64,000 nucleotides of DNA from Dehalococcoidia bacterium (lineage in GTDB: Bacteria > Chloroflexota > Dehalococcoidia > Lucifugimonadales > JAAXIE01), in assembly GCA_965248385.1 (NCBI GenBank), contig CBDFIZ010000002.1, positions 949,904-1,013,903 on the forward strand, in the 5' to 3' direction. The position numbers were made by a program, and so were the translations under genes. Positions 1 to 64,000 of the stretch are shown here, one piece after another. The notes below the pieces were generated by a model. It saw only the letters and a program-made list of their open reading frames with translations, was not told the origin of the DNA and made no database searches. The first letter of the stretch is position 1, and every line of letters starts with the position of its first letter.

Positions 1-132
1 GCGTATCGGCATGTGGCCCCGGACGGGCGGGAAATCTCCTTCCGGCTGCTGCGGCACTACGCATGTTGGGTACGCCACCAGAAGTACCACGGCGTCGATA
101 TCGTGACGGTGCATGTGGAGAGCCGCCGGTAG
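1..132 (+). CDS. C-terminal fragment of an ORF entering from the left edge (function unknown)
   Basis: Frame 1 is open from base 1 to TAG at 130-132 with GC-rich third positions; no recognisable motif. Confidence 0.3.
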   Translation, partial: AYRHVAPDGREISFRLLRHYACWVRHQKYHGVDIVTVHVESRR

Positions 133-215
133 GGTATCATGTTGCCACGTAGCCGGAGGCCAGAAGCGACCGGAGGCAGAAAATGGAGCAGCCCAGCGTC
201 ACAGGCTAGACCCTG

Positions 216-731
216 ATGGAAGCGGAATTCGATGACCGGTACACGCCCTACACCCGCTGGCTGGTAACCTTGTGGCTGATTGTAACCGTGGCTGGAATCT
301 TGGTGATTCCCTTCTGGTGGCTCCTGAGCCTGTGGTATTGCCCGGAGTACATGCGGCGTGTGTCGGCCCGCCTGACGACCAACGCCTTGGAGATACGCAA
401 GGGTGTGTTCATGCGGGCCGAGGCCACCATCCCACTGAACCGCATCACCGATGTACGCCTGCACGACGGCCCCTTGATGCGTCATTACAACCTGCGTGGT
501 CTCAAGGTGGAGACCGCTGGCCAAGGCGCCGGCCTCGGCGCCAGCGAGAGCAACCTCATCGGGGTAGTGGACGCCGTGCAGTTCCGGGATGCTATCCTCC
601 GGCAGAGGCAGCAGGTTCTAGGCGCTGAAGCCACGACGGCGACGCCCGCGCAAGGCGCCACCCCCTCGGATGTCACCGCGCTCCTCGCGGAGATTCGGGA
701 TATCCTTGCGAGGATGGAGAGTAAGGGGTAG
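216..731 (+). CDS. bacterial PH domain (bPH_2/YdbS-like) membrane protein
   Basis: Two N-terminal hydrophobic helices followed by RKGVF..IPLNRITDV..GPL..LGL..ETAG, typical of the DUF304/bPH_2 family. Confidence 0.7.
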   Translation: MEAEFDDRYTPYTRWLVTLWLIVTVAGILVIPFWWLLSLWYCPEYMRRVSARLTTNALEIRKGVFMRAEATIPLNRITDVRLHDGPLMRHYNLRGLKVETAGQGAGLGASESNLIGVVDAVQFRDAILRQRQQVLGAEATTATPAQGATPSDVTALLAEIRDILARMESKG

Positions 732-807
732 GAGTTAGACGGAAGCCAACCGTAGGCAAGTAGGCACATGATAGACTGTATTCAAATCACGGCTGCAGAG
801 GCCAATC

Positions 808-1098
808 GTGACCTGCGATGAGGTTCTAGACCTGTTGAGAGCGCACAAACCGCTGCTTGCGGAGCGCTTTGGCGTAACCCAACTTGCGTTGTTCGGGTCC
901 TTCGCTCGCGACCAAGCTACCGACCGCAGCGATGTAGATATTCTCGTCCAGTTCGACGGACCGGCCACGGCAAAGTCCTACTTCGGTGTGCAATTCTACT
1001 TGGAAGACCTGCTGAGTCGCCCGGTTGACCTAGTGACTACCAAGGCCTTACGCAATGAGTTCCGTACGTACGTCGAGCGAGAGGCACGCCTTGTGTGA
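808..1098 (+). CDS. MNT-type nucleotidyltransferase domain protein (type VII antitoxin-like), orphan
   Basis: GTG start; motif LFGSFARDQATDRSDVDILV (GS-X10-DxD minimal nucleotidyltransferase). Confidence 0.8.
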   Translation: MTCDEVLDLLRAHKPLLAERFGVTQLALFGSFARDQATDRSDVDILVQFDGPATAKSYFGVQFYLEDLLSRPVDLVTTKALRNEFRTYVEREARLV

Positions 1099-1104
1099 CT
1101 CCAG

Positions 1105-1716
1105 TCAGGAAGGACTTGTAGAATCGGATCGGTTCCTAAGCTCGTTCGTTCGGCGGACATATTGGTCCACGCGAGCTTGGTGCGTGTAGGCAGATTCTAA
1201 AGCGGTTCCGAGATAGTCTAATATGTCTTCTATTTCCTGCGCATCGAACTCATCGACCTCAATGTCGTCATGGCCCGCAACCGAGGCCCATAGACGTAGT
1301 TGGTCGACCCCACCATAGATAGCGGGAGTGATCACCTGCTTTTCGACTAGCTCTTTGAAGTTTTCTACCTGCTTATCGCGCAGAAACCTAATCAATGTTG
1401 TCCGAGCGGCCATCAGGGCTCCGATGTTGGCACCTGCAGCATGAGCCCGACGAGAATCCTCATAAGCCTCTCTGATCTTCTCGGGGACGCTTTTAGGCGC
1501 TCCTGGACTGTCCAACGGCCACACCGCACGCCCACGCTCCACTACGAATGTCCGTTTACATGCTCCACACCGCACGACAGATATGGGGCCACCTTCCAGG
1601 TGATACCACCCGTGTATAGGGTCGGTTAGGTTGCCTGAAAGATACACCAAACCTTCAACAACAATCGGAGTATTGATTGTATAGACACTACAAATGGGGC
1701 ATTTAACGCTATCCAT
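1105..1716 (-). CDS. DUF4145 domain protein with N-terminal zinc-ribbon
   Basis: N-terminal CPIC...CGAC cysteine pairs; C-terminal ...AAGANIGALMAARTTLIRFLRDK... and LRLWASVAGHD resembling the DUF4145 R..G(N)..AH signature. Confidence 0.6.
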   Translation of the reverse strand: MDSVKCPICSVYTINTPIVVEGLVYLSGNLTDPIHGWYHLEGGPISVVRCGACKRTFVVERGRAVWPLDSPGAPKSVPEKIREAYEDSRRAHAAGANIGALMAARTTLIRFLRDKQVENFKELVEKQVITPAIYGGVDQLRLWASVAGHDDIEVDEFDAQEIEDILDYLGTALESAYTHQARVDQYVRRTNELRNRSDSTSPS

Positions 1717-1829
1717 GGTGACAAGCTACCACCCAAGCTTCGTTAGATTCATAGGTAAGCCACAAGAGTTCGAAGAACTCAACACGTGATTTTAATGCTC
1801 AGGACCAACCGTCAGTGCGAACATTCCCC

Positions 1830-3368
1830 CTACCTCCCCTCCTTGATCCAGTCCGCCACACGCTCGCCTACTAGGATTGCGGTGGCGTTGGTGTTGGCGC
1901 GGGTGATTTGGGGGAGGACGGAGCAGTCGGCGACGCGGAGGTTGTCTACGCCTCGGACCCGGCAGTATTGGTCGGCTACGGCCATGGGGTCGGAGTCGGG
2001 GCCCATGCGACAGGTGCAGGAGTAGTGGCGGGAGGTCCCACAGGTGCGGAACAGGTAGGCGTCAAGCTTTTCGTCGTCGGCCAGTTCTTCCTCGGTGGGG
2101 TTTATCCACTGGTCAACGATTTCCTGGTAGGCTGGGTGGTCGACCATCCGGCGGACGAGGCGCAGACCCTCCCGTAGGCGCTCCCTGTCCCAAGGGTCCT
2201 CGAGGTAGTGGTAGTTAAAGTAGGGCTGGACGTTGGGGTCGGCTGAGACTATGCGCACCTCGCCGACGCTGGCAGGCATCTCCAAGGCGCAGGCGATGCG
2301 GAAGGTGCCCTCGGGCATGGTGTCGCCACTGAGGGTGGAGAAGACCGAGTTGGTCATCAGCATGATGTCGTTGGGGGTGCTGGAGCCGGTGGCAGTGTAG
2401 CGGAGGGCGAAGCGGGACTTGGTGACGTCGAGATGTAGGGCCACGCCCGCTTTCACCCGTAGCGAGGCACTGGCAGAGGGGTGATTCTTCAGGTTCTGGC
2501 CCACGCCGGGCGAGTCGTGAATTACGGGTATGCCCACTTCGCGCAACTGATCTGCTGGGCCGACGCCCGACAGCATCAGCATGTGAGGCGAGCGGATTCC
2601 GCCCGCGCTGAGGACGATCTGCTCACCCTCAACGACGAATACGTCTCCGTTGCTTTCTACCTCCACGCCCACCGCCTTCTTGCCCTCGAACACGATGCGC
2701 CGTGCCTGCACGTTACCCCGGATGGTGAGATTCATGCGGTGCTGCACCGGGTTCAGGTGGGTGAGGGCGGTGCTCATGCGGATGCCCTCAGGATTGTTCA
2801 TGGGTATGTAGCTGAGGCCGTAGGGGCCGGGGCCGTTCATGTCGGCCACTTCAGGGAAGCCGGAGGCAAGGCAGGCTTGGCGAAAGGCAGCTTGGATGGG
2901 CAGGGAGGGCTCGCTGGGGCGGCGCAGGACTGGCACGGGGCCGTCCGCGCCGTGGAAGTCGTCGCGGATGTCCTGGTCCGACTCCAGCCTGCGCAGGAAG
3001 GGCAGGACGTTCAGGTAGCCCCATTCGTCGTTGCCGCGAGCGGCCCAGTCGTCGTGGTCGTCGGGCAGACCCCGGAGGAAGACTTGGCCGTTGATGGCCC
3101 CTGAACCGCCAACGACTTTGCCCTCGGCCACATGTATCTCGCCCTGCACCGGGTTGATGATCCCGCGCATGGCCCAGTTATGGGGTGCGCCCTCGGCCTC
3201 GGCGTCCCGGGTCTCGCCGTACTTGAGGTCGTCGGTAAGGTGCTGGAAGTCGGGATAATGCGGGCCGGCCTCCAGCAGCAGCACCGACAGGCTGGGGTCC
3301 TCGGAAAGCCGGGCCGCCAGCGGACATCCCGCAGAACCAGCTCCGACCACGATAACGTCGTACTTCAT
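1830..3368 (-). CDS. GMC family FAD-dependent oxidoreductase (choline dehydrogenase-like)
   Basis: N-terminal YDVIVVGAGSAGCPLAARLSEDP Rossmann motif, 512 aa, GMC-type C-terminus. Confidence 0.88.
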   Translation of the reverse strand: MKYDVIVVGAGSAGCPLAARLSEDPSLSVLLLEAGPHYPDFQHLTDDLKYGETRDAEAEGAPHNWAMRGIINPVQGEIHVAEGKVVGGSGAINGQVFLRGLPDDHDDWAARGNDEWGYLNVLPFLRRLESDQDIRDDFHGADGPVPVLRRPSEPSLPIQAAFRQACLASGFPEVADMNGPGPYGLSYIPMNNPEGIRMSTALTHLNPVQHRMNLTIRGNVQARRIVFEGKKAVGVEVESNGDVFVVEGEQIVLSAGGIRSPHMLMLSGVGPADQLREVGIPVIHDSPGVGQNLKNHPSASASLRVKAGVALHLDVTKSRFALRYTATGSSTPNDIMLMTNSVFSTLSGDTMPEGTFRIACALEMPASVGEVRIVSADPNVQPYFNYHYLEDPWDRERLREGLRLVRRMVDHPAYQEIVDQWINPTEEELADDEKLDAYLFRTCGTSRHYSCTCRMGPDSDPMAVADQYCRVRGVDNLRVADCSVLPQITRANTNATAILVGERVADWIKEGR

Positions 3369-3733
3369 CCTTCCCTCCAGAACACCCGAATAAGTGCCGC
3401 AGGCACAGGGAAATGAGATAGCCTAGTTATTGGGTGGTTGTCAACATGGCAGTGGTCGTAGCGAGCCGAGCTCGGCCCGCTCTGAAAAGAGGCCTTACCT
3501 CTCCGCGCGTCCTGACCCAAGTGGGACGCAGCGTCTAGCGGAGCCTGGGTACGGGCACTAGATGATGACCAAGCGGAGGATGCCCGCGCTGTTATACTCT
3601 CGAGAAGACGCCGTGATTGTCTGGCAGCAGGAGACTAATCAGGAGAGGCTCAGGGTCGTAGTAGTCCACTCGACTTAGTTGGTCTCGCTCGTCTTCATCA
3701 AAACCAACCAACTCCCGTAGGCAGGTCAATCAT

Positions 3734-4909
3734 ATGTTCAGCTATCTCGACCATCTGGAATGCAGTATGTGCGGGGCCGAGTACCCGCACGACAAGCCGA
3801 TTCGCACCTGTACCGCGTGCAACAAGGTGTTGCTGGCGCGGTACGACCTGCCCCGGTTGAAGCGGGAGGTGGCGCGAGAGGCTATCGAGGGGCGACAGGC
3901 TGGCATGTGGGCCTTCTCCGAGTTGCTGCCAGCGTCGCGGCCGGAAGACATCATCACGTTGGGCGAGGGGGGGACGCCTCTGCTGCATGCCCCGCGATTG
4001 GGTGCGTCTCTTGGAATGCCCAGCTTGTACATCAAGGATGAGGGGTTGAACCCCACTGGCACCTTCAAGGCTCGCGGATTAGCGGCGGCCGTCTCCAAGG
4101 CCAAAGAGGTGGGGTTGACCCAGCTGATCATGCCCTCCGCAGGCAACGCCGCTGGGGCAATGGCGGCATACGCCGCTCGTGGTGGGTTGGAGGCGTATGT
4201 GTATATGCCCCAGGATGCGCCGGAAGGCAACAAGCTGGAGTGCATCACCCTTGGCTCCGAACTCAACCTCGTGGACGGCCATATCGGCGACGCCGGGGTG
4301 CTCTCGCGGGCTAGGGCAGCCGAGGAGGGGATGTTTGACCTTTCCACCATGCAGGAGCCATACCGGGCCGAGGGCAAGAAGACCATGGGGCTGGAAATCG
4401 CCATGCAGCTGGGATGGCGCATGCCCGAAGCCATCATCTATCCCACTGGAGGGGGCACCGGCATCATCGGCATGTGGAAGGGTTACTTGGAACTGCTGGA
4501 GTTGGGTTGGGTGGAAGGCAAGTTGCCCCGCTTCATCGCTGTGCAAGCCGAGGGTTGCCAACCCGTGGTGCATGCTTACGAGTCGGGGGCAGAGGCGTCG
4601 CAGGCGTGGCCAAACCCACATACGGTGGCTGATGGCCTCCGTGTGCCCCACCCCTTCGCCGACTACCTGGTGTTGCAGGCCATACGCGAGACGGGCGGGA
4701 CTGCCCTTACCGTTTCCGACGCCGAAATGGTACATGCCATGAAGGAGATGGCCGCGGCGGAAGGTGTGTTCGCCTGCCCTGAAGGGGCGGCCACCTTGGT
4801 GGCGGCAAAGAGGCTACTAGGTTCGGGTCAACTGAACCCCGAAGGCGTGACGGTACTTCTCAATACGGGCTCGGCCTACAAGTATCTCGGCCTGCTCGGG
4901 GACGTGTAG
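3734..4909 (+). CDS. thrC: threonine synthase-like PLP-dependent enzyme
   Basis: N-terminal Cys4 zinc ribbon, PLP lysine motif GTFKARG, tryptophan-synthase-beta-like fold length (391 aa). Confidence 0.8.
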   Translation: MFSYLDHLECSMCGAEYPHDKPIRTCTACNKVLLARYDLPRLKREVAREAIEGRQAGMWAFSELLPASRPEDIITLGEGGTPLLHAPRLGASLGMPSLYIKDEGLNPTGTFKARGLAAAVSKAKEVGLTQLIMPSAGNAAGAMAAYAARGGLEAYVYMPQDAPEGNKLECITLGSELNLVDGHIGDAGVLSRARAAEEGMFDLSTMQEPYRAEGKKTMGLEIAMQLGWRMPEAIIYPTGGGTGIIGMWKGYLELLELGWVEGKLPRFIAVQAEGCQPVVHAYESGAEASQAWPNPHTVADGLRVPHPFADYLVLQAIRETGGTALTVSDAEMVHAMKEMAAAEGVFACPEGAATLVAAKRLLGSGQLNPEGVTVLLNTGSAYKYLGLLGDV

Positions 4910-5025
4910 TCTTCTTTGGTAAGTGGCTTTCATTGAAGCGGCGTCCCTAATCCGTTAGGATTGGCCTTTGCTCCAAGTCGGCCTCAAGGTCCGGAAAGCC
5001 CTCAATCGGCCCCAAAGGATGGTGA

Positions 5026-6366
5026 ATGCTCAGGTCCCCCTTACGAGTGAGTGACGACCACCTGCGGTTCGGTGGCTGGGGCGTACATTACGCTTGGATC
5101 ATCGTCCTGCTGGCGGCCACCATGTGGATGATAAGCTCGTCCTTCCGGTTTGCCGCAGTGGTGCTTGTGCCCCACCTGCAGGACCCCGTTGATGGGTTCG
5201 GCTGGTCGAAGTGGGCCATAGCAATCGCATTCAGCTTGCAGTGGGTTATCTCCGCTGTCATGTCGCCGGTGCTCGGCGGGCTGGGGGAGCGGTACGGAGT
5301 GCGTCCCATTCTGGTACTGGGCGCAGTGCTGTTCCTAGCTGGCATGGTGCTTTGTGGATACATGACCTCGCTCTGGCAGTTCTACCTCTACTTCGGCATC
5401 CTCTTGGGCATTGCCATGACCGTGTTCCAAGTGCCGCTGGTGTCCAGCGTGACAGTCTGGTTCCGTACCAACCTAGGCGCTGCCATGGGCGGGATGCAGG
5501 CACTGCAAAGCTTGGGAACGGTGACCATGATCCCGCTGATTGCGGTGCTGTTTGCTGGGGTCGGTCTCAATTGGACCTTCTGGATTCCGGGCATCGCTGG
5601 CGGGATCCTGCTGTTCTTGATGATTCCTCCGTTCTTCAACGAGCCTGCTCAGGCCAAGATGCGGCCCTACGGGGCCGCCATCGGGGAACCTGTTGTGCCA
5701 GTGCAGCGGGATGAGGAGACCAAGATACGGAACCAAGTCTTTTTCGGCGAGGCACGTCGCACCCATGCCTTCTGGAACCTCATCGGCATTCACTTCTGGG
5801 GGTGCATGGGCCACAACGTCTTCATCGTGTTTCTGGTCGCCATGGCCCAAGACGTCGGAGTGTCAGCGAGCTTGGCCGTCGCCTCATTCGTCACTCTCCA
5901 GTCCTCCAGCATGATCGCCCGGTTCGCTGTCCCTATCGTTGCCGACCACATAGGGGCCAAGAACGTGATGAAGGTCTGCTTCTCGCTGCAAGTGCTCCCC
6001 CCCATCCTGTTGCTGGTAACTCAAGACCCGTGGGCGTTCTTCGTTTTTGCCGCCCTGTTCGGCATCGGATCGGGTGGAGAGGTGCCACTCTTCCCCATCA
6101 TCAACCGGCAGTATTTCGGTCGCGCCCCCATCGGTGCGGTCTACGGATGGGAGATGCTGGGCAACGGCTTCGGCATGGCCATTGGGCCCATATTGGGCGG
6201 CTTGCTGCTGGACTTCGTGAGTTTTCAGAGCGCAATCTTGATGTCCATAGCGTTCAGCGCGATAGGCCTCATATCCGTCGTCCTTCTTCCCGCCACGACC
6301 CGCGTGCTGACGCCTGATTGGGAGAGGCTCTTGCCTCAGGCTGTGCGATCGTCTTCGTCTTCGTAG
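5026..6366 (+). CDS. MFS transporter
   Basis: About 12 predicted hydrophobic helices, 446 aa, MFS-like loop between TM6 and TM7. Confidence 0.8.
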   Translation: MLRSPLRVSDDHLRFGGWGVHYAWIIVLLAATMWMISSSFRFAAVVLVPHLQDPVDGFGWSKWAIAIAFSLQWVISAVMSPVLGGLGERYGVRPILVLGAVLFLAGMVLCGYMTSLWQFYLYFGILLGIAMTVFQVPLVSSVTVWFRTNLGAAMGGMQALQSLGTVTMIPLIAVLFAGVGLNWTFWIPGIAGGILLFLMIPPFFNEPAQAKMRPYGAAIGEPVVPVQRDEETKIRNQVFFGEARRTHAFWNLIGIHFWGCMGHNVFIVFLVAMAQDVGVSASLAVASFVTLQSSSMIARFAVPIVADHIGAKNVMKVCFSLQVLPPILLLVTQDPWAFFVFAALFGIGSGGEVPLFPIINRQYFGRAPIGAVYGWEMLGNGFGMAIGPILGGLLLDFVSFQSAILMSIAFSAIGLISVVLLPATTRVLTPDWERLLPQAVRSSSSS

Positions 6367-6388
6367 GGGGTGACCTATCGTTAGCAGC

Positions 6389-6871
6389 TTGGTGCGTCCT
6401 TTGGAAGTCGGTTTCACCGTCGAGGACCGGCCCTACAAGCTTGGCGGGCTGATACCAGTGACCGTTGACTTGCTGGCTCGGCGGGACGTTTCCATAAGGG
6501 CCGGTTGGGTCGACTTGGTATGTCATGAGCGGTGGACGAGCAACTTCGTGGTCAACGCCCCCACCTCTTCCCGTCCCGTGATAGTGGGTGGAGGCGGACT
6601 GCCAGCTACGGTCCTGCCCACCCCCATGGCCCCACGGCGGGTAACGGAGGAATTAAAGCAGACCTACGTCCACAGTCGGCTGGTGTTCCTAGAGGGCTTA
6701 CACCTGCCATCTGGGGCCACTGCCGCCTACAATGCCCGGCTGGAAGTCGTTCAGGAGCAACCGGACCATGTGGCCGTGAGCACTGTTACATGGAAGCTGG
6801 CCTTGTTCATCGACCTGCCCCATGCCCTGGATGTCCACAGAAGTCGTCCCGTAGAGGTGCAACTGGACTGA
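6389..6871 (+). CDS. hypothetical protein (beta-rich, possibly arrestin/Spo0M-like)
   Basis: 160-aa ORF with GTG start and GC3-rich codons, co-oriented between the MFS and amidohydrolase genes; no motif recognised. Confidence 0.5.
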   Translation: MVRPLEVGFTVEDRPYKLGGLIPVTVDLLARRDVSIRAGWVDLVCHERWTSNFVVNAPTSSRPVIVGGGGLPATVLPTPMAPRRVTEELKQTYVHSRLVFLEGLHLPSGATAAYNARLEVVQEQPDHVAVSTVTWKLALFIDLPHALDVHRSRPVEVQLD

Positions 6872-6943
6872 TACCAGCTTCAGTCGAGATCCAATCCACC
6901 CCCGGCCAACACCATCATCAGGCGATGCAAAGAGAGGGCCCTC

Positions 6944-8545
6944 ATGCCGAACTCCACCATACAAGCCGATCTAGTACTGCAAAACGCCAACGTCATCACC
7001 ATCGACCGGCAGCGCCCCCGTGCCCGCTCCGTGGCGGTGCGCGACGGCAAGTTCTTCGCAATAGGCGATGGAGACAACATATCCGACTTGGTGGGACCGG
7101 GTACGGAAGTTCTGGACGTGGCAGGCAAGACCGTTCTGCCAGGGTTTATCGATGCCCACATCCATGTGCTCAGCAGTGGCATTCGGCACGTCATGGCTGC
7201 CGACTGCGCCTTACCCAGCATCGGGGCGGTACAGGTTGCCTTGCGCCAGCAGGCTCTGGGCGTTCCTTCAGGCCAGTGGGTGCAGGGATTCAAGTTCGAC
7301 GACACCAAGACATCGGAAAATCGCTTTCTCAACCGCCAAGACCTCGACGCGGTGAGCACGGATCACCCCATACTGGTGGCCCATCGCGCGGGGCATGTGT
7401 ACTACCTGAACAGTCGCGGGCTTGAAGTGGCAGGCTTTAATCGCGAGACCTCAGACCCGCCGGGCGGTCGCTTTGGGCGTGATGAGGCCACGGGTGAGCT
7501 TAACGGTGTCGTCTACGAGCGGGCCATAGAACCGGTGACGTACAACCACCTGCCTCCGGTGACCCCCGATGTGCGCCGGCAGGGGTTGAGACGCATCTGC
7601 GAGATGCTGAATCAGGTGGGACTGACCAGTGTGCATGATGCCAAGGTATCCAACCTTGAGTTGGAGACCTACCAGCAGGGGCACCAGAGTGGCGACCTAA
7701 CGCTGCGGGTCTACCTCCTGATGTACCATGACCACTTTGAGGCCCTGCGCGACGCGGGTGTCAGGAGCGGGTTTGGTGACGAGCGCCTGCGGCTCGGTGG
7801 CATCAAGATGGTGGCCGACGGGGCCATCGCGGCCCGCACCGCTTACCTTTCCGAGCCCTACGTGGGCAGCCCCTGCGACCATGGCATCCTCGCCATGAGC
7901 GCCGACGAGATCGAGGAGCGGGTGATGCAGGTGCATCAAGCCGGCTTCCAAGTGTGCATCCACGCCAACGGCGACTCCGCCATCGATGCCGTGCTCACCT
8001 CCTACGAGAAGGCGCAACAGGCCTTCCCACGCCAAGACACGCGGCACCGTCTGGAGCACTGCACCTTGGTGAACCCCGACCTGCTGGGCAGGATTAAGGC
8101 ACTGGGGTGCGTGGCAACGCCCTTCTGCACCTACATCTACTACCACGGCGAGAAGATGCCTTTCTACGGCGACAAGCGGCTGGAGTGGATGTTCGCCCAG
8201 CGCTCTTTCCTGGACTACGGCATCAACGCCACCGGGGCCACCGACTACCCTCCCGGCCCCTACGAACCGCTGCTGGGCATCCAGAGCTGTGTCACCAGGA
8301 CCGACAGCTCAGGGCGCGTCTGGGGAGCCAACCAAGCGGTCACGGTAGAGGAGGCCCTGCGCATCTACACGCTCCATGGGGCCTATGCCTCTTTCGAGGA
8401 GGATGTCAAAGGCTCCATTGAGGTGGGCAAGCTGGCAGACATGGTGGTCCTGGACCAAGACCCGACTGAGATCGATCCCATGACCATCAAGGACATCCCT
8501 GTCCTCCGTACAATCGTAGGCGGCGCAACCGTCTACTCAGCATAA
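6944..8545 (+). CDS. amidohydrolase family 3 (YtcJ-like metal-dependent hydrolase)
   Basis: VLPGFIDAHIHV metal-binding motif, HANGD, C-terminal GSIEVGKLADMVVLD. Confidence 0.88.
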   Translation: MPNSTIQADLVLQNANVITIDRQRPRARSVAVRDGKFFAIGDGDNISDLVGPGTEVLDVAGKTVLPGFIDAHIHVLSSGIRHVMAADCALPSIGAVQVALRQQALGVPSGQWVQGFKFDDTKTSENRFLNRQDLDAVSTDHPILVAHRAGHVYYLNSRGLEVAGFNRETSDPPGGRFGRDEATGELNGVVYERAIEPVTYNHLPPVTPDVRRQGLRRICEMLNQVGLTSVHDAKVSNLELETYQQGHQSGDLTLRVYLLMYHDHFEALRDAGVRSGFGDERLRLGGIKMVADGAIAARTAYLSEPYVGSPCDHGILAMSADEIEERVMQVHQAGFQVCIHANGDSAIDAVLTSYEKAQQAFPRQDTRHRLEHCTLVNPDLLGRIKALGCVATPFCTYIYYHGEKMPFYGDKRLEWMFAQRSFLDYGINATGATDYPPGPYEPLLGIQSCVTRTDSSGRVWGANQAVTVEEALRIYTLHGAYASFEEDVKGSIEVGKLADMVVLDQDPTEIDPMTIKDIPVLRTIVGGATVYSA

Positions 8546-8669
8546 GCGGCGGCGGGCGGTCTAGGGGCAACCTCTCTCTTCGCACCATAGGACTTGCGCC
8601 GGGGGAAAGGCTTGGCGCTTGCCAGGATTCACTTGCGGTATGTCCACGTCAGCCTTTAATATTCTTGCC

Positions 8670-9350
8670 ATGTTTGATTTTCATACGCATACATTTCTAA
8701 GCGATGGGGTGCTCTCCCCAATAGAGCTCATCCGACGGGCGAGGGCTGTGGGTTACGAGGTTATGGCCATAACAGACCACGTAGGCTATGGCAACGTGGA
8801 ATACGTGGTGAAGACCTTGGTCCAGGACTGTCGCGCTGCGTCACAGCGATGGGACATACTAGCGTTGCCCGGCGTCGAGATTACTCATGTTCCAAAAGAG
8901 GACATCGACGCTGTGGCCCGGGATGCCAAGCGGCTGGGTGCCCGCGTCGTCATCGTGCATGGAGAGACTATCGTTGAGCCTGTGGAGCCGGGGACCAACC
9001 ACGCAGCCATCTGTTCGGACTACGTGGACATACTTGCCCACCCAGGGCTCATACAGCTGGAAGACGCGTACCTAGCGGCGCAGAGAGGAGTCTACCTAGA
9101 GGTGTCGGCTAGAAGAGGGCATAGCCTAGCGAATGGCCATGTGGCAAAGATGGCTGCCCAAGCCGGAGCCACTACCGTGCTGGACTCCGACGCACACGAG
9201 CCGGGCGACCTACTTACGCCGGATTTCGCACACAGAGTAGTACTCGGCGCGGGCATAGAAGAGCAACAGATGCACACTATAATGCGGGAGAATCCGCAGA
9301 AGCTATTGCAGAAGCTAGGCGTTCCGCAGTCTGCCAAGACGGGCGTCTAA
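8670..9350 (+). CDS. PHP domain phosphoesterase (histidinol-phosphatase-like)
   Basis: MFDFHTHTFLSDG start motif; DxH and H motifs later in the sequence. Start chosen at the internal ATG because the 17 preceding codons are not family-like. Confidence 0.75.
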   Translation: MFDFHTHTFLSDGVLSPIELIRRARAVGYEVMAITDHVGYGNVEYVVKTLVQDCRAASQRWDILALPGVEITHVPKEDIDAVARDAKRLGARVVIVHGETIVEPVEPGTNHAAICSDYVDILAHPGLIQLEDAYLAAQRGVYLEVSARRGHSLANGHVAKMAAQAGATTVLDSDAHEPGDLLTPDFAHRVVLGAGIEEQQMHTIMRENPQKLLQKLGVPQSAKTGV

Positions 9351-9384
9351 GCGGCACTCTCCAGCAGTTACAACTATGAGAGTG

Positions 9385-9525
9385 CTAGGCCTTGCCTATG
9401 CGGAATACCTTAGTCCCACAGGTGGGGCAGGTGCCTTGGGTGGCTGGCCTGCCATTCTTCAATTGCACTTGAGTGGGACCGCTAATCTCACGTTTCGCCC
9501 TACACTTGAAGCAATAAGCTTCCAC
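9385..9525 (-). CDS. DUF5679-type zinc-ribbon mini-protein (46 aa), absent from the ORF track
   Basis: My translation: (V/M)EAYCFKCRAKREISGPTQVQLKNGRPATQGTCPTCGTKVFRIGKA. It has CxxC...CxxC, a GGGAGGA RBS 7 nt upstream of the GTG, and a TTGACA-N16-TAGACT promoter upstream. Confidence 0.75.
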   Translation of the reverse strand: MEAYCFKCRAKREISGPTQVQLKNGRPATQGTCPTCGTKVFRIGKA

Positions 9526-9556
9526 AGACAGTCCTCCCGCTAGAGGTTAGGCTCTA

Positions 9557-9584
9557 AGTCTACGTAGCTATGTAAAGTTGTCAA
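9557..9584 (-). promoter_or_regulatory. sigma70-like promoter of the DUF5679 gene
   Basis: Minus strand TTGACA (9579-9584), 16-nt spacer, TAGACT (9557-9562); the spacer contains ATAGCTACGTAG. Confidence 0.4.
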
Positions 9585-9637
9585 GGCGATGCAAGGGTCA
9601 AATTACCATAACTTCCAGTTGTGGTTCTGACTCGTAG

Positions 9638-10585
9638 CTAGGAACTGCTGCCTACAGGGCAATAGGGCGATACGGTGTCCAACTGGAACACCAAGGATGG
9701 TGTCCACAAGTTCTCAGGCTTGTTGTAGCGCAGCACTCCCAGGAAACGACCGTCGCTGGTATAAGCGCGGTACCGCTCCATGTATCCCGCGTAGGCAAGG
9801 GTTGGCCCCAAGTTAACGTCCCTGCCGTGGCGTATGAGCCTCTCCGCTGCTCGGGGGACTATGGTGCTCTTTGAGTCCAACAATGCGTAATCCACAGGCA
9901 GTAGGTGCTGCTCCCACCCCGATTCTTCCAGCTCCTCGAGGGCGATTCCCTCTTCTACCTTGAACTGGCCGGAGCGGGTGCGCACCAGTTCCGATAGGTA
10001 CCCGCCACAGCCGAGGCTCTGACCTAAGTCGTGGGCCAGCGACCGCATGTAAACACCTCGTCCGCACCCCACTTGTAGGCTGACGTTGGGAGGCGAGAAG
10101 TCCAGCAGTTCGATGCTGTGGACCTCCACGCGACGAGGCTCTCGTTCGACCTCCACCCCAGCGCGGGCCAGCTCGTACAGCCGCTTGCCGTGATGTTTCA
10201 GGGCGCTGTACATGGGGGGCGTCTGCATGATTACACCACAGAAAGGCTGCACGGCCTGCTCTACGTCGTCCCGAGTCACGCCTTGCCAATCTTGCGTCGC
10301 CAGCACCTCTCCCTCGGAGTCGTAGGTGGATGTGGTGGTGCCTAGGGTTACCTTCATGTAGTAGCCTTTGACGCCGTCAATCAGGTGCTCCATGAGCCGT
10401 GTAGCTTGGCCGAAGCAGATGGCGAGCACTCCTTCGGCCTGAGGGTCCAGGGTGCCGCCGTGGCCCACGCCCTTCTTCTGGTCCGTAAGCCGCTTCACCC
10501 GGCGTACTACGTCCATGGAGGTGCCGCCACGGGCCTTGTTGATGTTGATGAACCCGTTTATTCGTGTGGGGCGCGCGGCAGTCAT
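9638..10585 (-). CDS. truB: tRNA pseudouridine(55) synthase TruB
   Basis: GFININKARGGTSMDVV...GHGGTLDP catalytic Asp motif and a C-terminal PUA-like region. Start trimmed to the ATG at 10585; the longer ORF overlaps rbfA. Confidence 0.92.
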   Translation of the reverse strand: MTAARPTRINGFININKARGGTSMDVVRRVKRLTDQKKGVGHGGTLDPQAEGVLAICFGQATRLMEHLIDGVKGYYMKVTLGTTTSTYDSEGEVLATQDWQGVTRDDVEQAVQPFCGVIMQTPPMYSALKHHGKRLYELARAGVEVEREPRRVEVHSIELLDFSPPNVSLQVGCGRGVYMRSLAHDLGQSLGCGGYLSELVRTRSGQFKVEEGIALEELEESGWEQHLLPVDYALLDSKSTIVPRAAERLIRHGRDVNLGPTLAYAGYMERYRAYTSDGRFLGVLRYNKPENLWTPSLVFQLDTVSPYCPVGSSS

Positions 10586-10586
10586 G

Positions 10587-10967
10587 CTATCGTTCTCCAG
10601 CCGCGGGCTTGCTTTCGCCAGGTGGGTCTTCAGCCAGTCCGTCCAATAATTGGTAGATCTGCTCGGCTTGATCCAACGAGTGGTCCAGCACGAAGGAGAG
10701 GTCTGGTACCTGGCGCAGGGAGAGCCTCTTGCCCAGCTCGTGTCGCATGTACCCTGAGGCTGAGACGATGCCATTCATGGCAGTCTCCTGCACTCTCGGA
10801 GAGCCCATGACGCTGATCGAGACCCGGGCCTTCTTCAGGTCGTTGGTAGTCTCCACCAAGGTGACCGAGACGATCCCCGACAACCGCGGGTCCTTCAGGT
10901 CACGCGAGATGAGCTGGGCTAGCTCATGGCGTAACAGCTCGCTTACTTTCTCGCTACGTCTGGTCAT
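10587..10967 (-). CDS. rbfA: ribosome-binding factor A
   Basis: RSEKVSELLRHELAQLI...VSVTLVETTNDLKKARVSISV; lies between infB and truB. Confidence 0.9.
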   Translation of the reverse strand: MTRRSEKVSELLRHELAQLISRDLKDPRLSGIVSVTLVETTNDLKKARVSISVMGSPRVQETAMNGIVSASGYMRHELGKRLSLRQVPDLSFVLDHSLDQAEQIYQLLDGLAEDPPGESKPAAGER

Positions 10968-11048
10968 AGTGCAGGTGAAGCACAAAGCAGGTACGTGGGT
11001 GGACCCAATCCATGAGGCAAGGTCCGTCGCTGGTCCTGAATAGGACCT

Positions 11049-12884
11049 TTAAGCGTTCCGTGTGCGCTCGCGCCGGTAGACCTGAATTACGTCGCCTTCC
11101 TCAAACTCGCCATAGTTACCCAAGCCGATACCACACTCGGTGCCAGCGCCCATCTCGGTGACGTCCTCTCGGAAGTGGCGCAAGCTTGTGATGCCTCCTT
11201 CGTGGATGACCGCTCCATTGCGCAGCAATCGCACTCGGGCGCCACGAGTGATTCGACCCTCGGTGACCACGCAACCAGCAATCTTGCCAGCGCGACTCGC
11301 AGAGAAGATAACCCTGATTTCCGCCGCGCCGGTTATTACCTCGCGCTGCACTGGCTCAAGCATGCCCTTCAGCAGCAGCTCAATATCCTCGATCATATGG
11401 TAGATGATGTCGTAGCGCTTGACTTGGACGCCCTCGCGGGCGGCTACCTTCTCGGCGGTAGGTTCGGGATTGGTGGCAAACCCGACCACAATGGCATTGG
11501 ACGCGCTGGCAAGCAGCACATCGCTTTCGGTGATGGTACCGCTGGCGGCATGCAGGACACGGACCTTGACCCCGTCCTCGTCCAGCTTTTCCAAGGACCC
11601 TCTGGCGGCTTCGACGCTGCCTTGGACGTCGGCCTTGAGCACCAGGTTGAGTTCCTTGGCGTCGCTCAGTGCTACACCGGTGTGTACGTCTTCAGGCCCG
11701 ATGACCTTTGGCCGCGAACGTTGTGCGTCCGCGTTTCGCTGTCTTTCCTCGGCCAAGGATCGGGCTTGCCGCTCGCTTGCGACCACGGTGAATAGGTCCC
11801 CAGCGTCAGGCAGAGAACCGAAGCCCATGACTTCAGCGGGCTGGGCTGGCTCAACCGACTTCAGGCGCTGGCCCTTGTCGTCAGCCAAAGCCCGGACACG
11901 GCCGCGGGCAGTGCCCGCTACGATGTGGTCGCTCACATTGAGGGTTCCACTCTGCACCAAGACTGTAGCCAACGGACCACGGTTGCGGTCGAGCTTGGCC
12001 TCGATGATTACGCCGCGGGCGGGCCGGTGTGGTTCGGCCTTCAAGTCGGCCACCTCGGCTACAAGCAGCAGATTTTCAACCAAGTCCTCTATGCCTTCGC
12101 CAGTAGTGGCTGAAACAGGGACGGCGATGACATCACCTCCCCATTCCTCTACCAGCATGTTTTGCTCCGCCATCTGACGCTTGACACGTTCCGGGTCGGC
12201 GTCGGGCCGGTCGACCTTATTGATGGCGACCACGATGGGGACCTGGGCTGCCTTGGCGTGGTTTAAGGCCTCCAGCGTCTGGGGCATCACGCCATCGTCA
12301 GCTGCCACCACCAGTACGGCGATGTCAGTGGCGCGGGCGCCACGGGCACGTATAGCCGTAAAGGCCTCGTGGCCCGGTGTGTCCAGGAAGGTGATTTTCT
12401 GATCGCCGCGAGTAATTTGATAGGCGCCAATGCGCTGGGTGATATGGCCTACCTCGGCGTCCACTACTTTGGTGGCTCGTATGGCGTCCAGCAAGCTGGT
12501 CTTGCCATGGTCCACATGGCCCAGCATGGTGACTACTGGTGGTCGGTGCTCCAGTTGACTGGGATCCTCTGCCGCTTCGTCCACAGCGGTGCGCCCCGCT
12601 TCTTCGGGGGCCGCTTCAGGGCGCGCACGGATGCCGAAAGCGGAAGTGACTAGCAGGGCGACATCGAAGTCGATGACGTTGTTCATGGATGCCATGATGC
12701 CATTTCGCATCAGCTGCTTAATGACATCAATGGGGCTGATGCCCGACTTCTCGGCTAGGTCTTTTACCGATAGGGTTGGTGGCAGCAAAAGGTAGCGTTG
12801 CCGGCGGGCCTCCCCACGGCGTCCGCCCGCGGTGCGCGGCCCTCTTCTGCCCTCTTCAATTGTTCCAGTCGCGTCCTGCGTCAT
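11049..12884 (-). CDS. infB: translation initiation factor IF-2
   Basis: GTPase motifs [13 protein letters not shown] and NKVD; conserved C-terminal domains; nusA-ylxR-infB context. Confidence 0.97.
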
Positions 12885-13195
12885 TCAACTGCTCCCACCG
12901 AGGACCGTTCTGGTTCCTCACGCCCTAACCTATCTTGAGCATAAGCCAACAGCCTGTCACGGGTCTCCGGCGACACTATGCACTTCAACACACGGTCCAG
13001 CCGGGTCTTCTTGAGCCCTTCTTCCCAGCATTGGCGGTCAAGGCAAAGGTAGGCGCCCCGTCCTGGCAACTTGCCGACAGCGTCGACTTCGATCGAGCCG
13101 TCGACTGTTCGGACTAGTCGCACCAACTCGCGCTTGCCAGCGCGGCGCCCACAAGAGATGCAACTACGCTGCGGTACATGACGAGGCCTAGCCAT
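12881..13195 (-). CDS. ylxR: YlxR family (DUF448) RNA-binding protein
   Basis: RSCISCGRRAGKRELVRLV...GRGAYLC motif between nusA and infB. Confidence 0.88.
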   Translation of the reverse strand: MARPRHVPQRSCISCGRRAGKRELVRLVRTVDGSIEVDAVGKLPGRGAYLCLDRQCWEEGLKKTRLDRVLKCIVSPETRDRLLAYAQDRLGREEPERSSVGAVE

Positions 13196-13212
13196 TTCGA
13201 GCCTTTCCGGCT

Positions 13213-14853
13213 CTAGGCGGGACCTTGGCGGCCTGGGGCCGCTCCACGGCCCGGGGCCGGGGCCGCTCCAGCCCCTCTCACCCTTGTTGGGGTGTAACCG
13301 CCACGCCTACGCCGACCGCCCCTTCTGCCTCGCCCACGGAACTCTTCGGCAAAGTCCTCGGCGAACCGTATCTTGCCTGCGTCAGGGTTGACGATTGGGG
13401 AGTTCCAGATGGTGTCGTCGGTGACGCCCTCCGGCTGCCCCTCGCCGTCCTCTTCATCAGCCTCGTCGTCCTCGTCCTCTTCTTCGTCCTCGAAGAGGTC
13501 TTCCAGCAGTGCGTCGTCGGCTGGGGCGACCAAGGTCGGGATCTCTTCGGGCTCGACGACAGCCGTGGCTTCGACTTCTACTGCCGCTGTCGCAACTTCT
13601 TCCTCGATCATCCGCAGCAGTTGCGCTTCTTCCTCTTCGGTCTTTTCGACCTTGACTTCCAAGACCTCGGCCACTGCCTCTACAAGCTCTTCCACCTCTT
13701 CATCGGTCGTGGTAGGGATTTCAAGGGTAGCGACGGCGGCCGCTGCTCGCCCCGCTGCCTCCAGTGCCAGCCTGCGGGCTTCTTCCTCGCCCTTGCGCTG
13801 TGCCCGGATTTCGTCCCACTCGGCGACGCTCTTGATGTCCAGGTGCCAGCCGGAAAGCTTGGCGGCTAGGCGGGCGTTCTGCCCCTCCTTGCCTATGGCG
13901 AGCGACAGGTGCCTTTCAGGGACCACCACCACGGCCGTACGGTTGTCGGCGTTGGCCTCGACCTGCACCACTTCCGATGGGCTGAGGGCGTTGGAGATGA
14001 AGGTCTTGAGGTCCTTGTCCCAGCGAACGATGTCAATCTTCTCGCCCTGAAGCTCGTTAACGATACTCTGGATGCGGTTGCCGCGCATGCCGATGCAGGA
14101 GCCCACGGGATCCACGCCCTCTTGGCGCGAAGCCACGGCCACCTTGCTGCGGAAGCCCGGCTCGCGGGCGATTTCCTTGATTTCCACCACTCCGTTGTAG
14201 ACCTCAGGCACTTCCACTTCGAACAGCCTCTTCAGCAGGTTCTTGTGGGAGCGCGAAACGACGATTTCGGGGCCCCGCGGCGTCCGGCGCACATCGAGGA
14301 TGTAGACCTTCAGCCGCTGGCCTTTACGGTACCGCTCGGTGGGCACCTGCTCTTCCAAGGGCAGAATGGCTTCCACCCGCCCCAGCTCCATGACCCAGAT
14401 GCGCCCTGGCTCCATCTGGTCCAGTACGCCGGATACTATGTCTTCTGTGCGTCCCAGGAATTCCTGGAAGGTTTTCTCCCGCTCCGCCTCGCGCAGGCGT
14501 TGCAGTACAACCTGTTTGGCGGTCTGGGCGGCGATACGGCTGGCTTGGTGAGGCAACTGTTCCGGGGTGGAGATTTCCTCGCCTAAGCTGATGGATGCGT
14601 TGAAAGCCTTGGCCTGCTGGAGGCTGATTTCCCGAGTCGGGTCCTCCACCTCTTCGACCACTGTCCTCAAGGCGAACACACTCATTTCCCCAGTGTTGGG
14701 GTTGAGTTTCACCGATATGTCCTGCCCCATAGAGGTACTGTCTTTTTTGAAGGCGGAAACCAAGGCCGCCTCCACTGCGTGGAGCACCTCCTCCCGGGGT
14801 AGGTGGCGCTCTGCCACCAGCTGTGTTAGGGCTATGAGGAAATCGCTCTTCAT
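13213..14853 (-). CDS. nusA: transcription termination/antitermination factor NusA with acidic plus Arg/Gly-rich C-terminal extension
   Basis: N-terminal, S1 and KH domains ([22 protein letters not shown]; [22 protein letters not shown]); about 170-aa low-complexity tail. Confidence 0.95.
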
Positions 14854-14913
14854 CGTCTTAGCCCCCTTTGTCGCCTAGCCCTCGCCACCCCTCTCAAAGG
14901 CCCATCTAATAAG

Positions 14914-14937
14914 AAAGCGGGTTTTTTGACCCGCTTT
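14914..14937 (-). terminator. hairpin terminator downstream of cysK/M
   Basis: AAAGCGGG/CCCGCTTT stem; on the minus strand it is followed by UUUCUUAUU; lies between the cysK/M stop and the nusA start. Confidence 0.5.
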
Positions 14938-15028
14938 CAAAGAGAGGTTGGGACCGTTGCCCGCAGTATACCACCGCGAAAATATGGGTTGCAACAGACC
15001 GCTGCTAGCTAAGTGGCCAGCATCGCCT

Positions 15029-15997
15029 CTACCACCATATTTTGCCCTCGGCCTCTATCTCGTCGTAGTCCTTGGTCCACAGACCAGTGCTCAGGTACTT
15101 CCAGCCTCCATCGGCCAACAGGCACACGATGTTGCCCGCCTCCATGCGTTCAGCCTGCCTCATGGCGGCGTACACCACCGATCCGGAAGAGATGCCAGCA
15201 AATATCCCCTCCCGCTTCAGCAATTCCTTGGTGGTGCGGAAGGCATCGATGCTGCGCACCATGATGCGCGCGTCCAGCAACGACAGGTCGAGGATGGGCG
15301 GGATGAACCCTTCCTCCAAGCTGCGCAACCCCTGAATGCGGTCATCCAGCTCCGGCGCAACGGCAACGACCTTTATGTCGGGGTTGTACTCCTTGAGACG
15401 TCGTCCCGTCCCCATCAGGGTGCCGCCGGTGCCGAGCCCTGCCACGAACATGTCCACATCCGGGCAGGCTTCTATGATCTCCGGCCCCGTGCCCTCGTAG
15501 TGGGCCCGAGGATTGCCCTCGTTGCCGTATTGATAGGGCATGTAGTATTCGTTGCTGGCCGCCACCATCTCTTGGGCGACCTCAATGGAGCCGTTGGTGC
15601 CCTTGGTCCCGTCGGAGTAAACGACCTCGGCCCCATAGGCCTCCAGCAACTGGGTGCGCTCAGGGCTGACGTTCTCCGGCATCACCGCCTTCAGCCTGTA
15701 CCCTTTGAGCCCGCACACCAACGCCAGTGAGATACCGGTATTGCCACTGGTGGGCTCCAGCAAGTAACTACCAGGGCTTATGCTGCCCGACGCCTCGGCC
15801 TGCTCGATCATGGACTTGGCAATCCGGTCTTTGACGCTGCCAGTGGGGTTCTGCCCCTCCAGCTTGGCGTATATGTGCACGTCCTTGTTGGGGTTGAGAC
15901 GCTGCAACTCCACCAGTGGCGTATCGCCTATGGCATCCAGAATGCCCTTCTTTATGCCAGAACTCACCCGACCCGAGCCGTTGCCGGAACGTTCCAC
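15029..15997 (-). CDS. cysK: cysteine synthase (CysK/CysM family, PLP-dependent)
   Basis: NPTGSVKDR PLP-lysine motif and GTGGT loop; 322 aa. Confidence 0.92.
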   Translation of the reverse strand: MERSGNGSGRVSSGIKKGILDAIGDTPLVELQRLNPNKDVHIYAKLEGQNPTGSVKDRIAKSMIEQAEASGSISPGSYLLEPTSGNTGISLALVCGLKGYRLKAVMPENVSPERTQLLEAYGAEVVYSDGTKGTNGSIEVAQEMVAASNEYYMPYQYGNEGNPRAHYEGTGPEIIEACPDVDMFVAGLGTGGTLMGTGRRLKEYNPDIKVVAVAPELDDRIQGLRSLEEGFIPPILDLSLLDARIMVRSIDAFRTTKELLKREGIFAGISSGSVVYAAMRQAERMEAGNIVCLLADGGWKYLSTGLWTKDYDEIEAEGKIWW

Positions 15998-16030
15998 GTT
16001 GTGTCCTTTATACAGTTTTGCAGGTCGGTT

Positions 16031-16870
16031 CTAGCTGCCGGGATGCTGATCAGGCGCCAAGCCACAGAACACCTCATAGTCGATCAGTTCAGTCACCGTC
16101 GGGTTGTCGCCGCACAGAGGGCAGTTGGGGTTCCGCCTCAGCTTCACCTCGCGGAACTTCATCGTCAGGGCATCTATCAGCAGCAGGCGGGATGTCAATG
16201 ACTCTCCGATGCCAAGGATATACTTCAGCGCTTCGGTGGCCTGAATACTGCCGACCAGCCCAGTGAGGGCGCCCAGCACACCGGCCTCCGCACAATTGGG
16301 CACCATGCCCGGGGGAGGCGGCGATGGGAAAAGGCAGCGGTAGCAGCCGTGGCCCGGTATGAACACCGTGGCTTGGCCGTCGAAGATCAGGATGCTGCCA
16401 TCCATCAGAGGCTTTCCCAAGAGATAGCACGCGTCGTTGACCAGATAACGGGAGGCGAAGTTGTCGGCCCCGTTTATCACCAAGTCGTACTGACCGATGA
16501 TTTCCATCGCGTTGTGCGACTCGAGGCGCGTCTCGTGCAGCACCACGTTCACATCGGGGTTGTAGCTGCGGATGGTCTCCAAGGCCGACTGGGCCTTGGG
16601 CTTGCCCACGTCGTCGTTCTGGTGAAGTATCTGGCGTTGCAGGTTGGAGATGTCCACATCATCGAAGTCCACGATGCCGATAGTGCCGACCCCGGCAAGT
16701 CCCAGATATATGGCCGAGGGCGAGCCCAGTCCCCCAGCACCCACGATGAGGGCCTTTGCCTGTAGCAACTTCCGCTGTCCGGCGCTGCCGACTTGCCCCA
16801 TGATGATGTGCCTGCTGTACCGCTTCACCTGGTCCGGTGTCAGGCTCAGCGCTTGTGTAGTGGTGGTCAT
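16031..16870 (-). CDS. moeB: ThiF/MoeB family adenylyltransferase (sulfur-carrier protein activating E1-like)
   Basis: RYSRHI...VGAGGLGSP...DFDDVDISNLQRQ, two CxxC pairs, no rhodanese domain. Start set at the ATG at 16870, preceded by a GGAGGA RBS. Confidence 0.9.
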   Translation of the reverse strand: MTTTTQALSLTPDQVKRYSRHIIMGQVGSAGQRKLLQAKALIVGAGGLGSPSAIYLGLAGVGTIGIVDFDDVDISNLQRQILHQNDDVGKPKAQSALETIRSYNPDVNVVLHETRLESHNAMEIIGQYDLVINGADNFASRYLVNDACYLLGKPLMDGSILIFDGQATVFIPGHGCYRCLFPSPPPPGMVPNCAEAGVLGALTGLVGSIQATEALKYILGIGESLTSRLLLIDALTMKFREVKLRRNPNCPLCGDNPTVTELIDYEVFCGLAPDQHPGS

Positions 16871-16934
16871 CGAACTCCTCCTAGCCTTGCTCCTTGTCAA
16901 TTCAGGGCCGCCTGTTTTCCGCCAGCCATTTCTG

Positions 16935-16987
16935 GGCAAAACAAAAACCTGCGCCTCTCGCGACCCCATTGTCAGCGGGCGCAGGTT
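16935..16987 (-). terminator. intrinsic terminator/attenuator between the Rrf2 gene and moeB
   Basis: Minus strand: AACCTGCGCC-22 nt loop-GGCGCAGGTT (16946-16987), followed by TTTTTGTTTTG. Confidence 0.6.
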
Positions 16988-17012
16988 CCAGAATTCTCCC
17001 GGATACCTAGCC

Positions 17013-17057
17013 CTATTTGTTGGGACAGGTGCAGGAGCCGTCTGCTTTGTAACTCAT
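17013..17057 (-). CDS. candidate leaderless 14-aa leader peptide MSYKADGSCTCPNK
   Basis: The ATG lies about 4 nt from the predicted TSS of the TTGACA-N17-TAAGGT promoter (17068-17096); two Cys codons; directly followed by the terminator upstream of the cysteine genes. Confidence 0.3.
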   Translation of the reverse strand: MSYKADGSCTCPNK

Positions 17058-17067
17058 ACGATAGAGA

Positions 17068-17096
17068 ACCTTAGAATCAAACTTTGGGCATGTCAA
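17068..17096 (-). promoter_or_regulatory. sigma70-like promoter for the leader/moeB-cysK unit
   Basis: Minus strand TTGACA (17091-17096), 17-nt spacer, TAAGGT (17068-17073). Confidence 0.4.
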
Positions 17097-17105
17097 TACG
17101 GCGGG

Positions 17106-17558
17106 TCAGTACGGCGAAGCCTTCTGCGCCTGCTTGGTGGCTTGAACCCCAGTGTATTGCCTGTTGGCCAAGTCGCCCACTGTGGTGGTGCTGAGCACAG
17201 CATGCACCGCCTCCTCCACCGCCCGCCAGACCTCCATCTGAGCGCAGTTGCTGGAAAGCTGACACTCGCTGGGCTCTGTGAAGCAGTCCAGCGGCGGGTT
17301 GGTGCCCTCCAGCGTGGCCATCACAGAGTCGAGGCCAATCTGCATTGGGTCTCGCGCCAACACATGGCCTCCCTGAGGCCCGCGGCGGCTACGTATAAAG
17401 CCCGATTTATGCAGCGTGGTCAACAGTTGGTCGAGGTAGGCTTCTGGTATCCCCTGCTTGGAGGCGATCTCAGCAGTCTGGACCGGCCCGTCCCCGTGGC
17501 GGCTGGCCAACTCTACCAAGGCCCGCACACCGTAGTCGACCTTCATCGGAATTCTCAT
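17106..17558 (-). CDS. Rrf2 family transcriptional regulator (CymR/IscR-like)
   Basis: KVDYGVRALVELA...TAEIASKQGIPEAYLDQLLTTLHKSGFIRSRRGPQGG winged-helix signature. Confidence 0.9.
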   Translation of the reverse strand: MRIPMKVDYGVRALVELASRHGDGPVQTAEIASKQGIPEAYLDQLLTTLHKSGFIRSRRGPQGGHVLARDPMQIGLDSVMATLEGTNPPLDCFTEPSECQLSSNCAQMEVWRAVEEAVHAVLSTTTVGDLANRQYTGVQATKQAQKASPY

Positions 17559-17588
17559 GTGAGTGTCGATTCCGTTGAAATTTTTAAG

Positions 17589-17618
17589 ATTATATCACCT
17601 CTACCGCCGCCCTATCAA
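17589..17618 (-). promoter_or_regulatory. sigma70-like promoter of the Rrf2 gene
   Basis: Minus strand TTGATA (17613-17618), 18-nt spacer, TATAAT (17589-17594). Confidence 0.5.
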
Positions 17619-17675
17619 GATTGTCTACTGAGCAAGTCGACTATTACCTTGGGCCACTCCACCACAGGCGTCAGG

Positions 17676-17704
17676 TTGACGGCGGCAAGGGCTTGGTCTA
17701 AAGT
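17676..17704 (+). promoter_or_regulatory. sigma70-like promoter of hyuA
   Basis: TTGACG-N17-TAAAGT; AGGAG RBS at 17714-17718. Confidence 0.4.
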
Positions 17705-17725
17705 CCTCAAGCTAGGAGCCAACAT

Positions 17726-19723
17726 ATGAGTGTAGCAGTCGTCGGTGTCGACGTAGGTGGTACTTTCACTGATTTTGCCGTCCTCAGGGATGGTCGTCTC
17801 GAGGTCTACAAGCTGCCTTCGACACCCAGCGACCCCTCGCGGGGCATCCTTCAGGGCGTGAGCGACCTTTCCGTCGGCGAGGCCTCTTATGTCCATGGTT
17901 CTACCGTCGCTACCAATGCCCTTCTTGAGAGGCGCGGAGCACGCACCGCCTTGGTGACCACGCACGGTTTCGAGGACGTGCTGGAGATCGGGCGGCAGAA
18001 TCGCCCCGACCTCTACGACTTGGGAATGGACCGTTCTCCGGCACTGGTGCCCGCGGAGCTACGCTTCGGCGTGTCCGAGAGGGTGGACCAAGCAGGAGCT
18101 GTGGTTGCTACGCCTCGCCCTGAGGAGTTGAGCAAGCTGGTGTCGACCTTGGACGACGCCCAAGTGGACGCCGTGGCCGTGGTGCTCCTCTTCTCATTTC
18201 TCAACCCTCTGCACGAAGAGTTGGTGGCGGAAGCGCTGGCTGGCTTAAAGTCCAACCCTTATGTCTCAGTGTCCAGCCAAGTGGTGCCTGAGTTTCGTGA
18301 ATACGAGCGCACCTCCACAGTGGTGGTCAACTCATACGTAGGCCCCCTGATGTCACGCTACATAAGCCAATTGGAGACCGCTCTTGGCGCTGGGCTGCGC
18401 ATCATGCAGTCCTCGGGAGGCAGCATCACCGTCCAGCTTGCCTCCAACCAGCCGGTGCGCACCATTCTCAGCGGTCCCGCTGGTGGCGTGGTGGGGGCCT
18501 TCCACTTAGCATCGCAAGCTGGCTACGACGACGTAATCACCTTGGACATGGGCGGGACGTCTACCGATGTCTCCCTGTGCCCCGGCGTCATCAAGGAGAC
18601 CACCTCCTCCAGCTTGGCGGGCTGCCCTATCAGCGTGCCCATGATTGAGATTCACAGCGTGGGGGCCGGAGGCGGCTCCATCTCTCGTCTGGACGAGGGA
18701 GGCGCCTTGGTGGTTGGCCCGCAGTCAGCAGGAGCCGACCCTGGGCCGGCATGCTACGGCGTTGGCGACCAAGTGACCGTCACAGACGCCAACCTCATCT
18801 TGGGGCGTCTGCCTCAAGACCAGCCCCTAGCGGGAAAGTTGCAATTGCACTATCAACGGGCCCACGACCTCTTATCAGCGTTGGGTGCGGGACTCGGTGG
18901 CGACGCTCGCGCCGCAGCCTTGGGCGTGGTGAGGGTGGTGAATGCCACCATGGAGCGCGCCATCCGCACCATCTCCTTGGAGCGGGGATACGACCCTCGC
19001 CGCTTCACGCTTGTGGCCTTTGGCGGGGCGGGTCCCGCCCATGCCTGTGAGTTGGCCCAGGAGTTGGGTATTCCGCGGGTGTTGGTGCCGCCCCATCCCG
19101 GCATACTATCCGCCTTGGGCGTGGGCATCGCCGACATCGTCCGCGATTATTCCCGAACCGTGATGATGCGCGGCTCTGACATGACCAAAGACCGTCTCGA
19201 TGCCGGATTCGCTGTTCTGGAAGATGCGGCCACGGCCGAGATGGCCGATGAGGGCCTGCCTGTGGGGCGACTGGTGATGCGCCGTTTCCTTGACGTGCGC
19301 TACGTGGGACAGTCCTACGAACTGACGGTCAACTACCCCACCCGCACCGCTGGGTTCGATCAAGCCGTAGCCCGCGCTTTTCACCGCGCTCACAACCAAC
19401 GGTTCGGCTACTCCGATCCCTCGGAGCCGGTGGAGGCAGTGAACCTGCGCCTCAAGATGCTGATTCCCGTAGACAAGCCGGAACAAGCCGTGGGCCAGCG
19501 CGAGGGAAGTGACTCCAGTGCAGCCCGGGTTGCGGAAACCGAGGTTGTCTTCCAGCAAGGGGCGTTGCCCACCAACCTGTATCAGCGCGACCAGCTACGC
19601 CACGGCAACGTCATACAGGGCCCGGCTGTGGTGTTGCAGATGGACTCCACCACCTCCATCCCTCCCGGCTGGACAGCCCAAGTGGACGGCTACGGGAACC
19701 TCATCGTCGAACCAACAGGATGA
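17726..19723 (+). CDS. hyuA: hydantoinase/oxoprolinase family protein, A subunit
   Basis: VGVDVGGTFTD N-terminus, DMGGTSTD, 665 aa. Confidence 0.93.
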   Translation: MSVAVVGVDVGGTFTDFAVLRDGRLEVYKLPSTPSDPSRGILQGVSDLSVGEASYVHGSTVATNALLERRGARTALVTTHGFEDVLEIGRQNRPDLYDLGMDRSPALVPAELRFGVSERVDQAGAVVATPRPEELSKLVSTLDDAQVDAVAVVLLFSFLNPLHEELVAEALAGLKSNPYVSVSSQVVPEFREYERTSTVVVNSYVGPLMSRYISQLETALGAGLRIMQSSGGSITVQLASNQPVRTILSGPAGGVVGAFHLASQAGYDDVITLDMGGTSTDVSLCPGVIKETTSSSLAGCPISVPMIEIHSVGAGGGSISRLDEGGALVVGPQSAGADPGPACYGVGDQVTVTDANLILGRLPQDQPLAGKLQLHYQRAHDLLSALGAGLGGDARAAALGVVRVVNATMERAIRTISLERGYDPRRFTLVAFGGAGPAHACELAQELGIPRVLVPPHPGILSALGVGIADIVRDYSRTVMMRGSDMTKDRLDAGFAVLEDAATAEMADEGLPVGRLVMRRFLDVRYVGQSYELTVNYPTRTAGFDQAVARAFHRAHNQRFGYSDPSEPVEAVNLRLKMLIPVDKPEQAVGQREGSDSSAARVAETEVVFQQGALPTNLYQRDQLRHGNVIQGPAVVLQMDSTTSIPPGWTAQVDGYGNLIVEPTG

Positions 19724-19742
19724 CCGCCTCCGACAGCCGCTC

Positions 19743-19893
19743 CGTCATTCTTGTGCAATAGCCGCCTGTACCCAGACATCGTCCACCCCTCGTCATTCCC
19801 ACGTAGGCCGGAACCCACGGCCCGCACCGCCTCGGCAAGCCGCTCTCCCGTAAACCGCCCCCGTCATTCCCGCGCAGGCGGGAACCCACGGCC
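19743..19893 (+). repeat. three REP-like palindromic repeats (CGTCATTCCC-N8-GGGAACCCACGGCC type)
   Basis: Copies at 19791-19822 and 19862-19893 are near-identical, with inverted repeat TTCCCGC/GCGGGAA. A degenerate copy lies at 19743-19766. Confidence 0.7.
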
Positions 19894-19949
19894 CACACCA
19901 ACTCTGCAGACCTTAACCACCGCCATACGAAACCCCTGACTGATGGCAC

Positions 19950-20545
19950 TGATACTCGCCCGTTGACAGCGGCCACCCCTCCCCGCTGACCTCAATGCAG
20001 GCAGGGGACTGACCCCTCAGGGGCGCCCCTGCCTTTCTTATTTCAGATCCCTCGAATCAGCGGAATGAGAATGAGCGCGAACGATGGAAATAATGGAATC
20101 TCCCTCCCTCTCTGGAAGGATCCCAGTCCGCTGAAATGCGGTGCAATGCGGCAAGCTGAATCAGGTAGGGCAACGGCAAATGCGGCGTACTACAGATACA
20201 AGAAATTCCCCTCAGCTACGGCCGTTGCCGCATCCCAACTACGCCAGCGACAACACCGGCATCGCACCTCAGCTACGACTCATCCCTTTTGGGCGAGGCA
20301 CTGCCACTGCTGGGAAGCACCGCGTGTCACAGTCTGACCGTATCTAACTAGCTACGAACATGTCACAAATGTCATAGGTCTCAGATAGAATAAACCTGAT
20401 TTTAGCTACGACCAGTGTGACATCCCCAGCTACGGAACGGTCCCAAACTGGAGTTTTGGGCATGCATCATATCCTCACCTCTTCTTGCGCCGCCAGCGGC
20501 AGGCCTACGCAACGGCAGTAGCATCTCCCGCCTTGTGCTACCATT
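19950..20545 (+). ncRNA. structured noncoding locus A of the YYY-AGCTACG family (candidate novel RNA or leader)
   Basis: Promoter box TGATA-N8-TTGACA; 5' hairpin 20000-20033; AGCTACG at 20214, 20271, 20350, 20404 and 20428; two CAGATA-N15-AGCTACG cores with complementary flanks; no frame-conserved ORF. Confidence 0.5.
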
Positions 20546-20606
20546 GGCCACGCAGAACAGAGACGCCAGCACTGACTAACCCCGCCCAAAATCCCGGAGG
20601 TGCTCC

Positions 20607-22202
20607 TTGGTAGACCCCATAAGCTTGGAAGTGTTCAAGAACCTGTTCGTATCCGTCTCCGAGGAGATGGGGGTTGCCCTGCAGCGCACGGCCTACTCCC
20701 CCAACATGAAGGAGCGGCTGGACTTCTCTTGCGCTATATTCGACCCCGACGGTGCCATGGTGGCCCAAGCGGCCCACATCCCGGTGCACTTGGGCGCAAT
20801 GCCTTTCTCCGTGGCCGCCGCCATAAATCATGTCAGCCCGCTCGGGCAGGGCGACATCGTCATCCTGAACGACCCCTACTTGGGCGGCACTCATCTGCCT
20901 GACATCACCATGGTCGGACCAGTCTTCATCGGCAGTGGTGCCAACCGACAGTTAGCGGGCTTCGTCTCCAACCGGGGCCATCATGCTGACGTTGGAGGTA
21001 TGACCCCCGGCTCGCTCCCACTTTCCACTGAGCTATACCAGGAAGGCACCATCATCCCTCCCCTGAAGCTAGCCCGCCGGGGCAGGCTGAACGCTGAAGT
21101 GGTGCAACTCATCTGCCGGAACTCCCGTACCCCTGATGAGCGCAAGGGCGACTTGGCAGCCCAAGTGGCCTCCATACGCGTGGGAGAGCGCAGGTTGGCC
21201 GAAATTGCCGAACGGTACGGCATGGAGACCACGCGGGAGCACATGGACGCCATCCTTGATTACTCCGAGAGGCGCACCCGCGCGGCCATCAGCCGAATAC
21301 CCGATGGCAGTTACCACTTCCTCGACTACATGGACGACGACGGCCAAGTGGAGCAACTGGTCCCCATCGCGGTGACCATCACCGTTGACGGCGACCATCT
21401 CACCGCAGACTTTGAGGGCACTTCGCCCCAGCGTCCCGGCTGCATCAACGCTCCTTACGCTGTCACCACCTCCGCGGTGCTGTACTCCGTGCGCTGCATC
21501 ACCGGCGGTGATGTTCCCCCTAATCAAGGTTGTCTGCGTCCTGTCACCATCATCACGCCCGAAGGCTCGCTGGTGAATCCCCAGCCACAGCGGGGAGTGG
21601 CTGGGGGCAACGTTGAGACCTCCCAGCGCATTACCGACGTGCTGCTTGGAGCGTTGGCGCAAGCCCTGCCCGACGTTATACCCGCCGCCAGCCAAGGCAC
21701 GATGAACAACCTGCTCATCGGCGGACATGACCCGGTGCGCGGCAAGGCGTTTGTTTACTACGAGACCATCGCGGGAGGCATGGGCGCCCGCCCTGACAAA
21801 GACGGCGTGTCGGGCATCCACACGCACATGACCAACACCATGAACACTCCCGTCGAGGCCTTGGAGTTCGCCTTCCCGCTGCGCCTGCAGGAGTACTCTA
21901 TCCGGCGAGGCACCGGCGGGGCTGGCCTGCACCGTGGCGGCGACGGTGTACAGCGAGACGTAGAGTTCCTAAGCCCGGCCCGCGTCACTATCCTCTCGGA
22001 GCGCCGTAAGCGCGCCCCGTATGGTCTGCAAGGGGGCCATCCCGGCCACCACGGCGAGAACGTGCTACTGCGCAGCGGCTACGAAGAGGTGCGCCTCTCT
22101 GGCAAGGAGACCCTCGACGTGCTGGCAGGCGACGTCCTCAGCATACGCACCCCCGGCGGTGGCGGCTGGGGCGCACCGACGGACGAGTCCCCCGCCGACT
22201 AA
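20607..22202 (+). CDS. hyuB: hydantoinase B/oxoprolinase family protein
   Basis: TTG start with a GGAGG RBS; [11 protein letters not shown]-terminus; 531 aa. Confidence 0.93.
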
Positions 22203-22239
22203 ATAGCCCACCGTATCCGTTCGTCACCCTCGGTGCCAT

Positions 22240-22340
22240 TCCTGGATTCCGGCAACGCGGGAATCTAGGGCGGTCCGGGCAATGGAGCCCTCGGTCGTGG
22301 AGCGGCCCTTGGATACCGGCTTCCGGCGGTATGATTCCGG
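22240..22340. repeat. REP-like palindromes between convergent hyuB and pheA
   Basis: GGATTCCGGCAACGCGGGAATC (22245-22266) is the same ATTCC-N-GGAAT type as at 19791/19862. A second hairpin, ATACCG...CGGTAT, lies at 22313-22332. Confidence 0.55.
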
Positions 22341-22369
22341 CTAGGCTACGTTAGGTGGCAAGAAGGTCC

Positions 22370-23197
22370 TTACTCCCTCCACCTTGGGTAGGAGCCGAAG
22401 ATGCGGAGCATTAAGGTATGGGCGCGCACGGCTTCGATGGCTTCCCGGACTACCTGGTTCTCTCGGTGGCCCTCGCAGTCGACGAGGAAGATGTACTCGC
22501 CTAGGGCGTTCTTGGCGGGGCGCGATTCGATCTTAGCTAGGTTGACGTTGCGCTCAGCGAACTCCCTCAAAGCTTCGTACAGAAGCCCTGCCTTGTCGTC
22601 GGCGAAGGAAAAGCAGAGGGATGTCTTGTCGTCGCCCGTAGGCGGGCTGTCCTGTTTGTTGAGCACGACAAACCGGGTGACGTTGTGTTCGCTGTCCTGA
22701 ATGCCTTTGGCCAGCACCTCCAGACCTCTTAGCTGGGCGTTGCGCCAAGGCGCGATAGCGGCTGCGCCGGCGGGGCCCTCAACCACCGAGTCTGCGGCAG
22801 TCGCGTTGCTGAGAGAGGACTCCAGCCGGGCTCTCGGGAAGCACCTCTCTAGGAAGCCGCGGCACTGCCCCAAGGACTGGGGGTGGGAGTAGACCACGTC
22901 GATGTCTGCGGTGCGGGTGCCCGGTCTGACCAGCAGGCAGTGCTCGATAGGGAGCACCAACTCCCTGTTGATGAACAGCTTCTCCTCGTGAATCAGCAGG
23001 TCGAGGGTTGCTGTGACCGATCCCTCTAGGTTGTTCTCGATGGGCACGACACCCTCTTGCGCCATGCCTGAGGAAACGGCAAGGGCGACGGCCGCCACGG
23101 TGGGGAAGGACTCCAACTCGCCTTGTGAGTCGTAGAGGATGGCAGCTTCTTCAGTGAAGGTGCCCATCGGCCCCAAGTACGCGATACGTTTGGGCAT
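22370..23197 (-). CDS. pheA: prephenate dehydratase
   Basis: IAYLGPMGTFTEEAA N-terminus, TRF motif, C-terminal ACT domain (ESRP). Confidence 0.92.
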   Translation of the reverse strand: MPKRIAYLGPMGTFTEEAAILYDSQGELESFPTVAAVALAVSSGMAQEGVVPIENNLEGSVTATLDLLIHEEKLFINRELVLPIEHCLLVRPGTRTADIDVVYSHPQSLGQCRGFLERCFPRARLESSLSNATAADSVVEGPAGAAAIAPWRNAQLRGLEVLAKGIQDSEHNVTRFVVLNKQDSPPTGDDKTSLCFSFADDKAGLLYEALREFAERNVNLAKIESRPAKNALGEYIFLVDCEGHRENQVVREAIEAVRAHTLMLRIFGSYPRWRE

Positions 23198-23856
23198 CAG
23201 GCCATGCTCGTGAGGATGTCGTGCAACATCGGCTCCTCGTAGGTGGTGGTTACGGCAATCACTTCGTCATTAGCGGTGAGGATGAGAGAGTCGGAGGGCA
23301 GGTAGGGACCGTCTTGCTTCACTAGCAGGATGATGAAGCTGTTGGGTGGCAGCTGCAGGTCGACCGGCGATTTGCCCACGGCTCCCGAGTCTTCAGGGAG
23401 CGTGATGCTGACCATCCGGACCTCCGCCGAGCGCAGGTTCATCAGGTGCTGCAGGGTGCGGCCGGGCAACTCCTCCTCGATGGTGCTCAGTATGTGGTGG
23501 GTGCCGTTGACCACCACGTCGACACCCAGAACCTTGAACAAGGGGTCGTTTTCCGGCTCGCGCACCACTGCGATGGTCCGAGGGCTGCCGGGGCCGCTCT
23601 TGGCCATCTGGCAGGCCGCTAGGTTGTCCTCGTCACTGGCAGTGGTTACCAGTACGTCAGCGCGATTTATGCCTGCCGTTTTCAGCACCTGCACGTCGGT
23701 GGCGTCGCCGTGGAGGACAACGCTGCCCAGCTCTTGCCGGACGAGATCGCAACGGGACTGGTCTTTCTCAATTACCAGCACCTCGTGGCCAATGGCCAGC
23801 AGTGCTCGAGAGAGGTGGTAGCCCACATGCCCGTAGCCCACGATAACCACGTACAA
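23197..23856 (-). CDS. trkA: TrkA/RCK K+ transport regulatory protein (TrkA-N + TrkA-C)
   Basis: VVIVGYGHVGYHL Rossmann motif plus a C-terminal RCK_C domain. Confidence 0.85.
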   Translation of the reverse strand: MYVVIVGYGHVGYHLSRALLAIGHEVLVIEKDQSRCDLVRQELGSVVLHGDATDVQVLKTAGINRADVLVTTASDEDNLAACQMAKSGPGSPRTIAVVREPENDPLFKVLGVDVVVNGTHHILSTIEEELPGRTLQHLMNLRSAEVRMVSITLPEDSGAVGKSPVDLQLPPNSFIILLVKQDGPYLPSDSLILTANDEVIAVTTTYEEPMLHDILTSMA

Positions 23857-23863
23857 AGCGAGG

Positions 23864-24262
23864 CTACCCTTCCAGCCCCGATGTGATGCCGTCCACCAAA
23901 GCCATGGTGGGACTGATGACGGTCAGGCCTAGGCCCTCGTAGACCTTCTGGCGATGGGGGTCGCGTATGGAGCAGAACACCTTGGGGACATGGAAGATGC
24001 GTTGCGCCACTTGGGCGGCCATGCCGTTGCGGCTGTCGCTATCGGTAAGGGCCAAAAAGACGTCAGCGTTGCTGAGGCCTGCTTGGCGCAGATTGTCCAG
24101 CATTGGCTCTCGGTACAGCATGCCTTCCACGTTGTCCACTCTCGAAAGCTCTTCTACCAAGTCGGGGTCGCTATCGATGGCCACGACATGATGCCCTTTT
24201 TTCGCCAACATCGGCGTCAGGTGCAGCCCTGCGCCTTGGCACCCCAGTACTAGGATGCGCAT
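23864..24262 (-). CDS. TrkA-N (RCK NAD-binding) domain protein
   Basis: MRILVLGCQGAGLHL Rossmann motif; 132 aa, no RCK_C domain. Confidence 0.75.
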   Translation of the reverse strand: MRILVLGCQGAGLHLTPMLAKKGHHVVAIDSDPDLVEELSRVDNVEGMLYREPMLDNLRQAGLSNADVFLALTDSDSRNGMAAQVAQRIFHVPKVFCSIRDPHRQKVYEGLGLTVISPTMALVDGITSGLEG

Positions 24263-24265
24263 CCC

Positions 24266-24703
24266 CTAGTGTCCCACTCCGGGATGTTCCAGAGGCCCAC
24301 GCCACAGCAGGACTGGGCAGGCGGCATTCTTTAGCACGTATTGGACAGTTTCGCTGAGCACTTGAGAGCCCTTCTTGTAGCTTGCTGTCATGGCGATGAG
24401 GTCTATATTCCTGTCCATCGCCTCTTGAACGATGGCCGGGCCAGCGTGACGCGCTTGTACCAATGCGGTGTCGGCGGGACATCGCTCCTCGTGGCAGAGG
24501 GCGTCGATGCGCTCGAGAACGCTTTCAGCTGCGGCCGTCTCCCGTGGGAGGTTGGCGTCCAAGGGGTATTCGTGGCCCAATTCGATGACATAAAGGGCTT
24601 GGACCTTGGCGCCATCTTGGCGGCCTATGCGGCAGGCCATGCGCACGGCCTCTTCGCCGACTTTGCGTCCGGTGACTGGCACCATAATCTTCTTCGCCGC
24701 CAA
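24266..24703 (-). CDS. universal stress protein (UspA family)
   Basis: KIMVPV..S..A...A, 145 aa, C-terminal ...VLKNAACPVLL. Confidence 0.85.
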   Translation of the reverse strand: MAAKKIMVPVTGRKVGEEAVRMACRIGRQDGAKVQALYVIELGHEYPLDANLPRETAAAESVLERIDALCHEERCPADTALVQARHAGPAIVQEAMDRNIDLIAMTASYKKGSQVLSETVQYVLKNAACPVLLWRGPLEHPGVGH

Positions 24704-24820
24704 GGCTGCTACTCAGTGGTCATTCTGGACTATAATCCTAGGTTAACGCCGATGGAATGGCGCGCTCTTTCCGTTTAGCGAAACAGCCGACATGCTCATG
24801 GCTAGCCGGACTTGCCCAAG

Positions 24821-25492
24821 CTATCTGCCGTTGGGCGAGAAGCCGAGCTTGCCCAAATCCTCGCTCTTTCCCGCCACAATCAATACGTCGCCGGGTTTGA
24901 TTTCCTCATCCTTGGAGGGTGTCAGCAGCACATCGCGGCCGCGGCGCATGGCTAGTACCGCCACGCCGTGCCTGTCTCGCGGACCAGCCAGGCCAGCTTC
25001 CTCCAGCGTTTGTCGCATGATGGAGCCGGGTGGTCGCAGCTTGCTGATGCCGGTGTTGGGCGCAATCTCCATGTAGTCCAACTCGCCGGGGTTGAACTCG
25101 GTGTGGGCCAACCGACGCCCCATCTCCTGTTCGGGGTAGACCACTTTGTCGACGCCCACCCGTTCCAGGGTGGCCCCGTGAACGTCATTGGCGGCCCGGG
25201 CGATGATGAAGGGCACGCCTCGGCTCTTGAGAAGCACTGCGACGACGATGCTGGCTTGCATGTCGGAGCCGATGCCCACGATCCCCACGTCGAAATTGGA
25301 TACGCCCAGCTCGGTCAGCACTAATTCGTTTGTTGCATCGGCCTTGACTGCATACGTCACAGAACCCAAGAGTTCCTGGACATTGCTTTCTTCAAGGTCT
25401 ATGGCCAAGACGTCGTGGCCCGTCTGATACAACTCGCGGGCTACACTGGACCCAAACCGACCCAGCCCCACTACCACTACTTGCTTCTTCAA
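24821..25492 (-). CDS. ktrA: KtrA/TrkA K+ uptake peripheral subunit
   Basis: VVVVGLGRFGSSVAREL Rossmann motif plus RCK_C; adjacent to the TrkH/KtrB gene. Confidence 0.88.
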   Translation of the reverse strand: MKKQVVVVGLGRFGSSVARELYQTGHDVLAIDLEESNVQELLGSVTYAVKADATNELVLTELGVSNFDVGIVGIGSDMQASIVVAVLLKSRGVPFIIARAANDVHGATLERVGVDKVVYPEQEMGRRLAHTEFNPGELDYMEIAPNTGISKLRPPGSIMRQTLEEAGLAGPRDRHGVAVLAMRRGRDVLLTPSKDEEIKPGDVLIVAGKSEDLGKLGFSPNGR

Positions 25493-25530
25493 GTGATTAG
25501 CCTCGTGTGGATCGGCAATGATGGCCGACG

Positions 25531-26964
25531 CTAGCCTATTTTAACCCTTTCCTGGGCGTAACGATACAAGGATGCCTCGCCTCTGGGCACTAATGCCAGG
25601 GCCATTGTCAGGGGTCCCAACCGACCCAGCAGCATCAACACCATAAAGAGTCCCTTTCCGAAAACCGTGAGGTCGGCTGCGGCGCCAGTGGAAAGTCCGG
25701 TAGTGCCGAAGGCCGATACCGTATCGAAGAGCAACTGTCGGAAGGGTATGTCTTCAGTGAGGGTCAACAGAAGGACAGCCAGAAAGGTGATGGTCACTCC
25801 CAGCACGGCTACGGTTACGGCGCGGTGCACTTGGAAGGGGTCGATCTCCCGCCCGAATGCCTCTACCTGCTGTCGACCCCGCAGCGATGAGAATACGGCG
25901 GCGATAATCACGGCGAAGGTGGCCACTTTGATGCCTCCGGCCACGGACCCCGCTGCGCCGCCAACAAACATGAGGAAGGGGTAGAAGAGCAGCGTGAATT
26001 CCGAGGCTGCGCCAAAATCGATTGTTGAGAAGCCCGCCGTCCTTCCGCTGATTGAGTGGAAAATTGCCTGATAGATGCGCTCGCCTACGGGGAAGGCACC
26101 CAGCGTGTTCTCGTTGCCGAACTCGTTGAACAGGATGACTGCTGCCCCCAGCACGTAGAGAAAGAGACTGGTGGTCAACACCATCTTGGTATCTAGCAAA
26201 AGCCGTGAGAAGCGATGGTGACGGGAGACGTCCACCAAGGTGGCCCACCCTATGCTTCCCAAGACGATCAGAGTAGCCACGAACCCCAGAAGAGGCAGGT
26301 TCCGTATGAAGGAGCCACTCAGTACACTGGCTTCTTCGGGCAGAATGCTGAAGCCAGCATTGTTGAATGCGGACACTGAGAGAAAAGCGGCTTGCCACAT
26401 GGCCTCGCCAGCTTCGAAGAAGCCCAGCAGGCGCCACCACAGCACAATGATACCTAGGGCGTAGATGCCTAGGACGATCAGGATGATATTCCGGGTCACT
26501 CTAACCAAACTACCCATGCGGTCGACGCCCATAGCCTCGCGCATGAGAATGCGCTCGGCCAGACCCAAGCGGCGACCGGTGATTATCAGCAGGAACGTGG
26601 CCATGGTCATGAATCCCAAGCCGCCGACCAGCATCAGGACAAAAATCACCCCTTGGCCAAAGGAGCTCCAGTAGGCGCTGGTCGGCTCTACGATGAGTCC
26701 GGTTACGGTCACAGCCGAAGTTGAGGTGAACATCGCTGTCACGAAGGAACTGGGTCCCTCGTGGTTGTTGGATACGGGCAGCCACAGGAGCAGTCCGCCC
26801 ACCAGAATGAGGGCAGTGAATCCGCCGAACAGGATATACGGTGCGGTGAGAAAACGCTGTGGTCGCCGGACGGGAGAATCGTGGATAACCGAAGGCATTA
26901 CCTCGCGCATGCGAGGCCGTCGTACTACCCGGTCGCCGATCCTAGGACGCTGTTGGTCGGCCAA
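25531..26964 (-). CDS. trkH: TrkH/KtrB family K+ transporter membrane subunit
   Basis: Polytopic 477-aa protein with repeated pore-loop motifs (TAVTVTGL, SAFNNAGFS, SGRTAGFST, SAFGTTGLS). Confidence 0.9.
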   Translation of the reverse strand: MADQQRPRIGDRVVRRPRMREVMPSVIHDSPVRRPQRFLTAPYILFGGFTALILVGGLLLWLPVSNNHEGPSSFVTAMFTSTSAVTVTGLIVEPTSAYWSSFGQGVIFVLMLVGGLGFMTMATFLLIITGRRLGLAERILMREAMGVDRMGSLVRVTRNIILIVLGIYALGIIVLWWRLLGFFEAGEAMWQAAFLSVSAFNNAGFSILPEEASVLSGSFIRNLPLLGFVATLIVLGSIGWATLVDVSRHHRFSRLLLDTKMVLTTSLFLYVLGAAVILFNEFGNENTLGAFPVGERIYQAIFHSISGRTAGFSTIDFGAASEFTLLFYPFLMFVGGAAGSVAGGIKVATFAVIIAAVFSSLRGRQQVEAFGREIDPFQVHRAVTVAVLGVTITFLAVLLLTLTEDIPFRQLLFDTVSAFGTTGLSTGAAADLTVFGKGLFMVLMLLGRLGPLTMALALVPRGEASLYRYAQERVKIG

Positions 26965-27136
26965 GCCGACCTCCCTCCAACATCAGTGAGCCCGACAACA
27001 TTGGGGTCGGCGGCTGATGGCCTCCGATGTCGCAGGATTCTAGGTTCGGCACTTTCCCAGTGTCAAATGAGAGCATGGTGCCACTAAAACATGTGGTGGG
27101 GGAGATGCACCGCGGTTGCTGCGAGCGTTCCACCGC

Positions 27137-27892
27137 CTAGCGGAATAGGTCACGGGCTGAGGGGCGCACCAGTGCCTTGGCCCCTGAATCTCCGGGCGGG
27201 TAGCTGTAGCCGCGGACGATGGCCGCGGGAACACCCAAGGTCTTGCCTGTGACCAGTTCGGCAGCGCAGGCAAGCTCGTCGGCTATGGCGATCATGGTGG
27301 TGTAGAGTAGCTCGCCGTAGGCGTCGGACGTGCCCCGGTAGTCGGCCAAGGCGTGCATCCCCGCCACGCCGATGGCGACATTGGTCGCCCCCTCGCGCCA
27401 AGGGCGGCCAAAGGTGTCGGAGATTATCACTGCCATGTCTGCACCCTGCGCCTCGGCTATTCGTTGGCGGATGAGTCTTGCTGACTCGTCCGAGTCCACA
27501 GGTAAGAGGGCTACGGTTCCGGAACCTCCGGGGACGTTGGAGGCGTCCACCCCGGCATTGGCGCAGATGAAGCCGTGGGGGGTTTCGCTGATGATGGTGC
27601 CCCGGTCATTGCGCACGATGCGGGCGCTCTCCTGCAGCACAACCTCAGTGTGGCGGGGGTCCCGGTGAGTGCCATCAGAGAGGGCAATGGCCAGCGGAGA
27701 CGCGACGATGTCTTCCAAGCGCACCACTCGCCCCTCTGCCTTGGAGACAATCTTCTGGGTCACTACCAACACGTCCCCGGACTCCAGCGCCGACGTGCCG
27801 ACGCAGGCCTGCAGCAGCAGAGCAGGCAGGTCGTCCCCGCTCTGCACTTCAGGAATCCCCTCCACTGGTATGACCCGTATCTCCCCTGCCAT
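27137..27892 (-). CDS. cofE: coenzyme F420-0:L-glutamate ligase
   Basis: VLVVTQKIVSKAEGRVV and ICANAGVDASN motifs; 251 aa. Confidence 0.85.
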   Translation of the reverse strand: MAGEIRVIPVEGIPEVQSGDDLPALLLQACVGTSALESGDVLVVTQKIVSKAEGRVVRLEDIVASPLAIALSDGTHRDPRHTEVVLQESARIVRNDRGTIISETPHGFICANAGVDASNVPGGSGTVALLPVDSDESARLIRQRIAEAQGADMAVIISDTFGRPWREGATNVAIGVAGMHALADYRGTSDAYGELLYTTMIAIADELACAAELVTGKTLGVPAAIVRGYSYPPGDSGAKALVRPSARDLFR

Positions 27893-27984
27893 CTGCCGCC
27901 CCCCAATATCGATGAGTCCACGTGTGTGTTGCTAGGCCCATCCAGTGTAGCGACCCCTTGGGGGCTGTGCTACAATTTCGAATC

Positions 27985-28554
27985 ATGACTGCCGACGCCA
28001 AGGTATATACCAAGTACGGCGACACCGGGCAGACCAGCCTGCTTTACGGTGGTCGCGTCTCTAAGAACAGCCCTCACACTGAAGCCTACGGGATGACGGA
28101 CGAGGCTGTCTCGGCCATGGGATTGGCACGTGCCCTTTCGGAAGACCCCGAGGTCAAGGCCATCTTGAAGGAGCTACAGCGCGAGATGTTCACCGTGGGG
28201 GCCGAGTTGGCCACCGCCCCCGACCAATACGAGACGTACCAGAAGCACTTCAATCCTGTCACTGCCGAGATGGTGACACGATTGGAAGAGCTTATAGACC
28301 GGATGTTAGCCGAGGCGCCGCTGCCTCGTGTGTTCATCCTGCCCGGAGCATCCGGGTCCTCGGCGGCCATGGATATGGCCCGCTGCATGACCCGCACCGC
28401 CGAGCGTCGCGTTGTCGCCTTGGACGAAGTAGGCGGCCTGACCAACCCAGAAATACTGCGCTACCTCAACCGGGTGGGCGACCTGCTGTTCGTGCTGGCA
28501 CGGTACCAAGACCGCCATCTGCCCTTGGAAAAGGTCACTGGCGACCAAGACTGA
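27985..28554 (+). CDS. PduO-type ATP:cob(I)alamin adenosyltransferase
   Basis: YTKYGDTGQTSLLYGGRVSKNSPHTEAYGMTDE N-terminus. Start trimmed to the ATG at 27985. Confidence 0.85.
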   Translation: MTADAKVYTKYGDTGQTSLLYGGRVSKNSPHTEAYGMTDEAVSAMGLARALSEDPEVKAILKELQREMFTVGAELATAPDQYETYQKHFNPVTAEMVTRLEELIDRMLAEAPLPRVFILPGASGSSAAMDMARCMTRTAERRVVALDEVGGLTNPEILRYLNRVGDLLFVLARYQDRHLPLEKVTGDQD

Positions 28555-28714
28555 CGTGTCCTCCGAGGCCACCTTTGTCTCTTATTCGTTCCCCTTGAGC
28601 GGAAAGTGGTTTCGCGTAGATAGCGCCCCCCGCATAGTCAAAGAGCTTGCTCAGTACTCCTACGGGCACGCGACACTGGAGGCCAACACCCCCGCTTTAC
28701 GTGTCCCCTAAAGG

Positions 28715-29374
28715 ATGGCGCCCCCTTTGAGCCTTGAAGTATTCGTTGTGGACTACGAGATGGGCAACCTGCGTAGCGTTGCCCGAGCCTTGGAGAAGGC
28801 GGAGGCCTCGGTGAGGGTCAGTAGCGACCCGCTGGCCTTGGCCCAAGCCGACGCGGTGGTGCTGCCCGGCGTGGGGGCGGCCGATGCTGCCATGCGAGCG
28901 TTGCACTCCCGGGGCTTGGTTGGACCTATGAGGGAGTATGTGGCTACTGGACGCCCCTTCCTAGGGGTCTGCTTGGGAATGCAACTGCTGCTCCAAGCCA
29001 CCGAAGAGGGAGAGGCCCCTTGCTTGGGAATAGTGCCCGGCAAGGTGCGCCGCCTGCCTCCCGGCCAGAAGGTGCCGCACATGGGTTGGAACTGGGTCAA
29101 CTTCCGCCAGCAACACCCTGCTTTCGACGGCCTGGGCAGCGGAGGCTACTTCTACTTCGTCCACAGCTATTACCCCGATCCGGAGGATGACGAGTGTGTC
29201 GCGGGCGTAACCGACTACGGCGTCACCTTCTGCAGTGCGGTAGGGCGGGGCAACCTGACTGCCACTCAATTCCACCCCGAAAAAAGCGGGCCGACTGGCC
29301 TGAAGATATACCGCAATTTCGTTTCCTCAGCCGTCGAGTGGGCCTCCCGCTCCAGCTCCCGATCAGAGCGCTAG
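28715..29374 (+). CDS. hisH: imidazole glycerol phosphate synthase, glutamine amidotransferase subunit HisH
   Basis: VVDYEMGNLRSV, GVCLGMQLL catalytic Cys, FHPEKS. Confidence 0.93.
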   Translation: MAPPLSLEVFVVDYEMGNLRSVARALEKAEASVRVSSDPLALAQADAVVLPGVGAADAAMRALHSRGLVGPMREYVATGRPFLGVCLGMQLLLQATEEGEAPCLGIVPGKVRRLPPGQKVPHMGWNWVNFRQQHPAFDGLGSGGYFYFVHSYYPDPEDDECVAGVTDYGVTFCSAVGRGNLTATQFHPEKSGPTGLKIYRNFVSSAVEWASRSSSRSER

Positions 29375-29379
29375 GGGTC

Positions 29380-30096
29380 GTGGAAGTCATACCTGCCATC
29401 GACCTGCGCGGGGGCCGTTGCGTTCGCCTCTTCCAAGGCGACTACGCGCAAGAGACGGTCTTCTCCCATGACCCAGCCGAGGTGGCCCGCCGCTGGGAGA
29501 CTGCCGGAGCACCCCGCATCCATGTGGTAGACCTCGACGGGGCGCGCACTGGCCAGCAGGCCAACCGGGAGGCCATCGCCAGCATCGTGGCCGCCGTAAG
29601 CATCCCTCTTCAGGTTGGAGGTGGCGTCCGCACTATCGATGATGCCGAAGGGCTGGCATTTCTGGGTGTCGACCGGTTCGTGTTAGGCACAGCGGCCGTG
29701 CGCGACCCGGACTTGGTGGCCCGTCTCTGTCAGCAGTTCGGCGGCCAGCGCATCGTGGTCGCCGTCGACGCTCGCAACGGTCAAGTGGCCATTCAGGGTT
29801 GGCGGGAAGACACCAGCGTTACGGCCTCCGACTTGGTGAGCGAGATGACCGCTCTGGGCGTACCCCGCTTTCTCTACACCGACATATCCCGCGACGGCAC
29901 CCTCAGCCAGCCCAATTTCGACGCCCTCGCCCAACTGGTCAACAGCACCGCCAGCGCCATCCTGGCCTCCGGCGGCGTCTCACAGTTGGAACACCTGACA
30001 CGCCTGTCGGAGCTTGGCGCAGAAGGGGCCATACTAGGCCGAGCCCTGTATACCGGCGACATCGACTTGGCCCAAGCCATTCAAACGACGCGATAG
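29380..30096 (+). CDS. hisA: HisA (ProFAR isomerase)
   Basis: GTG start just after the hisH stop; VIPAIDLRGGRCVRLFQGDY; GG...SGGV motifs. Confidence 0.92.
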   Translation: MEVIPAIDLRGGRCVRLFQGDYAQETVFSHDPAEVARRWETAGAPRIHVVDLDGARTGQQANREAIASIVAAVSIPLQVGGGVRTIDDAEGLAFLGVDRFVLGTAAVRDPDLVARLCQQFGGQRIVVAVDARNGQVAIQGWREDTSVTASDLVSEMTALGVPRFLYTDISRDGTLSQPNFDALAQLVNSTASAILASGGVSQLEHLTRLSELGAEGAILGRALYTGDIDLAQAIQTTR

Positions 30097-30352
30097 TTGC
30101 TTGCGCTGGCGGAGTTAACTAGACGTCCGATCAACCGTCAGGACAGGGCTACTCCCCCAATCGCGAACGGCTACGCGGTGGAGTTGGGCCGCCAGAAGAC
30201 AATGGCGACGCTGGCGGTGAAGCCGGGGAGAATGGGCGAGCCTAGGGTGTGGAGGCCGTAGTTGGCGACCTCGTTCAAAGCGTCATCGTTGTGGGCCAGT
30301 ACCCGAACCACCCCCACGGGGAGCGTGCTTCTCCCCCTGAAGCCAATCCCTC

Positions 30353-31095
30353 TGACATCAGCCCGTTGACACGGCTGTCCTTCCCCACCTAGGCTCGACA
30401 TATGGCTCCAAAAACGCAATCAGCGAAAACACCCGTAGCAGGGCCGCCAGCAACGGGTGTCGGAAAACCCCTTGCCAATACCCCTTGTAACAACACGCCA
30501 CCGGGCAGACCCACGTGTAGCGGCCACGCCAACCTGCTACCTGCGTGGCCTCTCAATGGTACGTGTGTGTCCCATAAAAGCCCGTTATTTCGTAGCTGGA
30601 TTTACCCAAATGAGACAAATGAGACACATTACAGATACGGAGAATGCGTTTTTAGCTACGACCAGTGTCTCATCTGTACCCTTTCCAGATACGATTCTGG
30701 CCATGTCACTGAGACCAAAACGGTACACCATGTCTCACCCCATACACAGCCTTCCATACCCATGTCGGGCCAAGCGGACCGGATACAACGACGTCACAAA
30801 TGCACAGGCATCAGCTACGAAAACGTGAATTCGTGTGTCAACCCCTTGACTAAAGCAAAGCTGACGCATCGCTGCGCCGGTCCAAATCCCGGTACAATAA
30901 AATGCATACAATTTATGACGGATATAGCATTGGAAGTTAACGAGAGATGCAAAAGACTAGCATTGGAACACCACAAACACCACAAAATGCGAACGTCCAA
31001 GGCCAGTAATGCCGGTTGTCATGCCAAGACCTCCGGCAAAGCAGCAACGGACTCGTGAGAGGGCTAGAGCCTGCCCCGGACCCGGTCCGGGGGGT
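30353..31095 (+). ncRNA. structured noncoding locus B of the YYY-AGCTACG family
   Basis: Promoter box TGACA-N8-TTGACA-N18-TAGGCT; TCGTAGCT (30590) pairs with AGCTACGA (30654); ATGAGACA x2 (30610, 30619) with complements at 30666 and 30731; lower-GC 3' half with further tandem word duplications. Confidence 0.5.
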
Positions 31096-31340
31096 GACGG
31101 TGATTCACGGCGCTTTAACCATGCCACATACAACATTCGAAAGACCCTGGCCATTGCCCGCACTCTGTGGCCATCGGGGTCCACGACCCAGTACTCTTGA
31201 ATGTTGTGCCGGGGTATAGGTTCAGCTTGATTCGCCGGTCACGACTGGCCGTAGACGGCGACACCACCACACCGGTTTGCGCGTCCCAAGCTGCTGTTGT
31301 ACATTGAATCGTCAAATCATCACGCTGGTGGCGCAGGGAT

Positions 31341-31919
31341 ATGGTCGAGCACGCAGAACATAACGCAGACAGGGCAGCTAGGTGGCTCTCGCCCGACAGG
31401 GAGCTGGAGCTGGACCCGTTCAACGTGATAAATTACATGCCCATAGATCCCTACGACCGCGTGGCCGACATCGGCTGCGGTCCCGGCTATTTCACCATCC
31501 CCCTAGCCAAATACCTCGTCCACGGATTCCTTCATGCCTTGGATACTGACGAGGAGATGGTGGAGGTGACCCGTCGTCGCGTGGAAGCGTCGCGGCTGGG
31601 CCATGTGCAGGTGCAGGCCTGCCAGCCGACTGAGTTCCCCATTGAGGCGGGCTCACTTGATGGCGTTTTCCTGTCGCTGGTCGTGCATCATCATGGCTTG
31701 GACCGCGAAGCCTTCTTGAAGGCGGTCCGCGAGTTGCTGCGGCCCCGGGGCTGGTGCATCGTCTTGGAATGGCATGGCGAAGGCGGGCAGGACTCTCACT
31801 CTCACGACCACCGCATCGAGCCCGACGACCTACGCGGTCTGGCGCAGCGCTCAGGTTTCCGCTTCCAAAGTTGGCGCAAACTCAATGACGCTCAGTACAT
31901 GGCTACCCTCAGGAAATAG
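31341..31919 (+). CDS. class I SAM-dependent methyltransferase
   Basis: [16 protein letters not shown] motif I; 192 aa. Confidence 0.85.
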
Positions 31920-31921
31920 CC

Positions 31922-32767
31922 GTGCTAACCAAGCGAATCATCCCTTGCTTGGATGTGGACGCGGGCCGTGTGGTGAAGGGTGTCAGCTTCGTTGACCTCA
32001 TTGACGCGGGCGATCCGGCTGAACTCGCCTCACTCTATGACCGCGAGGGGGCCGACGAGCTGGTGTTCCTCGACATCACCGCCAGTTCCGACCAACGGGA
32101 CACTATGGTGGATGTGGTCCACCGAGTGTCGGACCAAGTCTTCATCCCCCTAACCGTTGGTGGCGGCATCCGGACCATCCAAGACGTGCGACGCATGCTC
32201 CGGGCAGGGGCTGACAAGGTCTCGCTGAACACGGCCGCAGTGAACAACCCAAGCTTGGTGGCCGAGGGCGCCGCCAACTTCGGCAGCCAGTGCATCGTAG
32301 TTGCCATTGACGCTCGAAGCACCCAAGGGACCGACTCGTCCAACCGCCCCCATCCCGGCCTTCCCCCTTCCACGGGAAACGGACGACCCGATGGAGACCT
32401 AGCCGTCGACGAGCATACCCGCTGGGAGGTCTTCACCCACGGCGGTCGGACTCCCACTGGCATCGACGCCCTCAAGTGGGCGCGACGCGTGGTGGAGTTG
32501 GGGTCGGGGGAGTTGTTGCTCACCAGCATGGACAACGACGGCCACCAAGAGGGTTACGACCTAGAACTGATCCGGGCCATATCTGAGACCGTCCCTGTGC
32601 CCGTCATCGCCAGTGGCGGCGCGGGCAACCTAGACCACTTGGTCGATGCCCTGCTGCAGGGCAAGGCCGATGCCGTACTGGCCGCCAGCATCTTCCACTT
32701 CGGCACGTTTTCCATCGGCCAAGCCAAGGAGCACTTGGCATCTCGCAGCATACCGGTCCGTCTGTGA
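31922..32767 (+). CDS. hisF: imidazole glycerol phosphate synthase cyclase subunit HisF (with about 33-aa insertion)
   Basis: GTG start; [30 protein letters not shown]. Confidence 0.93.
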
Positions 32768-32844
32768 CCGACCTGGGAACTATCACGACAGAACCATAGA
32801 ATCATCACTCATAGAACCGTCACGAGGAGTAGTCGCGGAACGCT

Positions 32845-33555
32845 ATGGCAAACATCACCACAGTAATCTTTGACATGTACGAGACCCTAGCCCATAACTC
32901 GCCTGCCCTCTGGGTGGAGACCTTCCAGCGGATATGCGGTAGTCAAGAGTTGGCCGTCGACCACGAGGAGTTGTACCGCTGCTGGAAGTCATACGAAATG
33001 AACTTTCGGCACGAGAGGCTGAACCTAGAAGAGCCTGAGAAGAGCCCGCCTTTCCTGAGCTACGAGCAGGCTTGGGCAAGCTGCTTCCAACGCGCCTTCA
33101 AAGACTTGGAACTGCAGGCAGACGCCTCGGCGGCCGCCCGCACGGCTGTGGAGCACATGGGCGAGCGGGAGATATACCCCGACGCCCTACAGGCCCTGCC
33201 GGAGATACGCACTCGGTGGCGTACCGCGCTGCTCTCCAATGCCGATGACGACTATCTGAACTCCACCTTGGAACGGATAGCGGGCAGGTTCGAGGTGGTG
33301 CTCTCGTCGGAGCAGGCGCAGGCCTACAAGCCGCACCCACGGCCGTTCCTTCAAGTTGCGGAGCAGCTTTGCGCCGAGCCTGCCCAGTGCGCCTACGTGG
33401 GCGACAGTCAGTTTGACGATGTGTTGGGAGCCAGCCGAGTGGGCATGACCACCATCTGGGTGAGCCGCTCCGGGGCTGCCCCAGACCCCAACTTGCCAGC
33501 TCCCAACTATCAGGTCAGTGACCTTACTGAGATACCCGGACTCCTTGGGAGGTGA
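32845..33555 (+). CDS. HAD family hydrolase
   Basis: VIFDMYETL motif I; SNADD; GDSQFDDVLGA motif IV. Confidence 0.8.
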   Translation: MANITTVIFDMYETLAHNSPALWVETFQRICGSQELAVDHEELYRCWKSYEMNFRHERLNLEEPEKSPPFLSYEQAWASCFQRAFKDLELQADASAAARTAVEHMGEREIYPDALQALPEIRTRWRTALLSNADDDYLNSTLERIAGRFEVVLSSEQAQAYKPHPRPFLQVAEQLCAEPAQCAYVGDSQFDDVLGASRVGMTTIWVSRSGAAPDPNLPAPNYQVSDLTEIPGLLGR

Positions 33556-34181
33556 GGCATATGGATATGAAGCTGAACGAGCGTGGCCTGATGCCGGCTA
33601 TCGCACAGGATATCGACACCGGCCAAGTGCTGATGATGGGCTACATGAGCCCCGGCGCCTTGAAGCGCACTCTGGAAGGCGGCCAAGTGTGGTACTACAG
33701 CCGTAGCCGCGAGGACCTGTGGCACAAGGGAGAGGTGTCGGGCAACTACCTCAACCTCAAGGAAGCGTGGGTGGACTGCGACTCCGATACCATCCTCATG
33801 AAGGTCACGCCCGACGGCCCTACCTGTCACACCGGCGAGCCATCCTGCTTCTTTACCCCTCTCGACACCATGCCCGAAGGCTTCCATAGCGAGGAGGCCA
33901 GCGCTGATATCCTGGAAGAGCTCTTCTCCACCATTCAGGATCGGAAGCGCGACCTGCCCGAAGGCAGCTACACCGCCGAGCTCTTGCGCAGGGGTGTAGG
34001 CCGCGTTGCCCAAAAGGTAATCGAGGAAGCTGGAGAGACGGCTCTAGCCGCAGCCCAAGGCGACACCGACAGCCTTCCCGCCGAAGCCGCCGACCTCCTC
34101 TACCACACCCTAGTCCTGCTGGCCGCCTCCGGCGTCACCCCCAACCAAGTGTGGGAAGAACTGCGCTCGCGCCGACGGTAA
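33552..34181 (+). CDS. hisI: bifunctional phosphoribosyl-AMP cyclohydrolase/phosphoribosyl-ATP diphosphatase HisIE
   Basis: PAIAQD..TGQVLMMGYM, CHTGEPSCF, then the HisE helix LEELFSTIQDRK...EAADLLYH. The start could be GTG 33552 or ATG 33561/33567. Confidence 0.92.
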   Translation: MRHMDMKLNERGLMPAIAQDIDTGQVLMMGYMSPGALKRTLEGGQVWYYSRSREDLWHKGEVSGNYLNLKEAWVDCDSDTILMKVTPDGPTCHTGEPSCFFTPLDTMPEGFHSEEASADILEELFSTIQDRKRDLPEGSYTAELLRRGVGRVAQKVIEEAGETALAAAQGDTDSLPAEAADLLYHTLVLLAASGVTPNQVWEELRSRRR

Positions 34182-34184
34182 CGC

Positions 34185-34199
34185 GGCCCAACGTGGGCC
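34185..34199. terminator. hairpin between convergent hisIE and cupin genes
   Basis: GGCCCA-acg-TGGGCC perfect stem; no clear U-tract. Confidence 0.35.
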
Positions 34200-34212
34200 A
34201 GGGACGCCCCGG

Positions 34213-34560
34213 CTAGTCCACGAATTCGGTGGTAGGGTTGTCCGTCGGGAAGATGGTGAACATGCGGGCTTCGGCGTCGGTGTGGTTCACCAGCTTGTGG
34301 GGCGTGTTTGGCGGGGCAAGCAGGGTGTGGCCCGGCGTCACAGTGCGCGACTCGTCGCCCACCACCATCTCCACGCTGCCCTCGAAAAGCACGATGGCCT
34401 CGTCCGTCGGGTGAGTGTGCAGCCGGAGGGCCGACCCGCCATCCATCACCAACTCGCCCACAGTCAGGTTGGCGGCCCCAGCGTCCTTGTTCACGAAGCG
34501 CCGTGCCCTGCGTCCCTCGGCCTCTTCATATGGCGTGTCGCTATTGTTGATAATCGGCAT
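34213..34560 (-). CDS. cupin domain protein
   Basis: G..LRLHTHPTDE...V..G, 115 aa (cupin_2 signature). Confidence 0.8.
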   Translation of the reverse strand: MPIINNSDTPYEEAEGRRARRFVNKDAGAANLTVGELVMDGGSALRLHTHPTDEAIVLFEGSVEMVVGDESRTVTPGHTLLAPPNTPHKLVNHTDAEARMFTIFPTDNPTTEFVD

Positions 34561-34714
34561 ATTGATCCTTCCTAAGCGGGTGTTGGCACGATTCTAGCGG
34601 CGGCACGCGTTGTGGGCAACGCTTGGAGGGCTGGGCCGCACACCGTCGCGCCTTCGCGAGTCACATGCTCTCCGACCTGCACGCGGTTGACGGCTCGGCT
34701 CCATTCTCTCCGTT

Positions 34715-35341
34715 TCACACCACGACTCCCCAGTGAATGGCTACGGTCCCGAAGGCCAAGAGGCGCGAGCCAGTGTCCTGAAGGCCCGCAGCCCCGAAGA
34801 GCTCGCGGACTCCCTCGCGGGTGAAGAAGCGGTCGACTGAGCGGGGCAGGTAGGTGTAGGCCCGGCGGTCGCCCGCGACCAACTGACCTGCCAAGGGAAC
34901 CAGCCAATGGAAGTAGGGGCGGAAAAGGGGGCGCAGAGGGCTGCCTTCCCGAAGCGGGATGATTTCCAGAATCACCACCTTGCCACCGGGCTGCACCACT
35001 CGCGCGAGCTCGGCCAGCGTAGCGTGTACGTCGGGCATGTTACGCAGGCCGAAGCCCGATGTGGCGCAGCAAAAGGTGTCGTCGGGAAAGGGCAACGAGA
35101 GGGCGTCGCCCACCACCAGGTTCAGTCTGTCCTTGGACTTGGCCCGGGCCATCTGCACCATCTGAGGCACGATGTCCAAACCAACCACGCTCTGAATACC
35201 CGGCTGGCGGTCCAGCGCTAAGGCGAAGTCGCCGGTGCCGGTGGCGATGTCCAGCGCGATGCCGGGAGGGCCGGTGGCGGCGATACGGGCGGCTTGGGTT
35301 CTCCACCGATAGTGCATACCGCCGGTCATCAGAGTGTTCAT
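34715..35341 (-). CDS. ubiE: demethylmenaquinone/ubiquinone C-methyltransferase UbiE/MenG (5' end unresolved)
   Basis: LDIATGTGDFAL SAM motif, GFGLRNMPD. Family-like sequence YVRELFARIAGRYDLMN continues in frame upstream of the first ATG without a canonical start. Confidence 0.85.
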   Translation of the reverse strand: MNTLMTGGMHYRWRTQAARIAATGPPGIALDIATGTGDFALALDRQPGIQSVVGLDIVPQMVQMARAKSKDRLNLVVGDALSLPFPDDTFCCATSGFGLRNMPDVHATLAELARVVQPGGKVVILEIIPLREGSPLRPLFRPYFHWLVPLAGQLVAGDRRAYTYLPRSVDRFFTREGVRELFGAAGLQDTGSRLLAFGTVAIHWGVVV

Positions 35342-35456
35342 TAGGTCGTAGCGACCGGCGATACGGGCGAACAGCTCCCGTACGTAGGCTCGTCGCTCGT
35401 CGCCCGATAACTCCGCCCCTGAGACCTCCGGCCCTCGAGTTTTCCGACATGTTCGC

Positions 35457-36059
35457 TCAGGCTTCGTCGGGTCGGTACTGAAGCCCTTGTTCTAGGGTTT
35501 CGTCCACGCCCAGCGCCACCAATATGCGGCCTACAACGAATTTCACCACGTCATCGATGCTCTGGGGCCGGAGGTAGAATGCCGGGTCGGGTGGGAGAAC
35601 CACAGTCCCCATGCGACTCAGGGTCAGCAGATTCTCTAGGTGAGTAGCGTGCAGGGGAGTCTCCCGGGGCACCACCACCAGTTGTCTTCGCTCCTTGAGG
35701 CACACGTCAGCGGAACGTAGCAGCAGGTTGGACGCTAGGCCGTGGGCGATGGATGCAATGCTGTTCATGCTGCAGGGCACCACCACCATGCCGCGGGTGG
35801 GGAAAGTGCCACTCGCGATGGGGGCGCGCATGTCGCTGATGGCATAGTGCCGGAAGTGGGGGTGCTCCCGCCACCGGGCTAGTTCTTCGTTGAAGGGCTG
35901 GTCCATTTCCTCGTGCCACACCAGCCGGGCGTCATTGGAACACACAAGGATGGTGGGGATGTCGCGCAGCAGCAACTCATCGACTGTGGCCTTGGCCATG
36001 AGCGATCCACTGGCCCCGGAGATTCCCACTATTACAGGCTTGCCATCGCCGGGCATCAT
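35457..36059 (-). CDS. ubiX: flavin prenyltransferase UbiX
   Basis: VGISGASGS N-terminus; 200 aa; adjacent to ubiD and ubiA. Confidence 0.92.
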   Translation of the reverse strand: MMPGDGKPVIVGISGASGSLMAKATVDELLLRDIPTILVCSNDARLVWHEEMDQPFNEELARWREHPHFRHYAISDMRAPIASGTFPTRGMVVVPCSMNSIASIAHGLASNLLLRSADVCLKERRQLVVVPRETPLHATHLENLLTLSRMGTVVLPPDPAFYLRPQSIDDVVKFVVGRILVALGVDETLEQGLQYRPDEA

Positions 36060-36943
36060 AGGACCACCGCTAGGGTGGTGAATAGCAACAGGGTCAGTGA
36101 CACGATGGCATTGAGCTTGAAAGCCTTGGAGATCCTAGTCAGGTCGTTGGATCGCACCATTGTGTGCTGGAAAGCGACTATAGCCACTGCCAAGCCCCAA
36201 CCGATGAAGTAGAAGTATGACAGCCCCATCCAGAGGCCCACAGCTAGGAGGCATGAGAGGGTGAGCACATGAGAGAAGCGTGCCCACAAGATCGCTCCGG
36301 GTATGCCGATCTTCCGGGCGATGGATTGGACCCCATATCCCTTGTCGAAGTCATAGTCCAGCGTACCGTAGAAGACGTCGAACCCTCCAACCCAGAATGT
36401 GACAGCAAAGGCCAATAGTATCGCTTCAGGGTCCAAGCTGCCAGTTACGCCAATCCACGCGCCCGCAGGGGCCAGTCCATCGGCAAAACCCAAGGCGTAG
36501 TGGGCTGCCCAAGAGTGATACTTGACGTAAGAATAGCCCACCACAATCACCGCCGCCACGGGAGCTAGGGCAAAAGCCAAGGTGTTCAACTGGGACGCCC
36601 CGTAGAAGAACACCCCCAGCGAGACCAGCATCACGATCCGCATGTCCCAAGGGGTGAGCGTGCCTTGAGGCAGGTGCCTGCCCCTAGTGCGAGGGTTGGC
36701 GATGTCTTCCTTGTGGTGAATCAGCCGGTTGGCCGACATAGCCAGGGTTCGTGCCCCCGTCATGGCCACGTTGATCCACAAAAACTGCTGCCACGTAGGC
36801 CAACCGTCCGCGGCTAACAGCATGCCGATGTAGCCGATGGGCAGCGCGAACATGCTCTCCTCGAACCGTACCGCTGCCAGCAGCAGATTCACCTTCGAGG
36901 GCAGGGCCAGCAACCCCGCTCGCTGCGGCCGGGCTGTGGTCAT
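36056..36943 (-). CDS. ubiA: UbiA family aromatic prenyltransferase
   Basis: Eight to nine TM helices; N..I...EDIANPRTRGRHLPQG Asp-rich-like motif; overlaps the ubiX start by 4 nt. Confidence 0.85.
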   Translation of the reverse strand: MTTARPQRAGLLALPSKVNLLLAAVRFEESMFALPIGYIGMLLAADGWPTWQQFLWINVAMTGARTLAMSANRLIHHKEDIANPRTRGRHLPQGTLTPWDMRIVMLVSLGVFFYGASQLNTLAFALAPVAAVIVVGYSYVKYHSWAAHYALGFADGLAPAGAWIGVTGSLDPEAILLAFAVTFWVGGFDVFYGTLDYDFDKGYGVQSIARKIGIPGAILWARFSHVLTLSCLLAVGLWMGLSYFYFIGWGLAVAIVAFQHTMVRSNDLTRISKAFKLNAIVSLTLLLFTTLAVVL

Positions 36944-37353
36944 AGCTCATCGTCCCTAGACGGTGTCCTATCGGCATCGATGGCATCGCACAGGTGTCGC
37001 AAGGCCGGCAGGTAGTCGGGCAGCCGGCCGTACACTTGCTCCGCCAACTCTTCGTTGTAAGTGTGGACACTAAGGTTACGGTCTTGGGACATCCGGGCCC
37101 ACAGTCTGTCATCAGCCAAAAGGCCATAGGAGAAAGCCTGGGTGAAACAGTCTCGTGGAGAGCGGCATACAAGGCTCTGCTTCCGCAGGTGGTCCTGAAT
37201 GACCTTCCACGATAGCTCAAAGCACAACTCGAACCTTTTGATGCTCGAGTCCCTCGCCATACCACTCTGGGGTTCCGCTAGCGATTCCTCAAAGCGCGCG
37301 ATGGCTTGCTGAAAGTCGACGAAGCGGCGGTCATCTTGCATATAGCAAGTCAC
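36940..37353 (-). CDS. HI0074-family nucleotidyltransferase substrate-binding protein (HEPN toxin-like)
   Basis: RDSSIKRFELCFELSWKVIQDHL...QDRNLSVHTYNEELA (R-X4-H HEPN motif RNLSVH). Confidence 0.85.
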   Translation of the reverse strand: MTCYMQDDRRFVDFQQAIARFEESLAEPQSGMARDSSIKRFELCFELSWKVIQDHLRKQSLVCRSPRDCFTQAFSYGLLADDRLWARMSQDRNLSVHTYNEELAEQVYGRLPDYLPALRHLCDAIDADRTPSRDDEL

Positions 37354-37660
37354 CGCATGCCAGGATGGCCTCGCGGAACCCGTCGTCTACTGTGTGCATG
37401 TCCACTAAGTCGATCTTACGTAGGGTCAGTAGGTCGCCTACCTCTAGCGCCATGCCGGTGTATACACCGAACTCCAGGAGTGAGCCAGTGTCGAAGGCTA
37501 TATCGAGGTCCGACACATTTAACGCCTTACCCTGAGCCCAAGAGCCAAAGAGGTAGACGCAGAGCGGCCCCTCCGGCACATGGCGTCGGATGACATCCAC
37601 CACCTCTTCCACTAGGGGCTGCACGTCGCTGCGGACACCGGGAACGATGTTCCGGTTCAC
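37331..37660 (-). CDS. MNT nucleotidyltransferase (antitoxin-like) partner of the HEPN protein
   Basis: VYLFGSWAQGKALNVSDLDIAFD. The GTG start overlaps the ubiD TGA stop (GTGA). The 3' end overlaps the HEPN gene. Confidence 0.8.
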   Translation of the reverse strand: MNRNIVPGVRSDVQPLVEEVVDVIRRHVPEGPLCVYLFGSWAQGKALNVSDLDIAFDTGSLLEFGVYTGMALEVGDLLTLRKIDLVDMHTVDDGFREAILACGDLLYAR

Positions 37661-39111
37661 AGCCCGTATTCCTGCCACTTGCGGTCCACCAGTTCCTTGA
37701 TGGCTTGGTCCATCTCGATGTCTGGGGGCCATTCGCGTTGGCGGCCCTCGCCTGCGATTTTGTTGGTGGCGTCGATGCCGATCTTGCCGCCGAACTTGGG
37801 CATGAGGGAGGCGTGGTCGAGGTCGTCAATGGGACCGCTGCTGAGGACGAAGTCTTGGGAGGGGTCGATGTTATTTGTGACTCGCCAAGCCACTTCGGAT
37901 ACGTTGTGGACATTCACATTGTGGTCGACCACGATGATGCACTTCACTAAGGACATGAGACCCATGCCCCACAGGCCGTGCATCACCTTGCGGGCCTGTC
38001 CGGGATATTCCTTCTTGATGGAGACGATGACTAGGTTGTGGAAGCCGCCCTCTGCGGGCATGTTCATGTCAACCACTTCGGGCAGCAGAGTGCGTACCAC
38101 CGGCATAAACACCCGCTCGGTCACCTTGCCCATCCAATAGTCCTCCATAGGTGGGCGGCCTACTATCGTCGCAGGGTAGATGGGGTCGCGGCGACGGGTG
38201 ATGCAGGTTGCGTGGAATACGGGGTAGGTGTCGGGCATGGAGTAGTAGCCGGTATGGTCGCCGAAGGGTCCTTCCATCCGCTCGTCTCCGGGAGTCACGT
38301 AGCCTTCGATGACGATCTCAGCTTGGGCGGGTACCTCCAAGTCGACGGTCTTGGCTTTTACCAGCTCTACGCCTTCCTCGCGTATGAAGCCGGCCACCGC
38401 CATCTCATCCATGTCGGGGGGCACGGGGGCGCAGCCGGTCCAGATGGTGGCCGGGTCCCCGCCTAGGACCACCGCCACCTCGACCCGGTCCTGCCCCTTC
38501 TCACCGCCTACTCGGTAATGGTGGGCCCCTACCTTGTGAGTTTGCCAGTGCATGGCAGCGGTGCGCTTGTCGTACACCTGGATGCGATACATGCCAGCGT
38601 TCCGCACCCCGGTGTTAGGGTCGCGGGTGATGACCAAGGGCAGGGTGATGTAGCGGCCTCCATCCATAGGCCAGCACTTGAGGATGGGGAGGCTGAACAG
38701 GTCGACGTCATCTTCGGTCTGTACCACTTCCTGGCATGGGGCGTGGCTCACCACTTTGGGCTGGTACGAGGCAAGGCGGGCCAACTGGCCCAAGGCCCGC
38801 ATCTTGTCCACGATGCCCTTGGGAGGCTGCTGGGCCATGGACATAAGCTGCTCCAAGCGGCCCACCAAGTCATCAAGATGTTCGACTCCCAAAGCCCATG
38901 CCATGCGCTGCTCAGTGCCATACATATTGATGAGGAGGGGTATGTCGTACCCCTCGACGTTCTCAAAAAGCAGGGCAGGGCCGTTCGACTTCACCATCCG
39001 GTCGGCGATCTCGGTGATCTCCAGCTCCCAGCTTACCGGAGCGGTGATGCGCTTCAGGTCGCCCCTACTTTCAAGGAAGGCGATGAAATCGCGGAGGTCC
39101 CTATACTTCAT
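37657..39111 (-). CDS. ubiD: UbiD family decarboxylase
   Basis: MKYRDLRDFIAFLESRGDLKRI N-terminus; 484 aa. Confidence 0.93.
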   Translation of the reverse strand: MKYRDLRDFIAFLESRGDLKRITAPVSWELEITEIADRMVKSNGPALLFENVEGYDIPLLINMYGTEQRMAWALGVEHLDDLVGRLEQLMSMAQQPPKGIVDKMRALGQLARLASYQPKVVSHAPCQEVVQTEDDVDLFSLPILKCWPMDGGRYITLPLVITRDPNTGVRNAGMYRIQVYDKRTAAMHWQTHKVGAHHYRVGGEKGQDRVEVAVVLGGDPATIWTGCAPVPPDMDEMAVAGFIREEGVELVKAKTVDLEVPAQAEIVIEGYVTPGDERMEGPFGDHTGYYSMPDTYPVFHATCITRRRDPIYPATIVGRPPMEDYWMGKVTERVFMPVVRTLLPEVVDMNMPAEGGFHNLVIVSIKKEYPGQARKVMHGLWGMGLMSLVKCIIVVDHNVNVHNVSEVAWRVTNNIDPSQDFVLSSGPIDDLDHASLMPKFGGKIGIDATNKIAGEGRQREWPPDIEMDQAIKELVDRKWQEYGL

Positions 39112-39160
39112 GGTGATTCACGCCTTAGCCGGCAAGTTTCATGCTTTGATCTCTTGGGGC

Positions 39161-39499
39161 CTAGAGGTCCATGTAGACCACTACCGCGGCGTTAGCCATC
39201 ACCGTAGCGTCGGTCCCGTCTTCGCTGGGGATCTCCAGCCCACCGTGGACCACCGTCACGGTGCCTGTGCCATGGGGGAGTACGCTGGCCACTTGGTCCT
39301 TGTCCACGGCATCAGGCTGGGGCACACCGATGGTGACCTCCACCTTCATGTCTTCCACGCTCTGGCCCACGGCCCGGGCAAACCCCAAGCTGTTGTGCCA
39401 CAAGGCGTCGCGCACAGCGCGTTGGGCGGCCTTGGTGTAGTCGCGGCCGTGCAGGTCGGTGCCCAAACCCATCTCGACTACGCATCGTCTCAGTGCCAT
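39161..39499 (-). CDS. Lin0512 family protein (conserved hypothetical)
   Basis: VEMGLGTDLHGRDYTKAAQRAVRDALWHNSL resembles the Lin0512_fam signature as I remember it. Confidence 0.6.
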   Translation of the reverse strand: MALRRCVVEMGLGTDLHGRDYTKAAQRAVRDALWHNSLGFARAVGQSVEDMKVEVTIGVPQPDAVDKDQVASVLPHGTGTVTVVHGGLEIPSEDGTDATVMANAAVVVYMDL

Positions 39500-39631
39500 T
39501 GAAGCGTCTCCTAGTTCGAAAGTGTCTCCATTACACTACGGCTATGGGCGCCAAGACAAGGCGTGAGTTTTGACAAGGATGGGCCCCACTGCTATTCTAG
39601 CTGCCGATTCGCCAGCTTCGTCGCTAGGTTT

Positions 39632-40150
39632 ATGGAGAGTGGTATGGGTTGGGCTGAAACCATGGTGCAGGCCCTCAAAGAATCGGATACATCTTTGATT
39701 GCCTATGTGCCCGACATCAGCATCCATCAGGTGACGTCTCTCATTGAGGAAGACCCCTTCTTCCATCTGGTGTCAGCCACTAGGGAAGAAGAGGCCATCG
39801 GGATAGCAGTGGGCGCCCATGCCGTGGGGCGGAACGCCGCGGTATTCATGCAGTCCAGCGGGTTCGGCAATTGCATCAACGCAGTGGCTAGCCTGTGCAT
39901 ACCAGCCCGAACGCCCATCCCCTTCTTCATCAACCTGCGTGGTGAGATAGGGGAGTTCAACATCGCCCAGACGGCCATGGGGCGTGCCACCCGGCCCATA
40001 CTCGATACCTTTGGCATTACTCACTATACCCTCACCGACGAACACCGGCTGGACCTAGTGTTGAAGGGGGCTCTGAAGCTGTGCCACGCAGCGCGGCAGC
40101 CGGTTGCCCTCTGCTTGACTCCTCTGCTGCACGGAGGGAAACTTGCATAG
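39632..40150 (+). CDS. TPP-dependent decarboxylase alpha subunit (sulfopyruvate/phosphonopyruvate decarboxylase-like)
   Basis: TPP_enzyme_N-like ...VPDISIHQV...SATREEEAIGIAVGA. Split-subunit architecture with the next gene. Start uncertain (39563/39632/39644). Confidence 0.7.
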   Translation: MESGMGWAETMVQALKESDTSLIAYVPDISIHQVTSLIEEDPFFHLVSATREEEAIGIAVGAHAVGRNAAVFMQSSGFGNCINAVASLCIPARTPIPFFINLRGEIGEFNIAQTAMGRATRPILDTFGITHYTLTDEHRLDLVLKGALKLCHAARQPVALCLTPLLHGGKLA

Positions 40151-40697
40151 GTTCGAGGCAATGCAGTTGCTGATGCAGCATGTGGGCGACCTACCCGTGG
40201 TCGCCAATCTGGGGCCCACCACTGATGAGCTTTGGAACATCGGTGACCGGCCCCGCAACTTCTACACCTTCGGCTCCATGGGCCTCTGCTCCTCTATAGC
40301 CTTGGGAATGGCCCTCTCCACTACCGACAAGATCCTCTCCTTTGACGGAGACGGCTCGCTGCTGATGAACTTGGGGGCCATCGCCACCATCGGGCGTGAG
40401 ATGCCCTCCAACCTAGTCGTAGTAGTGTGGGACAACGAAGAGTGGGGGCAGACTGGACACCAGTCCAGCCACACCGCCAAGGGCACCGACCTTGAGCAGG
40501 TGGCCCGCAGTTGCAGCATCAGCAAGACAGCCACTGTGGACAACGAGGAAGACTTGGTGACGGTGTTCAGGCAGGCCATCTCGGAAGAGGGCCCGTGGTT
40601 CATCGTGGCTAAGGTGGAAGAAACTGACGACGAGGTCACCTTCGCCCCCAATGAGCCGGAAATGTTTCTGCATCGCTTCCGACAAACCTACCTCTAG
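40143..40697 (+). CDS. TPP-dependent decarboxylase beta subunit (ComE-like)
   Basis: GDGSLLMNLGAIATIG...NEEWG thiamine-PP binding motif; overlaps the alpha subunit by 8 nt. Confidence 0.75.
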   Translation: MHRFEAMQLLMQHVGDLPVVANLGPTTDELWNIGDRPRNFYTFGSMGLCSSIALGMALSTTDKILSFDGDGSLLMNLGAIATIGREMPSNLVVVVWDNEEWGQTGHQSSHTAKGTDLEQVARSCSISKTATVDNEEDLVTVFRQAISEEGPWFIVAKVEETDDEVTFAPNEPEMFLHRFRQTYL

Positions 40698-40731
40698 CCG
40701 GTTGCTCCATCCAATCGTTCCCGCCCTTCCA

Positions 40732-41230
40732 TGACACCGGCCCGTTGACAGCTACGCCCTATCCGCTCTAGTGTTGATGCAGGCAGGGGATCGACCTTCA
40801 AGGTCGCCCCCCTGCCCTTTCCATTCGGCCCCATTTCGAAAGGAACGCAGTGCGCGACGGGAACGCGAACAAGCTGGCAAAGCTGACTCACATACGACAG
40901 CGCGAGAAATGCGAGACGCTGCAGATACAAAAAAGTTCGTTCCAGCTACGACCGGTCTCGTCTCTCAGCTACAAACCGCAATGTTCTCGCCAAGCCACGC
41001 CGCCACGGGAGCCTCATGGACGCACCGTGCCAAAGCTGTCTCAGTTGAAGAGACCGCAGGAATTGCAGTGCATTCAGCTTCAAACAATTGCGCTGCAGAC
41101 ACGAATGGACTGCAATTCTCCAACGATCTTGAGCCGCTACCCGTAAGTCTGGGCGGGAGCCGCGGGAGCCCTCGGCGTATACACGGCCTTATTGACTGGA
41201 AGTAGCCAAAAGTTGTACCTTGATAGCTGG
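40732..41230 (+). ncRNA. structured noncoding locus C of the YYY-AGCTACG family
   Basis: Promoter box TGACA-N8-TTGACA-N18-TAGTGT; 5' hairpin 40782-40816; nested stems GCGAGAA/TTCTCGC and CGAGAC/GTCTCG around CAGATAC-N15-AGCTACGACC; long-range stem 41059-41068/41110-41118. Confidence 0.5.
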
Positions 41231-41272
41231 CCCCGAACGCTCGGGGCCACCGTGATTGAGGGGGCATCAAGC

Positions 41273-41345
41273 GCCCCAGTGGCGCAATGGCAGCGCAGCC
41301 GATTTGTAATCGGCAGGTTGGTGGGTTCGAATCCCCCCTGGGGCT
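41273..41345 (+). tRNA. tRNA-Thr (anticodon TGT)
   Basis: Hand fold: acceptor GCCCCAG/CTGGGGC, D stem GCGC/GCGC, anticodon stem GCCGA/TCGGC, loop TTTGTAA, T loop TTCGAAT. One mismatch in the T stem and a 6-nt variable loop. Confidence 0.75.
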
Positions 41346-41428
41346 CTCCCCAGTGCAGGAAAGCATCTGCTCCCCCGCCCTAGCCATATTGCGCCTGAAG
41401 CGCAGTATGGCTAAACTGGTGCCTATAG

Positions 41429-41517
41429 GGGAGGGGTGGGTGAGTGGTTAAAGCCACCAGACTGTAAATCTGGCGCCCTTGCGGGCTTCGTAGGTTCGAA
41501 TCCTACCCCCTCCACCA
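41429..41517 (+). tRNA. tRNA-Tyr (anticodon GTA), class II long variable arm, CCA encoded
   Basis: Acceptor GGAGGGG/CCCCTCC, anticodon stem CCAGA/TCTGG, loop CTGTAAA, T arm GTAGG-TTCGAAT-CCTAC, terminal ACCA. Confidence 0.9.
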
Positions 41518-41546
41518 AAAACAATTATTTCAGGTTCCAAGGTAGT

Positions 41547-41621
41547 GCCCACATAGCTCAGAGGTAGAGCACGTTCTTGGTAAGAACGGGGTCGGCGGTT
41601 CGACTCCGCCTGTGGGCTCCA
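41547..41621 (+). tRNA. tRNA-Thr (anticodon GGT), CCA encoded
   Basis: Acceptor GCCCACA/TGTGGGC, D arm GCTC-AGAGGTA-GAGC, anticodon stem CGTTC/GAACG, loop TTGGTAA, T arm GGCGG-TTCGACT-CCGCC. Confidence 0.92.
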
Positions 41622-41647
41622 GAGAGATTTTCAGGAGGATTTCGTAG

Positions 41648-42850
<1,203 letters not shown>

Positions 42851-42852
42851 CC

Positions 42853-43023
42853 ATGGCAAGAAAGAGTACAGAAGCCAGGATCATCGTTACTCTCGCCTGC
42901 ACCACCTGTAGGGAGCGCAACTACACCAGCGAGAAGAACAGGCGCAACGACCCCCAGAGGGTTGAGTTGAGGAAGTACTGTTCGCGCTGTCGCAATCACA
43001 CCTCTCACAGGGAAATGCGGTAA
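42853..43023 (+). CDS. rpmG: 50S ribosomal protein L33 (absent from the ORF track)
   Basis: My translation: [56 protein letters not shown]. Canonical tuf-rpmG-secE order. Confidence 0.9.
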
Positions 43024-43027
43024 CACT

Positions 43028-43261
43028 TTGGCCCGGGTGACGTCACAAGGGTTGATCCGCCGCGGTGGAATTGGTCGCGGAGGTGCACTCCGCTTCTTCG
43101 GCGAGGCCTTCGGCGAACTACGCAAGTGCGTATGGCCGACTCGCGAAGAGGTGGTGCGCCTCACCGGCATCGTCATCGTCATTGCAGGCATCATTGGGTT
43201 TGCGTTGGGCGTTCTGGACTTCACATTCACGCAGACGCTCACTCGGTTCCTATTCTCCTGA
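43028..43261 (+). CDS. secE: preprotein translocase subunit SecE
   Basis: TTG start; ...ELRKCVWPTREEVV... followed by a single TM helix. Confidence 0.88.
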   Translation: MARVTSQGLIRRGGIGRGGALRFFGEAFGELRKCVWPTREEVVRLTGIVIVIAGIIGFALGVLDFTFTQTLTRFLFS

Positions 43262-43301
43262 CGGGCCAGGTCCGGTTACGATACAGGTCGGAAAGGGCAT
43301 T

Positions 43302-43880
43302 ATGGCCACTAGATCCGATACAACAGATTTGGGCGAGGGCGCCGTACGGTGGTACGTCCTGCATGCCTACTCAGGCCAGGAAGACCGCGTAAAGAAGAAC
43401 CTGGATCAGCGTATCCAGAGCATGGATATGCAGCACAAAATATTCCAGGTGATTGTCCCGTCCGAGGAAGAGGTTGTACTCAAGGACGGCAAGCGTCGGC
43501 CCGAGAGCCGTAAGGTGTTCCCCGGCTACGTGTTGGTCCAGATGAGTATGGAAGACGAGAGTTGGCGCGTAGTGCGTGAGACGCCAGGGGTTACTGGGTT
43601 CGTGTCTGCCCAAGAACCGGGCGACCCGCGCCCGAGGCCACTGCCTCTCCCTGATGCCGAGGTGGAGGGTATCCTTAGCCAGATAGCGACGGGAGCACCC
43701 AAGGTGAATGTGGGTCTGGAGCGTGGGGAGTCGGTGCGAATTGTCGCCGGTCCCTTCTCCGACTTCATGGGCACCATCAACAATGTGGACCCCAACAAGG
43801 GTAAGGTACGGGTGCTGGTCTCCTTCTTCGGCAGGGAGACTCCCGTGGAACTGGACTTTCTTCAGGTGGAAAAGGTGTAA
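43302..43880 (+). CDS. nusG: transcription termination/antitermination protein NusG
   Basis: WYVLHAYSGQEDRVKKNL NGN domain; KOW motif GESVRIVAGPF. Start trimmed to the ATG at 43302. Confidence 0.95.
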   Translation: MATRSDTTDLGEGAVRWYVLHAYSGQEDRVKKNLDQRIQSMDMQHKIFQVIVPSEEEVVLKDGKRRPESRKVFPGYVLVQMSMEDESWRVVRETPGVTGFVSAQEPGDPRPRPLPLPDAEVEGILSQIATGAPKVNVGLERGESVRIVAGPFSDFMGTINNVDPNKGKVRVLVSFFGRETPVELDFLQVEKV

Positions 43881-44309
43881 ATGGCCAAGAAAGTACGGGC
43901 TATCGTCAAGCTGCAACTACAAGCGGGCAAGGCCACTCCGGCCCCGCCGGTGGGCCCCGCCTTGGGCCAGCATGGCGTCAACATAATGGCCTTCGTCAAG
44001 GAATACAACGAGAAAACAGCGAGCCAGTCTGGCACAGTGGTGCCCGTGCACATAACCGTCTTCGAAGACCGCTCGTTCACATTCGCGACCCGCACGCCTC
44101 CCGCTGCCGAGCTGCTGCGTCAAGCAGCTGGCGTGGAGAAGGGTGGCGACCGTCCCGGCTTTGCCCCGGCGGGCGCCGTCCCTCGCTCTGCCTTGCGAAC
44201 TATTGCAGAGTTGAAGCTGCGGGACTTGAATGCATCCTCGGTCGACGGGGCCATGAAAATCATCGAAGGCACTGCCCGTAGCATGGGCATTGAGATAGCA
44301 GAGGAATAG
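43881..44309 (+). CDS. rplK: 50S ribosomal protein L11
   Basis: [27 protein letters not shown]. Confidence 0.97.
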
Positions 44310-44312
44310 ACC

Positions 44313-45026
44313 ATGCCCAAACACAGCAAGCGCTACAATCAGTTGGCCGAACGCGTCGACCCGGACCGGGAATACACGCCGCAGGAGGCCCTCGACCTCC
44401 TTACCGAGGGCAACACCAAGTTCGATCAGACAGTGGAGTTGCACCTCAAGACGGGGGCCGACGTGCGCCATGCCGACCAGCAGGTGCGGTCGGTCACGGT
44501 TCTGCCTCACGGGTTGGGCAAACCCCAGCGTGTCCTCGTCTTCGCCGGGGGCGACGCTGCCGAGGCAGCGCGCCAAGCTGGCGCCGATTACGTTGGTGAT
44601 GACGACCTGATCAAGAAAGTCGAAGACGGTTGGGTGGAGTTTGACGTCGGGCTTGCCGTGCCCGACATCATGAGTAAGATCGGGCGCTTGGGCCGGGTCT
44701 TGGGCCGACGCGGTCTGATGCCCAACCCACGCACCGGCACCATGGTGCAGCCGAGAGACTTGGGCCGGGTCATCGAAGAGGCGAAGAAGGGACGGCTTGA
44801 ATTCCGCACCGACCGCACGGCCATCATCCACTGCCCCTTGGGGAAGGTGAGCTTCTCCCGCGAGCAACTTTTGGAGAACCTGTCATCTCTGGTGGACTCG
44901 GTGCAGAGGGCGCGGCCCGACGGTATCAAGGGGTCTTTTCTGCGCAGCGCCTACCTCACCACCACCATGGGCCCCGGAGTAAGACTTGACTTGGGAGAGC
45001 TTCTCGCGCTAAAAGAAGGTCTGTAA
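44313..45026 (+). CDS. rplA: 50S ribosomal protein L1
   Basis: KFDQTVELHLKTG..., MPNPRTGT. Confidence 0.97.
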   Translation: MPKHSKRYNQLAERVDPDREYTPQEALDLLTEGNTKFDQTVELHLKTGADVRHADQQVRSVTVLPHGLGKPQRVLVFAGGDAAEAARQAGADYVGDDDLIKKVEDGWVEFDVGLAVPDIMSKIGRLGRVLGRRGLMPNPRTGTMVQPRDLGRVIEEAKKGRLEFRTDRTAIIHCPLGKVSFSREQLLENLSSLVDSVQRARPDGIKGSFLRSAYLTTTMGPGVRLDLGELLALKEGL

Positions 45027-45029
45027 AAG

Positions 45030-45200
45030 AAAGGTACGCTGAAGACAGCGGGTCCCCCGCCCAAGCCGGCTCCCCATCAACGGGAGCGAAGCCAGAAAGA
45101 GCGGGGGTTAAGCCGACGGGCCCGCCGAGGCACTGAGGACTCCCTTCGGGCATATTGCGCCGGACGTGATCCCTGGGCCGCGGCTCAGGGATTTTTTTGA
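45030..45200 (+). promoter_or_regulatory. rplJ (L10) leader region with terminator-like hairpin
   Basis: 220-nt structured gap before rplJ. Hairpin ATCCCTG...CAGGGAT (45169-45192) is followed by TTTTTTT. The position matches the known L10-leader autoregulatory site. Confidence 0.5.
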
Positions 45201-45247
45201 TAGCTCGAACGTACTGGCCTTAGGGATTCGCTGAAAGGAGAAATCAC

Positions 45248-45808
45248 TTGCCCACAGAGAAACGCATAACGCAAACGCGAGAGATTCAGGAGAAACTGGG
45301 TCGCTGTACCATCGCCGTGGCGACCGATCCCACGGGTCTCAGCGTCAACGTGCTTAATGACCTGCGTCGCAGGCTACGAGAGCGTGGGGTGGAGTACCGC
45401 ATGGTCAAGAACAGCCTGACTTATCTCGCTGCCGATGGCGCTCAAATGTCCCACCTCAAGGACTCGGTGCAGGGGCCTACGGCCTTGGCCTTCGGCTACG
45501 ACGACCCGGTGCAAACCGCGGCCGCCCTCGACGAGTACGTCCGCACCACCCGAGTCCAACTGCCCATACGGGGAGGCATATTGGGTCGGCGCGCCCTGAG
45601 CTCGGCCGATGTCTCCACGTTGGCGACCCTGCCCTCCCGCGAGGTGCTGGCGGGCCAAGTGCTGGGTCAACTCCAAGCTCCCGTAGCCAACCTGATGTCC
45701 CAACTGGAGGCCCCCATTCAAGGCCTCCTAGGTGTCCTCAACGGTCCCATTGCCAACCTGGCAAGCCTGCTTCAGCAACGTGGCCAACAGTTGGAATCAA
45801 ACTGGTAA
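45248..45808 (+). CDS. rplJ: 50S ribosomal protein L10
   Basis: TTG start with an AAAGGAG RBS; L10 family sequence; followed by rplL. Confidence 0.93.
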   Translation: MPTEKRITQTREIQEKLGRCTIAVATDPTGLSVNVLNDLRRRLRERGVEYRMVKNSLTYLAADGAQMSHLKDSVQGPTALAFGYDDPVQTAAALDEYVRTTRVQLPIRGGILGRRALSSADVSTLATLPSREVLAGQVLGQLQAPVANLMSQLEAPIQGLLGVLNGPIANLASLLQQRGQQLESNW

Positions 45809-45878
45809 GGGCAGGCTGGCCCGGTCTTCGATAGTGAACACAACCACAAGACAGTAGTCGTTAGTAGAAGGAGGAGTC

Positions 45879-46277
45879 ATGACCATGACCAAGGATGAGG
45901 TATTGGAATCCATCAAGCAGATGTCAGTGCTGGACTTGTCCGACTTGGTGAAGTCTCTTGAGGACACGTTCGGCATCAAGGCTATTGCCCCCATGGCCAT
46001 GGCAGCGGCAGCAGCGCCCGCCAGTGGCGGAGGAGCTGCGGCAGCCGCTGTGGAAGAGGAAGAGCAGACCGAGTTTACGGTGATGCTGACGGACATCGGC
46101 TCCAACAAGATCAACGTCATCAAGGCGGTGCGTGAAGTCACCACGCTGGGTCTGCGCGAGGCCAAGGAGTTGGTGGAGAGCGCTCCTGCCCAAGTGAAGG
46201 AAGCTGTTCCCAAGGGCGAGGCCGACTCGGTCAAGGCGAAGCTGGAAGAGGCTGGGGCAACCGTAGCCATCCAATAG
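45879..46277 (+). CDS. rplL: 50S ribosomal protein L7/L12
   Basis: Ala-rich hinge; C-terminal [24 protein letters not shown]. Confidence 0.97.
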
Positions 46278-46339
46278 CCTCGCCTTCCGGTGACCTCCCC
46301 GTTCAGTAGCCTCGCCCCCCAGTGGCCTGAATGAGGTGA

Positions 46340-46606
46340 ATGATGAGTAAACGCAAGGACCGGGAACGGTTCGCCGCTCTCAAGACAAGTAATCCCCACT
46401 ACCAAGGCTTTAGGGGCCAAGGGGCCGAGACCGCGGCCCCCAGCCCCGAAGCCCTCCGGACTCTGACCTGCACTGTGTGCGGCCGCCGCCGCAACGTCAC
46501 GGAAGAGACCGCGCGGGATGAAGGTGATTCCTACGTATGCCTCAGCTGCCGCGATGAAGCAGAAGAAGGCGCCGCCAGCGATCAGGAGGCGGTGCCTTCT
46601 GGCTAG
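46340..46606 (+). CDS. small zinc-ribbon protein (hypothetical)
   Basis: 88 aa with CTVC...CLSC cysteine pairs and GC3-rich codons. Confidence 0.5.
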   Translation: MMSKRKDRERFAALKTSNPHYQGFRGQGAETAAPSPEALRTLTCTVCGRRRNVTEETARDEGDSYVCLSCRDEAEEGAASDQEAVPSG

Positions 46607-46637
46607 CCCCCTGTTCCACCCCTATCGGAACAGGGGG
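46607..46637. terminator. 11-bp hairpin between convergent genes (3' arm lies inside the peptidase stop region)
   Basis: CCCCCTGTTCC-9 nt-GGAACAGGGGG; no U-tract. Confidence 0.35.
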
Positions 46638-48001
46638 AGTTGCTCGTTCAGATGGTCGTAGGCGCGCACCAGTTGCGCGTCGCCACTGGTGCCCACCAGT
46701 AGAGGCACTTGGATATCCGGGGAGATGCCCCCGTCGCTGATGAGCTTCCCCATGGGCGTGTGCCAGCGCGTTATCGCAAGTTGCACTGCCGAGCCGTCCC
46801 CTAGCGGGAAGTAGGAAAAAGCGGCTGCGTCACCATTGGTCTCGGTTCCGATGACCGTGGCCCTAGAGGCATCCTGCAAGGCTCCCGCCAACGCCTCCGA
46901 TGCGTCGGCTGTGGCTTTGTTCGCCAAGACCGCCATGGGGATCTCGTCCTCCCCGGCGATGGTGCCCTCGCCCTCTACGAGGTACTCGATGCGGTTGCCT
47001 TGACTGTCCATCTCGTACATGAAGGTGCCCGCAGGCAGGAACTCACCGGCTACCTTGCGGGCGGACTCCACAGGTCCGCCGGGGTTGGAACGCAAGTCCA
47101 GTATCAGGGCCAGCATGTCGGCGGCCTTGAGCCTCTCCACCACGTCCAGTACCTCGTTGGGAGTGTTGTCAGTGAACTCGGAGACGTACACGTAGCCGAT
47201 GGCTCCCGGCAGCAGTTGCACGTCCACCGTGGGCACCTCGATGGTGCCACGGGTGATGTCAAACTCCAGAGGACGCTCCTCGTCCGGGCGCGATACCTTC
47301 AGGTGCACCTTGGTGCGGGCTGGGCCACGCACCAGCGAAACGGCCTCGTCAGCGGTCAGGTCGTCCATTGATTGCCCTTCCACCTCTATGAGCACGTCGC
47401 CTGCCCGGATCCCGCCTACGTCGGCAGGGCCCCCACGCATGGGCGAGAGTGTCACTTGGCCGTTCACCACGTTGACAAATGCACCGATGCCTTCGTAGTC
47501 ATCATCGGTCTCTTCCAGAGCGCGGTCGTAGGCTTCGGGGGTCAGGTACCTGGTGGAGACGTCGCTCAGCCCTTCGACCATCCCTTGGACGCTCGCCACT
47601 GCCAGAGCATGCCTGTCCAGCTCAGGGTACTTCAGGTGCAGCGCCTCCCAAGCCTTCCAGACGTTAAGCAACTCCATAGGGACGCCACCGGGGACGCGAC
47701 CACGCGTGGCGTCCAACTCGGTAAGGAAGGGGTAGGCAGGCTCCTCAACTTGGGCCAGCATGGCGACGATGACCGACTCGCTGACTTTCTCAGAGTCCAC
47801 CGACTCCACGTCCACGTAGGACTCGTTGATGACCTGCCAAGCCTCCCATATGAGTCCCTCGTCGCCTGTTGTTTCGGGCGCAGGCCGGCTGCAGGCTGCC
47901 AAGGTCGCGAGGAGCACAAAAACAAGGGCCGCTACCCCGCTTATGCGGGCCAAATTGCCCAAGCACGGGCACGAACGGGACTTGAATACATTGGGAAGCA
48001 T
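46622..48001 (-). CDS. S41 family C-terminal processing peptidase with PDZ domain
   Basis: LDLRSNPGG motif, PDZ segment GIRAGDVLIEVEG, N-terminal lipoprotein-like signal (LAACS). Confidence 0.88.
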   Translation of the reverse strand: MLPNVFKSRSCPCLGNLARISGVAALVFVLLATLAACSRPAPETTGDEGLIWEAWQVINESYVDVESVDSEKVSESVIVAMLAQVEEPAYPFLTELDATRGRVPGGVPMELLNVWKAWEALHLKYPELDRHALAVASVQGMVEGLSDVSTRYLTPEAYDRALEETDDDYEGIGAFVNVVNGQVTLSPMRGGPADVGGIRAGDVLIEVEGQSMDDLTADEAVSLVRGPARTKVHLKVSRPDEERPLEFDITRGTIEVPTVDVQLLPGAIGYVYVSEFTDNTPNEVLDVVERLKAADMLALILDLRSNPGGPVESARKVAGEFLPAGTFMYEMDSQGNRIEYLVEGEGTIAGEDEIPMAVLANKATADASEALAGALQDASRATVIGTETNGDAAAFSYFPLGDGSAVQLAITRWHTPMGKLISDGGISPDIQVPLLVGTSGDAQLVRAYDHLNEQLPLFR

Positions 48002-48187
48002 ACAGGCTACAGTTTACCACGAGTAGCAGTTCAGTCTTGAGATGGCATCCTTGGCTTGGGTCGTCATTCCGACTGAGGATACCTAACCGGCCCTCAGCAA
48101 TCGGTCGCCCTAGGCTATCTCGTAGGAACGCTGTAACGAAATGGAGTTTCCTCAGTAATTCTGAACAGCGACAACCACATGGCCAAC

Positions 48188-48217
48188 TTGCAAGCCCCAA
48201 GGGCTGCTGGCTACAAT
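48188..48217 (+). promoter_or_regulatory. sigma70-like promoter of the ABC importer operon
   Basis: TTGCAA-N18-TACAAT. Confidence 0.4.
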
Positions 48218-48278
48218 GAAGTGTTAGGCCGATTTTGTGGTCTATCAAAATAGCCTCGGGAAGGCTTGCGTTATAGAA

Positions 48279-50003
48279 ATGCGCCGAAACATATCCAAAG
48301 CATTACTAGTCTCCGGCAAGATTGCCTTGCTTTGCGTCTTACTGTTGGTGGTGGTCGCAGCCTGTTCTACGAGACCAGCCCCTGAAGTGACCACTACGGA
48401 GGGCACCCCTACGGCCACGCCAACGACTGCCCCGGCTGGAGGCAGCGCCGCCGGCACGGTGGCCTCAGGTACCGCCTTGCCCGTAGCCGTCGAAGAGCCG
48501 GCCGAGGGCGGAAAGCTGGTCCGGCTGTGGGCCGACCCGCCTACCTTGGACCCCCATCTCACCACTGATGCCACATCAGCCACGATCATCGTCGAGGTGT
48601 TCGGCGGGCTGGTTACCATCGACCCCAACCTGCAGATCGTCGGTGATTTGGCTAGCCACTGGGAGGTGCTGAACGAGGGCAAGACCTACGTGTTCCACCT
48701 CCGCTCCAATGCAACCTTCCACGATGGCAGGCAAGTAACGGCCCAAGACGTGAAGTGGTCCATGGAAAGGGCGACCGACCCCGAAACCCTTTCGCTGGTT
48801 GCGGACCAGTACTTGGGCGACATTATCGGCGTTGAGGCCAAGCTGCAGGGTGAAGCCAACGAAATCACCGGTGTACAGGTGGTTGATGATGTCACCATTC
48901 GGATCGACATCGACGCACCCAAGAGCTACTTCCTAGCCAAGCTGACCTACCCCACGGCCTTTGTGGTCGACCGCCAGCAACTGGAGAGCGATGACCGCTG
49001 GTTCCGCCGTCCCAACGCCACTGGCCCATTCAAGTTGGTTTCGTACGAGTTGGGCGAGCGGATGGTGCTGGAGCGCCACGAGGGCTACCATCTAGGTGCC
49101 CCCAGACTCCAGAGCGTTGAGTTCATACTCAGTGGCGGCACTGCCATGCTGATGTATGAGAACGACGAGATTCACATAACCGGCGTTGGGCTGGCCGACT
49201 TGGACAGGCTGCTCGACCCCTCTGAAGCTCTGAGCCTCGAGTTGCGTACGGCTCCACCTCCTTTCGATACCCGCTACATCGGGTTGAACGTGAACGAACC
49301 ACCCTTCGACGACCCCAAGGTGCGGCTGGCCCTGAACCATGCTATTGATCGGGCTGAGATCGCCGACATCGTGCTGGGCGATCTGGTGGTGCCCGCCAAG
49401 GGAATTCTCCCTCCCAACTTCCCCGGTTATAACCCGGAAACAATCGGCTACGAATACGATCCGGAGAAGGCGCAGCAGTTATTGTCGGAATCAAAGTACG
49501 GCAATGACCCTGACGCACTGGGGCTCATCGTGCTGACTACTTCCGGCAGTTTCGGAGCCAATGTGGGACTGGATACGCAAGTGATACAGGAGATGTGGCG
49601 TCAGAACCTTGGCATTGAGGTGGACGTGCAGCAGACCGATTATGCGGTCTACCTGCAGGACCTGCACAGCCGCATATTCCAGATGTTCGAAATCGGCTGG
49701 ATTGCCGACTACCCCGACCCGGAGAACTTCCTAGACATCCTGTTCCACAGCGAAAGCAGCAACAACCACACCGGCTACAGCAATCCGCAGGTCGACTCTT
49801 TGCTGGAGAAGGCCAGGCTGGGGTCTGAGGAAGAGCGCTACGCCCAGTACCATGAGATTGAGCGCTTGATACTGGCCGACGCGCCGTGGATACCGCTGTG
49901 GCATGGCGGGGAGCAGTACATACTGGTGAAGCCCAGTGTGAAGGACTACTACCAGACGCCGCTGATTATCCCCAAGCTGCGATACGTCTACATAGAAGAA
50001 TAG
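48279..50003 (+). CDS. ABC transporter substrate-binding lipoprotein, family 5 (peptide/nickel type)
   Basis: Signal peptide ending VAACS, then a Thr/Ala/Pro linker and an SBP_bac_5-like body. Start trimmed to the ATG at 48279. Confidence 0.88.
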   Translation: MRRNISKALLVSGKIALLCVLLLVVVAACSTRPAPEVTTTEGTPTATPTTAPAGGSAAGTVASGTALPVAVEEPAEGGKLVRLWADPPTLDPHLTTDATSATIIVEVFGGLVTIDPNLQIVGDLASHWEVLNEGKTYVFHLRSNATFHDGRQVTAQDVKWSMERATDPETLSLVADQYLGDIIGVEAKLQGEANEITGVQVVDDVTIRIDIDAPKSYFLAKLTYPTAFVVDRQQLESDDRWFRRPNATGPFKLVSYELGERMVLERHEGYHLGAPRLQSVEFILSGGTAMLMYENDEIHITGVGLADLDRLLDPSEALSLELRTAPPPFDTRYIGLNVNEPPFDDPKVRLALNHAIDRAEIADIVLGDLVVPAKGILPPNFPGYNPETIGYEYDPEKAQQLLSESKYGNDPDALGLIVLTTSGSFGANVGLDTQVIQEMWRQNLGIEVDVQQTDYAVYLQDLHSRIFQMFEIGWIADYPDPENFLDILFHSESSNNHTGYSNPQVDSLLEKARLGSEEERYAQYHEIERLILADAPWIPLWHGGEQYILVKPSVKDYYQTPLIIPKLRYVYIEE

Positions 50004-50025
50004 AGAAGCCGGGCCCGGAGGCGGC

Positions 50026-50973
50026 ATGTGGGTGTACATCGCGCGACGCCTCTTGTGGGCACCTGTGCTCCTGCTGATAGTGTGTTTCGTCACCTTCGTC
50101 TTGGGCAGCGTTGTGCCCGGCGACCCCTTCCAAGCCCGCCTAGGCCCTAGGGCCAACCCCGAAGCATTGGAGCGCCTCCGTGAGGAGAAGGGCCTGAACG
50201 ATCCCGTCCCTATCCAGTTCGGGCGTTATATTGCCAACGCCGTCCGAGGTGACTTGGGGGAGAGCTACGTGCGTCCTGGCACCACCGTCAATGAGCTCCT
50301 TGCCAAGAAGATATGGGTGTCCTTCCAGCTTGACCTAGCTGGGCTGATTGTGGCCTTTGCCCTCGGGGTGCCGTTGGGGCTCTACGCAGCCATGAAGCAG
50401 GGAACGTGGATCGACCCGCTGATAATCGGCTCGACTCTGTTGGGCATGTCCTTCCCCGTGTTCCTCACCGCGCCGGGGCTCATCATGATTTTCGGGCTGT
50501 GGCTGGAGATACTCCCCGTGCAGGGATGGGGAGGCTTCTTCGACCTTCGCATTATCATGCCTGCGATGGCCATGGGCATACCCGGTGTGGCGGTCATCGC
50601 CCGCCTGACTCGGGCCAGCACTTTGGAGGTGATGTCTCAAGACTACGTGCGTACCGCGCGGGCCAAGGGGCTGGGGGAGATGACTGTGCGCACACGGCAT
50701 ATCCTCCGGAACGCCCTCATACCCGTGGTCACGGTCCTCGGTATGTCCCTGTCGGGCCTGCTGATTAGCTCGGTGATAATCGAGCTTTTCTTTGGCATCC
50801 CAGGTGCAGGCCAGCTGGCTATTGAGGCCCTATTCGGTCGCGACTACCCGGTGATTACCGCCTTGGTGCTGATTGGAGGCACTGCGTTCTTCCTGACTAA
50901 CCTCTTGGTGGACCTCGTATACCCGCTGTTGGACCCCCGTATACGGCTGGAAGACGGAGCTCTAGGTGGCTAG
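50026..50973 (+). CDS. ABC transporter permease (DppB/OppB-like)
   Basis: BPD_transp_1 EAA-like loop ...SQDYVRTARAKGL...; 6 TM helices. Confidence 0.9.
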   Translation: MWVYIARRLLWAPVLLLIVCFVTFVLGSVVPGDPFQARLGPRANPEALERLREEKGLNDPVPIQFGRYIANAVRGDLGESYVRPGTTVNELLAKKIWVSFQLDLAGLIVAFALGVPLGLYAAMKQGTWIDPLIIGSTLLGMSFPVFLTAPGLIMIFGLWLEILPVQGWGGFFDLRIIMPAMAMGIPGVAVIARLTRASTLEVMSQDYVRTARAKGLGEMTVRTRHILRNALIPVVTVLGMSLSGLLISSVIIELFFGIPGAGQLAIEALFGRDYPVITALVLIGGTAFFLTNLLVDLVYPLLDPRIRLEDGALGG

Positions 50974-51952
50974 CGAAGGGCTCGCCCAGATCAGCCTTGC
51001 ACAGTACCAGACTCAGGGCTACTGGAAGCAGGCGTGGCGACGGCTTGTAAGGAAGAGAATCGGCGTCGTCTGCCTAGTTATCATAGTTGTCATCTACTTG
51101 GCCGGGGCGTTGGCCTCGTGGGTGACCCCCTATGGCTACAACGATCAGAATTTGAGCGAGCCGGACCGGGAGGCAAGGTTCTGTGGCGCATGTGAGGGGC
51201 CGTCGTTTAGTCACCCCTTCGGCACTGATGTTTTAGGCCGGGACCAGTTTACCCGTGTCATATACAGCCTTCGCACTACAGTGATCGTTACCATAGCCGG
51301 GATACTCACGGGAAGCCTGTTCTTGGGAATCGGATTTGGCCTGCTGTCGGGGTACTTCAGGGGGTGGGTCGACTCGGTCATCAACCGCGTTGGCGAGCTG
51401 TTCACCGCATTTCCCACGATACTTCTGGTAATCCTGCTGGCTGCCTCTGTGCGTCCTCCCGTGGTGGACTGGGTTCGGGAGTTTGGAGGCGTGGGGCGCG
51501 ACATCATCCGGCTGGGGCTCGTGGACTACTTCATCGTGTTTGGGGCGTTGTCGGCCTTCTCTTGGGTGGGAATGATGCGCATCGTGCGGGGACAGGTGCT
51601 CTCAGTGCGCGAGAACCAGTATGTTGACGCTGCCGTTTCGCTGGGGGCCAGCAACTGGCGCATCCTACGCTTTCATGTGCTGCCCAATATCCTGAGCCCT
51701 GTGATTGTCTTGGTGTCCATGGGCATGGGCAGCATCGCCGGCTCCGAGGTGTTCCTCAGCTTCATCGGCATCGGGATTCAGTCGCCGACACCCAGCTTGG
51801 GGATCATGATGTTCGAGTATGGTAGCGTGTCAGTGCTTCGGACCGAGCCGTATCTGCTGCTGTTCCCAGCGGCCACCCTAGCTCTGCTGCTATTCACCTT
51901 CAACCTGCTGGGCGACGCCTTGAATGACGCCCTTAATCCTCGCGCCCGCTAG
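50966..51952 (+). CDS. ABC transporter permease (DppC/OppC-like)
   Basis: ...RENQYVDAAVSLGAS... EAA loop; overlaps the preceding permease by 8 nt. Confidence 0.9.
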   Translation: MASEGLAQISLAQYQTQGYWKQAWRRLVRKRIGVVCLVIIVVIYLAGALASWVTPYGYNDQNLSEPDREARFCGACEGPSFSHPFGTDVLGRDQFTRVIYSLRTTVIVTIAGILTGSLFLGIGFGLLSGYFRGWVDSVINRVGELFTAFPTILLVILLAASVRPPVVDWVREFGGVGRDIIRLGLVDYFIVFGALSAFSWVGMMRIVRGQVLSVRENQYVDAAVSLGASNWRILRFHVLPNILSPVIVLVSMGMGSIAGSEVFLSFIGIGIQSPTPSLGIMMFEYGSVSVLRTEPYLLLFPAATLALLLFTFNLLGDALNDALNPRAR

Positions 51953-53337
51953 CTGCGTTTACGGCGGCGAAATAGCAGCGGTCCAGCAAGAAGACCCAGT
52001 GCAATCATCCCCAGCGGTATCGTCGCTTGGGCGTCTTCGCTGGCTGCTGAGCAACTGGAGCCGGTGCGGAGTGGAGGACCTTCTTCGGAGGCAGCCGTCT
52101 CGGGTTCCGGCTGCGCTGCTGTAGTGGCCGCGGCCTGAGGCGGCATGGCGTCGGGAGACTCTTCCGGTTCAGCGCGACGCAGCGCTTCCAACTCGTCGGG
52201 CGCCGGCAGCGGCTCCAATCCGATCTGCAAGCGCCACTCAGTGTCCAAGCCGTGCTGGTCGAAGCCGTAGACCTGCTGCATTGCTTGGTCGAGGTCCAAG
52301 GTCCTGCGCAACGTGCTCATCAGTTCAGCGATCTTGTCCGGGCCGTAACGCGCGATGAGGTAGCGCACTACTGACCGGGAGTGACCGTAGGCGATCACGA
52401 TGTCTTCCGGCTCGCCACCAAAGTCATTCAGGTACCACAGAGGCTTCACACGGCGGGTATAGATGCCGTGAAGCAGGGCTTGGGTGTAGCCTTCTTCTTG
52501 GTCGATGTTGCCGAACTCGGCCAAGCCCTCGTTAAGCCATGCGGGCAGACGGGGGTAACCCCTGCCTGCGGCCTCGGCCACTAGAATGTGTGTCAGCTCA
52601 TGAGAGGTGATGCCGGTGACTGTGGTCTCGTCACCCAGCACCAGCACCACTCGCTCGTCGGGCCAAGCCATGCCTTGGGTGCGCAGGTCCTCCCTGACTG
52701 CTTGCGACCGGAAGGGTAGGGCACCGCTCATGTCGCGGTAGTTGTTGTAGGAGACAACTCGGATAGGGAGGTTGGGGTCGATGCCCAGCACGGGGGCCAT
52801 GTTGTCCACTGTCTCCACGGCGGCGTCCAGCACAATCTCCGCCCGCTTCTTAACGAACTCCGCCAAGCTGCCGCCGTAGTAGTATACGGTCACAAGACCC
52901 TTGGACACCTGCAGCCACTGGAAGCGGCTGTCCTGGTAGATGACCTCTTTTTCGGGAGTGCGTACGACGCGGCCCGCAGTGTCCCTGAGCTCGTACACGT
53001 AGGAGATGGGTGTACCAGGAGGCACGTACTGGCCGCCTGTACGGGTGCGCAGGGCGTACTCGCCGCTGACCTCGGTGCCGGGGGTGATGTTCAGGCGTCC
53101 GTTGGTCAAAGTCTCGCTGCCGGGGACGCGCAGCAGCACCCGCACATGCTCGATTGGGTCGGGCCCGCGCGCCACCACGCCGAACACGAGCCCGTCGGGG
53201 AAGTTGCTCTCCACGCTATCCGACACGATCATAGGCTCTTCCGACTGGGCCATAAGCGGCGACGAGAAGAGCAGCGTGGCCAATAACGCTCCAGCAAGCA
53301 GGGCCAAAGGCAGTCTTATGGCTACAGCCAAGTTCAT
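51949..53337 (-). CDS. secreted MA-clan zinc peptidase-like protein with C-terminal TM anchor
   Basis: Signal peptide, HELTHILV (HExxH) plus downstream NEGLAEF, and C-terminal IPLGMIALGLLAGPLLFRRRKRS. Confidence 0.65.
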   Translation of the reverse strand: MNLAVAIRLPLALLAGALLATLLFSSPLMAQSEEPMIVSDSVESNFPDGLVFGVVARGPDPIEHVRVLLRVPGSETLTNGRLNITPGTEVSGEYALRTRTGGQYVPPGTPISYVYELRDTAGRVVRTPEKEVIYQDSRFQWLQVSKGLVTVYYYGGSLAEFVKKRAEIVLDAAVETVDNMAPVLGIDPNLPIRVVSYNNYRDMSGALPFRSQAVREDLRTQGMAWPDERVVLVLGDETTVTGITSHELTHILVAEAAGRGYPRLPAWLNEGLAEFGNIDQEEGYTQALLHGIYTRRVKPLWYLNDFGGEPEDIVIAYGHSRSVVRYLIARYGPDKIAELMSTLRRTLDLDQAMQQVYGFDQHGLDTEWRLQIGLEPLPAPDELEALRRAEPEESPDAMPPQAAATTAAQPEPETAASEEGPPLRTGSSCSAASEDAQATIPLGMIALGLLAGPLLFRRRKRS

Positions 53338-53397
53338 GTATCGCGTCCTGATGAGCCGATTTGGGCTTGTGCGCTCTGGTGCCCGCGGGCCGGCATC

Positions 53398-54108
53398 CTA
53401 CTGAAAGCCCAAGCCGTGCTCCTTCAAGCTGATAAAGCGCTCACCCTTCCCTATGATAACGTGGTCCACTAGCTCGATGTCCAGCAGTTCGGCTGCTTGG
53501 CGTACATCTGCCGTCATGCTGACGTCTTGTGCGCTAGGCTCCGGGTCGCCCGTGGGGTGATTGTGCACAACCACCATTGCGGGTGCATTCTCCCGGATGG
53601 CTGGCCGCAGCATCTCAGCCACCCGTATGACCGCGGTGTGTACGCTTCCCTTATACGCTTCGTGGACCGACATGACCTCGTTGCGGGTGTTCAGCAGCAC
53701 TACTTTGATGTGCTCCTGGTCCAACGCGCTCATCTCCGGGCCAAGAAGGTTGTACACATCGCGGGGATGGTTGATCAGGGGCTGCTCCTCCCGTACTAGT
53801 GATACTGCTCGTCGCCCCAACTCCAACGCAGCCATTAGTTGGCAAGCCTTGGCCTCGCTGATGCCCTTCTCCCGGGCGAGCTCGGCGAAAGAGGCCTCTC
53901 CCAACCCCTTCAGTCCCTTGAACCGGGAGATGAGCCGGTGGGCCATGGCGATGACGTTCTCGCCCTGCATGCCGGTACGGAGGAGAATGGCCACTAGGTC
54001 GGAGTTGTTCAGCGACTGCGCGCCATAGTGGCGAAGCCTCTCCCGCGGCCGTTCTCCAGCGGGAAGGTCGCGTATCATAGCGGTGTATGGAGGGGCGTCG
54101 TCGTTCAT
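53398..54108 (-). CDS. radC: RadC-like JAB domain protein
   Basis: HhH N-terminus (LSNSDLVAILLRTG) and JAMM motif HNHPTGDPEPSAQD. Confidence 0.9.
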   Translation of the reverse strand: MNDDAPPYTAMIRDLPAGERPRERLRHYGAQSLNNSDLVAILLRTGMQGENVIAMAHRLISRFKGLKGLGEASFAELAREKGISEAKACQLMAALELGRRAVSLVREEQPLINHPRDVYNLLGPEMSALDQEHIKVVLLNTRNEVMSVHEAYKGSVHTAVIRVAEMLRPAIRENAPAMVVVHNHPTGDPEPSAQDVSMTADVRQAAELLDIELVDHVIIGKGERFISLKEHGLGFQ

Positions 54109-54267
54109 GTTGTGTCCGTGCTGCTCCCTATCGTGAGCGCCGAATGTTACCGGTTGGGAGCTTGAGCCGTCAACGGGCTGGTGTCAGTGTCGGTCGGCCA
54201 AAAATGTAGGGGCAACCGCAATGGTCACCCCTACATAAAGTTTTCGGGAGCTTCGGGTCGAGAAGAG

Positions 54268-55293
54268 TTACAGGTTGGCCTGCGGGTCGGAGTAGCTCTC
54301 CTCCTTGATGTATATCTGGAGGCGGCCTCGCTGGGTGTCAGCCACGACGATGCGCCGATTGGCTCGGTCGTAGCCGATGGCCGTGGGCATGTTGAATCGC
54401 CATTCCTGTTCTAGGCTCTTCACACGACGACGCGCCTTCACGTAGTCGGGGTTGGCGTCCACTGCCATCTGCGCCCACTTGGAGAGCTGCTGCGCGTCTC
54501 CAACGAGAGACGTCAGGAAGACGCCTGCCGAATCATATACCTGCACCCGGTTGTTGCCCCAGTCGGTGACATAGACCTCGCCGTCGTCGTCCACTGCCAC
54601 GTCGGTGGGGTGGTTCATCTCACCCGCGCCCTCGCCATGGCCGTATCCGAAGGTGGCTAAGTAGGCGCCGTCGGGGCTGAACTTCTGTACCCGGTGGTTC
54701 TTCCAGTCGGCCACGTAGACGTTGTTGTCTAGGTCGGTGGTGATGCCCCAAGGACGGTTGAGGTTGCCGGGGCCGCTGCCGAAAGACCCAAACTTGCCTA
54801 GGAAGCGACCATCGCTGGAGAACTTCTGTACGCGGTGGTTCTCGGTGTCCACCACGTAGAGGTTGTCACGGGAGTCGAAGGTCATCCCGGAAGGCCGGTT
54901 CAACTCACCGTCGCCGGTGCCCGGCGTGCCGAACTTTGACAAGTAGTTTCCTTGGTTGTCGAAGACGCTGATACGGTTCAGCCACTCGTCGGAGACGTAA
55001 ACATTCCCCGCGCTGTCGACGGCCACGCCTGTGGGCCAAGTGGTCTGGCCGTCCCCATCTCCCCTCCAGCCGAACTCGGCCAGAATCTCTTCGCCACCCG
55101 GCTCAGGGATGCTGACCTTAGTGGTGTGGGGAGTGTTGTTGTTCTCGTTAGCCCGATTGACCACGTAGGCCACTCGGTCGGGGCCGAGAGCCAAGCCAAT
55201 AGGATTTGTGAAGCCATTGCCCGAAGCCGCGTTGCGGCCCACGGTGTGGCTGTAGTTGATGGTCCGTCCTGCAACGGTAGTCGTAAGAGCCAT
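54268..55293 (-). CDS. NHL repeat beta-propeller protein
   Basis: Six repeats of ...P.G...D..GN.YV.D..N.R.Q.F...G. Confidence 0.85.
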   Translation of the reverse strand: MALTTTVAGRTINYSHTVGRNAASGNGFTNPIGLALGPDRVAYVVNRANENNNTPHTTKVSIPEPGGEEILAEFGWRGDGDGQTTWPTGVAVDSAGNVYVSDEWLNRISVFDNQGNYLSKFGTPGTGDGELNRPSGMTFDSRDNLYVVDTENHRVQKFSSDGRFLGKFGSFGSGPGNLNRPWGITTDLDNNVYVADWKNHRVQKFSPDGAYLATFGYGHGEGAGEMNHPTDVAVDDDGEVYVTDWGNNRVQVYDSAGVFLTSLVGDAQQLSKWAQMAVDANPDYVKARRRVKSLEQEWRFNMPTAIGYDRANRRIVVADTQRGRLQIYIKEESYSDPQANL

Positions 55294-55446
55294 CCGGTGC
55301 TTCCTCCTTGTACAGACTTGCCGCCTTGCCGGAGGCGTTAGGTGATACCCAATCCCTCCGGGTATAGCAGGCTGGCAGGCTCGCGGCCTGCCAGCCTTGT
55401 GTGGCGACTGCTCTTGTTGGTATGTCGCCTGCGCTAGCGCGTCGGC

Positions 55447-56574
55447 CTACAGGAAGCTGAAGTTCTCGAAGTTGCCGTTGACGATGGGCTTCGCTTCCAA
55501 GCCTAGCCAGTTCTCCAGGATGGTGGTGTACACGCCACGGAAGTCGTGGGTGGGCACCAAGTCACCCTGCTGCAGGTCCTCGGCCTTGCGGGACGGGTAC
55601 TCGCCGTAGATGCCGCCATTGACGGTTTCGCCGACCATGAAAGCGACTCCGGCGGCGCCGTGGTCTGTACCAGACCCGTTGTCGTGGACGCGACGGCCGA
55701 ACTCGGAAAACAGGAGCATGACCACGTTGTCCGCGGCGTCATGCTCGCGCAAGTCCTCAAAGAAGTCTTCAACCGCCTCGGAGACCTCGGTCCACAGTTT
55801 GTGGTGGCCGGGCACCTGGCTGGCGTGGGTGTCGAAACTGCTGTGCTCGGTGTAGAAGATGCGGGTGCCCAGGCCGGCTAGGTGTATCTGAGCGATGTCC
55901 CTCAGCCGGCGGGCGACGGGGCTGGCAGCGTACTCCACGGTGGAGGAGTAGCGGGCCGGGGCCTCCTTCAGGATGTCGGCGCCTTTCATGGCGTCAAGGC
56001 CGGTGCTACCTAGGTACTCCATGACCTGTCCCCGCCCGATGGCTGGGGAGTAGACCCTGGAGAAGGTGTCGAGCATAGCGTCGCGCTGCTGCTCGGCCTC
56101 CATGCCAGTGAACAGGCCGTAAGTGGCCAAGTCGGGCACTGAGGCCACGGGCACACCACGCACCACCAGTGCCCGGGGCAGGCCTTGGCCGATGTTGACC
56201 GTGGAGATTACGTTCTCCTGACCGGGGTCCAGCTCGCGCGTGGCCCGCCCCAGCCAACCCTCGGTGCCGACGGTCTCTGGCTCGCAGGTATGCCAGATAT
56301 CCATGGAGCGGAAGTGGGATCGTGGGGAGTTGGCGTAACCCACGCCGTTGATCACCGCCACGTTGCCTTGGTCGTACATCCGCTTCATAGCTTGCATGGC
56401 CGGGTTAAAGCCGAGCTCGTCATCCAGCTTGATGATCTGGTCCTCGGGTAGGCCCACTGCAGGCCGGTTGTCGCGGTACAGAGGGTCGTTGTAGGGAATC
56501 ACCGTGTTGAAGTAGTCGTTGCCGCCGCTGAGCTGCAAGACCACAAAGACCGGGTCTTTCTTAGTCGCAGTCAT
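55447..56574 (-). CDS. DUF1501 domain protein (sulfatase-like fold)
   Basis: LSGGNDYFN, SEFGRR...N..GTDHG. Start set at the ATG at 56574 with a GGAGGA RBS. Confidence 0.85.
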   Translation of the reverse strand: MTATKKDPVFVVLQLSGGNDYFNTVIPYNDPLYRDNRPAVGLPEDQIIKLDDELGFNPAMQAMKRMYDQGNVAVINGVGYANSPRSHFRSMDIWHTCEPETVGTEGWLGRATRELDPGQENVISTVNIGQGLPRALVVRGVPVASVPDLATYGLFTGMEAEQQRDAMLDTFSRVYSPAIGRGQVMEYLGSTGLDAMKGADILKEAPARYSSTVEYAASPVARRLRDIAQIHLAGLGTRIFYTEHSSFDTHASQVPGHHKLWTEVSEAVEDFFEDLREHDAADNVVMLLFSEFGRRVHDNGSGTDHGAAGVAFMVGETVNGGIYGEYPSRKAEDLQQGDLVPTHDFRGVYTTILENWLGLEAKPIVNGNFENFSFL

Positions 56575-56707
56575 TGCTCCTCCTCTCGGGTGGGGTTGGG
56601 GGCATCCATGGGGCGAGACCCTATGGATGCCCTGCTCTTGCTTTCTGATGGCTAGGCATACAGTGGCCGAAGCCACTACATGCCGCCGTTTTACTTCTCT
56701 GCGCTCT

Positions 56708-58129
56708 TTACGCGAACTGGAACTCGCGGGTGGCTGCGATTAGCTGGAGCACGGAGCTGACCCGCGCCTCAGCGTGGGATGCGCTCCACTTTAGGTCGCC
56801 GTCATTGGCGGCTTGCTCCACAAGCTCCTTGCGAGTGCCCTCGTCCACATTCAGCGGGCCCATCTGGTCCAAGCAGTTATCCACCAACTGCGCCGGGGTC
56901 ATATCGCCTGCTGACCGCAGTCGCTCGATGATGTCGCGCACGCCGGGCAGGTCAGTGTCGCCGAACCGATCAGACATGAAGTTGATGCGGGCCATGAGCG
57001 AACCGCTGTTGATCCACTCCTCGCCCGTGTGCCATCCCTCCACGCTGGGGGGGTTTAGCAGGTCCTGTCCCATATATGTCGGCTGCATCGACAGGTTGCC
57101 GATGCCCGGGCCGGGGAAGGCGGAGCCGCCGACTGTCCGCAGGGTGTTCACCACGACTTCAGCAGGGCTCTTCACATGGGCGTAACGCACGCTGGCGTCC
57201 TTGAAGAAGTCGGAGTTGAACAGGGTCCGCAGCACGGCCTTCATTTCCAAGCCGGAGTCACGGAAGCTGTTGGCCAGGGTCTCGATGGCCTGCGGGTCTC
57301 GCGGGGCATCGATCTGCCACGCGGGTACCTGCACCTCGTCGGCCACGAAGAAGTTGTACAGATGGCGCGCCACGAAGTGGTGGCATGCCTGCTGCTGCAC
57401 CACGATGTCTAGGATATCCTCGCCGTTGAGCTTGCCGGTGTGACCTAGGAAGGTCTTCTCGTCGTCGTCGTGGTCTTCGGGGCGGTATTCGAACTTCCAA
57501 GGGTAGCGACCGTAGGGCAGGCGGGGAATCTTGTACTCAAAGGTCCAGCCGGTGAAGGCCCGCGATGCCTCGCGCACATCCACCTCGGTATAGTTGCCTA
57601 CACCCATGCTGAACAGCTCCAGCAACTCACGCCCCCAGTTCTCGTTGACGGCTTGGGCGTGGTTCTCGTTCTGGTCCAGCCAGAAAATCATGGCCGGATT
57701 GGTGGCTATGTCCATCAGGATGGAGCGGTAGTTGCCCATGCCGTTGTCCCGGAACATGTCAATCTGCTGGTTCAACTGGTCATAGTTGTCGACCTTGGAG
57801 TTTCCTGTGGCGAACACATGGTGCCAGAAGACGGCCATCTTCTCTTCCAAGGGGCGCTGGGTATTCAGAAGGTGGTACATCCAGTTAACGTTGCCCATGG
57901 GAGGCTGGCCGCCTGCGAGAAGGGCTCCGGGATGGTACCGCAGCATCTCGTATCGGTCGGCTTGGGGTATGTTGTCATCCGGGTTGAGCAACTCCTCTAC
58001 TGTAGCCTCGTAGCCCTTTTCGCAACGGGCTTCGATTTCGCTACGAGTGGCGCCAAACCCGGCGCGTCGCATGAGGTGCGCCATCAGCGCTATGTCATCT
58101 TTGTTGGCCACTTTCCCCTCCTTTCTCAT
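56708..58129 (-). CDS. DUF1800 domain protein
   Basis: HLMRRAGFGATRSEIE... family-like N-terminus. Classic DUF1800-DUF1501 gene pair. Confidence 0.85.
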   Translation of the reverse strand: MRKEGKVANKDDIALMAHLMRRAGFGATRSEIEARCEKGYEATVEELLNPDDNIPQADRYEMLRYHPGALLAGGQPPMGNVNWMYHLLNTQRPLEEKMAVFWHHVFATGNSKVDNYDQLNQQIDMFRDNGMGNYRSILMDIATNPAMIFWLDQNENHAQAVNENWGRELLELFSMGVGNYTEVDVREASRAFTGWTFEYKIPRLPYGRYPWKFEYRPEDHDDDEKTFLGHTGKLNGEDILDIVVQQQACHHFVARHLYNFFVADEVQVPAWQIDAPRDPQAIETLANSFRDSGLEMKAVLRTLFNSDFFKDASVRYAHVKSPAEVVVNTLRTVGGSAFPGPGIGNLSMQPTYMGQDLLNPPSVEGWHTGEEWINSGSLMARINFMSDRFGDTDLPGVRDIIERLRSAGDMTPAQLVDNCLDQMGPLNVDEGTRKELVEQAANDGDLKWSASHAEARVSSVLQLIAATREFQFA

Positions 58130-58201
58130 ATCAGGGGTGATTTGGCTCGGATTCTAGCACCTGGGATGCCACTGGCCAAATTGGGGGTCCACCTGTGGAC
58201 T

Positions 58202-58720
58202 CTATGGAATGGGGTGCACCAACTCGCCGCCGACGGCGTGGCGGGTGGGCACACGCTGGGTCTGGGCGCCCTTGGTCTCCCAGAATAGCTCGGCTATCTG
58301 CTGGGTGGTGGCCAACAGCTGCTCGGCGGCTGCCAGGTCCACCTCTTGGCGGGTGCGCGATGCCAGCTTCATGGCATTCCAGAAGAGGGTATGCACGTCG
58401 GGGTGCTGCTCTAGGTGAGTGGGGTTGAAGTAGTCGCCCCAGAGGATGCGAAGCTCGCGCTTGCACATCTCGGCGTGCTCTTCCTTGGAGGCTATGTACC
58501 GGCCAAGCTTGGCGTCGTGGACCTCCACCTCGTCGGCGGGGGCGTGGGCATCGGGCTTGGGAAGGTCACGAATGAGCTGGTTCATCCGCAGTATGGTGAG
58601 GGCTGCCACTTGGGACTGATGGGGGTCGTAGATGCCACAGGGCACGTCGCAGTGGGCGTGGGCTTCTTCCGGGGTTACCACACGAGCCAAGCTGCGAAGC
58701 GCATGGTAGATTAGTCGCAT
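58202..58720 (-). CDS. sodN: nickel superoxide dismutase precursor
   Basis: Propeptide followed by the Ni-hook HCDVPCGIYDP; GGAGGA RBS. Confidence 0.92.
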   Translation of the reverse strand: MRLIYHALRSLARVVTPEEAHAHCDVPCGIYDPHQSQVAALTILRMNQLIRDLPKPDAHAPADEVEVHDAKLGRYIASKEEHAEMCKRELRILWGDYFNPTHLEQHPDVHTLFWNAMKLASRTRQEVDLAAAEQLLATTQQIAELFWETKGAQTQRVPTRHAVGGELVHPIP

Positions 58721-58799
58721 ATTTCCTCCACGTTAGCTTGATTAGGTTTTGATGGCCTCAAGTGTACCAGAGGGCAAAAAGAGCGGCAATCGAAGGGAC

Positions 58800-59329
58800 A
58801 ACTCGTCACTGTCACAGACTGGCCTCATTTAGATGGCTGTCTCCAGACCTGCCCGTGGATTGAGGGACGCATTTGCACGCAGGTGTGCACGCATGGTGGC
58901 GCCCCGTAGCTGAGGTGAGGCGATGGGCGTGCATGCTGCCTAGCTGGGGTTGCACGGCGTTTGTAGCTGCGGCGAATTTTTTCGTAGCTAATCCCCCTGC
59001 AATCCCTGCAATTGGGTCCTTTGGTGCAGCTAGCGACCAGCTACGACTTTGGATGTGCATCGGCACTGCATGGTGGGGACGGGCGTGGCAGCGGCGGATG
59101 TTGGATTCTCGTGGCGATGCCGTAGCTGCGGTGGGCTGAGGAGGGGCCTGCACCGATTGTTGTCCTTCAGATGGTTGCAGTTTTTGCACGAGGCGTCCTT
59201 CTCAAGTCGAGTTATGGCCGAAGTTGAATCGTAGGGCCAAATGGAAAGCCGGTGCCACCTCGATGGGTTCGTCCCCGGCCTATGGTCATACTAGCCGAAT
59301 GAGTGTTGGGAGACAATGGCCGATTGTCA
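58800..59329 (-). ncRNA. structured noncoding locus D of the YYY-AGCTACG family (minus strand, upstream of sodN)
   Basis: Minus-strand promoter box TGACA-N8-TTGTCT-N17-TAGTAT (59288-59329). Six AGCTAC(G/A)/AGCTAGG copies. Adjacent tandem ATTGCAGGG x2 (58995-59012). TGCGTGCA x2 with a complement flanking AGCTACG (58874-58934). Confidence 0.5.
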
Positions 59330-59457
59330 TGGCTGGGTGGTGGGGTGCAGATTGTGGTTTGCGATAACGATTGATGCTCTGCCGTTGGGCGGGACGAATC
59401 AGAAAGGAAAGCGCAGATCCACTAACGCGATGCACTAGAATGGCGTTGGGTGGTCCT

Positions 59458-59943
59458 ATGCGCCTATCGCTCGTCTCATATCTAATGTCCCTTATCCGCG
59501 CCCGGCGCTTCATAGTGCGCGGCGCGAGTATGGAGCCTGGTTTCCGCGATGGCGACTGCCTGCTGGTAGACCGTGGCGCGTACGGCAGGCGAGTCCCTGC
59601 TCGTCATGAGGCAGTGGTACTGCGTCTGCCTCATGACGAGCAGGCTTATTTGAAGCGTATCGTGGGTTTGCCGGGGGAGTGGGTCCGCTTGGAATCTGAA
59701 GCGGTGATGGTGGACGGCAAGGCGATCCGCGAACCATATCTGGCTGACAGGAGCATACCCCAAGAGTTCGTCGGTCAGGAGTGGTACTTGGGGCCCGATG
59801 ACTACTTGGTGCTGGGTGATACCCGAAGAGATAGTTTCGACAGCCGCAGGTTTGGCCCTGTGAGTGTGGAGCAGCTTGTGGGATCGGTACTGTTCCGCTA
59901 CTGGCCGTCGTCGCGTTGGGGTAGGGGTTCGACCCCTGCCTAA
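59458..59943 (+). CDS. sodX: S26 family signal-peptidase-like Ni-SOD maturation protease
   Basis: GASMEP catalytic Ser motif, LKRIVGLPGE, GDTRRDSFDSR. Start uncertain (59440/59458). Confidence 0.85.
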   Translation: MRLSLVSYLMSLIRARRFIVRGASMEPGFRDGDCLLVDRGAYGRRVPARHEAVVLRLPHDEQAYLKRIVGLPGEWVRLESEAVMVDGKAIREPYLADRSIPQEFVGQEWYLGPDDYLVLGDTRRDSFDSRRFGPVSVEQLVGSVLFRYWPSSRWGRGSTPA

Positions 59944-60926
59944 CGGGAGTCCTCGGCCAACCAGCGGGCGGCGTCCTTGGCGAAGTAGGTGATGATCATG
60001 TCGGCCCCAGCCCGCTTGATGGCGGTGAGCAGTTCGAGGGCCACGCGCTTGCCGTCAATCCACTCGTTCTGGGCGGCGGCGTGCACCATGGCGTACTCGC
60101 CACTGACGCTGTAGGCAGCGATGGGGTGGTTGTACTGCTCCCGCACCCGGGCGATGACATCGAGGTAGGCCAAGGCTGGCTTGACCATGATGACGTCGGC
60201 CCCCTCCTGGATGTCGGTCTCAATCTCCCGCATCGCCATGCGCGAGTTGGCCGGGTCCATCTGGTAAGTATGCCGGTCGCCGAAACGGGGCGTGGACTCG
60301 GCGGCCACGCGGAAGGGCCCGTACAGGGCGGAGGCGTACTTGGCGGAGTATCCAATGACGGGGGTCTCGATGTACCCAGCGGCGTCAAGGGCGGTACGAA
60401 TGGCGCCGACTTGGCCGTCCATCATGGCGGAAGGGGCGACGGCGTCGGCACCGGCGGCGACCTGCGAGACGGCGGTGCGAGCCAGAAGCTCGAGAGTTTC
60501 GTCGTTATCGATGGCCTCGTGCTTCACCACGCCACAATGGCCGTGGTCGGTGTACTCGCACAAGCAGACATCGCCGATGACCATGAGTTCCGGCACGGTC
60601 TTCTTTAGGAGGCTGGAGGCCTGCTGGATAATGCCATCGTCGTCGTATGCCCCCGATCCCACGGCGTCCTTCACTTCGGGTATGCCGAACAGCAGCACTG
60701 CCGGAATGCCTAGGGAGGCAACTTCCACGGCCTCGCGTTCCAACAGGTCTAGGGAAAGCTGGTAGCAGCCGGGCAGCGGTCCGATTTCCTGGCGCACGTT
60801 GTGGCCATGGGTGACAAATAGAGGATAGATGAACTCGTTGGGGCTAAGGCGTGTCTCCTGCACCATCCTTCTGAGGGATGGTGTGCCCCTCAAGCGACGC
60901 AGGCGCGCCTGAGGATAACCTACCAT
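59940..60926 (-). CDS. hemB: porphobilinogen synthase
   Basis: RLRRLR N-terminus; active-site Lys region VKPAL.YLD; 328 aa. Confidence 0.95.
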   Translation of the reverse strand: MVGYPQARLRRLRGTPSLRRMVQETRLSPNEFIYPLFVTHGHNVRQEIGPLPGCYQLSLDLLEREAVEVASLGIPAVLLFGIPEVKDAVGSGAYDDDGIIQQASSLLKKTVPELMVIGDVCLCEYTDHGHCGVVKHEAIDNDETLELLARTAVSQVAAGADAVAPSAMMDGQVGAIRTALDAAGYIETPVIGYSAKYASALYGPFRVAAESTPRFGDRHTYQMDPANSRMAMREIETDIQEGADVIMVKPALAYLDVIARVREQYNHPIAAYSVSGEYAMVHAAAQNEWIDGKRVALELLTAIKRAGADMIITYFAKDAARWLAEDSR

Positions 60927-60928
60927 TG

Positions 60929-61729
60929 CTATGTCCTCCCGTGGGTATAATGCTCTTTTAGAGTCTGCACCAGCCCTTCGCTGGTGTGGTCCGACGCTAC
61001 TACGTCGATCTGCAAGCCCTTGTGCCGTGCCGCTTCGGCAGTAACCGGCCCAATACAGGCTAGCACAACTGGGGCCAGTTGCTCTATACGCCCCTCCAGC
61101 ACACTTACCATACTGCGCACAGCAGAGGGGCTGGTGAAGGTGGCTACGTCCAGCCCACCGCGCAACGCTTCGTGCACCTGGATTCCGGCGTTGTGGGGGA
61201 TTTCGGTGCGGTACAAGGAGATGTGTTTCACCTCCGCACCCAGCGCTTCCAAGCTAGGCGGAAGCTCGGCGCTGCCCTCCTCGGCCCGTGGCAGTAGTAC
61301 CCGCTTACCTTGCAGGTCGAGGCTGCTCATCGCCTTCACGATTCCCGCAGTCCGGTGGTCGTGGGGCATCAGGGCAACCTCAATGCCACGCTGTTTCAAA
61401 GATTGGGATGTAGCAGGGCCAATAGCGGCCACAGATAGTGCGTGAAGGTGCTTCTCATCCAGTCCAAGGGCGAGCAGCCAGTCGAAGAAAACCTCCACGC
61501 CATTCACGCTGGTGAACACAAGCCAGTGGTAGTCGTCTAGGGACAGCAGTGCCTGCTTGATGGCCCCGTCATAGTCTAGGCACGGGCGAATGGAGATGAG
61601 GGGCGCCTCCACCGGCGTGGCCCCCTCATCTCCCAGCAGACGTACGAGCGAGGCGGCTTGCGCTTGCGGGCGCGTGACCAGCACCCGCAAGCCCTTCAGC
61701 GACCGGGCGGTCTGCTGTGGATTAGCCAT
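60929..61729 (-). CDS. hemD: uroporphyrinogen-III synthase
   Basis: LKGLRVLVTRPQ...; between hemC and hemB. Start trimmed to the ATG at 61729. Confidence 0.85.
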   Translation of the reverse strand: MANPQQTARSLKGLRVLVTRPQAQAASLVRLLGDEGATPVEAPLISIRPCLDYDGAIKQALLSLDDYHWLVFTSVNGVEVFFDWLLALGLDEKHLHALSVAAIGPATSQSLKQRGIEVALMPHDHRTAGIVKAMSSLDLQGKRVLLPRAEEGSAELPPSLEALGAEVKHISLYRTEIPHNAGIQVHEALRGGLDVATFTSPSAVRSMVSVLEGRIEQLAPVVLACIGPVTAEAARHKGLQIDVVASDHTSEGLVQTLKEHYTHGRT

Positions 61730-62630
61730 TCTGTAACTCCGAAACCGGCGCCCCACTCTCGATCAATGCTTGGAGACAGCTGGCCGCCACGGCATGGGGG
61801 TCTGGGCTCCCAAAAGCGTAAACTTGAGAAGAATCGTCTTCTCCCCATGCCAAGTAACCAATGAGATGCAGCAGTCCGTCCTGCAGGCGCGCATAAGCGC
61901 CCATAGGTAGCTGGCACCCTCCACCCAGAAGCTCCAAAAGGTGACGCTCGGCAGTTATTTCCTGCCTTGTCGGAGTGTGTTCCAAAGCGGCGACCGCATC
62001 TACGACGCCAGTGTCGTCTGTGCGAGTCTGCACCGCTAGCGCCCCCTGACCTGGGGCGGATACGAACTGTCGCTGTGGGAGGCGCTCAGCGATGTCGCCA
62101 TCGAGACCCAGCCGGTCCATGCCCGCGGCGGCCAACACCGCTCCGTCGTAGTCTTCTCCCTTGGCCTTTCCCAAGCGTGTCTCAACGTTTCCACGCATGG
62201 GAAGCACTTGCAGGTCAGGACGCTGGTTCCTGAGTTGGGAGGCCCTTCGTGGGCTGCTGGTGCCGATGCGCGCCCCCTTGGGAAGCTGCTCCAGTGAGCA
62301 TCCCCAACGGTTGACCAGGACGTCCCGTGGGTCAGCGCGTTGGCAGACCGCGGCTATGGTGAGGCCCTCAGGTGACTGGGTGGGCAGATCCTTGAGGCTG
62401 TGCACTGCTAGGTCCACCTCGCCCCTCAGCAGGGCGTCCTCCAACTCCTTCACGAACATGCCCCGACCCATCCCCGCTAGCGATGCCTCGGGGGAGGCAT
62501 CGGCTTGGGTGCGAACGCGGACGACCTCCACATCCAGACCCGGCGAGAGAGCACGCAGACGCTCCACCACCTCATTGGTCTGGGCCATGGCCAGTCTGCT
62601 GGCCCGGCTACCTACGCGTAAGCTGTTCAT
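61722..62630 (-). CDS. hemC: hydroxymethylbilane synthase
   Basis: LRVGSRASRLAMAQT..., HSLKDLPT, GTSSPRR. Confidence 0.95.
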   Translation of the reverse strand: MNSLRVGSRASRLAMAQTNEVVERLRALSPGLDVEVVRVRTQADASPEASLAGMGRGMFVKELEDALLRGEVDLAVHSLKDLPTQSPEGLTIAAVCQRADPRDVLVNRWGCSLEQLPKGARIGTSSPRRASQLRNQRPDLQVLPMRGNVETRLGKAKGEDYDGAVLAAAGMDRLGLDGDIAERLPQRQFVSAPGQGALAVQTRTDDTGVVDAVAALEHTPTRQEITAERHLLELLGGGCQLPMGAYARLQDGLLHLIGYLAWGEDDSSQVYAFGSPDPHAVAASCLQALIESGAPVSELQNG

Positions 62631-62838
62631 GTTGACCGCATTGCAGCAACATCAAAATCTAGTCTCTGGACTTGTCGATGCTATTGCACAACCCTTCGCA
62701 GCATACTACAAACGGGTTTCTGGTGCGTCACGGTACGTACGACGACCCGATATCGGACGGGGGCGGCTTTACCGTCATTTGGGCCTGGAGCCGGAATCAA
62801 GTGGGTCCCGGCCTCCGGGGACCGTTCCCCAACACCTA

Positions 62839-63357
62839 TGACATTAGCCCGTTGACGGGGACTGCTGTTCCCCTCTAGCCTTCGTACAGACCCGTCCCGT
62901 TCACGACTGGTCCCTCTCTTGGTAGACCACTTCTTGAGGTGCCAAAACATGCGGACCCCTCGCAAGGACAGTCCCGTGGCTGTTCACTACGCACGCGTAC
63001 ACACTCGCCGCTCCAGTGGTCCAGCCCGATGCCATAAAATGTGGCATAGAAATCCCTTAATTTCGTAGTTGAATTGATTACGAATGCTACAGATGCTACA
63101 TAACGCAGATACGGTAAAACGCATTTTAGCTACGAGGCGTCTGGCATGTGAACAAGCCACAGCTACGATTCGTAGCAACCATGGGATAGATGAGACCGAA
63201 ACCAGATAAAAAACTCGCGTCAGCTACAACTACTGTCCCATCCGAAGCTGCAAGGACGGTCGTGATGCAAGGATCTCCCTCCGGAGGGATAACGGTCGGC
63301 TGTCCCCCAGAAGATCCCCTTGATATACTTTCTTGTAGCTACAGCGAGGCACAGCGT
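62839..63357 (+). ncRNA. structured noncoding locus E of the YYY-AGCTACG family (upstream of gatB)
   Basis: Promoter box TGACA-N8-TTGACG-N18-TAGCCT. TCGTAGTT (63063) pairs with AGCTACGA (63128). ATGCTACA x2 (63084, 63093). CAGATAC-N15-AGCTACG. GCTACGA-TT-CGTAGC hairpin (63162-63176). The last AGCTACA lies 8 nt before the gatB SD. Confidence 0.5.
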
Positions 63358-64000
63358 GTGGAATACGAAACCGTTATAGGGCTAGAGGTGCATGTCCAGC
63401 TGCTTACCGAGAGCAAGATGTTTTGCTCTTGCAGCACTCGGTATCAGGGCGCGCCTCCCAATACGCATGTCTGTCCTGTGTGCTTGGGGATGCCTGGGGT
63501 GCTGCCGGTTATCAACAGGCAGGCTGTGGAGCACACGATTGCTACTGGCTTGGCCTTGGACTGCCGCATCGCTGAGACTACACGGTTCGACCGCAAGAAC
63601 TACCCCTATCCAGACCTCATGAAGGGCTACCAGATCTCCCAGTACCAAGACCCAATCGCCTATGACGGGTACTTGGACTTGGAGATTGGTGACCACCGGA
63701 GGCGCATCAGCGTGGAGCGGGTGCACTTGGAAGAGGATGTGGCCAAGCTGCAGCACGTAACCGGGTATGGGGCCGAGCCTTACACGTTGGTGGATGTGAA
63801 TCGGTCCGGCGTACCTCTGATGGAAGTGGTGAGCCGTCCCGACATGCGCTCGGCGGAAGAGGCCCGCCTCTACCTCACCAGCCTCCACGCCATCCTGCAA
63901 TACACAGGTGTCTCCACCGCCAATATGCAGGAGGGCAACTTCCGCTGCGATACCAACGTTAGCCTTCGCCCCAGGGGCAGTGACCAATTGGGGGGCAAGG
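63358..64000 (+). CDS. gatB: Asp-tRNA(Asn)/Glu-tRNA(Gln) amidotransferase subunit B (5' part, runs off the window)
   Basis: GTG start; my translation is [51 protein letters not shown].... It is not in the ORF track because no stop is reached. Confidence 0.9.

Follow-up and report, generated by a model that had tools for sequence, protein, structure and literature searches.

In Streptomyces, sodN and sodX are neighbors with a common intergenic region, and sodN, which is under Nur control, has a short 5′ UTR that is targeted by the s-SodF RNA (PMC3919588). In the 64,000-nt stretch of Dehalococcoidia DNA analyzed here (the window), the gene for nickel superoxide dismutase, sodN (172 amino acids; positions 58202..58720, minus strand; Pfam Sod_Ni, E = 4e-44), diverges from the gene for the S26-family maturation peptidase, sodX (59458..59943, plus strand; Pfam Peptidase_S26, E = 1e-32). 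The gap between them is exactly 737 bp if sodX starts at the ATG at 59458, the start codon indicated by homology with the gene call in a close relative, L120. Whereas the regulation of sodN in Streptomyces involves 18 to 19 nt of complementarity at the 5′ end of the mRNA (PMC3919588), the gap here holds a long upstream element, locus D, which a sequence-only reading had assigned to a family of repeats in the window and had interpreted as a possible long leader of sodN. The question is therefore whether locus D belongs to sodN or is a copy of a repeat that happens to lie beside it.

A script check found every motif that had been listed for locus D on the minus strand at its coordinates, apart from the coordinate of a match in locus A. 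The first feature on that strand is a promoter-like box (59288..59329) made up of TGACA (59329-59325), N8, TTGTCT (59316-59311), N17, and TAGTAT (59293-59288); written in full, it is TGACA-ATC-GGCCA-TTGTCT-N17-TAGTAT, and the pattern TGACA-N8-TTGTCT-N17-TAGTAT occurs only once in the window. In the 5′ hairpin module that follows (59247..59280), GGCCGGGG (59280-59273) pairs with CACCGGCT (59254-59247) at seven of eight positions, one G-U included (counted by eye), and the hairpin can be aligned to the one formed by GGCAGGGG/CCCCTGCC at loci A and C. Further along are a copy of AGCTACG (59121..59127) in the context CCACCGCAGCTACGG, assigned to direct-repeat family D1, and an 8-bp stem, P1 (58982..59046), in which TCGTAGCT (59046-59039) pairs with AGCTACGA (58989-58982) around two tandem copies of ATTGCAGGG (59012-58995), as in the inverted repeats of the family. 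The segment 58949..58968 contains AGCTACA (58968-58962) and then CCGTGCAAC (58957-58949), which partners the tandem ATTGCAGGG in a second helix, P2. Next comes AGCTAGG (58939..58945), a mutated AGCTACG that is preceded in the listed order of motifs by AGCTACAAACGCC. The last feature is a partial third unit (58867..58934) comprising ATGCACGC (58934-58927), CATCGCCTCACCTCAGCTACGG (58925-58904), and, at 58894-58867, the tandem ATGCGTGCA-CACC-TGCGTGCA-A-ATGCGT, the complement of which lies at 58927-58934. This unit is kept in L120 and its longest consecutive pairing is 7; neither CAGATAC nor a downstream partner was found after 58867. The match of CATCGCCTCACCTCAGCTACGG to CATCGCACCTCAGCTACGA of locus A was confirmed, with the adjustments that the latter starts at 20260 rather than 20261 and that locus D has three extra bases.

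The frequency of AGCTACG exceeds chance. The word occurs 23 times in the window versus 5.82 ± 2.58 times in shuffles, its copies being concentrated in a few ORF-poor gaps, and the 530-nt locus D alone has four copies versus ~0.05 expected (Poisson probability of ~2e-7, calculated by hand). We delimit element D as a whole, a non-coding repeat copy read as inserted and present in both the window and L120, to 58796..59339 on the minus strand. Its 3′ limit is set by the point at which the homology of other relatives starts, and its 5′ limit is uncertain, between 59335 and 59457.

A complete member of the family is 0.5 to 0.9 kb long, contains three to six AGCTACG words, and consists, in order, of a promoter-like box, a short 5′ hairpin, and one to three core units. 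Each core unit has the inverted repeat TCGTAGCT...AGCTACGA (P1) around two tandem locus-specific 9-mers (X), and the complement of X (X′) follows the 3′ arm of P1, X and X′ forming P2; the canonical layout is TCGTAGCT, tandem X-X, CAGATAC, ~15 nt, AGCTACGAcc, and X′. Loci A, B, C, and E have in common a 5′ module (box and hairpin) together with one or more core units; locus A has two, and a canonical unit of locus B spans 30580-30685. We built an nhmmer profile of the 5′ module from these four loci and a core profile that also drew on the copies in L114 and L056, leaving locus D out of both. The 5′-module profile matched locus D at 59335-59232 (minus strand; E = 0.0039; model positions 5 to 112), a match that includes the box, and the core profile matched it at 59046-58940 (minus strand; E = 0.036, which is marginal), on the same strand and in the same order as in the family. 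With the canonical core unit found in the L120 orthologue, these matches bear out the earlier assignment of locus D to the family. CAGATAC is absent from the window's copy, and with it a canonical core; because the orthologous element of L120 has a canonical unit, we regard the window's copy as a truncated member.

The family box follows the pattern TGAYA-N3-GCCCG-TTGACR-N17/18-TAGNNT, of which the box of locus D is a degenerate form, and a relaxed search with this pattern gave six sites in the window versus 0.08 expected. At locus D the box reads toward sodN, and at loci A, B, C, and E and in L056 it likewise faces the downstream gene; members of the family are also upstream of hyuB, a methyltransferase gene, a tRNA-tuf operon, and gatB. 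The sixth box (54144-54186, minus strand) consists of TGACACCAGCCCGTTGACG, ~18 nt, and TAACAT, with the box match at 54169-54186. This box immediately precedes radC (53398-54108), leaving a short UTR in which there is no long element, and comes after a terminator-like hairpin, so that either the family box also serves as an ordinary promoter or the radC copy is a solo remnant. A promoter-like site outside the family, TTGACA-N16-TAGACT with AGCTACG in its spacer (9390-9575, minus strand), lies ahead of a small ORF of the zinc-ribbon type (CxxC...CxxC), in a gap flanked by two convergent genes.

In addition to the five loci in 64 kb, dispersed intergenic copies were present in OZ240229.1 (L056), OZ253586.1 (L114), and the L120 contig. 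L056 and L114 were the real members among the matches listed in a scan of genome contigs with CAGATAC-N14/15-AGCTACG; the rest were chance matches. The L056 copy, on another Dehalococcoidia chromosome (1900-2790), is a complete member of ~850 nt with the box TTGACA-N18-TATCAT, the 5′ hairpin, and three core units, and it stops ~60 nt short of the next gene's ribosome-binding site. A search of sponge DNA runs with the core of locus B gave 19 to 25 partial contigs with a summed depth of ~5 to 15 times that of one copy, which provides a rough picture. A stricter 19-base core pattern yielded six low-GC matches in JGI metagenome contigs, all attributable to chance, and none in viral contigs. Rfam 15 returned nothing for the whole window at the gathering threshold and only chance-level matches (E > 5) for locus D, locus B, and the L120 spacer at E ≤ 10, and our literature search found no paper tying such a repeat to Dehalococcoidia. 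The family is restricted to a few sponge-associated Dehalococcoidia and is undescribed so far.

The whole of element D folded no better than its shuffles on either strand (z of about −0.1). P1, which is TCGTAGCT/AGCTACGA in the window, is TCATAGCT/AGCTATGA in L120, a compensatory change from G-C to A-U, and CCGTAGCT/AGCTACGG in the extra unit of L120, making two compensatory events in total. For P2, 87% of the cells were paired in a gapless alignment of seven canonical units, versus 21 to 53% when the partner was slid, and eight cells had changed on both sides, a number reached by 0 of 500 shuffles. The mean longest consecutive pairing of X with X′ over 13 units was 7.2 for cognate pairs versus 3.9 for noncognate pairs, the window's locus D being the weakest, with 5. 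The non-Watson-Crick cells of P2 included six G-U and no A-C, and the helix therefore appears to be selected on the strand reading away from the box, which fits RNA. P1 and P2 cross (order i < X < v < X′), forming either a pseudoknot or two alternative states, and as a partner of X′ the first tandem copy of X is only slightly inferior to the second.

At locus D itself, P2 in the window pairs AUUGCAGGG with CCGUGCAA apart from a single G-G mismatch. In the X32 strain the sequence is AUUGCACGG, with ATTGCACGG as the entry for the partner region; the pairing there is perfect, both tandem copies having changed together. In L120, AUUGCUCGG pairs with CCGGGCAA through U-G (the feature list gives this helix as ATTGCTCGG/CCGGGCAA). 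The presence of the same G in both 9-mers of the window and of C in both 9-mers of X32 suggests a concerted change. Since the stems of locus D are still conserved across strains, this copy may not be functionless.

A search for SodN homologues led to the relatives that we compared, giving seven sodN loci with the window included. The sites of the window and L120 (SodN 99% identical; DNA 89 to 94%) are filled, the same element lying upstream of sodN in both and the 5′ module of L120 being matched at E = 1e-4. Family modules were absent from L121 (SodN 84% identical; ~205 bp to the next gene), L122 (70%; sodX across a 157-bp spacer), L123 (68%; sodX across a spacer of ~300 bp), L130 (~90% over 66% of the query; sodX followed by a brnT/brnA toxin-antitoxin pair), and L131 (93% over 62% of the query; a his gene). 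The first four of these empty sites thus belong to relatives with SodN identities of 68 to 90% over aligned lengths of 66 to 100% of the query. Comparison of sodN-sodX spacers in relatives, which had been put forward as a check on the leader, therefore found the element in L120 only. The divergent arrangement of sodX and sodN, which the sequence-only reading had contrasted with the usual one, is real but is not peculiar to this genome: it recurs in L120, L122, L123, and L130, all of which have the gene order hemD-hemB-sodX<>sodN-DUF1800-DUF1501, with hemC as well in L120, L122, and L123.

The DNA around sodN varies in other ways, and the neighborhood is a hot spot for accessory DNA. In L130 (2340-2916), the brnT/brnA-like pair takes the place of the repeat in the sodX-sodN spacer and ends at the conserved −35 element of sodN; in L122 (2567-3217), a TIR_2-domain gene lies between hemB and sodX; and in L121 (1077-1907), an IS110-family transposase gene lies directly 3′ of sodN. 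Elsewhere in the window, at 62630, the sequence of the X25 strain upstream of hemC is wholly divergent; a close relative therefore either has no locus E or has a different one.

The filled sites also differ from each other. L120 has 183 extra bases, with a junction at 59142..59148 (minus strand) in the alignment and a BLAST break at 59148. This block is a complete canonical core unit, with tandem ATGCGGCAA/ATGCGGCCG, CAGATAC, ..TACGAC, and the complement; the core profile matches it at 3444-3545 of L120 (E = 4.3e-17), and the window's copy is without it. To read the 183-nt difference as a loss in the window lineage rather than a gain in L120 would be an argument from parsimony. Strains ~98% identical to the window in other sponges (DNA runs) have the same spacer, also without the 183-nt core, and several of their differences from the window restore the family consensus. 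At 58940, for example, AGCTAGG gives way to AGCTACG in the strains of X5, X6, X8, X27, and X32, as it does in L120. The other differences between L120 (3047-4000) and the window (58721-59457) are mostly small tandem duplications: a 12-nt ATCGCAAACCAC is present twice upstream of the box, an 11-nt CCAYGGGCAGG is present twice near the 3′ end, and the 9-mer ATTGNNNGG has three copies in L120 versus two in the window.

To see what is transcribed, we used assembled Logan contigs from eight sponge metatranscriptome runs, which are strandless and have imprecise ends. The summed contig depth of sodN was 29 to 178 (28.6 at the lowest), on a contig that also takes in the DUF1800 gene downstream. These deep contigs ended at 58732, at 58750 (two runs), at 58781, or earlier at a strain bubble, and upstream of sodN the depth fell 10- to 80-fold, to between 0 and 5. 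In seven of the eight runs, RNA from element D was present at a depth of 2 to 5 within 58741-59229, which is 2 to 4% of that of sodN and similar to that of sodX, hemB, hemC, gatB, and radC in the same runs, and one weak contig (X27; 58741-59013) bridged the element into the sodN 5′ UTR. There was no RNA contig over 59242-59420 in any of the eight runs. The elements at loci C and E had zero coverage in the same runs, which argues against a uniform carry-over of DNA; part of the weak RNA from element D could still be carried-over DNA.

Two further observations concern sodN itself. Over 57900-58720, the depth of the sodN-DUF1800 contig was ~64 to 180 where it was continuous (X25, X26, and X30), 10 to 40 times that of neighboring housekeeping genes, and we therefore count sodN-DUF1800 among the loci that the symbiont expresses most strongly in situ. 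In X28 and X29, two independent runs from the same study, the end of the sodN contig at 58750 is followed by 20 T (plus strand), so that an oligo(A) run precedes the sense mRNA where the genome reads AAAA (58750-58747). The run could be a library artifact or could reflect slippage of RNA polymerase at a start site in a run of A.

Element D might on this evidence be an independent functional gene for a small or medium RNA, acting as a regulator in trans or as a sponge for a protein that binds AGCUACG, its adjacency to sodN being incidental. Such a gene would account for the promoter-like box of its own, for the helices kept by compensatory change and their G-U asymmetry on the sense strand, for the repeated AGCUACG words (three to six in each element), for the D RNA at the level of neighboring genes, and for the fact that P1 and P2 of this locus still covary among strains. 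We nevertheless consider this reading unlikely, since these runs contained no RNA whatever from the elements at loci C and E, no terminator was found, the window's copy is without a canonical core and has mismatches, the presence of the element differs between close relatives, and there is no global folding signal.

A different idea is that the core unit could represent a structured RNA motif of a new kind, ~100 nt long and made from its own promoter, in which P1 crosses P2 (the latter having two alternative 5′ partners) and which displays an invariant unpaired CAGAUAC and repeated AGCUACG. It would act as a regulatory RNA, for example as a two-state switch or as a protein-binding sponge, and the truncated copy at sodN might still modulate sodN through read-through or promoter occlusion. 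We hold this idea to be doubtful.

The reading that we favor, and regard as likely, is that locus D is a copy of a lineage-restricted, modular, non-coding repeat that lies beside sodN's own promoter and is not a dedicated regulator of sodN. This promoter (58761..58789, minus strand) has the −35 element TTGCCG (58789-58784), a 17-nt spacer ending in TGG (58769-58767), and the −10 element TACACT (58766-58761). The pattern TTGCC-N17-TGnTAmAyT is present ~40 nt upstream of the ATG in seven of seven sodN loci, and, when the 100 nt that precede the ATG are aligned, they show an invariant TTGCC, a 17-nt spacer, and CCTCTG(G/A)TA(C/A)A(C/T)T, that is, an extended −10 promoter. The seven loci with this invariant promoter have four different upstream contexts, and L130 and L131 become homologous to the window at 58795 and 58789, respectively, exactly at the −35 element of sodN. 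Because the promoter is invariant across the seven loci, we conclude that the sodN transcription unit is self-contained and that the DNA upstream of it is interchangeable. A scan of 58600-59600 for consensus promoters and terminators returned no sites, the box and the sodN promoter each scoring 8/12, below the threshold. As for the distance of the locus from sodN, earlier put at about 150 nt, the last motif does lie 147 nt from the ATG, whereas the end then given for the locus, 58800, is only 80 nt away and directly adjoins the −35 element.

The proposal that had raised the question, a long cis-acting 5′ leader of sodN driven from the box, with nickel or oxidative stress controlling read-through, is highly improbable in the light of these results. 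The box does face sodN, weak RNA covers 58741-59229, and the X27 contig bridges into the sodN 5′ UTR; in addition, an imperfect 29-nt inverted repeat (58774-58802 with 59159-59187) overlaps the −35 element of sodN. However, the conserved promoter intervenes between the element and sodN, five relatives keep sodN and this promoter without the element, the element RNA is a few percent of that of sodN, the same family stands upstream of hyuB, gatB, and the other genes named above, and there is neither a terminator-like site in the scanned region nor a match in Rfam. We reject a start of the bulk sodN mRNA at the box in view of the ends of the deep contigs together with the conserved proximal promoter, and the long leader is thus unsupported for the main transcript; a minor isoform that arises by read-through and carries a long leader may exist. 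The sequence-only reading had named as decisive a sodN start downstream of 58800 combined with no transcript over 58800-59280. The first is where the evidence points, and the weak RNA over 58741-59229 departs from the second. One contig end, 58781, lies upstream of the proposed −10 element.

The 29-nt inverted repeat is 72% complementary, with two perfect blocks of 7 bp, joins the 5′ part of element D to the −35 element and spacer of the sodN promoter, and is largely kept in L120; it could be due to chance or to long-range pairing in read-through RNA. It is the sole such pair, and one of its arms lies within the ancestral sodN promoter. A search for repeats over 58740-59460 found no terminal inverted repeats at the ends of element D, and we reject a MITE with terminal inverted repeats. 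We found no transposase and no clear target duplication at locus D; on the sodX side, homology stops inside sodX at 59482, and the 7-nt CAGCCAT occurs near both ends of the element (by eye, and possibly by chance). The label "mobile" for the family is drawn only from presence or absence and from copy number.

That the locus encodes a small protein in the open 125-codon frame of 58812..59189 (minus strand) is effectively refuted: four AGCTAC words do share one phase, with spacings of 138, 21, and 57 nt, and L120 has a stop-free frame of 252 codons, but GC3 is 0.54 versus 0.75 to 0.8 in neighboring genes, Pfam gives no match, the substitutions relative to L120 are distributed 11/17/14 by codon position, and close strains have 1-nt indels at 58828, 58922, and 58977.

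Taken together, these results are best explained by a repeat copy beside an ordinary promoter. In this explanation, element D would have inserted in the variable DNA just upstream of the promoter of sodN, and it is present in one sublineage only. sodN appears to be transcribed mainly from its proximal extended −10 promoter, giving a 5′ UTR of ~30 nt. Transcription of the element itself may begin near 59281, as predicted from the box promoter, and run toward sodN with a little read-through, and the helices of the family would act in RNA of the strand reading away from the box, as the G-U pairs in P2 suggest. The bulk of sodN mRNA probably starts at the proximal promoter, and the element is probably transcribed weakly, from the box. 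The window's copy appears to be decaying, because relative to L120 its core is missing, its box is weaker (TTGTCT for TTGACA), P2 has the G-G mismatch, and one AGCTACG has mutated to AGCTAGG.

For sodN, the implication is an ordinary promoter with a short leader, the long gap being accessory DNA; no nickel or stress riboregulator should therefore be inferred from the gap. For the family, locus D is the clearest natural experiment so far, offering filled and empty sites, a sister allele with a canonical core, compensatory changes in two helices, and RNA evidence in situ, from which we conclude that copies of the family come and go over short time scales and that selection acts on its helices in the strand read from its own promoter. 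The repeat family is a reasonable target in the search for new RNA functions in uncultured sponge symbionts.

Among known systems, the nearest kind of element appears by analogy to be a modular intergenic repeat such as the BOX elements of Streptococcus pneumoniae (boxA-boxB(n)-boxC), a class that also includes the enterobacterial BIMEs. Like these, the A-E family is dispersed, non-coding, confined to intergenic DNA, hairpin forming, and without a transposase of its own, and the number of modules varies among copies and strains, as in the 183-nt core that separates L120 from the window and in the two cores of locus A. Unlike BOX and BIME repeats, members of the A-E family are 0.5 to 0.9 kb long, begin with a promoter-like box of the sigma-70 type that is in every case directed at the gene downstream, and have locus-specific covarying core arms and the crossing helices P1 and P2; they are limited to a few sponge-associated Dehalococcoidia and have no sequence similarity to BOX. 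The Correia elements (CREE/NEMIS) of Neisseria are 100 to 155 bp long and have a TA target duplication as well as clear terminal inverted repeats, whereas no terminal inverted repeats were found at element D. They resemble the family in being intergenic repeats that are able to bring promoters beside genes, that are cotranscribed with their neighbors, and that fold as RNA.
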